Below are positions 1 to 64,000 of a DNA stretch of 64,000 nucleotides, in pieces (the stretch's first letter is position 1; each line of letters begins with the position of its first letter). Both the position numbers and the translations under genes were made by a program. Under the pieces are notes generated by a model that had not been told where the DNA came from, ran no database searches, and saw nothing but the letters and a program-made list of their open reading frames with translations. Source of the DNA: Pecten maximus (Eukaryota); NCBI RefSeq assembly GCF_902652985.1, contig NC_047023.1, forward strand, positions 11,222,001 through 11,286,000. Direction: 5' to 3'.

Positions 1-483
1 ATCATATAAGTTTAAAAATGTAAAAAAAAAAAAAAAAAAAACGGGAAAAAATAACATTGTGTGTGTATTAAGGGTCTACGGTTGTGTCTGGTTTTACATT
101 TTGTATGACAAACATGTGGCCTAACGGTCAGAAGTGACAACACAACATGTGATAAACAACGAACGAACACGTAAAACACAATGGTACATATCACTGCTAC
201 TAAGAGTCCACATATGGTGCTCAGCACGTCGACCTTTATATTTGCTTGGCATTACCTCAGCCATTCAAATAGCAACGATTGACATATGTCTATACACGTA
301 CATGTAATGTCAAAATATGATAACAGTTAAAGAGATGAAGTGATAGATTTTCAATAGGCAAGACAAGGATATAGGATAACCATGGAGAATATTCCCCTCA
401 AATGGTAAAATTGACATAAAGACATCTCAGATTTATGGTAACTCCCTATAAGGTAATTAAAAGATAGAATATGGAAACTATAC

Positions 484-786
484 CGTTGAGAACATGCACG
501 TTTAAACTCGTGGTTTTCTTTTCGGAGCTCCGGCAGACATAGTTCCCTTGATCTGTGGATCGACTGAGGTCAATGATCAGTTGACTAATTAGCGATCTTC
601 CCGGAACTTGCGGTTGGAACATTACTATCTTGAGCCGATTCTGCCACTTTGGGTCACTTTGATGCACAATGTGGCCGTTATGAAACCAGTCTATGTGTTC
701 TGGTGCTCGGTCCACACCAGTGGCATTGCACGTAAGGTTTATCATCTGGTTAACACTTACGAACTCCGTTCCCTCCAGCTTGATTG
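484..786 (-). CDS. Dpr/ZIG-8-like exon: complete Ig2
   Basis: Acceptor ttctctctcttctatag|CAATC and donor AACG|gtatag; 303 nt, phase 1 to 1; lies within ORF 446..835; NLTC...W...DQGNYVC. Confidence 0.93.
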
Positions 787-3700
787 CTATAGAAGAGAGA
801 GAACCGGATAAAACAGTGAAGTGAATTTCACACAATATCGAATGACAGTTGACCCTTTAGTATGGGATAGATAGTAGTGTGACGAACCCTAATAAAAAGA
901 TAAAAGCGAATAGGATAATGCCAAAAGCCATAATGACAAAATATACAACATCAAACAGGGAGAACAAAACTTAGTTATTTATTTGTTTGGTTTGTATAAC
1001 GCTTTAAATAGTTACAGGTAAACACCCTGTGTAATTGTCGTATACGGGTTATAGTAGTATAAAAAACTTTCGTTAAATATACCTATCATATGAACTCTTA
1101 ACCCGTCTAATTTGCATATATTTTTATATGTTACATTAGGAAAAACACATGGCAATTATATTTCAATTGCAAATGCATTCTATTAAGATACCAAATTAAA
1201 GCTCATAATTGTTAAGATTTAATTTTAATAATTCATGCATTCTGATATGCACCGTTAATATGAAGGTATTGTCTCTAATATATATTTATATATTTGTGCC
1301 AACATATGATAATGAAGTACGATTTTTAGTTCAAAGTTCATAATACTGACAATCTTCCGATTTTCTTGTCTTTTGTGTTAATGAAAAGAGGTTATATTGA
1401 GTAGGTCATCTTAAGAATTAATCATATCACAGCAATTCCATGTGCGTGCAAAATGTCTCATTAACATGCCCTAAAAACTAAGAGTTGAAAGTAGAAAACC
1501 ATACAATACAAGGACAGTAGCATAATGGTACCAAACACTAGTTGTTAAAAGCATCAAGTAAGATCTTAAGTCTACAACACCCGCATATGACATCTGTATT
1601 GTACAATATAAGTACCAGTTGTATTGATTGAGGCAGTATTAAACTATTGTCGGCTTTTCGGCACGAACCCTGATACATAATCCCGTATTATTGATAAACT
1701 GCATAATGCCGGATTTTATTTAATAGTTTATATGTTGTTTTGAAACAAATCAAAACTTACTCAGAGATGAGATATATTGTTGCCATCTCCTACAACTCGC
1801 GTTTTTAGGACAAATAAATATTATAACGTTTTGAATTCGGCCCTTTAAATGAGTCACATGGAAAATGAGTTGATGATACTGACAGCAAGTTGTGCGTATA
1901 ACGCATCGCATCAAATTGATGGTCCATGTGTGTTCATGATCGTGATCGAGGTCATGATGTCATTTCCAACAAAGCTTTGTGACAATTACATAATTAATGA
2001 AGTTGAGTCAGTCCATGCCATTCATTACAATGCAGATGCTATACGTTCTCCGCTGGTCCGTCATTGAGATAAGCATCTCGATCAGACAAAGTCATGCAAT
2101 ATCCGGTGCAGAAAGCAGTCATGGTCACCGGGGAACTTTAAAACAACGCATGCGCTTTGTAGTAAATATGACATTAAACCACAGGCAATCCGGAATAGTT
2201 TGTGGGTGTGGGAAACATTAAAAACTAAACACAGCAATTGTGTGACTCTGAGGTTGTTTCGTTATAAAGAAAGCACGTTTATTTCGACAGTAGCTTTTAA
2301 AAATGAATACAAATTACAATTGGTTATATTTTCATAAAAAGTGTACAAAATGAGTTCGTATTACACGTGTAAGGGTGTGTATATGTACTGGTTTTGAATG
2401 CAGTGCAGTTTATAGTTGAAGCCTTATCTCCCCTGAAATGTTTACTGAAACATGTACAAAGCATCATGATTTCTTGAGATTGTAGCCAAGTGTGAATATC
2501 TCGACCATATCAATTCAGCAATGTAGCCAAACGAACCGGCACGGTGCTAATGCACGCTCCATGGCGATAGGCTCGAGTTTATCATAGAACTATCGGATTC
2601 CGATAGAAACTTTTAACTCTTCTTTTTTTTCATCGTCTACATGTTACAAACCACATTCCTGCCAACGCAAGCAATTACAACACCTGATATCTTGTACCAG
2701 AGGAACAATTAATAAGTTTGGTTTGATTACCATCAAAGCATAGCTATAAAGGTGTAATGATAACCTCATTCGCACCAATAACAAGACAATATTGCACTAC
2801 CAAGGCTACATATACTACAATAGGTTCCAATTACACAATATTGCCAGTTTTCGAACTGTAATTAAATGTTAAGATAAAGTTATGCATGCGCGCAAAGCTG
2901 AATCTATATATGTGTTCGTTATTTTACAGAATCGTACAAATACATTAACACGCATTTTGCAGGGTGATGCTAGTGAGCATTCAGTGGTGTTATTAAATAG
3001 CAAGGGTAAAGCAACACAAGCCTAAATATCAAAATGCTGAATGATTAAGTGCTTCAAATAAATCAAAAAATAGTTCATACAAACTTTAAATTCATTGTAT
3101 AATGATAAATGTTTGGAGTGTTTCTGTTGCAATATGCGCTTGTTAAAAATATCAAATTGATGCAAATACTTACTTTTTTCTATATCTGCAGGTATATCTG
3201 GAAAAAAACAAATATGTTTTATAAATTCATGGTAAACGTGTCTGAAATAACAACATCAAACAATCAATGATACGATAGGATATTTATCTTAATCGACAAA
3301 TGAAAAATAGGTTTCGAAATAAAAAAGAAATAAAAACACACCACATTTAATACAGCATGCATGAATATATTATTACTGGACATGGTAAAACAGTATGCTA
3401 TGTCACTACTGATTTAAAATAACTACGAAACACATGTTTGGATTAAGATTCACTCCAGAAATATAATATGTCAGTCTACAATTTTTCGAAACAATCATTA
3501 ATATAATATCCGCATATATAATTTCATTATTTGAGATTTTATTTACTTTGATGGTTGTTACATACAGAAGGAATTTATTTGAGATTTCAAATGCAGATTC
3601 TTGGATAGTTTTCTAATTACAGTTCATGTTTAGTAGTCACTATATTTGAATCAATTTTGATCGAATACAATGCAGCAAACACTTTATTTCAAATAACACA

Positions 3701-6700
3701 TTGAATACAATACTATGCTCTTGCAATACATAGATACCTAACCTTCGCAATGCAAGATTTCCTTATCCTTTAACTTAGACAAAGCGAATCATTTTATTGC
3801 AGAAGTTATAGCGCCAGTATTAGTAATATATGCAATATATTGACCGAAATAAGATATGACTGAAAAACAAGTTATCAAATTGAGGCGAAAATTTGACTCC
3901 GATTCAGTCCGATACAGCATCGCATAACATGTACTTGTCAATATAAAGAATCATTCATTTTGTCGATAAATGGTTAGAATTTTATACAAATTCTTGCATT
4001 GTGTCTTTCTATGACGTCGTAAATAAATTGATGTTCGTTGTTCTAATCAACTGCAATGGTCGAACAAAATTCAGACTTGCTTGAAGGTATACGGAACACA
4101 ACGTTAACTGGTACATATTGAGAATAGCATAGAAAAGAGCGCGTGCCGAACAATACACATTACTACAAATTAATTACATGCGTTCGTTCATACTTAATTC
4201 CAGTGTAAAAAAATAATCAAGAATCCAAGCTTTTAATTAAAATAGAAATAGATGAAATGCTTTGAAGGAGGTAACAAACAGTACAGACGCCATTCTGAAA
4301 TTGTTCTTGTTGAACTTTGATGACAGGTATTCTCTAATTGAATGAGGTCGTTAGCACAGTAGAGAAGGACAATACACGACATAGTCGGGCAGACGCCTGG
4401 AAGTCAATGTCATAAAAATGTTTATGTATTAAGTCGCGTCATCAGGTTAGTTTGATCTGAAGCTTGCTTTTAATGTGCCGTATTAACATACTAGATATTG
4501 GATGGAATCAAATTTTCCCGATTGTGTTCGCCTGGAATATGTGATGAGAAAGATAGTAATGCACAAAGTTGTACTGTATGTAACATATGGTTTCGGAACA
4601 GTTGTGAAGTTACAAGAACATGTTTACGTTTGATATATTGGTGACGAGTTAAACATACTATTACTTCTTATGTAAAGGATTTACCTAGTTATTCTTGCTC
4701 TAATATTACCGATGTGGAATTTCTTAATGACAAACTGCTGAAAATGACATGTCCTTATAGTCTATCATCGTGTCGATACAGGTCTCTAGAGTGACCCTGA
4801 CATTGAACATAACCAGTGCATGTGTTTTTCCTGTCTAAATGAGCTTCATAATTCTTTCTGGTGCATTCAATTGGTCTGTTTACATTGTTTGAAAGTTCAA
4901 GCAATAGGATTGACTCGGTTTTGTCTGCTGTTGGTCGATTAACATATAGTTTAATACCATTTTCGTTTCCGGTGATAGGATTTATTTTATCAGAACATAG
5001 AACATGACTGTCAGATATCGCTATGTCTAGGTTGGAGAAACATTAATATTCTTCCGTCAATAAACGGATACGTGGGTTACTAAACTAATTTCAGGCATAA
5101 CGCCAACTGGTCCTCCCGTAACACTCGATATATATTGTGACATTTACTAAAGCATTCAAGTAATTGATTACAATTTACTTTATCATTGCTGTTGTCATGT
5201 AAATACGACACGATCATAATTCGAATATCTGTACACACCAATCATGAAACGAAAATGACCTTATTCAACTTATTATGATTTTATATCTTTCTTATATCGT
5301 ATGACACATAATGGCGGTATGATGGATACCTGGGAATAATTTATAGTGTCGCGATCTGGAATTTGATCACCAGACCGGGTAACATAAAACTGACAAAGGG
5401 ATCGGACCACCTGGTTAAATTGAAATTTATTTGATGCAAATCTATAATTTTGATTATTTCTAGCCGTCGTTTTATTCAGTTTGAATTATAGTTTTTTTTA
5501 TTTTACCGGTTGTTGTGTTTCCTAACCGGCACGGTGTCGCAGTTAAATTTTCTTTGATTAGAGATTAACTACCTAAAACATGCTATCCAATGGTTTATCA
5601 TATTTTAAGATAGTTTCAATGTTAGACAGGATCGTGTTATGATCTGAGATCTAGTAATTACCTAAAATGGAAAATCGAAATCCCCTTTCATTTTTCTTTG
5701 AAAACCACAACAATAGGTCAAATCAAACACAGAAAAAATAACATTACAAAGATACAAAAAGGAAGATATAATGTCGAAAGTGAACCTTAAAAAACATAAA
5801 ACGCTTGAAAGGTTAGCTTCACTACAGGTGACATCAATTCAGACAATTTTAGACTTACCTAGGACATTAAGATGAACTATATAGGGCAATGTTTCACTGG
5901 CGCTCACTTTACACTCGTAGCTGCCTGTATCGGCAGTTGATGTACCTTTGATGACTAGTGTCCATTGTGACACCATATCGTCCATTTCACGATGGTTTAT
6001 ACTGATCTCTTCCCTCGGGGAAAACGGCAAACCTCCTATCGTCAATGGATAGTTGTTTGGTATTTTCCGCCACTGAACCTGCAATTATCGTATAACACTC
6101 TTTAAAAAAATATATTCCATCAAATTCTAGGAACCCATAAATGTCAATCGTTTCAATAAAACATAACATATATAACTATTATTCCCTGTGTTTTTTCTAT
6201 AATTTTACTCCTCGAGACATTCTTTGCAACAACATATGTCATAAATCCTTTTATTTCAGTATTAAAAACGTTCGAAATGACGAGTAAACATATAACTGCA
6301 ATATAAGAGATAACCCAACATTCGATATCCTATTATCAAATTACCTATCCTGTGTAGCTTGTAATAATTCTTATTAGCTCTCTATTACATTAGTATTGCT
6401 TTCAAACGCCCTGAGTCTGATCGATAAGTTACGATTGCTGAAGGTTATTTCTACAGTATCAGCAGTTTATACAAATGTAATCGAAAACTAAATTAATACA
6501 TGTCATAACGCGTCATGTAAATCAAATAATGCACTGCATGAGTTGACATCTCTGTCGTATGACAGTTGCATAGTAGTAACAGATAATAAAAATACAACTC
6601 AAGTTTGCTTAGATATCTTCATAAAAACGTATAATTCATGTAGACAGGCCTTAACCTAGGGGGTTCATGTTGCAACACTTATTCTTTATACATTCCAACA

Positions 6701-8299
6701 AGGTGATCGATTTCGGACATTAAACATGGTTGAATTCTGTAGATACACAGCTCACCCAAACAATTGTCCCTTGGTACAGTGACGTCTACTTATGTTTGCG
6801 TCCTAATCGATGTGGTTCTTACACACAACAAACTGTGCTTAGTCGCCATACATATATCGGTTTACAGTACACTATTTATGCTATGTATACAAAGTTGATG
6901 ACTTGTCCTTTACTGGTAAAGGTCCGAACTATTAACATGCATGTCATTTTAGGAAGTGGCTTACATATAGATAAGGGATGTTCCAGTGTCATTAGATACA
7001 ATGTCGCAGGAACAATGGTATGATATATCAGCTGGTCTAATATAATGGCACCGTCACTTGAGTTTCCTTTGAAATTCATATCAGTAATGTTCGAGAAGTG
7101 GTAAGCATAAAGTAGCAAGAGATAGCCAATTTTCAGTTTCAGTTCATGGAGATAATTATCCTTCTTAAGATATTAAAATATTAAAAAAAAACACAAAAAA
7201 ACAAGCTACATAACATTATATATGAATATGGTTATATTTGGTATGAATAATTATTTATTTCTTGAAAACAGCTATTTTCCTCTTCTTGATGTGACTTTTC
7301 CCTCTGAATCTAACATTCTAAAACTCCGGAATATAGCAGATGTTTCAAATAATATAACACTCAGTCGCTTTTTAATGAATTTATTCTGTTAATAGGGGCG
7401 TAAACAATACTCAATATAATTATATGAGTTATTTTAAATTACATTCCTTATTAATTATACGTAACTGTATAACCCTGTTTTAAACTGATATGACTTATTA
7501 CACGACGCTTTTGCGTGTGACTTTCCATATCATAGGGACAAGCTCATTTAAGATACGATGTGTAACGCACACCTTGTACAAGTGTAACCTGATTCTTTGC
7601 ATTGATAAAACTGTATTCATTAAAAAACGTTAATTGTCATATTGTGTTAAATTTCAATTAGCTTTTTAAAGTCCATCTAACCAGCGACAAGTTACCGTAG
7701 CGAAACACGACGCTAAACTACTAGAGAAACGTTTCAATTAACAAATTATATCAACGATCATCAAAGATGAGTTCTACCAGATCAGGGAATATCTCTTATG
7801 TCTTTTTATCGCTTTCTACACTATTGAAGTGTTTAAGACAAACTTTTGTACATTTTATCATATAGCCTTGAAAACAATTATTGATATAACACTGAATCAC
7901 AGTATGTCTCGTTCCTTTTAAAGTCCCACTAGTTTGTAATTTGAACTCAAAAATAAAACACATCAAAATAAAAAATATCTGGATCAAAATCACAGTTTCT
8001 ACGCAGGAACAAGTAATACAATTCATATACCGTTTGCATTACAGCATTGAAAAACCTGCGATTGTCTGATACCATTTACATAGCACAGATGCTGTAGAAC
8101 ATTTGTAACAAAGCACCATCTTGATAACGTGATATTTCTAGTGGGAGGAATAGCAAATGGATTGTACTCTAGCTTACTGTTTTTGTGCCCAGGTATTTAA
8201 TCTTGCATTTAAGGTGAGCTGTCTGGCCCAGGTGAACGGTGATATTCTGAGGTGTCGACAGGAAAATCGGTCTTGCGTGATGACGGATGTAATTGAGAC
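484..8299 (-). CDS. Dpr / zwei-Ig-domain ZIG-8-like two-Ig cell-surface protein (spliced, partial; exons 8299-8178, 6078-5859, 3197-3174, 786-484)
   Basis: Four GT-AG exons join in frame (phases 1/0/1/1/1): xLNYIRHHARPIFLSTPQNITVHLGQTAHLKCKIKYLGTKT|VQWRKIPNNYPLTIG...WTLVIKGTSTADTGSYECKVS...VHLNVL|DIPADIEK|TIKLEGTEFV...INLTCNATG...APEHIDWFHNG...SQLII...DQGNYVCRSS...LNVHVLN. Both Ig domains have Cys, Trp and DxGxYxC. The C-x-I-x-x-LG-x-K-T-V-x-W, LTIG and INLTC motifs are typical of Dpr/ZIG-8. Confidence 0.9.
3174..3197 (-). CDS. Dpr/ZIG-8-like 24-nt microexon (Ig1-Ig2 linker, DIPADIEK)
   Basis: ttgttttttttccag|ATATACCTGCAGATATAGAAAAAA|gtaagt: strong acceptor, consensus donor, symmetric phase 1, open frame, located between the two Ig exons. 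Confidence 0.8.
5859..6078 (-). CDS. Dpr/ZIG-8-like exon: C-terminal half of Ig1
   Basis: Acceptor attgcag|GTTCAGTGG and donor CTAG|gtaagt; 220 nt, phase 0 to 1; lies within ORF 5839..6084; VQW...DTGSYEC...LNVL. Confidence 0.93.
8178..8299 (-). CDS. Dpr/ZIG-8-like exon: N-terminal half of Ig1
   Basis: Acceptor ttttattttgcag|GTCTC and donor ACA|gtaagc; 122 nt, phase 1 to 0; encodes LNYIRHHARPIFLSTPQNITVHLGQTAHLKCKIKYLGTKT. Missed by the ORF track. Confidence 0.9.
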
Positions 8300-10679
8300 C
8301 TGCAAAATAAAAAAAAACGTGAAACTCTATATGATTTTGCAAATGACTGACATTTCATAATATTGCTAAATCAAAAATTCAAACGTGTGACCTCGACGAA
8401 GACAACCATGTCCTTACTTGTGATTAACATATCCTAACCCCTCTTTTTTAAAGTGTCTTCCCATCTTGAACACCTTTTATTGTCATAGTTACCAATACAC
8501 GCTTTGTACCACTTTAGTGTAGTTATTGTCTTGTACCTAATCAGTATACCGAAAAAAAATCATTATGTTTTATGAAGCAACAATTATGTCAAACGCATAC
8601 AGGGATTTGCAAACATTCGATATTTAAAATAAATTATATCTACCAACGTTTAATATGAAACCAAAAAGAAGGCTGATATTAAAATCATAAAGAAGTCTTA
8701 CTAATATTGTTATCACCATAAATAACAATAAAGTATGTTAATCTACAGTTCAAAACCAGCACAATTGCCGAAACACTGCTTAATGTATAACTAGGTATAT
8801 GCATTTAACGATATGAAGAAAAAAGAATTGATGAATTCTTATATGTTTTTATACAGGTCTGGCATCCATTTAAGTTTATTACGTACATATATTTAAGGAA
8901 TTTTGCCGCTTGATTTGGGATAATCTATCTTAATCATTTCAAATAAACCAAAATGTCGTAGAAGTATTGTTTCAGTTAAATTGTCGTATCGAATCAACAA
9001 TATATTCACAGGAGGTCGCCCTGGCCAGTATTTACGTTTAAAATGTACATTTAATCTCATATCATTTTACCGAATTCGAAAAAGGAACAAATGATGAAAA
9101 CGTAGCAGTTATTTGCAGACAGTGTACCTTAGATTGCGATGTTAAGTATACAATCTGATATGTGCATCCGTATTATATAAATACTATTCTGTAATTGTTA
9201 TACCATGCGAGTAGTGGCATTTAACGTAAACACACACACACAAAAATGTCCTCCACTCGTCAATAAGCCTTGTTAGGCCAAGCGTCATTATCGATGTAAT
9301 TGGTTGCCCTTCTGACAGCATAAAGCGATGATTACATTCTCAATTTGTCTGGAATAGAGGCAGAATTGTCTCGACCAGAGGCAATTGGCAATTAAAGTGT
9401 CCACGATTGTCATCACGGGCCCGCTTTATAGAATTTCGGTTGAATGATAAATGCTCATAATACCGCTACTCAGATCGAAACCTTGAAACGTCAGTGGTCA
9501 AAACCTACCTAGTGGTCATCGAATAATTCCCATTAAGAGTTATTAACCTATCCAATTGCGAATTGACGTCACACATTACAACGGTATTTAAGGTGAAATC
9601 GCCAGTCAATTTGATGAAATTGGTCATTCATAATGAGCATTCTTATCATTCAACACATGTTATTAACCCAGATTATGTATCACCATTTCTAACCTATCAT
9701 AAATCAGTTTTAAAGTAATGATCCAGAAAACAGGCCATTACCCAACTACAAATTTGCCAGTATCCGCAACATGACAACGATATATTTAAAATTTAACACT
9801 TTCCGTTTACATTTAAATTGAATATGACAATATTTGTGTAGCCGTAGACCCTGATAACCATACATATCTGAAGTTTTATCCCATCCCTTAGAGAAGTTAT
9901 GTTTCAAAGATGTGCTTTCTGACCTTTGCAACTATACGACCGCAAAACCCTTTAATACCATAATCTCATTTACATCTTTATATTGCACACACACTCGTTT
10001 TCTTGAATTTACGTCTATGTCACAGAGAAACCTATGGCAGACTGTAACATTTTATTTTTTTCGTTGCTCTAATAAGCACATTCTCAGCTCACAATAACAC
10101 TGAAGTAATAATGTGACGTTTGGTGAAAGATGACCAAGCTTTCATCAATCCTGCCTTGATCAAATACGCCTTGGTAATCGATACCACTTAATCTGGGATT
10201 TTTGTACACGAAGCCTACTTGGCATCCGTTCCCCGGCACTAGGAAACGTTCGCCTTAGGCGGTGTCTCGAGAGATATCTCTTTAACCATATATCTTTGCC
10301 GTATTTGGCATTTTTTCGTAACAATCTAGCAGTTTAAACGACTGAAACTACCAATATTGAACACCATCTCCAGAGTACCCGCCTTATATCATCCCTTAAC
10401 ATTGTCTCTGACATCGCATTGCAAATCAATCCAGCGATAATCTATCACATTGCTTTTTTCCCTTTCTCCGTAAGATATTCGAACACACATTTTAATATGA
10501 TCTTTTATAACGAAGTTACTGCTGTTTTGCAACTATTTGATAACATTGAACGTATCATGATGTATGAAAGCAGAATTTATCAAAATAAAATACAAACGAA
10601 TACAATCATTTAACGTCTTTAAAGAATAATATTTCGTTGTGTTGGTTGCGAGAGAGAATGACTTTTCCCACTTTCAGGT

Positions 10680-10895
10680 ATTAAACTTTCGTGAGTTAGA
10701 GCAGGGCGATATTGTATTATCACCTTGATGATCAGCAGCACGATTCTCCGTATTGCTGGACAACATGATGCTGAACAGCTGATAATACAGTACCCCACGA
10801 GACTAAGACCAATGCCTTAAAGTTTCTCATCCACCAAAAAGGACATGATATATTAGCCTACCCATCAGGTGGCCCCGGCCGGAATCGATTGATCT
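10680..10895 (-). mobile_element. Possible decayed tRNA-derived SINE
   Basis: Minus strand has a degenerate B-box-like TCGATTCCGGCCGGGGC followed by ~200 nt of GC-richer sequence; no convincing A-box. Confidence 0.25.
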
Positions 10896-11259
10896 AAACG
10901 CCATTGCAGTACAGTTGTGAACGCCATAAATTTTATAAAAAATTACATTGTTTTGTTAATGATAATAATACTTTGTGGAACTAGTCGTCATCAATAAACG
11001 TCAAGCGAATTATATTTAATTATACGAATACAACGACAGGTTTGCCTGTTCAGCAGTGTTTTATGTTAACAAGAAAGCTCTAACACAACCAGAGTGATCA
11101 TACAAAGGCAAACTATGCAGTTAAGGATGCGTCTGGAGAGCCATGTATATTGGAACATAGTTGTGATGCAGCTCTGAAATGCACACAAGGATACGGTGGC
11201 ATTACAGATTAGCATCGCATGTGTAATGCCGAACATTGCGCATATGGCAGTAAATTACT

Positions 11260-11640
11260 CCAGCGACAACCAACAACCACAACTACAACTAACATCTACG
11301 GCTACAACCAACCACAGCAGAGACAACCAAATATAACAGGCACAGCCAACCACCACAGCGACAATACCGGCTACAGAGGCTACAACCATTATATACAACC
11401 AACGACCACATCTACAGTCAACAACCCAAGACAACCAACAAGCTCAATTACATACAGCAACTAGGGTCACAACCAATAATCACAGTTACAACTAACAGCT
11501 GGAGTGACAACCAACAAATGCAACCACAAAAAGTAGCCAAAGCGACGGTCAGGAGCCACAACAAACATTCATATCTACAAACGAAAAAACCCCTATAACA
11601 GCCAACATCCATATTGATAATCAACAACCCCAGAGACAAG
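11260..11640. repeat. Degenerate A/C-rich minisatellite (~20-bp ACAACCAAC-based unit)
   Basis: Recurrent acaaccaac / acaactaac / acagccaac motifs with strong strand skew. Confidence 0.75.
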
Positions 11641-13379
11641 GTATACCTAAAAATGTAGCAGTAACCGAAAATGTTAGCGACAACTGCATAAGTATGCCAT
11701 TTCAGAATGTTATACTACGTAAACATGCCGAAGTGGCTCATCTGATGGCCGAGGTGAGTATGTAATCACCCGTTATTGCCACTCTCCAGGGTAACATTAT
11801 CAGTGGTACATTATCCTACTGAATTTCCAAAACTGGACAAGGAGACTTCATCGGATGACATATGAACTACGGGGATATCTCACCTTCATTTTGATGTCGC
11901 TTATTCAAAACCGAACGTACTGCTATCGGCAAAATGCATATTGACTATCGTGTACATGTATCGACAGGATATAGACTGACGTATTTAAATAAGTGATTAA
12001 CCTAATTAGTACTGACTTGATTAGTGATGTCAAGGGCCAAGTGAAAGTGAAAATGCAGCATGCATAGTCACCACAACATGTTCTATATACGTGTGGCAGC
12101 ATATGTGTTTATTTGAAACTATAAACTAGCGATATACATTATCTATCAGCTTGATACAGATACAGTGTGCCTGCCCAAAGAAAATGATAACGTTCAGTAT
12201 TTTTATTTTATTATTTATGTATCACATTTTATAGTTGTAGCAAGTAACCTTTGATGTTTAATTAAAATATATAGAGATTTTTGTATGATTAAGCTACCAA
12301 TACATCGCCATTCAGGTCAATGTCTGTTTCGATGGCCTGCCTTCAATGATAAATTATTGAATAACTTATTAGTTAAAACGCGGCGGATGTATCGGTCCGA
12401 CAGTTATATGACACAGTGTAATAGGTTTTGTATATGTACGTGTCAAAAGATTTAATCTATTTCTCAAGACTGGATAAAATCTATCAACCACCATCCAAAC
12501 AATTTAATATTTATTATTTTCTGCTAGCAAAAGTGTCAACGTTAATTATTTTGTTCATTTCCCTCGTTTATACGTCACCTTTTATTGTCTTTTCCACTTT
12601 TAAACTTTGATTAGTTAAATTGAACGAATATATTTAAAAGGTCCACATTCGTAAATGTACAATTGATATAGTTAAGTTGTTGAAGAAATATAGATTCACA
12701 CGCACATTCGATTAATTTTCATTTCCACATACTAGTAAATTACTGAGAAATTATGAAAAAAATTTAACTTTAAAAGTAAATTAATCAAAAGAATGGCGGT
12801 ATAGCTTTCAGGGTAATAAATCAATAGAAAGGGTATTTGCATGACAGGATAGTAATAGAACAGAGCAATGAAATGGTATTCGTACTTGTATGATTTAACC
12901 ACCACAATGTACCATACACTGTTAACATACAATTGCCTTTACAATGCCATAGCTGGTACCTTTAAGGGGCTTTGAAGGAGAATTGCAAGTAGGATGTAAG
13001 AATTTTACGAGCTGCCCCACAATGATAGTTTTTTTTCTTCGGAGTATTACGTCTAGCCTTTAGTTGAACGTTCGTCACGTGAGGAATTTCGGTTCAATGT
13101 GACCTTGTAATCGGATTTTGTAAAAAGAACTTTTTTTTTTTAAAATCTTTAGGTAAGGGTAGAGAATCAAAGTGAATCAGCATTTCAGTTTGAATCAAAC
13201 TTGCTATGTATAATCTTTATGGAACCCATTTTATGTGTTAACTTCCAATAGTTTGGTGTCAATGTTTGGTTTTGGAATCTATGAACTATACAATCAGAAT
13301 GTGTCTTTATCTAATATGTCAACATAAGTAATAATTGAATAATCGACATGAGATTCCTGTTATTATAACTAAACAAAAA

Positions 13380-13472
13380 ATATGCACACGCTTACAGTAC
13401 TAAACGCATGTTTATATATCGCAAATAGTCCGTCCTTAAATGACCATAGATATTGAGCAGACATTAAAAAAT
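13380..13472 (+). mobile_element. Degenerate SINE tail
   Basis: ccgtccttaaatgaccatagatattgagcagacattaaa matches the same SINE 3' tail motif. Confidence 0.5.
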
Positions 13473-14784
13473 ACAGTGCCAACATTTTCTAGTTAATACA
13501 TTTAATGCTATTGTAAGGGATAATATATTGAAAGACTCGAGTTTTAGCTATTGGTCGGTTTTAAAAAGATAAGCGCAAATACGTATACCATAACAGGTAG
13601 AAAAACGTCACATCGAAACTGCGGTAAGTGGGATAATAATTAAGCTGGTAGGTAAAAAAGGTTTTGTCTTATCTATATTTAAAGTAATTTTAAGTTTAAA
13701 CTCAATTTTAATCAAACTAAAGTACCAAGCAAGGACGCAGTAATATGACCAGCATACTGTCACACCTACCACTATGGAGCAGACCGTCTCGAACCATCGA
13801 TTGTCAAACTGTGTCGACTTTAAACGTTATATACTCGGTACGATAAGGGCACAAGTGAGTGATACTTTCACTGCTAAATAAAATGTAATAAGAAATACCC
13901 CCGATGACATCCCATCTACCATGCCCCTCATGTCAAATAATTCATAGATTCTTAGATTGCAACTTCTTAGATAATGATTTGAGCCTGTCTTTAGAGAGGA
14001 GAACAGTTTGGTTTAGTTTTTTGTCCCTTCCCCTTCTTTTTTGTAAGCAATGATTCGAATTTCTGACTATTAAACTGCGGACGTGCCGTCAATCCAGTAA
14101 CGTTGTTTTTACATTGACATTCTAGACAGCAACCCTATAAAGAGAGTAGCCGTCAACAATTGATCGCAAATGCTGTCTCTTAATATATGATTATTGTTTT
14201 GCCGGGCAGACGTCCGGTCTTGTGTGATCGCCTGTGTTGGAAGTGTTAAGAGGTGACTGTTAACTATGGAAACATAATTATAATCAATTGGCTTGTATAC
14301 AAGGGACCATGACGTGATGTGACTGACCCATACAATACAATTAGAACTATTTGTTCACGCAAATTGGAGACATGCCGCAACGTTTATTTCCATTCCAATA
14401 CGGTCTTCGCCATTAGCGCCTCTCAATTTGACTACTGGAAAAGCTTTCTACCGAAGTAGATTATACCACTAGAAAATAGTCGCCCTGGCTAATAGCAAGT
14501 TGCCGGTGTTATGTCCAGTTTGACGTGGCTTACATATTTGAAATAACTTTTCTAAAAGCTGCACTCAAATAATTCTATAAGGAAGATAAATGGTGTGAAA
14601 ACTATGAGAGCAAATTGGCATGACGATACTAACAATATAAAGGCAGGATCATGTACGTCAAATTTTCTGCGCAATACTAGAGTATGAGTACAATATGGCT
14701 GATGATGCATGATTGCGGATGTCCTGTCTCCATGATAGGCATGTTACTGTTATACCTGTAATAGTAAATCACGCTATATTGTGA

Positions 14785-15215
14785 AATAGAGGATATATAA
14801 CAGTGTCTTCAGTAATACCAAATATATTTCACGAGTGGGGCTAATATTTTGATATTTTTCACGAGTGCGCAGCACGAGTGAAAAAATTCTAAATATTAGC
14901 CACACGAGTGAAATATATTTGGTATTTACTAAAGACACTGTTAGATATTATGTTTATTACATTTTTTATCAACGAAAAACATTCCCCGTGTGCTAACTAG
15001 GCCTACAGCGAAACTTTGCATACACAAAAAGTAGTTCCCCCTGTCCAGGTAATGACATATATGTCGGGCTTTCTGATTGGTCAATTATTTTGGTATTTTC
15101 TAATCATTAATTTGATTGGTCATATCAGTAAAAGTGATATTTTTCACTAGTGAAAATTATCACTTTTTTTAGAAAGAATGATTTTTGATATTTCACTGGT
15201 AAAAATGTAATAAAT
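14785..15215. mobile_element. Non-autonomous palindromic DNA element (possibly Crypton-like)
   Basis: 146-nt hairpin 14798-14943 with four CACGAGTG motifs; second palindrome 15130-15167 centred on CACTAGTG; 14-bp inverted repeat 14953-14966 / 15201-15214; two TGATTGGTCA motifs; non-coding. The superfamily is a recollected resemblance, not verified. Confidence 0.65.
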
Positions 15216-16582
15216 ACGTTTATATAAATAGGGACGTTCTAAGGGTGTCCTTAACAAACAATTACCAGATAAATAATGTTAACTATGAGAATGACATACT
15301 GATTTGAGTCAGAATTGTATATGTCTACATTCCAGGAGTATGCAAACCAGTTTAGTTTCCAGTAAGATGTCTTGTTTATTTGTACCGATCCGGAAGTAGA
15401 CCACATGTACATTTACATTACCTTAGATGTTATTGAATTTATGTTCTGATAATCAAAAGGGATAGTTATTATCAATATATATTTAATAATACATAATGCA
15501 TTGTTTACAAACATGTCTGAATTATTATGTAGCTATATAGATACAATTGTATGTATATATCATTTCAGAAGCAGACACTATCTTGGTATAAAATATTAAG
15601 TTTCGCTCGAAAACAGTCCGTAAATAATTATTTCTGCTACATCTCGATGACATCTATAGCTTCACTACGTTACAGCAGCGACGGTTTTTGCACAATTTGA
15701 AGATGAAATCTCGACAACTTACTCAATTCTTATTCGTATTTTTCACGTTCAATTCGACAACGTGACAGCGGAAAACGTTAACGTTTATGCGTTTGGATTA
15801 TTGATCATGTTAGATTCCGCTATAGAACGAAGTAATTTCAACAAATGGATTTGACGCTGAAACCTATAAAACTATTCTTTGAAAAATCAAATAACCATAT
15901 TAATGCCCATAGGAAATTGGTATGAGTTCCGATCATGTCTACAGACGAAAATCAGAAATATTTGGCCTTTTATAACGTTGATAATGTTTAGCACGTAATG
16001 TTTCAAGCTGTACACGATAATTGTAAATTAACTTTTGAGGCTATGACATAACCATGGCTATATAATGGATAAATGAAAAATGGAATGAAGACTCTTTTCC
16101 AATGCCATATCAATATGCTGTTATTACCTTTATTTATTGGAACATATCTACTTTAAAATCAAGAACTGAAGAGACATCAGCTCAACAAGCAAGGCCACAA
16201 CGATTTCAATCAAATGCTAAATGTCAAGAATTCAATACTTCCGTCACCTGCACGTTGTTTTATAAGTATGTAAAGGCTGTCAGGATATCATTAAGATGAA
16301 ATCAGCTTGCAAAGTCATTTTTTTTTTTTTTTTAGCAAAACCATTTCAAATTTGGTTTCGTTTGTTCGGGTTTTTAACCCTTTAATAGCAGCATAAACCA
16401 GTATACATATTAGAATGAGTTACCGTAAGGAGGATATTTCAAGAAAGGTAAATATGTTTTCTCAGAGTTATAAATGAATATCACAATGCATTGTAACATA
16501 ATATGCATTAGGCGCTAACACGTGACATTTCTCCTTTAAATAATTGATTTTGTTAGTAATATGCAAATATACATTAGCATAC

Positions 16583-16734
16583 CTGTTAATAAAACACTGC
16601 ATTAACCGAGAATAAAGTTGTAACGATGTGCGCTATCAGAAAAGGATACCCGCGCATTGCTCTGTGGCGTGTACTAGGATTCATCTGACGTGCAAAGGGA
16701 ACATAGCGACGTTGAGTTACATCCTGATTTAAAA
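16583..16734 (-). other. Candidate upstream (5'UTR + signal peptide) exon of the Dpr/ZIG-8-like gene, out of frame by 1 nt as written
   Basis: Acceptor ttgtatttcag|, donor CAG|gtatgc. ATG at 16684 gives MNPSTRHRAMRGYPFLIAHIVTTLFSVNAVFY*. One extra T in the T4 run (16591-16594) would give ...NAVFLLT-G in phase 1 with the 8299 exon. Confidence 0.35.
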
Positions 16735-19709
16735 CTGAAATACAATATATATCAGTATTAGAAGCTCTCTAAGGAGTGACAGACTCAGATTCCAAGAACG
16801 GTCAAATTAAAGCAATTGATGACAGACCTATCGGTGCCATTGTCTGATTCTTGATAACATCATGCGACCTACTGTACAAACCGCCATGCTTGCATGCTAC
16901 CGGGTCCTAAATATCATCAGGTTAGCTAGAGGGAGGGAGACCGTCTTGGAAATGTTTCCAAGAAATTCAACATCAAATTGTGGCAACGGATAGGAAATAT
17001 AGGCGATGGATATGCCGCGAGAGAGTCCATGTACACTATGCATGGACTGTATGTTCCCCCAAGTTGTTGAAGAGCGTAAGAATTGCTAGATCTACGACAT
17101 CCTGATTTGATGATAGGCAGTCTGCCAGCTGCCAGATGGAGCTTTTATTGGATCAGGAAGGTTGTAAGTCAGACAGAGAGTACGTCTCAGCTGTAACTGA
17201 CGAGGTGTCAACCAGGCAGCTTTTGTAATGGGTTCATTTTCTGCGATTGACTTATCAAAGTCATATTAGAGTTGAGAGCATTCATGTTATCCTGAAGGTT
17301 AAAATAAGCACATGGCCACATGTACCCATCGGTATACCATTCAGAACTGAGACTTGCTAACACAACCATTAAGGATGCTGTCTATAGAGATATATCACAG
17401 ACACCAAGGGTAAAAAAAGACGAGTTAGGTTTTGTTATAATATTTATGAAATCGGCGTCACAAATATTCGTCATAAATATTTTAGTAACACATTCAGTAC
17501 AAAATGATCTCAATTCACTAAAGGTCAAATACAGACCAGAATAAAACTTTGAAAAATACATTACGGTTGTTTTCCCCCGAATATTACCCGCATTGGTGCC
17601 GTGATGTCATAGATAAGGTTATACCCATTTTGTTCCATATCCAGTTGCAGAACGGCGTTTTTCAATGAAGATCTCCTCGATATCAACTCGCTATACAAAA
17701 CCTGATCAGAAATGACAATTTGCAAATAATCAAACGCTATGATGAATTACTAGAGATCGAGATGATTCGGTACAGTAAGCAAATCATCCTGTACAATAGT
17801 CTTTTGAAATGTCCTCCACTATTTAGCAGGTGTATCGTACGAACTATGCGATCAATGCTTAATTCAGAGAGAGCAAAACAAGTGTGGTATTGTTAAAAAT
17901 ACAAGTATTCTCTGGGGAACTTTAGGTCATTCCGGCCAATTATATTCTACTTTCTGGCGACAACAGTCTTCATGCACAATACTGAATGACTCCAAAGACA
18001 TAAAACACACTTATGTAAATTTCTTATCTATTTTAAAAGACGGCAGACATTAAGGAAATTAATAGAAAATTACTCTCTCGATGACTTTCAAAGACGTCAT
18101 ATTTACATTTGAAGTTATATCACTCTGTTGATTAATTAATCATGAAGATGATTTGGGGTTGTCAAAATAGCTGCTTAATTACCCTTCATTTGATAACATA
18201 ATCAAGTGTTGGTAAATGTTATACCCTGCGCTCTGCCTTCTCAGAAATGCATTGTGCAGAAAAATAAAATAAAATAACAAAACTGAAATGATAAAACGCC
18301 GTACACTGTTGGGTGTCACCTTCAAACTGCAAATACTTCAATTTATTCCGTATAGATGAAAAATTAAAATAGTAATTTCAATTCAGTATTGCAATCGTCC
18401 TCATTAATTATGCTTTCTTAGTTTAAATATACTGTGAAAAACATTGCATATTGTTCGGTTGGCCTGAAGACATAATATGTTTATAGACTTGTTAAGACAC
18501 ACTTATTGAACATTCCCCTTCCTTGAAAAAACACCATACATATGCTGGTCCCCTATACAGCAACAATTCTTAAATTTGAATGTGTGTGTTTACTAGAAAA
18601 AGTAAACACCGCTCAACTACCAACAGTTCACGGCACCATTTGGTTTGACATTCGAAAAACACACTTGTCAGAAATGTCCCCATGACTACGCTGAAGAATT
18701 AATATGTCGATCCTATCTTTATGTTTCTTATTGACTTTCGCTAGTTGAGTAGGGTCGAGGCATGTGAACAGACATATCTATTGGTCGAACAAAGGCTGAC
18801 GTGTCATATGCCTGACAGGAAAATCAAGGTCTGTGTAGACCCCGAGGGATCCAATTGACTTTTTACGCTGTCTTTAATCATTACTTGTAGGAACAAGTTC
18901 CCCTGTATAGCTCCTTTCTGTTGCATCTTTCACCGGGTATACGTGTATAGATGCACCACCGCTGCGAGTCTGATGAAGTCAGAATCGATGGACTACACTA
19001 AGTGAAAATAAATCTTGATAAACAACCGAGCTTCGCATTGTTAATGCCAGATAGCCATTTTTACATTCAGACATCATCGACTTTCTGTTCCCAGCCGGAA
19101 ACCTTGCCGGGAACCACTTACAAACACAACATGACTCCCTGTTGCTAAGGGTTTGCTTGATAAATTGGTCATCTGTCCAATTCTATCCAATTAGGTCAGC
19201 AACGCTGTTTTAGGAAGCAAAGTGTGGAGGCGAAAATAGTCTCAACGGGAAATTTCTTGGGTAATTGAAATTCTTAATTTATTAGTCTGATCCGTGAGAT
19301 TGAATTCAAATATTTGATCCCGAAATTCAATTACCTGAGTTTTGTAGAAAAATGATTCGAAATCCCCCGTTGCGATGCATTATTGGGGATCTAAGGAGCA
19401 ATTTTTCTTGGAAGTTACGTGTATCAAGAATAAGTTAAGAACGCTACATGAACTTAAAACTAGGATGTTCCTTTAAAAGACATTATAAATACAAACACGT
19501 AGTATTATGCATCTTAGTAAGGTTTCTGTACCTACTCTTGTTACTAATTCTAACGTACTTTTCCTCACACGAATGCAAAGACTAATTATATATACAGACA
19601 CTGTTATCTGACATTTTCACCCTGTTTTGTTTGGTTTCTTACTCACTGCCACGGTTATTTCTACGTTTTTAGTATAATGACTGAAACTGTAAATATATAT
19701 GTGCAAGCT

Positions 19710-20195
19710 TCATGAAAAGATACATCAAGGCCATATGAAAATGTATACCTAGGCTATATGAACAGATACAGATATAAAAAGGCTATACAATCAGATGTAT
19801 CAAGGTCATATGAAGATATGTCAAGGTCATATGAACAGATATGTCAAGGTCATATGAACAGATATGTCAAGGTCATATGAACAGATATATCAATGTCATA
19901 TGAACAGATATGTCAACGTCATATGAACAGATATGTCAACGTCATATAAACAGATATATCAAGGCCACATGAACAGATATATCAAGGCTATATGACAGAT
20001 ATATCAAGGATATATGAAAAGATATATCAAGGCTATGTGGATGGATATGTCAAGGTTATATGAACAGATTAATAAAGGTTATATGATCAGATATGGCCAT
20101 ATGAACTTATATATCTGGACTATATGCACTTATATATCTAGGCTATATAAATGAATATGTCCAGGCATTATGAACACATATATCGAGGCTATAAT
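19710..20195. repeat. 23-bp minisatellite (TCAAGGTCATATGAACAGATATG), ~20 copies
   Basis: 23-nt period in the core (19821, 19844, 19867); decays towards both edges. Confidence 0.95.
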
Positions 20196-21749
20196 GAAGA
20201 ACTGTTTAAAGTATATGTGTGTATAATATTGTCAAATATGTTCCAACTAATATCCCATGCAACGCTTTTTGTGCAATTCATTTGGAGTTTCTTACGTAGT
20301 ATAAGTATAAGAACCGTATCCTTCGCATACACAACTGTGTATTTCATGTAATAATGTTACACATACCGGTAATAGGTTCGTAAATTAACGATGTCTTAAG
20401 TGTGATTCCCTTTTCCATACTTCCAGTAATCTTCAATTCCATTTTTGTGTTTGCCCTAATTAAAATCAAACATCACGAAGAGAAATAAATTTAAACAACT
20501 ACCACAATGACACACATGTGATTAGTATGATGACAGGTCTAGTTTTATCTATAAACAACATCGATAAGGTTGTCTATCACAATGTGATCAAATCCTTCAC
20601 AGCATTTAGAAAAAAGGTATCCCTTCAAACACAAATAAAAATGCATGTTTTATGACACTATGCATGTAAAGCATACCAACCGTTCTGACCAACCAGAAGA
20701 TCACGTCATCCTGGTCTGTCGATACAAAATGTGGTATATTACATAATGAATTTTAGATCGAATCGAACGAACATGAGATACAAACGCCAAGCAGCTTCGC
20801 GACCGAGCATCTACAGTATTAACAGGGGGTTTACTGGTAACGCCTACCTACATATGTAATTAGCAGATATACAAGGTAATTTTACGTAATCGTGCATTAG
20901 AAGTTCTTTTTAGTAGAGAAAAACACACGTTTTTCGTCAATACAATTTTCCATTACAATTTTCTAACTTTATCAGTTCTATCAAATGATTCGGTATTTTA
21001 ATCCTGATATTGACAATGGCTTGACTTATGATAGAAAATCCTTTGATAACTAACACTGGTCCAAAAATAGTGTTTGTGTTGAAGATATGTTAAAATAAAT
21101 TGATATGTAGGCGTCGTTCGGCATGGCAAATAACCCATATGGGATTTGCAAAGTTACCAAAGAGGAGTAACTCCAATCACACAATTGCACTAGAGTGCAT
21201 GTCAAAACAAGACATATACTTATGAATACATACATTTGCTGTTGTTTATCCCGCCTGTACCGGGAAATTTCACAAACCGTATATCATCCTGCCACTTTTG
21301 TGAATTGTTCCAGAAAAAATTTCGTTTAGGATACCCTTGCAACCGCCTAGCTAAGGTGATTAATCATGGCGGAATAGAAGAGCATGCTCCCCAGGACAGG
21401 GAAATGTTAAGAGTATATAGAACAGAACATAAGGCACGAATAGATCTTGATAATTTTTTTTCTTGATTTTGATAAATGAATGAAATGCATAATCATATTG
21501 GAACAAGCTTCTTTATGTGGAAAAATAATGACAATGGAATAAACTAACATTTAATAATCTAGCAGTTTGCTAGGTAGTTAATATGTTAAAATATTTTACA
21601 AACCAAGCGAACTGGCATTAAGTAATCTCCTGAATTACAGATTATCGAGAAATTTCAAGAAGGAAGTCGTAATAAAAACACTCAGAAGTTATCTGTATTA
21701 ATGTCTTAAAATTGTTACCTGCATTGGATTTCTGGTTGATTGATCTTTG

Positions 21750-21780
<31 letters not shown>

Positions 21781-21898
21781 AATGGCAAAAGCTTAACATT
21801 TCTTTAACAAGAGCAAAATTCACATGACCAATTGGCGCAAGTACAATGGAATTTACTTCATTCAATTTTGTCAATGCCATGCACTATCTAAAATACTC

Positions 21899-22055
21899 AA
21901 GGATTGTACCTCATTTTGACTTGCGTATACGGTAGTATGCCCGCAATTGACAACGAACATTTCCTATGGTTGGCCCGTTAGCGCTCCATAGGATATGCCC
22001 GTTGCCAACTGCGGGCATACTACCGTATACGCAGTCAAAATGAGGTACAACCCTT
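21899..22055. mobile_element. MITE / long hairpin (~70-bp inverted arms, 16-nt loop)
   Basis: aaggattgtacctcattttgac...cctatgg pairs with ccatagg...gtcaaaatgaggtacaaccctt; 6 substitutions and 1 indel. The right end CCC|TTA suggests a Harbinger/Tourist type, but the target-site duplication is not intact. Confidence 0.75.
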
Positions 22056-23707
22056 ATATTTACATTTACATCAAACATATTGTTTAAATACAGTACGAAG
22101 AAAGGAAAATTCAAGGTGTGTTGCGACATTGGTAACTACGTTTTTTGTTTTTAATTAATTGATATATTCACAACCATAATTTCCGTCTCAGATTAACTAT
22201 GATGTCAAGCACAGCGTGTATTGACACAGATTAAGTAGTGACGTAGTCAAAAGTTCTCTAGTAACTTTGTGCATAGATCATCGGGCAACAGGAGAAAATG
22301 CTAAAATTGCACTGATTAGTCCTTTCAAAATGGCAGCATCAAGTTGACGTTCTGGTATCGTCACATATAGATGACGTCATAATTATGTTACCGATTCCCG
22401 CGCTTATTACTCCGATAGGCCTTTTTTTCACTGCGTATACGCTAATTTATTCGCAGTCAGAGTTCACTAAGCTGTTCATATATGTATATACGCTAGTCTC
22501 TGCCAGAAATCTATGTATTACATTTAGCACTTGCCAAGACGTGGAAGGCATGGTAGGAATAAATAAAGTGCATCATAGCAAACAACCTGTTGATACAACC
22601 GTTAAGTCAATATTCCCTTTTCTACACCATATTGCTACTAAAGCGACCAGTGATAAAATGATATCAAGTGGCACGCCGGAACGTCGGTATTTCAAATGTG
22701 TCAACGGTCATCGGTGAACAGTTTATCAACATGGTCATGATACGCCGTTACTGTTTATACAGAGTTAGCTGATGGTTGGTCGATGTTTGATTTGGCGAGA
22801 ATTAATGACCGCTAGTTATCTAAGCAGGACACATATAACCATTCTATTTGAATGACGGCATTTCATCATTCGCGTGAAAATCAATAGATAGTTGTGTTTC
22901 AAACGGATGTTGCACTATGCTAATGGCAGAAGTGCGGTTTTATTATTATCATTTTTTTTATTATTCTAAAAACGGAATACAAAAAAGCATTACAAATGTT
23001 CCGTTTCATTGCAAGTGGAATTAAAAAAGCCTTGAATGTAGATGCAGTCAAAATGAAAGATGAGCCTTCCAACATATAATACACTTTGAAAGGGAGACAT
23101 TTGCTGATTTAGCACTAATTTCCCGTGAGGTTTGATTTGGTGTTATGTCTTGCACTCGTGACAGCTTTTGCCATATAAAGATAATGTTGACTTTACCAGT
23201 AGAAATCCTTTCAATATATTACATTTTTGAAATGTTATTCCTTCCTTTATATCATTCATATAGAAACAGTTGCAACACTCCGTTTAACATTGAAAGACTA
23301 TTCTTCTGACATCGGTCAGTCTCAGTCACATCAACCTTAGAACACAAAGAAAAGGTGTACGTCCTGGTCAATACTACACGTTGTCAATGAATGATTGGGC
23401 TTGGTAGCATGACATCGTACCCTTTAACAATACAATGACAAAGTGTTGCCAGTTCTTACTGGCGTCATGAATGATTTGCCGAATACTTTATTTCGCAGAT
23501 TTACTCTCCTGACATTCTTGTCAATACATGAACTAGCGAATGCCGATCTTGTAATGAAATTACTGTTAACTCGCGAATGAAGAGCTATTAGATTCATGGA
23601 TTCTGCATCGGTAGTCGATAACTTGGTCGCCGTCAAAAGGTGTTATTTTCGTACAAATAATCGCGAAGGATTAAAATTTTCGATTGACTCTGCTCGCGCA
23701 TTAACAT

Positions 23708-23712
23708 CCCCC

Positions 23713-23743
<31 letters not shown>
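23708..23743. repeat. C22 homopolymer followed by (AC)n
   Basis: Read directly. Confidence 0.95.
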
Positions 23744-23744
<1 letters not shown>

Positions 23745-26700
23745 TTAAAAGATGTCACGTGATATATATATATTTGTGATTTAAAGTAGGCATTGGTTTC
23801 TCTCGGCAAAACGACATCTTAAGAACCAATCGCCTCACCTTCCTCACTCGAGGGAGCGTTCAACAAAATGCTAATAGCGTGGCAGAGCCAGGGGCCTTAG
23901 GAGGAAAATAAACAGGCGAAAAAATAAAATCCACCAAGTACTCGTCTTAAGCGAATCATTCAATGGGAGAAGCAGGCAAAATTCGTAACCCTACGATATA
24001 CCCGCGGTGCAAAATCTAAGAATAAAACCAGTTACTATTAGAACACTTTGGTAAATTACTTCTGTAATCAAATTTATTGAAATTAAGAGTACAGTTCAGA
24101 ATACTGAATGGAATAGTGATATACATGTATATAAAGATATAAATAGCATGGCAAAATTTTACTAGAATGCGTACCTACACCTGTTTATCATTATCCATCT
24201 TCAAACCGATCTGTTAAGATATGTAAGATGGGCCGCAATATCAGTGGGGCGCATTATTTATATCTACCCTCTAATGCGCCAAAACCAAAATACCAAAACT
24301 TTTACATTGTATATTTGGAATCGGAATGTTAAAGCACTTTGCATGCGTTCGATCATTAAACCTAGTGCTGCATGCTGCAGCTTGCCGCTAAATCATTTTG
24401 AAAAAAAAAAACCAGTACGTTTGTAAAACAAGCGCATATTCTCTCAGACAGTCTTCCTTTCCAAGACTTCCATATTTATTTCATATGTAATAAAGACAAA
24501 TTGCAGGAATGTGTTCACGTTGCCTTACAATTTGCAATGATTTATTATTTAATCTAATACAAGATGATATGAAATCTTTCTTCGGGAACAGCATTATAAA
24601 GCGGTTCCATGTTGGGAAATTAAATGGAGGCAAGTTTTGTATCGGCTGTAAAACTAGGGTCGTCAATGTCGAGATGTCTTCCGCGCGGGTTTAACGACAC
24701 CGTTGCAAGAAGATCGCCTTTGTGCTGTAATGTTTAACGTACTGTCAATGGCTGTAGCATGCCATTACAAAGACATTTAAAGTAAATATAGAATTTTGAA
24801 CGCAATGGATACCAAGGGAATATCGCAGTGGTTACGCAAAATTTCTTCATTAATGAATAAGACCTCCTTAATTAAATGAAACTTTTTTTAGGATTGCACG
24901 AACACTTATATAACAACTATGCCAGAGTAGAAATTTCGTATAATTATATAACTGCAAACGCATTTTTTGCGATTGTATGATATTAATTTATCGGGCCTAA
25001 TTTTAAGTAGAGCGAGCATCGACTGCAGATAATGCATCACTGTCATTATCCACAATGCATGACATATTATTTCACGAAAGGCTATTAATTTACATTGTGT
25101 CAGCACATAGCAACAAAATGCATTATAGCTTTTCTACACCAAGACAAATGTGTTAGGTCCTTAACAAGGTCATATTATACCACAGGGATAGTAACATCGA
25201 GAGATGAAGTGTTGGTTGGTATCGCAAACTAAAGAGTAACAGCCTCTATCGTTCATTTGGTATTCTTTGGTTTTTTGAGTGTAGACATTTTAGTTAATTA
25301 AAACTATTTTTGTTTTCGTTGTTTTTCATCAAGCATCCTTTACAGCGAGTTCAGATCAAGGTCATCAGCCTTCACAAACCCATTTCCGTTTGTAAATCTG
25401 TTTGTTATTCATCCTATAAATCTTAATAATCATTCAATAGCTACATGCTTGTCTCAAGCAGATGAACTAAAACGATTACCGAGAGAAGAAAAATAAAGAG
25501 GAAAGGCGTCTTTTGATAGCAACCCCCAAACCGATCATCACTTTATACACAATATGCAATATAAACCTGATACCACTTCAGCATCTTGTTTTCTTTCGTT
25601 GTCAAATTTTAACCTGGCCTGAGACCAATTTTGATGCAACCGCCTTGTCCTTCGAAGTGTGTCATCCTTCCGCCAATACATTATAATTTCGATTTCTTCT
25701 CAGATATATCTGAACAAACTTATATGATACTGTGTAGACATCTTCCATAGCTCAAAGGTCAAAATTGTGAATTATATGATCCCAAAGGCCTTAAGAGAGT
25801 GGCAACAGGAGTCATATTGAATGGAATTGACGCACTCTTCTCAAGACTTACTTGTATAATCGAATACACATTATATATTGAAAGTTCTGAAGCCACGTTT
25901 TATCAACCATTAGGTTTTCCGTTTCAACTTGAAAGGGTGTGAACTTTAGTATATATTACATTAGGAATTGCTTTTATGACCATAATTGATTGTAATGCAA
26001 TTGGCATTATAAGTACGACATGGCAGTTGGATCTTATGCATATATATGGCTGACTCCCAAGGGGCTGAAGGTTTGGGCCAACACGGATAAAATTGACAGA
26101 AAAACATCTTCTTCTCAAGACCATCAAATACTCTTCATACAATGTAGATTGGAGGTTATTACGATGATTTACAGAAAAGGTCAATTCTATTACCCTGACA
26201 AGGGTAAGATTTATTCCTACTTATAAACGGAAATCACATTTCTTAGCATCATTTGTTCGATTACGGATGAAAATCATTCAAAGTGGTGGGATCCGGGATC
26301 ACAGTTTGCTATTTTACATATATCGAGTCTGACTGACGCCCAAAGACTGATGAGCAGGGCCAAAATGAAAATATAAAATTGACTAAAGTTTATCAGAATT
26401 ATGGTTTCCGTTACGTAAGGTCCATGAGCCTTTTGTTTAAACGCCGGCAAAGAAAACCAACTGAAGCATTTGATTCACATCGTCAAGAGCGCGTTGTGTT
26501 GTGGTATGCTGTTTTTTTAAGGCAGCATCCATGCACTAGGCTGTACTGGAAACGACTGCCAGTGTGACAAATACCATCGGGGTTAGGGATCTCGCTGTTG
26601 ATTATACTACAGCGTGTGCATGTAGCATTCCTTCTCACACATGATTAACTTGTCTGATAAATTTCGGTCAAAGTTTCCTCGAGACTTCAGGGATTTTAAT

Positions 26701-27059
26701 TATCAAATTGTATTGTGGGAAATATATTTCGGTTTAGATCAATGGATTTCCGAGCATTCGTTCTTCGTCCTAGCACGGCATGGGTTATTGAAACCGCATG
26801 TGTTATAGTTTAGTTTCCACGCTTGACTTTGTTGGTAATTCAAAGTGAAGTTGTAGTTTAAGGATCGGTTATCAAAAGTTTGAAGTTGCATACAAATACA
26901 AGAACGCAGTACCAATACTGAATATTGTTTAGTTTTCAAGTGTCTAATATTTCGCAGCTGATCCAGTCGGGCATAGTTCGGAAGTATTGAATTTTGCGCA
27001 ACCGCGCCTTCTACAGTTAAACGATTTGTTTGAAAATATAAATACAGTGGGAAATGTGT

Positions 27060-27137
27060 GTCTATTTTCGCGCTATTCTTAATAGCCGCGAATGTATCGA
27101 AATAAAATTCCTCGCGAATATTATTAACTATACAGTA
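27060..27137. mobile_element. Remnant end of a short DNA-transposon-derived element
   Basis: ttttcgcg...ccgcgaa...aaaattcctcgcgaatattattaactatacagta: repeated CGCGAA motifs ending in TACAGTA, as in TA-target MITEs; only one end visible. Confidence 0.35.
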
Positions 27138-30100
27138 GTATTTTTATATAACATTACGCCGATGTAAGTGCTATACTATTCACGAATGCAGAACAATCGT
27201 CTAATTAAAATGAATAATTGCTTTTAATTTTTATTTCAATGAAACAGTAAGACTTCAAAATAATCGAATCATGTTGTCATGTCGATTTGAATTATTTTCT
27301 AAAATGCGCCCATAATTTTCGTGAAACATGTAATTCAGATTAATATATACCCGATATTAATTTACAGTACAATAAACGTAAAGTAACAAGTTATTGTAGA
27401 TAATGTAAATGCACACATTTTTCTCCATTCTTAAAAACAATACAGTATTCCGTTTCTATAATATTTCATGCTAGAGACTACTATATAACTAACACATTTT
27501 CATTGTTGAAACTTATATACAGGTATGTCTGGTAACAAGTACATCAATCATGGAGAGAGTGGGGACGTTCGTTAACGAAACAGACTTGAGATAAACATCA
27601 GCTAAAGTATTCAGTAAGTATCAACTTATATTTAGAAACTTGCCCGTTTCAGAACATGGCCGTTATGATGTTTGACATGTATTGTCAAAGACTGGATACA
27701 TGAAATGTGTTGAGAAATATTATTAAATTCTTAAATATAACAAACAAATGCAGTTCTTTCTTCAAAGGCGCCTTGAAATGTCTAACATTCTTCATAGAAA
27801 AACATACTGTTACATGCTCAACTCAAGAGCATCAACTCAGTACTCTAACCTAGAACCAGCAATATATATCCAAACACTTCAAGGTTAAGCTTGTGTAGTA
27901 TGAAATACCCTGTGTTGTACAAGTAAGGAATCGGTACGGTATTGCACAGGAAATTGAAATAACATGTTTTCCATGATCTATGTCATAAGTGAGTTACCTA
28001 TTATTACACCAATCATTATCAATGAATTATGAATTTCGTGTTATAATGTCTATACCACCACCGTATAGTTGAAATTGATGATATGGCGGTGACTTTGTGA
28101 CAAATATATAATGTCATAGGTATACTAATACCTTTTTAAAGTAGGTTATACTATAATATGACATCACAAAAGGTATGATGACGTCAAGAAACTCATTTTT
28201 TCCCAAGCAACTAATACATTTTACTCTTGGAATTTCTACTTTAAGTAATTATATATGCATTTGCGTATATTTTCGACATACAAAAATATCGGCAAGTAGT
28301 CCAATATAGAAGACCTTGTTTGAATGTTTGTAATATGGTAATTGGCATTTGTACTCTTAATATTTAGTTGGATGTTGTAATGGGGTATTGTTCTAAGGTC
28401 CTGATATCATGTTGTGGGAAAAAAGGTATGCTGCATACTGCTATTTATATCGTACAAAATGTATTGTGTTATCCTTAAACAATTGTATTTAACTATCAAT
28501 ATTATCGATGGATGTGAAAAAACTGAATTATTTATGTTGCCTCTGAAATAACAAGAGCGTGTATGCAACACCACAGTTAGAAAATTCAATCGCTATGCCA
28601 ACTAAACCAGAAACATCATGAACATTGCACCGATTGAGACTCTGGTATTGAGTATTTACGTAACAGTCTGATGACCTTATTTGACGTTGTCGAAGAAAAC
28701 TGGAAAGCTTGCTCTTTCTCCCAAACACTATTGGATGACCAGACTGCTCTGCTATAGCCAGCGTGTTGAGCTAGTGATACCGTTCCGCTAACTCTACAGT
28801 CAAGTCAATAGGTTTGTTGATGAGACAGAGAAGGGTTCCAAAATTGCCTTCTGGGATATATTGTCTTTGACAAGGTCACAGCAAAATATCGATGTCGGTT
28901 GTAACGAATGCTTAAATTACGCACAGCTGTCTTGGGCCTGGAGGCCCGATCTCTAACCATTAAGTGTCTGATTTAACAGAGTTCTAACGGAACATCGTTG
29001 TAGGATTTTATGCGACCATAGGGATGTGTTTAAAGCCAAACAAAATTATTGTCATACAATTCTGTTTTAATGTAGGACCATTAGAATGGTTGCATCTGTC
29101 GACTGTCTCCTCAGTCGTAAGAAAAGCTGCAGATGCGAAGCTTCCTTAGCAATTCATTGGCTATAATATTTGCCGAAAGGCAAAAATCTGCTTGTGAATT
29201 GACGTATTGTTTAAAGTGAAATAAAGCAATCGATAGCAATGTGAATATACAGCCAAAATTGAATTCTGTTATATTAACTCACAGGGGAAAAGTTCCTAAT
29301 AATAACATGTGGAATAACACACTTCCAGATTTCGGTAGACTTACGTTTGTATTCAAATTGAGCGAGTAATTAAAAGCGAAAACGGCAACAACAAAAATGC
29401 CTATCTATCACACGCTTTCATTTACTATTTTTATAAGCATATAGTACAGTCAATAAAGGACAAAACGAGATAGATTGTCGGCTAGTAATTCACATGTAAA
29501 TCATGTATATATGTATGCTCATTACAAGATGATGTTTGAGTGTTTTATTTGGCAAATATCATATACCTAACCACAGTAACTTTAATTTACCAGAGAGAGA
29601 TATTAACATTTAAAATATCAGCTGGACATATGATTATACGGCACCAACATTGTGTGAAAGTCAGAACATTCTAATATGGGGTAACGCTTTTTCCTTGTGT
29701 CATGCAAGGGACTATTTCTGAATTCACATATGCAATAGTGTTAAAGTATTTGCCATGTGTTTGTTATACTGATATAACACTTCAAGCCCACGTGTTGTGT
29801 ATGCAAGAACTGTTATCATCCATTTATTTGACATTTCCTTTAGAATTTAAAGAAATATGATATCGAGTGGCCTCATAATCACTTGAATCCATGTAACTTC
29901 AAATATATCAAAAATAAAAATACAAATCATTGAGAACCTCACTAGCTGTGGAAATGCCTATCCACTAACGAGTATAGGCGTCATTTGCAACATCCTGGTG
30001 AACATTATCATTGAAAAGATATAAATGGAGGCCTAGTGTTGAAATTAATTGCAAGATACCATCGCATCAATTATGCTTATAGTTATCCATTTTGCACCTT

Positions 30101-31705
30101 TACAATGAGAAATGAAGAAGGTTGAATTCTGTATCCTAACACGAGGACGATACTGAAATAGCATAAGTATATATTTTGATTTTATGTGTATGTGTAATTA
30201 TACGTACAAGTAGCAATCAGGTAAGATTTACCTGTCTTAAGAAAAAATATCCAAATGAAATGCAGGCAACCGACTTTAGAACCTATTGGATTGAAACAGC
30301 TGTTAATGTCCAATGTTGATGCTAAAACTGCCAATTGTATTAAACATGCAGTCATGTTGATGAAAATTTCATCTGAATTATAATCTATATGCAAGTAAAT
30401 ATATTCATGTGAGATTAGCGGCTGGTTAGATAGGCCGATAGCATGTTACCTGAGATTTTTGCAGGTAAAACAGAAGGTTCGGTTCTCCCAGACAACATAT
30501 GCTCCATGCCCAAACTACAAATTCACACGTCAGCTGTGATGTCTACACAACACAGCCACGAAACACACGTTGCCACGACGGAAAGACCATAATCTCAAAA
30601 TCGTAAAACGCTTTCCTATGGGAGATACAATCGGAGGAGGAATTGATAAGGAAATACCAAACATGATGATACTCCCAGCACTAAGGCATTTAAATTGAAA
30701 TAAAATGGCAGAAATAAAATGCCATTTTATTTCTTAAAATAATCGAATGCATTCCGCGGTAAAATCATGTTATCATATACGTGGCTCGGTGCTCTGTTTA
30801 GTTGGCCAAACATATTTGTTGATATCAAAGTACGCGTTCATTGCTATCATACCTAACGGAAATTGTCGATTGTACATATGTATATAGGTAATGTTGCGAT
30901 ATTGTTTCAGGCATGGGGATATAAGCAAATACATTTATATATGTGCTCCGGAGTATACTTAACGATAGAGCAAGTATAAATTAGGGTTATGGTTTTCCCG
31001 AGAAGATAATATAGTCTTGATTAGGTTTGCGACGCCAAAATAGACCACCTTTTACAAATGAGCAGTCAGTCGTCATGTTTCTCCACCTGCGGCCACAAAA
31101 ACGGAAACGCTCAAAGCTCGCGAGGGCGTCTGCTACACACTGACTGAAGTAACGTGTTCTTCATGACAGTCAAACGTTTGTCACTGATGGAAATAGCAGC
31201 AGTACTTGTCTTGTCCCTAAACGACCTCGACCTTTTCATTCTGTATTCCAACCGTACGGAAGATAAGTAGAGGGTATCTCTAGTGTGTAATGGAGGCACG
31301 GATTTCATCATACTCGATTAGTTTTACGGTAATTACCCCCGCTCTGGAATGAATATATAATACTCGTTTAGACAAACAAGGCTCTCCTCCTATTTACAGA
31401 TTGTAATGACTGTGAGAGTGACCCGGCGTGGCGTACAGGGATCGTAGTGGTATATGTAAATGTCCCCGGTAAACTGGTTATATACTCGCCATGTTTAGTC
31501 CAGCCCATTGGTGTGACGGGTCGCCATTTGTATTTTAACGGTTTATTAGGTAAATGTAGAGGCAAATAAATTAACAGTAAACGGTAGAAGTACAGATGCG
31601 TGTTAGTTAAGATTAACTGCTGGCGAAATTCTAAGAAACCAATATACATATTGCACTTTCGTAAACGAAGAGAGTATCATTGTGTGAAAGAAACTGTAAT
31701 TATAA

Positions 31706-31900
31706 CTAAAAAGGAAAAACAATGAAACTGGCACAGTCATTTAAAATATCAAGAAATTAGACCAGGTTCCAGAAAAACTCGACGGCTGTTGATTAATTGA
31801 CCCCTAAAAGGAAAACAAAAAATGAAACTGGCACAGACATTTAAAATATCAACAAATAAGACCAGGTTCAAGAAAAATTCGCCAACTGTTGATTAATTAA
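31706..31900. repeat. Tandem duplication of a ~98-bp segment
   Basis: ctaaaa(a)ggaaaa...aatgaaactggcacag.catttaaaatatcaa.aaat.agaccaggttc.agaaaaa.tcg...ctgttgattaatt occurs at 31706 and 31804. Confidence 0.92.
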
Positions 31901-33374
31901 TCTCATGTAAATCGAGGTTTCATCTCTACCATGCTCCCAATGTTATAACTAAAGACATCATAGATATAAGCAATGTTTTTTTAATTGAGCGTAATACAGT
32001 AGAACCAAGGTGAAGTAAACTGCAGCGTTGGTTTGCTTCTTCCTTTTAAGACTCGTCCGTGATGCCCAGATCTTAAAGTGTCGATCATAGGAGATGGCTT
32101 AAAACTCGATAAAGCTTGTAAGAAATTTCAAAATCTTGATGGTGCCATCGTATTAGGAATATGAGTTTTCTTCAAATGAAATCGTGATGATCTTTGTTTG
32201 ATTGTGTAAAATGAGACACAAGCAGATATACCAATACACCAGGAGAAGACAGTGGAAAATGAAATCCGACAATGTATAGTAATGTTGCAGAACGACAGCT
32301 TTAGTGAACACATGCTGACGGCAATTCAACTTGTACTCGCCGTCTCCAACGAAGTGCTGAGAACCCATAGTCATACTGTATACGCGTACAAAGATATCAT
32401 TTATAACAGACATCTACATCTTAAAACAAAATTAACAGGAAATGATAATAATTAAACTCTGTATTAAGACCTCGTAAAGACTGATGACAAAGTACCCCGC
32501 GATTAACTTGGCTAATTTGTAATAAACAGTGTTAGAATGTAGGTCAGTTCCGTTGTTTTTATTGAGACAGGGACGGAAGCGGTTCGGTGCAAATTAACAG
32601 TTGTACGTCCGTCCACCGCACTTGATCGTCATTGATGTGGGGCCTGTTCTTGCTCATATGATGTGAATTGACATTGCGTGAAAGTTAGACAAAACACAGC
32701 CCGATATCTTCAAGTGTATCAAATTGCTACGTTAACACTGCACTTTAGCTTGATGCAGTAATCCATAGTATGATTCATGGTGATCGAGGAGGCATACGAA
32801 TATATTACAGACTCAAACAGCGTGGTTCTTACATGAGCATTGCGGGGTTTCGTGTGGCATAATGTCCGTGCTCCAAAACGATAGGGTTTAATTCTTTATC
32901 TACACCGGACATCACGTGTCATGTTTCCCGTGTAAGCCGTGTTAGGTGTTGTATAGACAGAGATATACATGTTCGATATTGCAATAAAGATAACGATACT
33001 TAACGCCACGTGGTACATTAAATTGAAACAACAACGTACGGTGTACGTGATATGTGTTGACCAATCCTGCCGGCTAAGAGTAATTGTCTTTTGTCATAGA
33101 TATCTAATCATTGTGCGTGCGTTGCGTAGTTCCAAGACTCTTAAGATTACCTTATAGCAGTAAACGAAAAACAAATCAAGTAGATGTATGTACCAAAGAG
33201 GATTCAATGCCTTCATCGGACACCAATGTTGATAAATCCAGAGCTATGGTCATCGATGAATTCCTAGAGAGATTTTTTGTATGAGTTGAGTTGCATAATG
33301 CAGTTTACTATTCCTAACATGGCGTTCCCTCTTCTCTTTATTATCTGAAGTTAACTTTTTTTATTCATTATAAA

Positions 33375-34198
33375 GCATTTACTCTATCGTATTTATCATC
33401 CGGCGTTCTATCTATCTCATTCATTATCCAGTGCATTCACTCTATCTCATTTATTATCCGGCGTTCTATCTATCTTATTTATTATCCGGTGTTCTATCTA
33501 TCTTATTTATTATCCGGCGTTCTATCTATCTCATTCATTATCCGGTGTTCTAACTATCTTATTTATTATCCGGTGTTCTATCTATCTTATTTATTATCCG
33601 GCGTTCTATCTATCTTACTTATTATCCGGCGTTCTATCTATCTTATTTATTATTCGGCGTTCACTCTATCTCATGTATTATCCGACGTTCTATCTATCTT
33701 ATTTATTATTCGGCGTTCTATCTATCTCATTCACTATCCGGTGTTCTATCTATCTTATTTATTATCCGGCGTTCACTATATCTTATTTATTATCCGGCGT
33801 TCTATCTATCTTATTTATTATTCGGCGTTCACCCTATCTCATTTATTATCCGACGTTCTATCTATCTTATTTATTATTCGGCGTTCTATCTATCTGATTT
33901 ATTATCCGGTGTTCTATTTATCCCATTCATTATCCGGCGTTCTATCTATCTTATTTATTATCCGGTGTTCTATCTATCTGATTTATTATCTGGCGTTCTA
34001 TCTATCTTATTTATTATCCGTCATTCATTCTATCTCATTCATTATCCGGTGTTCTATCTATCTGATTTATTTTCCGGTGTTCTATCTATCCTATTTATTT
34101 TCCGGCGTTCTATTTATCTTATTTATTATCCGGTGTTCTATCTATCCTATTTATTTTCCGGCAGTCACTCTATTTAATTCCTTATCCGGTGTTCACTA
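33375..34198. repeat. 28-bp minisatellite (TATTATCCGGCGTTCTATCTATCTTATT), ~29 copies
   Basis: CCGG recurs every 28 nt (33486, 33514, ...); explains ORFs 33489..34199, 33673..33897 and 33965..34177. Confidence 0.97.
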
Positions 34199-34615
34199 AA
34201 TTTTGGTAATTTTTCGTAGTTCACTCTTTGTATGATCAAATTCATATTGGAAGGTGCTCTTCTTTTTGTTGTTGTTGTTGTTTTGTTTTTCTATCCTGAT
34301 TTTGATTTGACAATTGTATTATCCGTTGACTTGTGTTCATACCCCCAATATATGCCGGTATAAACAATTAGCAATGCTCTTGTCATGATTGCATAAATGT
34401 TTTGGATGCTACTAAGAAATCATCAAAATGAATTCAAAGAATATTGACACAGTATAGAAAACGATTCTTAATATGTTACAAGAAGAATTGTTTTCGGAAT
34501 GTAATTATACAGGTATCATGACTTTTCTTGATAATTTCAATTAGAAAACATGTTTTGCTGCACTAACCCACTGATTGATAGCATGAATCATTGAAGAATT
34601 ACGGAATTGCCTTTG

Positions 34616-34998
34616 TGTGTGGCTGATTTCGACCCATGTCGCACTTTCGCATTGGTGCCCCGCAAAGAGCGACAATGCGCCAAGCGAAGAGCGCCATGCG
34701 AAGACAGTCAATGCGCCATGCGAATAATGACAATGCGTCAATCGAAGAGCGACGATATGCAAAGCGAAAAGTGTTCATTTTGTCGCTCTTCACATGGCGC
34801 ACTGTCATTCTTTGCATGGTGCATTTTCGATCTTCGCCTGGTGCAATGAATGTCATCGCATGGTACCTTTTCGCTCTTCGTCTGGTGCATTGTCTGTCAT
34901 CGCATGGTACATTGTCGCTCCTTGCATAACACACTGTTACTCTTCACTTGGTAGGGGTGCAAAATTGAGAGTGAGACACGGCCAAATTTAGCCACCAT
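34616..34998. mobile_element. Foldback-type MITE with TIRs and inverted arrays of ~21-bp subrepeats
   Basis: Ends gtggctgatttcgacccatgtcgcacttt / gagagtgagacacggccaaatttagccac are imperfect inverted repeats. The left half repeats GCGAAGAGCGACAATGCGCCA-like units and the right half their reverse complement (TGGTGCATTGTCGCTCTTCGC-like). Confidence 0.75.
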
Positions 34999-37900
34999 GT
35001 TTAGGATATCTCTAAATTGAGTTGTGAAAATGAGTTAAAAAGGTGAGTTCAATGTAGATGGTGTCCCGGTTCATTGATAACACTCTATATCAAAAACAAA
35101 TATTCCATTTGATGCCACAGTCTCATATTACCACAATGATAATCTTGGCTGCATGTGTGAGCGCATAGATGCAGTTTTAGTCACATGACGTGATTGTTTA
35201 ACAATTTCGATCAACGTCACTGCGTTATGAATAAATCAAACGCAGAGATGATTCTGATTGAGAACAACTGCGTTTTAATGACATCATTTTTGCGCAATTC
35301 TAATCATCGTCACGGCAAAACTGTGTTATGTGTCAGATGAGTTGTGAGTCAAGCACAGAAATGATTTTGATTTAAAGATCCTATTCTTTAAATGGTCGTA
35401 CAGGGAAAGGGGTGACATAGATTAATTATTTAAAAATAGTTTTACATATGCAAATGTAACAATAGTAAAAGCTCGTTAGCACTTTTATATTAAAGTCTCC
35501 TCCTCTACATTGCATTAATTAATACAAATCAACAAAATCAAACTAATGTTTAATTGCGAAGTATATATGTGCTTAATTGGAGCTTTGTACTTTATTTTAT
35601 AATACCATTCGTTGTCATCTATACAAAAAACTTAGCAGGACACTGACAGATAAGTTGCTCCATCTCTTGTCTCTACGAAAAAGTGAAATACATGTAGCAT
35701 ACCAGCAAGCACATGCCCGTATCGTTGATATAAAACCTGCAAGTGCGTTTGCTTGAACATTTAGTTCATAGAGTACATGCGATATTTACTGGATCATTTG
35801 ACGTGACCGTGGCCCATTGTTAATATCAAACTGTTGTCTGCCTCAAGCTTATATCATTTTTACATACTTTATGTGGCTATGAATTGCGCTGCATTTCTTT
35901 TAATAAAGTGAAGCTGCCTCTTCAACTAGCGATTATTCCGGATTAAATTTCATGGTAGAAAGCAAAATATTGAAATTATTATCTTAATATCTTGTGTTCT
36001 GATTTGTAGATTACTACGCAGACATAACGAATGCATTTGATTTTAAGTTCCCATAAGGCAATACACTTCTATTGCGAAATGCGACACCGGAAGTTACAAT
36101 ATCAACACATTTCAAGCCATTAAGTCTCTGCACTGCAGACAGAATGTTATAATGATCAATCTACATGCACATATTCTACATGACTTCCTGCCCAATATAT
36201 CGCCGTATATTGTTGACAATTTCTCCATTTATAATGCTTTTGGAAGAAAAGGGCCGTGAGCCCGTAGATTGTCTGCATTCATGCAATATGCTATTCTTTA
36301 TCCAAGGTTCAGGCGACGTTGTATATATTGCCTCAAATGGGAATTATCGACAATTTCGGAAGCAAAAATTGAAATAAATATTCTAATATTTGTGATAATG
36401 AAAATCGAATGACTTTTGCCGTGATCTAAAAATAATAACCACGTTGATGTGTGACATTTGTAACTGTTTTGTTTCCATCAATTATATTAATAATGCGTAT
36501 TCACGATACGTGTTGTAGCAGATAAACTATATATAGGACAGTGTTGTAGGATTAACATCTCACACATATGAAGTACTATAAATGTGCTCTCTGAAGTACA
36601 TTAAAATAAATCAGGGTCATTTGGTCGATAAAATGCATAATCATTAGATGTGTCTGAATTAAACGGGTTAGTTAACTATGAATCATACGAAAGCCCTTGG
36701 AACTTAAATGAACATCTATCACAAGTTTAGATCATAAATAGTTAGCCATAATGGTGAAAAATCAATCAAAATAGCAATTTTCGCTAAGTTGAAAAAATGA
36801 CGACACAAGTGTACTACATTAGGTTTGTGACACAACGACCATACTAGAACGGGATAAAAAAAACCTACATCATAATTAGGATTAAATGCAGTTCTCTATA
36901 CTGTAATAGAATCTGTCTTTCATGCCAAATTTTGTCGATATGGAATGTATTATATTTAGTTTCCGGATTTCTGTTTTAGACATTTTAATGGCACAAGATT
37001 AGAACAACTTAGCTGTTTCCTGTACAGGCGGCGTCTTTTGATACCGAACGTGGTTTTTACCTTACACTAAATCAAAACAGCTCTGACGCCACTATCGAGA
37101 AGGCCAAATTATAAAATTGCTGCCCGTCGCGAAATGCCAAGCAAAAATCCTTCAAGACATATCGTGTAGGGCTTCAAGGTGAACTCTAGGCCGTCATTAT
37201 AAACGCCCAATTTGTATAGCATTCTCTGTGAGAATATTCGACATTTTGATTTAATGTACAAATTGTTTGACACTGGGGCGACCTGCCATGTCTTACGTTA
37301 GCTTTCACAATTAATACGTCTCAGGCCTGGGTAGGCTCGGCTTTTATCATTACGCTTGGAAGGTCTGATGCTTGTATATAGGCATTTCCACTAAGAGATC
37401 GACATCCTGGTAGGAAACATATACAACCGTATATGAAGCATGCTTCCTGCGTCCCAGTGCCGATATCGTCCACAGATTGGTTGCGCTGGTGCCAACTTTA
37501 AGTAATTCCATAAGGGATTTGGGCTGTGCTTCCTACGTTTTTTGCTGATTTTTAAAATTATTTTACAGCGAAACAAATGAAAAAGTTCGGTAGTTCTACG
37601 GATATGTTTAAAATATGTCCTTGAAGTACGTCTGGTTTAGATATTATAGATTGCGTTAACGATTTTCTCTTTATTTGTTAACATAATGTAGAGGTGTCCT
37701 TCAAAGCGACTTGATATTGTCCTTGAGCCGCTTATTCTAAGTGTCCTTGATATTTGTGTTGTGTTGAATGTGATATTTCTTTGCAGGATATCTTTAGAAC
37801 AACGCTCAATCAGCAGCTTTCGGCAACTGTGATGAACCCAAGCTTTTTTGTATATACCCTTTACGACATTGTAACCGCCGAGATTCAATATATGCTCCGA

Positions 37901-40900
37901 TGCATATTACACAATACCGTTTGCATACCAAACAAGTTTGATACCCGGCACGTGCTATACACGTGCAAAATAGTGTTATCTAAACTTCAAAGTATATTGG
38001 TTTACAATTTCGGATAAAACCTAACTTTTCGCATGTTTTATGTATCTCAAATATTGTCAAGAACCACACCGAGCCAGTTGTTTAGGTTTTTTTCCCAACA
38101 GAACAAAGCAAAAGCAAATGTGAGGCGAGTCTTTTCCCCTGTTTCTCTGTGCAATATTCAGAACAAATCAAAACTGACTGGTAATTTTTACAACATATTG
38201 AATTAGAATTATAGTTACCGTCTTATTGATAATTGCCTTCAACTAATATAGAAAATTGCACGCGGAAAGTAGAAACAAGTGGGCAATCAACACGATAGTT
38301 TAATGTCTTTCAACGATTTTAAATGCAACATATGGGCAGGGTACTTATAACCAGAGCACATCACAAATGCTGGTACATGTAGTCCCCAGACGATCTGGCA
38401 CGGAAGATCACTAATTTAGCTATGCTTCACTCGTATGCATAGTATTATTTGCCACCTATTTCAAATAAGTATACTCTTATATTATAAGAGAATATATACC
38501 AATTTGAAAGTTATTTTCTTCCAGTTAAATTACCAAGTAAAATTATCAAATATTTGATATCCATTAAAGACATTATAACCATTAGATACATTATTACTAT
38601 TATCATTTGTTTCACATTTGATATAAAATTATATAAATTAATAGTATTAATTTTCTGGGGCGGTGCAACTAAGGTATGCAGTACTGTATGTAAATGTATC
38701 TAAAGTTATGCTCACAGTAGAAGATACCGCGACTTTGCAGTAAAACTTAGTACACTTCAGCCTGTCAAGCAAGCTTTTCGAGAACCTGTGAATACTCAAC
38801 AAACATAGCACGTGCGTACATACTATATAGTAGCAGTGGAGACATTTAAGGAATTCAACTTGCTTACTAACTCTTGATTGAAAGTCATTACCATTACGTC
38901 GGCGGCAGGTAGGTCCGCCACACGGATGGCCTTGAAGAATAATCATAAACAGACCCATTAAATGTAAGACAGCAATTAAAAAAAAAAAGATATGGGCATA
39001 AATTTCCAAGACGTGTGATTATTTTCGCTTTATCCAATTAGGAAATCATAAATACCTCGCGTCGAGTTCGGAGAACTTTGCCATCGACAACAGGAGCATT
39101 AAAGACCCGGAGTAAACTCAGCAGAAACAACAAAGGACCTCATACTTACACCTGCTGGACTTATCAACAAACAAGATGTATTGACAGACTAATCAGGTGA
39201 GAACGCATATAAATTATCGCTGATTACTCTCCGTTTGGAATGTTGTTTCTAGCTTATAGCATATGTAAATAAAACAGGTATGACGTCATGGATATTGTTT
39301 TCTCTTTACTCCAACGAATTTTGCAGCAATTAAATTCATCAGAATTTTAACAGCATCCATCCCCAAAAATGGAAAACACTATTCTACAGTCTCACTCGAA
39401 ACCCCTGACCTGAATGCAATACCGACGTCATGCTAAGACATTAACCAGCCCCGATGTTCAAGCGTTATAGTATAGAACTGAGTTTCTTGACGGAAAGGTA
39501 CAAATTCATAACAATTTTACCGGGCGTTCAGGTCAGGTTATTCGGAAGTTTGTACAATTTATGACTATTTATACCTCGTTCTACAATGTTGATCTACAAC
39601 TTGTGACATCGATATGACATGGTCTTGCATAAGGCATTTTGCCAGAACACAGCTGATCTTTGTTTTTAATTGTCTATGGTGAAGACTAAAAATAATTCTT
39701 GCCAGTTTCTTTTTTTTTTAATTATTATTATTAGTATTATTTTTTTCATTTCGATTCTTATGTATCAATATATATATATATCATCATCAAAATTGTTGCC
39801 AAGTTGTGATATAGTATCTTTTCCTCAAGACTAACAATCTCACTTTCAAACACCATTATAATAGGATCTAGCATAACAAAGTTGCAGTAAGATTATCACA
39901 AAAAAAAACGCCAAGTTTAAAACATATACGTAACAATAAGTTCCCTAATATACACTATATCGCGCAAAGCCTCTTAATCGTGTTACATGTCTAACATTCA
40001 TAGCATCATAGCGTTAACGATCATAAGAATATTGTAGTGCGTAACTGACATGACGAATTTGCCAAGGTTTCAAATTTATGAACCTTTTCCTCGCTCGAAA
40101 TTGCAATATGAATGGTCTGTAATTTATAGACGCAAAGTTACGCAATTATATATTGAATTGTGTAGAGCATGTTACCGTTTTATCTTCCTTACGCTGTTGA
40201 GAAATACAGCTGTCATAAGAGATTGCGTGCCTTGTTTCTTATTTTCTCTAAGATGGCCGGTGACGTATCCAACACGATTACACGTCTGCAGTATGTGTAT
40301 ACTCACTCCAGTAATGCTCTTGGCGAAGATATTGTTGAAGTCTTGACATTTCTCAGCTTGCGCAACCTCTTATGAAACACGAGATTGGGGAAAGCAGTCA
40401 AGCCAATCCCTTGGGGAAGATCCCCATTCTTTCATACTAAGCTTTTGGACAATATACAATTCTTTCCGCTGTCTTTCTTGATGTGCCATGCCAGAAGTAT
40501 ATGGGCAGTTATTGATTTTAGCCATATAAGCTGAGCAACCCCTCCATCCTATAAATGCAGACAGACGCACGTTTCAAAACCGTCAATCAAAATTTGTCGA
40601 TTGTTCTTTTTTATTTAATTGAATTGAAACCAATATAGTAAAACGTTAGCCGCAGCTATATGACGTTAGCGAGATATACGTTAAAGTCTTTCTTCTGTTC
40701 GAGTAGCACACGCAATCTGATGGGTTTAGTGGGCAGGTTTACAATATTGGACTTAGTTTACCCTGACAGAGACATGTACTTTTATCAATAAAAATTGTAA
40801 TAGAGTCCGAGGTCAAGTTCAAGCAAGTGGGCGCCAACTGGCTACACTAACCCAATCTATACCTAACGGAAAACCTTCTGGTACAATATGTTGGACAAAA

Positions 40901-42494
40901 GGTCAAAGCTCGACAACGTATTGTTTTATGATGATGAAAAGTACAAAGCACTCCCCTTTCTTTAGAACTTCAAAACAGAACTATTACAATATCAGTCATT
41001 GTTTTTTTTTATTTAAAGCTATGCAAAGTACTGTGGAATTACTGGAATCTGACATAAATATATTGAAGAACTAGATGTCGAACACATAAAATACCTTAAT
41101 GGCGTACGTGTTCACTACCTTGCCTGTGATTAATGTACAAAATGTAATGTGCATTGCATTAATCAAAACATTGCATAATTCGATCGATGTTCATATTTTG
41201 GCGAAAACAAAATCGAATTTAATCTGTACTTCGCGCTATGCTAAATTAGCGCGATCATGATTTATCGAAATGCGCTACAAACGATTACCACTAAAAAGGA
41301 TTGCTTCACTAGCGGTCTGAAGTTAGCAGTGGATTTGTTATTTGGGATTCGAATAATCCGTTTTCAGGGAATTCGAATAACAATTCCGCTGTCAGTAACT
41401 AGCGGATTTGGGATTCGGTACTGTATGTTTTCATTGACATTTGTTATTATTGAGATTTTGGTGTCTAGATTCAAATAACGAATCCGCTGCTTGCAATTTA
41501 GTCCGCATGATTTACTTTGCTAGCGATGAAAGTGCTACCGCGAATGTGGTAGGAAGATTATAGTTGAGCTTATATGAATAGATATGGTATTGTTTGGTTT
41601 AGTTGTGAACCTTACTTATAAGTGTTTATATTCATTGACGACCGATACTCTTTACTTCATTTACACATATAAAACCCTCACCCTCACACACACAAAGATA
41701 TATATTTATATAATTATAAATCAACAAAAATATGCTGATCTTATCGCCCAAAAATTCTGCGATCCCAGCAACTTTTTGTTTCCAACGAACGTCGGTATTG
41801 GTAGCTATGCATAATATGATTGTTATCGTTTGATGTTATAAAACTGTACAGCTAACGTTTAAACTGATGACTCGCATTATCTATATTGATGGAGTTTACG
41901 AGAAAATAATCGCTGTTATATCATAAGGTAACTTGCAGTATCGGGCTTGTATTACTCTGTACAGTGCTTGCTGTCGGCTGTGACGTGGCCGATTAAAGAG
42001 GGTGGTTTCAGAAAATATACGTTTCATAAATGTTCGGATGAAACAGCCCATCAAAGTTAGCTATTAGAACTTGGTATAAACCAACGCTTACCGTGTTAAA
42101 AGGTTTCGATTTTTTTCACTCATACTGCTTCGTTAAAAGGATTTCTGCTGTTTGACTATAACTCTAGCGTGGTATCATCATCAATATATATTTATCGGTA
42201 ATTTATTGTGTGGTTGTAAAACCTTTGTAAGTCTATAAGGAATGGCAATGTAATCATCTAATGATGTATAGCGTTACTTGAGATACACGATTATTGTAAC
42301 AATCCACTTACTGTGAGATACCGAGTGACCAAGTTCGATAATAGCAATGTGGGTTCCGTATCTGTACCATATATTGTTAAAGTCTATGACTCGACCTAAT
42401 GGCGAACACACTGGACAGGTCGCGACTACATAGGGGAGAAAGCATAACTATATTATATACCGACGTGCGGTATTAGAAACATACATGTTATTGT

Positions 42495-42660
42495 TCTTGT
42501 TTCGGTTTTGTTTGTATTTATTTGTGTTTAAAAACTTATCAACATTTATGGTCATGTAAGAACGGACTCTCGGCTGCTCCCGCTCGTGCGAGATGCATGT
42601 GTGTTTATGTATGTGTTTTGGGAATCTGCATCTTTTTCCGCAGGTGTGTATGTTTATGCA
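42495..42660 (-). mobile_element. 3' fragment of the same SINE family
   Basis: Reverse complement reads cccaaaacacatac...catctcgcacgagcggg...ccgttcttacatgaccataaatgttgataag...taaacacaaataaatacaaacaaaacc, homologous to the tail at 58225-58285. Confidence 0.6.
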
Positions 42661-44279
42661 ACTTTATAAATTGGAAGTAAGAATGGTTGTTACAAACGTG
42701 GAATACGACTCTTTTTGAAAATACTTGCTATCTGTTTAATATGCCCGCGACAAACCGAAGTAATTAGGGCCAACACGCATTATCATTGTAACTGACTGGA
42801 TGATTTGCCTGTCATCTGAGTTGGTAGTAATGCGTTCAATTCCGTTACTTCATCATAATATGCACATTGACATCGCGTTTTGACCGTTGCTATGATGATG
42901 TAAAGTAACAATAGTAGTAAAAGAATAGAATGCCGAATTACACATTTTAAAGAGGTGTAAGCTGACAGAGTGATCACGTTGGAGGTATTCTGTTCCTTCT
43001 TTTCGCTGACAAGAGTTCCTGGTGGTTTAATGGTCAGTCCGTGGTTCTCGAGTGGAGTAAGTTACAAAGCTTGCAATCCTGATTTACAAAATGTCAATGC
43101 CAGAGGTCACTATGCGTTTTTTTTTGTTTTTTTTGTTTTTCCTTTATTTTTTAGATATTCTTTTATCTAGTTTCATCGATTTTTCATTCTTCGCGCTGTC
43201 ATTCTTTTCAATACACGAATCAAATCCCGCATGATTTTGCATAATAACAATACAGAATTTTATCTCTCACACAACTAAAGTGTATTTCATGGTGCTGTCA
43301 ATATCAAAACAAAATGTCTGAACTTTCTCTTTTTTTAGATCTGTACTTATCGAATATGACCAATCAGTGCTACAGGTAATGTCATACTTCAAAATTTCTA
43401 TCGAAATTTGCAAGACTCCGTTATAGCGGTCGTGAACACGATGACGACCCAGCGCGTTCATTACATATGGGCTGTATTAAAATAGTGCAAAAGGCACGTT
43501 AACCATAACACATAAGTACGTTTTGTAGCTGAATGGAAATAATTGAGTACCGCATGTTGAGTGTCAAAGAAGGGTTGTCTCCGCACTGCTCGTCAGGTCT
43601 ATCCGGCTCTGACTGGAACATGGGGATTCCTATCCACTTGTCTGGTTTTGATCGCAATGTCGAAATCCCAGGAGAGTAGATGCGTTCCCTGTAGTCTGTT
43701 TACGAGCTTGGTATTCCTACGCGACTACGATTGCTAGATAAACTTGTGCATCATATTCGGCTATATCAAATTATTATTGATTCTTCAAATCACGCGTCTA
43801 AAATGCAAGCATATCTGCGTGAAATCGCTAAGACAGTATTTTTTGTTTAAATTCTCATTAAACCGCCATCTACCATCATGGGAATGAACGTTCTGGACGA
43901 TCAAACGAAATTGTTCCCATACTGGAAATCTTTTGAGGATAATGAAGTGGAATTGGGTTGCTGCAATTGTATACTACTGTCAAATCGTATTCAGTGAGAT
44001 TATTTCAAAACTTTTAAACGCTATTAATCAACTCGTAAACTGTCGAAAATTAAGGTTATTTACTCCATGATTCTCACAACATATGGAATTGAAGCTGAAG
44101 TAGGTTTATCGAAGTATTCCAACATGGAATACTGAGGCACATTGATCTCGAATGAGAAGTCGTTTTGTGTAAAGTGAGTCCTGCATCGTGTGATTGTTTG
44201 CATGGAGTTAAATATATTTCCTTTTGCCATTGCATATATACAGTGAATGGGGGCTGGTGGCTAGTGAGACAAAAATTCA

Positions 44280-44680
44280 CGATCTAGGGAGACACAAAGA
44301 CGGTCTATGGTGACACCTGGTCTAGGCAGACACACAAGGTCTATAGTGACACCTGGTCTAGGGAGACACACAAGGTCTAGGAATACATATACAATGTCTA
44401 GGAACACACACACGGCCAAGGAACACATAAGCAGGATCTAGGAACACACACACACACACACATGGTCTTGGAACACACAAACATGGTCGAGGAACACATA
44501 CACATGGTCTAGGGAGACGCACACACAGTCTAGGGAGACATGTAGTTTTGTGGGACATGCGCAGTTTAGGGAGACACGCGGTCTACGGAGACCCACACAC
44601 AGTCTAGAGAAACATGCGGTCTAGTTGGACACACACGCAGTCTAGGTACACATATACAACGATCTAGGGACACACATAGT
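44280..44680. repeat. Degenerate ~18-22-bp minisatellite (GGTCTAGGGAGACACACA)
   Basis: Repeated gtctagg(g/a)a(g)acac units with variable CA tracts; a ~36-bp dimer is repeated at the left end. Confidence 0.9.
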
Positions 44681-47139
44681 CAATGAAAGCACACACACTG
44701 AACAACGGAACGTTAAATAATAGATGTCATGATGTTCTAAATGTGACAGCTGATTGATTTCCCGTTCTTTCAAATATACCTTTACCAATTGTAAAACAGT
44801 TAATTTTATTCCTTTTTGTGAGTGTTTTGTTTCGAAGTGATAAGAGCGAGGCGAGAATCAACATCGTTTGGATATAAAGACAAAATGCGAGTGTAAATAC
44901 ATAAAGTATGATGTCCATGGCACTGTATCACACAATCTTAGTTGGTGACGAAACTGTGTCATAAACGATACTGTCGGGAGTAAACTACCACAGCTCGATA
45001 ATGACTGAAATTATCAAAAAATGTCAGCCGTTCATGACCGAATAACATAAGTAGCCTAATATCAGCTTGCCTAAACACAAAAGTAAAGCATTGCTGCACA
45101 ACTAAATGAACATGAGGAAATACCTGGCAAAGATTGGTGTCGGCACGGATTTAGTGCTGACCTAATAAATATGTTCTGACATACATGCATCGCCACCTTT
45201 ATATGCATCATTAAATTATAAAGTATTTGTTAACATAAACCAACTTATTTCGCCACAAATCAATTATCCATTCTATCCGTGCATTTTACCAGTTTTTGCT
45301 ATCGTTTCGGTTCGAGATTGATTTTTACTTGTGTAAGAGACCAATGATGAGGACTCCACAAAGGTATAGAAGTTTGATTTCGTGTTCTCAATGTGTGGAC
45401 GAAAAGCAACCATAATATATTCGCTGCACCCAATAAAACATTCGTTCATTTTATATATATATATATATTTCCTTTCTTTTTATTTCTATCATAAGTGTCT
45501 GTCATAACGACTTACTATATTCATCATTTTGCCTTTTTTAAAGCTTTATAGTGAGGACGCCACAACTGGGTCATAACTGAATTCTGTAGGGATTTTCACG
45601 GTCTGCATTGAACCCGATTTCAGCAGATGACTTTTTATATCGACTTTCGCTAAAATGCGTATATCTCTTTCTAATGATACAACCGTAGCTTTCTGCGTTC
45701 TATTTAAATGTAATTCTCAAAACTTGGAAGAGTAAGGTATTTATCTTTGTATATTTGAATAAGTAGAAATAAACTATTGTGTACATACGCCAGTCAATGC
45801 ACGTACATTTATACGTGTATATATATAAGATATACGCAATGATGCGGTTGCTAAGGGGCAGATATCGAAACTGATAAAATCTTCTCGTGGACGGCAATGG
45901 GTATAGAAGCAATTTTTGTGTTTTTTCAATTGAGTGGAAAAATACTGCTTGTGCCAAAATATTTAAAAAGAAAAGCTGTTTTCTATACTAAACTATCCGT
46001 GTATCCATTGCTATAAATCTACGAGACGTCACTATCGTCCTCCGCTGGTATTAAGCAGATACAATTTTAGAGCAGAGGCCTTCCAAGGGAGCCATTATGG
46101 TGAAGATAGGTCGGGACTGACGCGAGCTATGTATAATAAGTGCTTAGTGTAATGGATAAAACCGAAAACTGGAAAGTCTTCTGATTCCAATCACACATAC
46201 ATGTACAATGTATCTCCGGTACGGGAAGATATGTTGGTAGAGTATGTGACATATACATGTTATAATGTTTATTTATTTATTTATCCCTTATTTTCGTTTT
46301 TTTCTTTTTCTTTTTTTTTTCGAAAATAATCAAACGGATATGTACTTGTACATCGTAGATAAGGGATCAAGGTGATCAAACAATGATTTTGTTTAGCATG
46401 AAATCGTGTTTTAAACAAGTAAAAATAGATAAGATGATATAAATAGAAGATTATATTCATACCAAAACTCATAACCACGTGATGATATTAAGTTTTGCAT
46501 TACCATTGTTTAATTTTACGCGAGTCACGTGATTAGATCATTTACCTATGCGACAGAACAGGCAGAATTTGTGGGAAAAAATATTGAAACCTTTTTGTTC
46601 AAATATTTCATATTTACTTAGTATGATAATAATGTATTTTGATTAAGGTTCTTAAGTTCTTTTCTCATAGAATGAGATTCTCTTAGAGGGTAACGCGTGC
46701 AGCTAATATAAACGCACTTGCTTAATGTATACACTTGTCTCGCTTTACAGTAGCAAAATTGTGTCGGAAAAACAACTTGTTTCTCTATAATTGAATATTT
46801 TCTATCAATGGAACGCCACTTGTACACCGCTGGAGGTCTGAGAACGTGTAATTAAGAAAACTGCAGTCTAAATTGGCAAAAATATAGCCCGATTGACTAG
46901 AACTATTAAATGCACAGATATCTGTATGAAGGAGGAGAAAATGGAGTAGCATTTTGTGGCAATTAATCAAACTATTCCGTGATAAAAACAAGATGTCGGA
47001 AATATAGTTTTTGCGGGACGGACTGTTGTAGAAAATCTCGACGTTAATTGCTCTTATAAGAAGTGCGTAAAGCGTTTAACAAAACTACACCGTTACATTT
47101 AATAGTTTGTTTAGAAGAATACTGAACAAAAAAATCGTG

Positions 47140-47700
47140 TTGTCTTATATAATGTGTGGATAGGGACTAAACAACACAGCCGTTATATTTTATATGATGT
47201 GTTGATAGAGAATAAACAACACAGTCGTTATATATTATATAATGTGTGGATAGAGAATAAACAACACAGCCGTAATATCTTATAAAATGTGTGGATAGAG
47301 ACTAAACAACACAGCCGTAATATCTTGTATAATGTGTTGATAGAGACTAAACAACACAGCCGTAATATCTTGTATAATGTGTTGATATAGAGTAAATAAC
47401 ACAGCCGTAGAATGTGTTGATAGAGACTAAACAACACGGTCATTATGTCTTATATAATGTGTGGATAGAGAATAAACAACACAACCGTAATATCTTGTAT
47501 AATGTGTTGATAGAGACTAAACAACACAACCGTAATATCTTATCTAATTTGTGGTTAGAGACTTAACAACAAAGCCGTAATATCTTATATAATATGTTGA
47601 TAGAGACTAAACAACACACCGTGATATCTTATCTAATTTGTGGTTAGAGACTAAACAACACAGCCTTTATAGTTTATATAATGTGAGGATACAGACTAAT
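47140..47700. repeat. 45-bp minisatellite (TATAATGTGTKGATAGAGACTAAACAACACAGCCGTAATATCTTR), ~12 copies
   Basis: 45-nt period (atagag at 47295 and 47340); one unit has an internal deletion near 47410. Confidence 0.95.
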
Positions 47701-50700
47701 GTATATTCATTGGGTTTGTTCCGTATAATAAAGATTTGAATATATTATTTAAGACATCAGATCGAAACGATTGATATTCGAATAGGGTTCCTATAGAGAC
47801 AGAGAGGGAAAAAGAATTTCGCCTAGTCTTTAATCTACATGATTGTCTGATGTGACTGAATTCACTATTTTTATATGTTCTGCCTTTTCTCTCTGAATAT
47901 GTGTCGCCACAAAGTCTCATGTGATAGCGTTGACATAACTGAACGGGGAAATATCATGAGATTCCATAGAAATAGAGCTTGAGGGAGAATTTCTTTCCCC
48001 GGAAACAAATTTGAAACACGTAACGGACTTCATATATCATGCAATGCAATCGATTTAATATTTTGGGTGGTACGGAATTCCAGAACATAATGCCTATTAA
48101 TAACAGTAGGCTCAATGTTCGTATGCGCCTGATTTCAACATACATCCGGTTTACAGCGTTGTATTAAGTTATGGAATATCTTCATCAATATGCATCGTGA
48201 GCATCCTCTCGCATTTCGCACGTTGTGGTTAGGGTGTGCACATATTATACAGACTTGTGCATTCTAACAAAATTTTACCCCTGCTAGTTCTACATCTAAC
48301 GTTTTAAATTCAATACTTCTAACAGTGATTTCCATTCTAAGGCTTTAATTCTGTATAAAAGGCTATATTTAAATCATATTGCATAATACCATGATTTCTA
48401 TTGGAATCTTTTCAAAATCGTTTTGATTCACTTCTTAATGCAATGGAGAAGTCCAATTGCGATTTGCTAAGTGAGTTATTGACTTATGAAAAGGCCTGTC
48501 GTTTTGATAAATGAACTTCGCATGCCTTCATGGAGACTTCAAAAGAATTGTACTTTAATTGGCTTCCAGGAAGTTCAGCCTGCTCTGCTTCATTTCCTTC
48601 TAGGTTCCCCCTATCATGCATAGCACTCCGTTAATCAGCGTTATTAAGTGGCTTCAACATACAAGACACCGAATCAACGAAATTACATCAAATCATCGCA
48701 AACTCTTCAATAGAAAAAAAAAGCCGATGCAAATGTGAGCGTTGTCGTCACGGGTAATGCTGAGGGATGATAGCGTCCTTCATACACGCTACTAGCAAAT
48801 CATGTCTGAGAAGCAACAATAAGTGTTCATAGAAAGAAACATGATTTTAGGTGGAAAAACTCATAATCGATTAAATTTCCGCAGTTTGACAGGACACTCA
48901 ATTTCGAGCATCGCCATCCGGTGCACTTGGTTTCAACAAATTATTTTTGTTTGATTCATGATGTTTTAATTTTTGTGAGAAAAAAAAAGAAAAAAAAAAG
49001 AAAAACAAAAAACAGAGGGTAGTAGCAAGTATTTGACTCTAGAGCTTTTCGGTCACAAATTCACGATTAGCGAAACTTTATCGCTCTTCCAAATACTGAG
49101 AATTTCTTAATTATTATCGGTTGCCTGCTGGCATTACAGTTGATGTGTGCAAACCAATATTATTCATAATTTTGAAAGCAAATAGATTTTATCATAAGAA
49201 GCGAAATCATTGAAAAAATGAAGAAATGTGAGAACAATTTGTTATTCGTGTAGATATGAAGCTTTTTATTCCTGTCTGTTCACTAATTGCCCAGGATATT
49301 TGCCCAGCTACATCACTGCAGATTGATAGTGGGATGCGTTTAAATCCCTGACCATTGATATCCATCTCGGACTGATTGGTGTCCATGGAAATTGCTCCGG
49401 AAGTAACGGAAACCAATCATTGGATTTACTAGTTGATTGTAATGAAAACATCTTCTTTTATTACCCGTATCCTACATTTCACTTTGTATCAGGGATTTGA
49501 ATATCTCCACAGCGCCAAGACTGGAAATGCGTTTATCAGAGCAATGACTGGGCTGCCTAATGCGTTTGTAAGAAATCCCATATCTAATGACAATTGTACC
49601 GTACGGCACTTTAAAGGGAACTTGTTTTTGGCGGTTTCAATGGGTAGTTTTGATATCCTGATCACAGATCGCCAACAAGATTAATCAGGGACCATCTAGA
49701 ATTGTAGACTTGTTCGTTCAAACACATTCAAGCATCTGTCGCACGATCGGTCAAACGTCTCTTTAACACTGGATCTTTCTGAAATGTTTGTTGATGACCC
49801 CGTGGACTCTGATTCCAGTCCGAGTTTTGAATCGCTTGCCATTCACACTCCGATGTAAATAATGTGATGCATTGTCCATGTAAACTGTTCTCCACACTAC
49901 AATTTGCAGTAATTCCAAACACGACACTCCAGTTCCGGAGGTGCTGATGGTCAATCGATCGGTTGACGTTCGTATTGTAAACAAATGAACCATGGCATAA
50001 ATAGCGGAAACTGTTAGTTTTCTATAAAATATGGCTACCTGTTGTGTTACTTGAATGTGAGCTTAATCCATGAAACACGTGATTTTATGAAACGGATATA
50101 TGGGAATGTAATTGAAATTATCTCCGTGACGATCTCATGGATTCTTCGTTTGTAATATAGAAATGAAATGAATCTGATGCCATCATATTATTCCGTATGG
50201 CGTCCTACTGAGTAAGAATACATGTCGATGGCGTATGGGGTATTTAATGATTTTGGTCAGAGATGTTTGCGAGTCTATCATAAAATATACAGTCTAATAT
50301 TCTGACTGAATTGCTGTTACTTTAGCCCCTGATATCGCGAATCAAGGGGAAAATGCACTTTTTTTCACAACTAGGTTATTGTAGCTGGGTCGTAAGGGAC
50401 TACTCTAAATATGACTATCTTAACGCGAGCGAGTGCATATCAGTTTGCTTATCAACAAGCATATAGTTGATGTTTCCAATATTCCTGTTATTCCTTATAT
50501 TCATTAGGAACTGGTGCCCGTCTCCAGTGTAATATGACTACATTAAATACCATGCTAGAGTATTGTTCCGTTGGTGGACACCGTACACAATGTACGAATG
50601 TATGTAACGCCGGATTTACGATGTCATACAACCTTAAACAGATAATTCTAAGTATGAGAATTCCTAATCATCTTGATTACATCTGTACCAATTGTGTTGT

Positions 50701-51757
50701 TAAAATACAAAATAGGTGAATGAGCTCGCATTGATTTGGGAACGGGCATCGGTGCTGTGTTATCATCACATTAAATTCATTTAATATATTCATACAACTG
50801 GAATTTTCATATTTCAAATTTGCAGAGCATACATTTATATATCCTCCTGTCTGTGCTAGACATTCAAGGTACCTCATTAATGCCATATCTGTTTCCTTTA
50901 GATTGGAGTGTGACTATAGTTAATGTAAGTGTACTACTATTAGAGATGAAAGTACGCCTACCAAGTATAAAAAGCCTACTAACATTTTGTCACGGAAACG
51001 CTGTCGTTTATCTTGATCTGAACTGTTTAAACAAAATCTTGTACGGAAAGTGTTTTGTATGAATCTGATATTGATTTGTCATTTATCTGGTTTATTTAAT
51101 ATTTGCATTTCAAAAATATTCCTCGCGTATTTTCTGCTTAGTCATTATCAGATATTACTACAAAGTAAAAATCTATGTACTTGTGTCTTTGTTTTGACAG
51201 AATCTTCGTACCTCCCACAAGTTGTACAACGTATCTTTATACTTTTAGGAATGTGAAATCTAAGTGTTTCTCAGTTCGGATTTGGTGATATATCCTTTTC
51301 AGTATTATAAGTACTTTATTCGTAGGTGTTGTTGTCACAACAGTTAACGTTTAATGAAAAAGGAACATTACCATCGTCGATCAACAGGAAGTGCTGCATG
51401 GATTTATCTTCAGGGTGAGGCATTTCTGTGTGGTACATGCGTACGGGTAAACCACATCCAATTTACTTTAAAACCTCTAGGGGAACAGAGGCGCCATTAC
51501 TAACATTCAGAAAAGGTTCCAAAAAGAGACCATATAATAAATAGAGTGTTCCATATGTTTCCTAACTAGGTCATGATGACCTAACTGACTCTAACGGTGC
51601 CCAAAGACTATAGTACATGTACTTTGTCATAAAAAATGGAGGTTACTTGTTGTTACTACAACAAAATATATATTTGGCATAGAATTGTCATTAGGAAAGA
51701 TGATATACCCTTACCAGAAATGATAGACAAACAAAGCAGGGTTTAAGTGAGTGAAAC

Positions 51758-51915
51758 ACTTACACCGGAAGTAATAAACCGGAAGTACTAAAACAGCGTG
51801 CGCAGGGTCAAGAAAAGCGGAAGCTAGTGCTATTAATTAAGAAAATAAGTGAAAACTTAGAATATTTGATGTTCAAACCTCGCAGTTTCGGCGTGTGGGA
51901 CGCTTGTCGCCACGA
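51758..51915. promoter_or_regulatory. Candidate promoter / non-coding first exon with tandem ETS sites
   Basis: ACCGGAAGT at 51764 and 51778 plus GCGGAAGC at 51817, in a locally CpG-rich patch; a minus-strand GTAAGT donor directly abuts (51763-51758). Confidence 0.3.
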
Positions 51916-53366
51916 TCTTTTATGGTGCCCTGTTGTCAAATGAAAAAACAAATAATAATAAAAATCAGATATATAAATATTCATCATTTATTTAAATGTC
52001 GAAATAAGATAAAGATTGATGTTGAAGTTCATTTTTCCTTTAACGACTTAGTATTGCATCACATAATTGATTTTTCCTTCAATTATAGTAATTGATCTCG
52101 ATTAAAAGATACGTAGCGTTGTTCCATATTTTTGTCCTTTCTTTTTTTTTCTTTTTTTATGAAACAAAAGAACATGTTTTAAAATGCGTTGCAAACTACG
52201 CTATCTTGGTGTCGAATTAACAAATGATGAAACTTAGGCCATGGATAGCTGGTTCAGGATGGGCCCTACACCTTTCACGATGACAGTTGCACCACTATAC
52301 ATTATGCCTGAAAAATACCGGCTTTGATTTATTGGGGTAAAATTTCATACCCACGCGTATATGGTAGTCCCCGAGAGGTAGCTCGTTGAACAATGTTTAA
52401 ATGAAACTGAATGATAGCAACTAAATTATCAGTTTCGGTCGTAGCAACGTACAATGCATTTTGCAGAAATATCTTCTATACTGTAATGTTGGTTTATATT
52501 TGGAACGTAACGATAGCATTGATTAACTCAAAAATACTAAACTGAACTATAAAGCCTAAATGATGATGTTGTCGAGCTAAATCGTCACGGTCATCAAGGC
52601 ATATTTTAAACTTATTATACAATTCTTATATTATGGAAACTTAATTTTGTTTTTAGTTCTGGCAACTTAATTTTGTTTTTAGTTCAACATATTTAATTGA
52701 ACAAACACACAGAAACATTTTACAGTTTACATTTGTATTTGAACGCTGCAATATAAATGGCATTAAATGTCGTACACAGATTATCCTAAATCACAATAAA
52801 TATTTGCAGCAGCAAGCTGAACTGATAAACAATAATATACATATCAATACCATATCGTATATCATACTCAACGTCAAATGATATTGTCATTGTAATAATT
52901 AGAGAACGTGCCATTGTTGCAGTTTCTTGAATAGGACATATGTAAGCATAATGTATATGTACATGGCATATCACAGCAAAAACAAAATCCTGATATTTCA
53001 ACCTTTAATTACGGTACGACATCCCTATCGTTAGCAATCAATCAATAAACATGTATGTTTAACCAGTAACATCTAGTGTAAAGTTCCACAACGACGAGTG
53101 CAAGGTTGAGTTCCGAATGTATTTTGTGTTTTCCGCCATTACTATATGGCTAAAACTGTTTTCCAGGTGGTAAAGAAATTTGGTTATCTAACCAATTTCA
53201 TATTTTCTCTTTTATGTAAAACATTTATGTTATGAATCGCAACAAAAACTAATTTGAACCCATTTTCTTTAAACAAATTGATTTTAGTCCGGGCATTACT
53301 AATTGAATAAAATACGACCATTTAAGCATCATCATTAAAAATAAAAACATTAAGGCGGACACATGA

Positions 53367-53373
53367 TTTTTTT

Positions 53374-53404
<31 letters not shown>

Positions 53405-53408
53405 GGGG
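53367..53408. repeat. T17-G25 adjacent homopolymers
   Basis: Read directly. Confidence 0.95.
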
Positions 53409-56400
53409 CATTGCTTCTTAAGCCTCCAGACGAGATATTAACAAAGAACACGAATATACACACAATATACACATCTTCTTAAAAGCAGAGTATCTAATTG
53501 AATTATTCACCTCGGTTCAATTCCCTACTCTTTTACTCATCGGTATGTCGAATTTGCGATTTTGAGAGTTCATTTGTTACTCCCAGGAAATCATGACTAA
53601 CTGAAGTCCACAACTTTAACGCTTTGTGCTACAGGACGACATGGGGTGCGACCAACATATATCTCTGTAAGATATGGTTTTCCATGTTGAAATAGTATAA
53701 TGTTCCGGAAATTCATTATCCCTCTACAAAGTGGTCTCTACATCGCTTGGCTACGGTTACCTCATTAAACCTTATCGTACAGGTGATAACACCGTCTCTC
53801 CATTTGTATTTTGGCATGGAGTCTAAAACAGTGCTTAAACTTCAATCATGTTACGTCATACGATATAGCTGTGATAAGGCACAATTTTATGTTACAAACT
53901 ATGAACCTGTTCGTGTATATTCCGGTGAATAAACCCGATAATATTTTTTTTCTTTCGCTATGAATGAATTATGAGTGCAATATTGCTTTGGCTTGAGAAG
54001 TGAACAAGTCATATATAGCATATGTGCATAGCCCATATTGACTAAATGACACGTCCGTAGCTGCTGCTAGCATTGCAAGTCATGGACATACAGCTCTTCT
54101 TATATGTATGAAATAGCCGAAAGATTTCGGATCTGTACAACAGAACATAACTACCCACATCTCCAATAATATCAAACCTTGATTGAGTTTTTTTTGTTTT
54201 TTGTTTTGTAAATAATATTTGGTGCTTATTTATGTTTTTTGTTTATACCCGTTTTGACACATTATTTATTGATTCTAATGATCATTTCTAGTGCTGATAG
54301 AGCGTTCAAAATGTTGATGACCATAATATTTGTAAAAAAACGTGTTGCTTACACAAATATTTCGGCACATCTTGGTAAACCATAAGATGATAGGTACCGT
54401 TGGAATTTATTGTAAAAGAAATAGATTTTTTGTCCGTATCAATGACGAAGAATCTTCATATTTAAAATATATATAAAAAAAATTGTCGGAATTTGTTTTA
54501 ATATATCAGTTCTATTGAAATTTTATAGTGGAATCAGAGACATCCCTTGTTCCCTATAACGAATATAGAAGCGTTTTAATTTACACCATGATTGAAATGT
54601 AACTACATATGCATGTCCAAATGACTCCTAAATATCATATGTATGTGAGAAATAACAGTATATATTATATCCATAACATCGTTTTTATCAATTTTGTGAT
54701 GATATCACTGATTGCATGTATTTTAAATTCGATGAATTGAAATGATATACAATCAGCATCATGTTTTCCATGTTGTTCCTGTTTTTATGGTTTTCGTCAT
54801 TGCGAGAGAAAAGGTCGTATCGAAGCGATACATACATTTAAAGCAGCCACATAAAATTGCTTCGACATGCATAGTACCACATCATACGTTGAACACGGCA
54901 TCATGAACCCCGTCGCAGACCGGACGAGTCATAATGACAATAGACTTAAGGTAAAAAACAATTGATTTGCCCAGTTTGCCAGTATAATGGAACGTAGGGG
55001 TTCAATAAAATAGCATTAAACCTATGTGTGACTATTAACATTCAGTAAACTGATTTCATGTTTTTGTCAATATGTATATAAACCGATGTATTATTAACAT
55101 TTTTTATTTCTAGACCGTGAATGACAAACCATATTATTTGACATTTCCGTCTGTGTAAGCATAACGCATTGTTGGTAGCTTTTGCGGTGTTTTTCATTGT
55201 TTAATTTAACGTCATTTCGGAGGCTGTTTGTTGATTTTTGTCTTCTTGCATTTGCACAAAACTGATGCCGACTTTATACCACACTGAAGCATACTTCTGA
55301 AGACACTGTTATATATATTGTCACTGCGTTTAACTTTTATGATATAGATTGGTCTCTTAAATCAACACAATGCTACAATTATAACTTCATATTGCCCACT
55401 GAACGTCTCTTTAATAGAAAGGTGCGAGGTATAGTGCTGGCTTTTGGTCTTCATTTTTACGTGTATAGGTCCCTTATGTAATCGCAACCACTGTCTGTTA
55501 TGGTAAACAACCAATACATTGAAACATTAAAACCTACTATGTAATAGTTTCCTCAAATAAAAGACGCCAGCGCGTGTGGGAATTCGCAGACGAATCCGAG
55601 TAAATGTTAGTGACAGTGTCCAGTCTACATATCGTCATCAGTAATGGCTTTGGTCAAATGCCATCTGAAAGGATAATAAGCTACAGTGTCCTGGACAAAG
55701 ACTTAATACCATTTCAGGTGATTATTTATTTTGATAAATTGATGGAACTTCCTGCATTTGCTAATGATTTCAGCTGTTTCAGGGAAATACCGTATATGGT
55801 ATCTAAACCACGACTGTTTTTTTGTTTGTTTTTTTTTTTACTTTTTCCATATTCTCGAGTTATGCTTATCCCCATGGAGTGTGCTTAGTTCAAATAGATA
55901 AAGACGTTTTTTATGGCATGACAAATAACAATGTATGCAAGTGATATAACTGTCTATCTTGTTACAGTGTTTTGCTTTCTGTCCAACAATTGTTTTCCAG
56001 ACGTCTGGGTCCATAGCGCAAGCAAACCTCGTAAATAGTTTGTTTTAGGTTAAGCTAATGTTGGAATCAGAAAGACGGATATATTTATTATCTTTAACAT
56101 CATTTCTTAAAAAGTATATTCTGTGTCTTGGACAAAAAAATCATGCACTTTCGTATAAATCTAATTAATGAGAACGTCTTCAATAATTAATGGTTATCAT
56201 AGAACGACATACACATTTAATGTACGAGGTTTCACCTCATTGCTACCGTCAGTGTAGCACTAGGGCGGGCGTCAAAGAGACACGAATGCAGAAATAAAAA
56301 TCTTTTCAGACTAGGAAACGATTTAGATCCAATGTGTTGTGATGGGCACAGTTGGTCAATTTTGCTCCCCACACTATCTCTTTAATAGAAGGCGCGGAGG

Positions 56401-58019
56401 AACTCCCATTCCTGCTGTGGTCAATACTTGCTCGCCTAATTTACGTTTTGCAAACACTGTAGGAGAGTGTCAACATATGTCATAACGCCGACATGGCATT
56501 AACTGGAAACGTGTAGAATACATGATCAATTATCCGCCATACAGTGAACCCATTTAAGCCGAACGCTATGTTGTCTCCAACGCAAAGATAATCCATTAAA
56601 TTAGGGATGTCTGCCTCTGCATGACCTGTTTTTTCTATACCAGGGTGTGACAAAAAGTATGGTTCTCTGACTGCCAGTATAAAGTGACAAGGTGGACTTA
56701 TATCATGCTACCCATGGCCATGGCGTATCCTATATATCAGTGATACGGTATTAAAATAGCTCTCAAGTTGCCTCATTGTCTACCTTACTTTGACCCTCTT
56801 TGTACCAAGAGATCGCAATCCATACCACAATATCACATTTACTTCGTAAAGTACATTTTACTTCAGAAAACGTTAAATATTAATGATAATCGTTTTTTAC
56901 TGGCTTGTGAATGTAATTAAGATTTTCTAACACTTACAATGATTTACTTTGTTCTTATCAGTCCCACAAGGTAGAGCAAGAAAGGGATTCGCCCAACTAA
57001 AGTGCTGACTGCGGTACAGCCGTGTTATGCATTTTCTTTGTAAGGTATATCGTTATCACAATACTTGTTTGAATTATTAATTTTCGTTTCTCTAAAAAAA
57101 TATAAAAATTTCAATGCAGCAGTCTTTGATACATATCATTACTGCTCAACCACAGGAGGTAAAATTCGGGTACAGAGTACAGGAATTGCACATAGATAAG
57201 CAGTGACAACTCATATACATTAGTTGCAATGGGGACGGACAGCAAATCAATTTTGTTTTCTATAGTATATCCCAATTAGGATACAAAGATAAAACTCCCA
57301 GACTCTGCAGTTCCCTCCACTTTCGGTGTGCAATATAAATTAGATAAAAACAAATATATTTTATCAAATGTGAGGTTTAGACGATGGTTTTATACTTTTT
57401 TGAGTCATGATTGATTTTCTACGATTATATATGTCCCTAATGTCAACATAAATGACAGTATACCTTTCTGAAAATACTTTACTGAATTTGGAAACACATT
57501 TACTCCAGAGGAGCACATATGACCCAAACAGGGAGACGTCTTCTGAGATACCGGTAGGTGGGCTTCGTGCTGGATACATACTAATCAAATAAGTTTAAGG
57601 TAATTTAGCTCTGTCCCTGATATTGATATATCCTGAGTATAACGTGATATAACGTATCGCACACCTCGACGCAAACGTACTCTACAATATATCTGATTCC
57701 AGACTCAGAACCAGATAGAGCCAAGTGTTATTGCTTAGTACTGTACCCCTCCAGCGATGCTTTAGTCATTTAATATTCTCTGCGATAGTACATGTCTACA
57801 GAGCTTATCACACGGCAATTACCTTCACGTCACCAAGTCAGATGCAGGTTATAAGGACAAGGGAAATCAAGCTATAGACTATGTAATTTGATCGGCAAAA
57901 TAGATATTATCAGTGTTCGATAGCGGTTAATTTTCCTTAATATCTCCGTAGGTAATGTCTCACTTTTGACCTTTAGTTCAGCGTTCACCTTTGTAAGAAA
58001 GGACTCCGGGTTCTGTAAT

Positions 58020-58310
58020 ATGGCGCTGAGCGCTCAGCATTTTGGAGAGTGGGATGACTGGTACACCTGTTCTTACTTTACTGTGACCAGGTGAGGTGTC
58101 CTGCTTGATGTATTCGGCAACAGTATCCATCAGTGAGGTACACGTATCACTATATAGTCGGCATCAGTTTCGCTCTATCAAAAGGAGACGATTACGAACA
58201 TTCTGCAGCCTCAACAACCAACTTGATCTCGCACACAAGGGAGACCGTCCTAAAATCACAGCAGCTGTTGATAGGACGTTAAGCAATACTTAGCCCATCC
58301 AAATCAATCG
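58020..58310 (+). mobile_element. 5'-truncated bivalve tRNA-derived SINE (Meta-domain / BivaMD-like)
   Basis: gcgctcagcatt...tgtgaccaggtgaggtgtcctgc...tcagtgaggta...cactata...tcgcacacaagggagaccgtcctaaaatcacagcagctgttgataggacgttaagcaa resembles the body and tail of bivalve SINEs. The tail recurs at 42495-42660 (-) and 13380-13472 (+). Confidence 0.75.
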
Positions 58311-61300
58311 CGATTAAATAAACTTTTGAGTTGAGAATTCATATTCGTATATTTGTATCATGTCAAAGCCGTAATATAGTATAATATTTGCAGTATATTG
58401 GGGTATATGTTTGGATAAAAGTAATTCAGTGCTTTTATGATTAAAATTTTGAAACGCAATATATAATGTTTATAACCAAACACACACAAAAACACATTTT
58501 CTCTGGTCAAAGAATAGGACCGTATCACAGGAGCATATTGCTATATTATTTCTTTGCATTCGTCTTGGTGATAGAGTAAACGAACAACTCAGACGAACGC
58601 AAATCCTTAAGACCATGCCTTTCCCTTGTGTTCAGACCTCGTCAGCCATGTTTACTCATGTACCTCAATACATCCGACTTGACTACGCAACTTACGTAGT
58701 GTCTGATAATCGCCAATACCCATCAGTAGATGAATGAGTCCAAGCCTTTTTGTCAAATATTAAAGAAGCAGTTGTCTGCTCATGGTTGCTCGATCTGATG
58801 CGGATTGATGAATTCGTAAATGTTTCCTGTGGACGATTTGAAAACGAATATTCTTCGAAAAAAAATTCACATTGTTTAATAAAACACAAGCAAATGAATG
58901 GTGTTATTTTACTGATAATAAACACGGCTGGAAAATCCGCCTGCTTACTTTATTTCATGATAATTATCAAATTATCTTATCGTTTCCATGCATTATTTTG
59001 TTTCAGTTGGGTGTTTCAGTTGTAGATTCCAAATACCGGAGCAGTCGGTAAGGCGTGAATTATAAATTATAACTTGAATTTTATTTATCCATTTTTTTTT
59101 AAAGTTGAAAACGAGTGTATACATTGTACTTTTGCACAATAGCTGTTTGCCTGCAAAGCTCTGGCATTCAAATCAACATTAGATACCACATCATTATGGC
59201 CTTAATACATGTATATCAGGAATTAGAGAAGACGTAAATAACCGAAGGAATAAATGTTTCCTATTGTTTAAAATTTTGCTACGTCTAAGGTCACCACGAT
59301 GGGCTGATACGCCCAATAATAGTAAAACAAACTGATAGCAAACATACTAGATAAAGGGAAGGTACAATGAATGTATACCAAATGTGTGAGAAAATAGAGA
59401 CAACAAGTCAATTTGGGCTTCTTTAATGCCGTCAGGAAAGCTCGACCAAGAATTTACCTAATTCTGCATTTTCTTCATCTGTTGCCTGATACATGTATTT
59501 ACACAACTGGCTACTAAGTGTCTGTTTCTATCCAAACCATTGCGAGTAGCTTTTGATCATGAAATTGTTTTGTTTTTTTTTTATAAAAGGAATAGTAAAT
59601 ATATTTGCTTTCAAATACAGATAATGAGTTAGAAAAACCAATATGGTATCAGTGCAATTGGGAAAAAAAAACCCAAAAAACCAGTATAGTTAGCAAGCGA
59701 ATTCTGAAGTTTTGGAAAAGAAAGCAGCATAGGTGTCGACATATTACCTAAATACAGAAAGTGAGCAGTTAACCAATGAAAGCATTTCATCAAAGAGAGC
59801 GCACTTTCTTACTACAGAGGACAACGTTACATTGCTTTGAATGCATGCTGATAAAGACTAGATAATTTCTATGGTTGCTGCTTGATGACTTCCTTATCAC
59901 TACAACGATTTATCATCACACTAGATTAGCCGTACACAATCCGTTAAGTGTATAACCTTGCCATCCAAAATAAACATACTGAATAAATCATGTGTACCCC
60001 GACACCCGTACACATGTAGATATATAGTACACGTGATTTGCACGGGAGGCGTGTTAACAGAGCGTGGTAGTAAATAATTTCGGAACAAGGGACACTCTGG
60101 TGTTAGTAGCACGGCTAACGCCTACAACAGGGTGGTCACGCTATCGGGAGATAGATAACTCTATAAAATGGACAGCATGAATGGAGGTCTTCGTCGGAGA
60201 AAGACACGTATGGTTTCATGATGCTGTTTTACATTCTTAGTCAGTATCTTAAAGATGGCTGTATCAGATAGGTGATCCTAATCACAAATAACGAAGTTGT
60301 AACATGAAACATCAATAAGGTTATCTTCTGAACATTGTCCACAAGGATTTTTTACAACAATTGCGGCCTAAGAATCACTGATAACACAAACCTAATACAA
60401 GAGGTAAAGGTGTCCAAGTCCTAGGTTGTGTTTACTGGGCAGAAATGCAAGATGATTGCTATCAATTAATTGAACAATAAAAAGCTAACTCTGATGTGAA
60501 CATCTATTTTATTTCTCTTGTGCAATAATTAAAAACTTGTTGTTTTTTCTACATATGATTGATTCCCAATGATATAACTGCAGACTAAATGTTGCTGTAG
60601 AACAATGACAACAAGATGAAACACAAAGTATGACGCTTTTCATTTAATTAGAACATAATTAGCTCAAGATCGTTAACGTAAATTATTATTTCACATAAAT
60701 ATGTATACAGATTTTTTATTAAGATAACAATATCATTGGGATTTATTTCTTCGTTCATAAATCAAAATCAAATCGTGGTTATTTATAATTTCATAAATCT
60801 CAATTACGTTTAATTTTAATTTAATTATTCAATGGAAAATTATGATCGCAATGCCAATGTTCAATTCACAGGCTACGTTCAACACATCAAGAATATTAAA
60901 CTATAAACAACATTAATTTTACGCAATGATGGACTCAAATATCCTGCAGTCTTTCACGTGCTTGTCTCGCAACTCATTAACTGTTATATATAACCCTAGT
61001 CTGACGGATGCATGGCCATTTGATTAAGGGAAAGATCATACAGTTCAGTCAATTTTTCATCTATTAAGGCTTCGGGGGAAACTTACACGACCATTAAACA
61101 AATGTTTATTGACGCTAAAATTGTAATCTATAACTTTATTTGCTATTTGTTTCATATGATGGAGGGTGTGACGGAATGATATGATCAGCTGATAATGAAG
61201 ACTTACACGAACCGCTGCCTTTTTATGAAATGCTGGTCGCATATTGTTTCTGTATCCTGTAACATCTGATAGAGGGAATAACATTTGAAACGGATCTTTA

Positions 61301-63134
61301 CCATCACTTTAGGCCATATATTTACTTGCTAAAACGCTGATGCAACGATAAACGCGATATAGGGGTTTTCACCCGCATTTTAATGCGATCTACGGCTCTC
61401 GAAATGTCTTCGGAAGAAATCAAACCTATCCACATTTAAATACGAATTGCCGTTATAAAATGAACACAAATGAATACTCAATACCATTATACCATAACGG
61501 AAATGAATTATGACGTAACTGCTGTTATGTCGGAGCACTTAAACCAGCGCTACGTTGACATGTTTTTCGCGCGTGCCTGACATGTGACACCGCCTATACC
61601 ATTCTATATGCGTGGTTTTTACTTTCTGACTTTTCTCCCTGGCATTGCATATCGAATAGAATTATTTAAATTGTTAGTAATTGTTTTCTGCTTCCTTCCA
61701 TAAATAAAATAACTCGTGGTTTCATTTTTGTGCCTCTTTCATATTCTGCGTAAAGTGGTTATAACTGAACAGTATTCTGAATATTTGTAAGCGCATATTT
61801 GTGGAAATCATGCTTACAGACAAATCGAAAAGGCTTTCGATATTTCTTCGAAATGGCATGATGATGATTTATTTTACGTCAAAATAGCACATTGAATTAA
61901 TACACTGGCTATAAAGCACATTACCATACCGAGGAAGTCAGAATCTCTACTCAATTTTGGAAAGGATTCGACAATTTTAAGGATGTAGAGATATAAATCC
62001 AAAGGATTTACTATTGTACCAGACCGTTCGCATGTTATATGGACTTCCCATAGAAAAACAAAAAGAAACCTGCCGTTCATATCACTTTGCCATACCTAAA
62101 TCACAATTTCAATGAAACAGAAAGGACACATAGGGACGACAACCATTGGGTCGGCAGGTGCTCACTATTTTCTAGCTAGAAATTTAATCAGGGTAATAAC
62201 GCCCTGTACAGGCATCGTTATTCCATAATTGGAGTGGCTGTTACCCTAAAAAAGTCGGTAAAAATTAGTGACACACAGATCCTAAGGGTGCAGTTGTTCA
62301 GAGAAAATCTGTTTTTATACTGATGATATTGACAAAAATCGGTTTCCTTTTTTGTCCCCAACAGTTATTTCCCCTATAAGAACTCTTGTGATAATTTATG
62401 AGGCAGATCGCTACCACGTGCCATTGATTCCCTAGATACACATATATTTGTTACGTCCATGTTAAGTGTTATGCGTCGTGTTTTCCTCGTTCGGAAGAGT
62501 GCTTGAGCCGCGATTTATATCTTCCATTAATTTCACAATTGGTTGTTTCATAGATTAGTCTACAACTACACACGAAGCTGTAGCATTGACGTAGTTCGCG
62601 AATACTTTAGGAGGCGGTTCTTAGGCGGCATATATTAATTACTTTTGGATTGATCTGTCATACCCGACAATGTAATAATATAACAAACTCATAATTTGTC
62701 CATGGAAATCAAAGCTTGTACTATCGTCTCTTCACTTCGTTTATCGTATCTAGTCAATAAGGTTTAATCTCATTACAGTGATGCCTCCCGTGATCCCGCT
62801 CAGTGCCCTTCTTTTTTTTCTTTTTTTTTTTAAGTTTGATTCTTGAATCCGTCCTTACATTACCTTTTGTCTTATTTTTTTTTACAGAATAATGCTATTC
62901 CATTGTATGGTTACAACTAGTAAGATATGCTTGTGATATGGTTTATCACGTTTCAATTGTTTATTAAAGATACATGCCTTTTTTTATACAAAAGATGATC
63001 ATATATCTAATAAATTAGTATTAATGAAGGCTACAAAAATGGTCCCGCTAGAGAACATAGTGTTTAATAAGAGTAAAGTGAAAGTAGACGATAAATGAGG
63101 ATCAGATCTTTGCGATAAAATACAAGACACTAGA

Positions 63135-63135
<1 letters not shown>

Positions 63136-63167
<32 letters not shown>
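63136..63167. repeat. G32 homopolymer
   Basis: Read directly. Confidence 0.95.
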
Positions 63168-64000
63168 CTCAATCCTGTGATTTTTTGAAATTATATTTTG
63201 CTGATTTAATGAAGTATACAGGATCCGTTAAAAGGCTGTAGGAGCAGGTTTTTAATGGGGATGTCGAGTTGATGAGATTTATAAAACGGGAAAACAAAAT
63301 TTTGGCTGCTCTTTTATTCAAGCTTGCATTTAATTCTCTCACTAAGATAACAGAAATAAGCACATCCATGGTTAGGGTTATATGTCCATATCATACATAC
63401 ATGTATGCTAATATACCATTCACCTGATGATCAACGTCTGGTAAACGAAACAAACAGGAAATAAGGATTCCGTAGGTACTAAGTTTTGTGATGACGAGCC
63501 TTACCTCACCGAACTGTTGATAACAGTTGTTTGATTTGCAGTGAATACACAATGGGCCAATCACACCCTGGCAGCAAGGAATAAGCAGCATTACCCTGGT
63601 TGTAGGCAACATGACTCTCCGGAGAATACCCGACGGTTGTATTCGTCTTTGAACGTCAATGTTTTACGTTTTAACTTCTATTTCTGAATTGTGTAAATGA
63701 TTGCAGCTAGATTTTCTCTGACATAAACAGAATAACAAAATAGCAAAATGTATTGTCACCGTGAAAGAAATGATATTTAACTTTTTTTCCCCATTTTATC
63801 CAATATGACAAATATATTAATACTTAGTACAAAAAATATGTTTAAACTAAATCTGTAGGAAAACGATTTTCCTGAACGAAATGTCTTTTTATCATGCAGG
63901 CTTTGTTATCGATGATATGACTGGCTATATATTAGTTATAGTATAATGTTCATAAACAAACGTATAACACTTCTATTGCAAAATGCGTATGTGAAATAGC

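Follow-up and report, generated by a model that had tools for sequence, protein, structure and literature searches.

Judged by its sequence, the long hairpin in the window (the whole stretch of Pecten maximus DNA that was analysed, 64,000 nucleotides) is the left end of a 428-bp non-autonomous element of CryptonA type, which spans positions 14786-15213. By analogy with the CTX phage and integrons, this element end probably acts as a folded single-strand site at which one strand exchange takes place. The element and its borders comprise the following features (positions in the window).

14781..14785, + strand: host sequence forming the left target half, with R-A-K-A-W as the consensus of the family
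14786..15213, + strand: non-autonomous CryptonA-type element, an internal-deletion derivative of a 3.19-kb tyrosine-recombinase element
14786..14792, + strand: left terminus ATAGAGG, the element-side spacer
14793..14868, + strand: left hairpin arm, GA cores at 14833-34 and 14863-64
14869..14871, + strand: GCA triloop, closed by C14868-G14872
14872..14948, + strand: right hairpin arm, GA cores at 14876-77 and 14906-07
14949..14953, + strand: 5-nt counterpart to the left spacer, which is 2 nt longer (7 nt); C>A at 14950 in the window copy
14954..14966, + strand: foot tract, whose reverse complement is exactly the far end; the two change together across families
15015..15023, no strand: deletion joint; relative to the parent, about 2.76 kb is missing here, the recombinase gene included; BLAST to the parent locus L149 splits at query 235-243
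15075..15119, - strand: two boxes, presumably of CCAAT type, facing the recombinase direction and lying upstream of the recombinase gene in the parent
15134..15163, no strand: palindrome of perfect type centred on CAC-TA-GTG, resembling in duplex form the CAC-GA-GTG blocks of the fold
15194-15201: weaker CAC-TG copy of this block
15201..15213, + strand: far (right) terminus, ending in AATAA and pairing with 14954-14966 on the + strand
15214..15224, + strand: host spacer and right target half, with T at 15221

The initial annotation had read the loop and the interruptions of the stem correctly: G14869-C14870-A14871 is closed by C14868-G14872, the GA dinucleotides lie base for base where they had been placed, and the four CACGAGTG motifs on the + strand start at 14830, 14860, 14873 and 14903. 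The window contains 5 matches to CACGAGTG compared to 0.8 expected (0/100 shuffles). The hairpin is likewise real, while its length, given as a stem of about 70 bp, had been understated, the arms extending over 14793-14868 and 14872-14948. The + strand folds with -54.6 kcal/mol (z -16.5), both GA/GA steps forming 2x2 loops, and the - strand is nearly as stable (-51.4 kcal/mol, z -15.6). Nearest-neighbour energies of the two strands differ by just 0-4 kcal/mol in most cases, so that a strand preference rests on published chemistry and not on the folds. CGAG blocks form sheared pairs in DNA as determined by NMR (PMC10085684), and the mirror-placed C-GA-G blocks of the element, which would be expected to form such pairs, meet only in the fold. 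DNA hairpins of the GCGNAGC type are described as very stable and their tested RNA counterparts as less so, and GNA mini-hairpins are reported at phage single-strand origins and N4 promoters (PMC13037366). Outside the hairpin we observed CAC-NN-GTG look-alikes near the far end; the palindrome with a TA centre and the CAC-TG copy are likely accessory binding sites. The boxes at 15075..15119, which we take to be CCAAT-type motifs, are likely a remnant of the recombinase promoter.

The ends at 14786 and 15213 were set by the 30 best copies together with copies chosen via an inner motif. Copies align from 14786 to about 15214, and the loose contig ends, which cluster at 14786 and 15214-16, agree with the element ends in three DNA runs. 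A genome search returned 2182 first-look candidates, and the 40 that were scored are all near-full copies with 92-100% identity. The inner pattern of the element has 896 exact genomic matches (control 0), corresponding to about 900 copies. Using a pattern that is blind to core and loop (839 sites in total), we found GA-GCA-GA in 39 and GA/GA in 42 of the first 50 listed sites, with perfect pairing in 2/50. This is in line with a junction survey of copies, in which 45/54 inner hairpins carry GA/GA. GA/GA is the state of the family, and the concern that the mismatches might be private to the window copy is not borne out. The survey took 60 loci and obtained 52 rows; nine loci were dropped, four with a flipped hairpin interior, three truncated or rearranged and two normal.

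Altered hairpins in single copies (L060, L144, L073, L194, L266, L269, L277, L302; L012, L117, L156, L295) are whole or partial inversions, or have one arm corrected to perfect pairing, and their break points differ. The flipped hairpins do not look like a spreading subfamily: L144 is 99.6% identical to the unflipped L104 and 98.2% to the flipped L060, and from these two cases the flips look like separate events. In the left flank of L030, 40 bp of the element's left end are duplicated in tandem, and contigs contain back-jumps from 14824-27 to 14786-93 that resemble it. No empty allele of the window locus is among the joints listed in four runs.

A DNA search with the right part of the element found short copies only, and the parent emerged from DUF3504 loci. 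Profile searches had given 150 scored matches to DUF3504 and 100 to phage integrase, and 60 DUF3504 loci were fetched with wider flanks. The parent, located in L149, is 3.19 kb long, and the halves of the window element match its ends at 91% and 93%; a parent with the same ends is present at four unlinked loci. These alignments show that the window element derives from the recombinase-encoding parent by internal deletion. Exon 1 of the parent matches DUF3504 with 54 bits (cut-off 29.7), and DUF3504 is matched by 12/12 sister proteins tested. The tyrosine recombinase (YR) gene is antisense to the GA strand and contains two GT-AG introns that are retained in dispersed copies. Its split reading frame, which had been considered as an insertion, reflects these two introns. 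The parent YR is found with both introns in L149, L303 and L304, and many sisters (L112, L114 and L121 were compared) are single open frames. L056, another candidate for the parent, was discounted: a window-family copy has inserted there at the far end of a different YR element.

The parent YR keeps the R, K, R, H, Y motifs with the first catalytic His replaced by Tyr. The full R-H-R-Y tetrad is found in L112, L121 and L113, family A has Gln at that His, and a related YR keeps R, K, HxxR, GH and Y. A structural model of the 536-aa L112 YR (pLDDT 84) has QRICH1 and Cre as its first fold matches, and IntI is absent among the fold matches listed. Residues 7-47 of this model (L112:5268-6875, - strand) form a confident small beta-barrel (pLDDT >90) without a Pfam match, and L119 and L120 contain a stretch similar to it. 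YR homologues occur in bivalves, a gastropod, octopus, cnidarians and a hemichordate, under the labels KIAA1958-like and ZMYM-like, and the top protein hit, with 100% identity, carries the label Pecten maximus; in viral contigs we found neither a YR relative nor the hairpin motif. On the features tested the element would be classed as a Crypton, of CryptonA type. The initial annotation had suggested a search for autonomous partners and, as one candidate, a Crypton tyrosine recombinase supplied in trans. The partner is indeed a DUF3504 tyrosine recombinase, and the parent shares both ends with the window element.

We then compared the hairpins of sister families. The 140 YR loci comprise 60 from this genome and 80 from metagenome contigs; 111 have at least 500 nt downstream, and 48 of these gave a hairpin while it is missing in 63/111. 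With strands assigned by YR direction, the 2x2 loops of the 48 hairpins are GA/GA in 73, TC/TC in 9 and other in 33 of 115 cases, counts that are not independent, as loci share ancestry, and in which some hairpins near YR genes belong to other inserted elements. Restricted to one hairpin per cluster, the best in each, the 20 clusters give 27 GA/GA, 3 TC/TC and 10 other steps of 40. GA/GA steps are found in this genome and in the metagenome contigs. A first step sits 2-6 bp from the loop and the next about 22-33 bp beyond it, and the distance of exactly 30 bp between steps, as read from the window copy, is not fixed. The loops on the GA strand are mostly GNA, TT, TTT, TCT or TCC and mostly closed by C-G; a GCA loop of the GNA type is the family state here and does not extend to the sister families with TT, TTT, TCT or TCC loops. 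Invariant GA cores within changing stems, which had been put forward as a test of the fold, are what is seen across families. As a control, 13 other hairpins were found in 343 kb, 9 of them without GA/GA and 4 representing one cluster of sister design.

Some hairpins depart from this pattern. L133/L165, L127, L151 and L159 have near-perfect stems of 80-100 bp with few or no GA steps, and in L133/L165 the foot tract is retained despite the near-perfect stem. In the metagenome loci L192, L197, L239, L250, L193 and L223, two to three GA/GA steps are stacked two base pairs apart below a GCA or GTA loop. Another repeat family contributes a second long hairpin to the window (21905-22045; a related arm is at 22420-22457), which has no GA/GA and also occurs twice in L078. 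The window further contains tandem arrays at 33293-34320 (28 bp), 47017-47699 (45 bp), 19672-20196 (23 bp), 11246-11643 (19 bp) and 44275-44669 (about 19-21 bp).

Just past the right arm, the 13-nt tract 14954-14966 complements the far end 15201-15213 exactly, and the stem continues beyond the arms into this foot tract. Where one copy sits at the far end of another, folding of the joint gives a single stem, about 90 pairs long, from which GG (14791-92) bulges, as seen in folds of the natural head-to-tail junctions L176, L181 and L173. The same GG is predicted to bulge when the joined ends of the window element fold. Nine different foot/far-end sequence pairs exist among the families. A foot/far-end complement of at least 14 nt is present in 19/38 loci compared to 5% of 200 cross-family pairs, where the loci are 40 hand-picked ones of the 48 with hairpins, 38 of them with room, and where 3/19 are not foot tracts and 16 are true. 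In about ten families inspected by eye the top strand exceeds its partner by 2 nt, L125 and L133/L165 being outside this count. When the ends are joined, a single strand forms in these models an unbroken stem from which 2 nt bulge out. The natural junctions and the foot/far-end covariation indicate that a half site-spacer-half site with unpaired bases is foldable from one strand. The foot complement of the far end appears to be new, as we found no such description.

We propose that the hairpin probably serves to fold a single DNA strand of the element so that it becomes the site on which the parent YR recombines. A single-stranded circle or a looped-out strand would join the far end to the left end, and the joint would pair with the foot tract, producing a site that resembles a duplex but has 2 nt bulged in its spacer. 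At this site the YR would exchange one strand pair with a duplex target, and replication or repair would finish the insertion, like for CTX attP(+) and integron attC. Sheared GA steps and small loops would stiffen the stem on the GA strand only and so fix the strand that is used; the GA interruptions may also spare the genome a perfect palindrome of 150-200 bp. For CryptonA in general, we lean towards a single-stranded DNA circle with the joined ends as a self-folded attachment site and the GA steps as evolutionarily conserved strand selector; the domesticated DUF3504 genes ZMYM, QRICH1, KCTD1 and KIAA1958 would then derive from a structure-reading recombinase. We saw no circular or single-stranded form of the element. 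Depths of contigs that span the junction (3-180, single-copy 18-64) are explained by genomic tandem copies, and contigs cannot show circles.

The same sequence signals would arise if a duplex circle extruded its joint palindrome as a cruciform and the arm of the GA strand were recombined, with no free single strand at any stage. The similar computed energies of the two strands are compatible with this, as are the clean excision of CryptonF in Chlamydomonas (PMC9977147), which fits duplex recombination in that group, and the circles described for Starships (10.64898/2026.09.21.753150). However, TC/TC on the other strand should hinder extrusion, and the joint of a duplex circle would already constitute a site, making the foot copy redundant unless it is the substrate. 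We consider a cruciform unlikely.

The target consists of R-A-K-A, 8 nt and T-A-T-T, i.e. a weak inverted pair flanking a spacer in an A/T site, and T occupies the first right-half position in 44/51 copies. Short homology between element end and target is seen in position counts, as in Cryptons. Units of tandem arrays in L063, L064, L071 and L080 provide empty sites and demonstrate precise insertion without target duplication; L075 is a fifth, more complex tandem-array case. Comparison with empty sites had been suggested at the outset, and no target site duplication (TSD) was found. Apparent TSDs of 22-25 bp are really insertions within tandem arrays, 43/48 rows lying inside the shuffled-pair null. 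The element spacer ATAGAGG is present in 48/48 left junctions and in 0/51 right junctions. Without exception the break falls one base inside the spacer, at its left edge, the right end retains element letters and the left host motif is variable. Wherever the far end is followed by ATAGAGG, a whole element of the window family or a sister family begins there with its left end (12/12 genomic cases), and spacer-only products are found at 0/12 such sites genome-wide. Two strand exchanges at unlike spacers should yield both outcomes. The products are those of a single strand exchange, which is not specific to folded sites: in the VGJ phage, a duplex site likewise gives up one pair of strands for exchange (PMC3442271), so that the polarity of the junctions is no proof of a folded substrate.

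In L171-L182, L056 and L009, elements land head to tail at each other's far ends, also across families. Such mutual landings build mixed arrays, and L009 contains four sister hairpins beside a window-family copy.

The model in print (PMC13565253) assumes a double-stranded circle and calls the Crypton mechanism undemonstrated. Here the joint of the circle would be the site, the palindrome an accessory array and the GA steps mere interruptions. One-sided junctions could result from biased repair or from one-strand exchange on a duplex site, for which VGJ is a precedent; the target has a Cre-like symmetry, and near the far end there are CAC-NN-GTG blocks in the form of ordinary palindromes. This model leaves unexplained, however, why the interruption is nearly always GA facing GA at mirror positions in unrelated stems and on the strand antisense to the YR, and why the foot tract covaries with the far end at a constant 2-nt excess. 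We judge it a little less likely still than extrusion from a duplex.

The hairpin could also be a priming or copy-out signal that marks a strand for release or second-strand synthesis, with a duplex circle being integrated. The GNA mini-hairpins at phage origins and N4 promoters are consistent with such a role, and in bacteria, SE elements use tyrosine recombinases to make a circle from one of their strands (PMC9345347). But priming needs no foot tract that rebuilds an exact half site-spacer-half site at the joint, and the parent contains no primase, Rep or helicase frame, which makes this explanation improbable. Even less can be said for a DIRS-like retroelement without reverse transcriptase (RT), in which the foot tract would close a cDNA made in trans. 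The layout does resemble the DIRS ICR, where the complement of both extremities lies near the sense 3' end, and DIRS cDNA is antisense and single-stranded (PMC7192593). Against it stand the two introns kept in dispersed parent copies and the lack of RT or ITR in the parent, and DUF3504 has no match to DIRS or Ngaro YRs in the available part of PMC3212892; a DIRS origin is very improbable. A MITE of a DDE transposase or an HUH element (IS200/IS605, Helitron or Replitron type) can practically be dismissed: foot tract and far end do resemble 13-bp inverted repeats, and hairpin ends, lack of a TSD and an oriented target recall HUH elements, but the element runs 168 nt beyond the apparent repeat, there are neither terminal inverted repeats (TIRs) at both termini nor a TSD at four empty sites, and the parent has no HUH nuclease frame, its coding frames being the YR exons, besides one frame of at least 90 aa antisense to intron 2. 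The DDE partner with ordinary TIRs and TSD, named in the initial annotation as evidence against its proposal, is accordingly not what we found.

Folding of one strand into a recombination site is the reading we prefer. Counting against it are the small energy difference between the strands, the one-strand exchange of VGJ on a duplex site, the YR loci that lack a hairpin and the families that lack GA steps, the flipped or corrected copies, the Tyr in place of the first catalytic His in the parent and the clean excision of CryptonF. If this reading is correct, animal genomes would share with bacterial integrons and CTX a recombination of folded single strands, selection would act in distant hosts on non-Watson-Crick G-A pairs of DNA, and eukaryotes would possess a one-protein, loosely targeted integrase for single-stranded DNA. 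For Crypton transposition, the end design provides substrates and mutations to choose between a single- and a double-stranded route. It also offers a rule for locating the ends of Cryptons, whose definition has been described as difficult (PMC3212892).

We found no prior description of this end design in the literature, a search that lay outside Repbase, Dfam (which may already note hairpins) and the Kojima 2020 review. 'Hairpin' and 'palindrom' are absent from the main text of PMC5753468 and PMC13465315; termini may also be treated in Additional file 1 of PMC3212892.

Among known systems, CryptonA (Kojima & Jurka 2011, PMC3212892; Glomhopper, PMC13465315) is similar in having a single DUF3504/YR gene, an animal host, no TSD, many deletion derivatives with both ends and a short A/T target homology. 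Animal Cryptons are described as lacking terminal repeats in the available part of PMC3212892. In contrast, the elements studied here have a terminal GA/GA hairpin, an internal complement of the far end, a 2-nt bulge and one-sided junctions. CTX attP(+) with XerC/XerD (PMC3442271) resembles them in that inverted site copies fold on one strand with unpaired overlap bases, a single strand exchange takes place and insertions are tandem and head to tail. While CTX uses two host recombinases, a rolling-circle Rep and the fixed dif site, the present elements would employ one self-encoded YR and loose targets in a eukaryote. The integron attC site recognised by IntI (PMC2727003) is also an imperfect palindrome with variable stems in which unpaired features mark the strand. 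It is confined to one end of the cassette and marked by single extrahelical bases, whereas here both ends are joined and the marks are tandem GA steps; IntI, attI and a cassette array are lacking, and the protein is of DUF3504 type. The DIRS ICR (PMC7192593) shares an internal region complementary to both extremities, a YR and antisense single-stranded DNA, but our parent has no RT, Gag or ITR, keeps its introns and encodes a YR of another family. SE elements of Vibrio (PMC9345347) likewise combine a tyrosine recombinase with a strand-biased reaction, and differ in having four genes, a specific attB and, as far as the available part of that source describes them, no long hairpin. New here are the direct parent, the retained introns, the empty sites and the junction counts.
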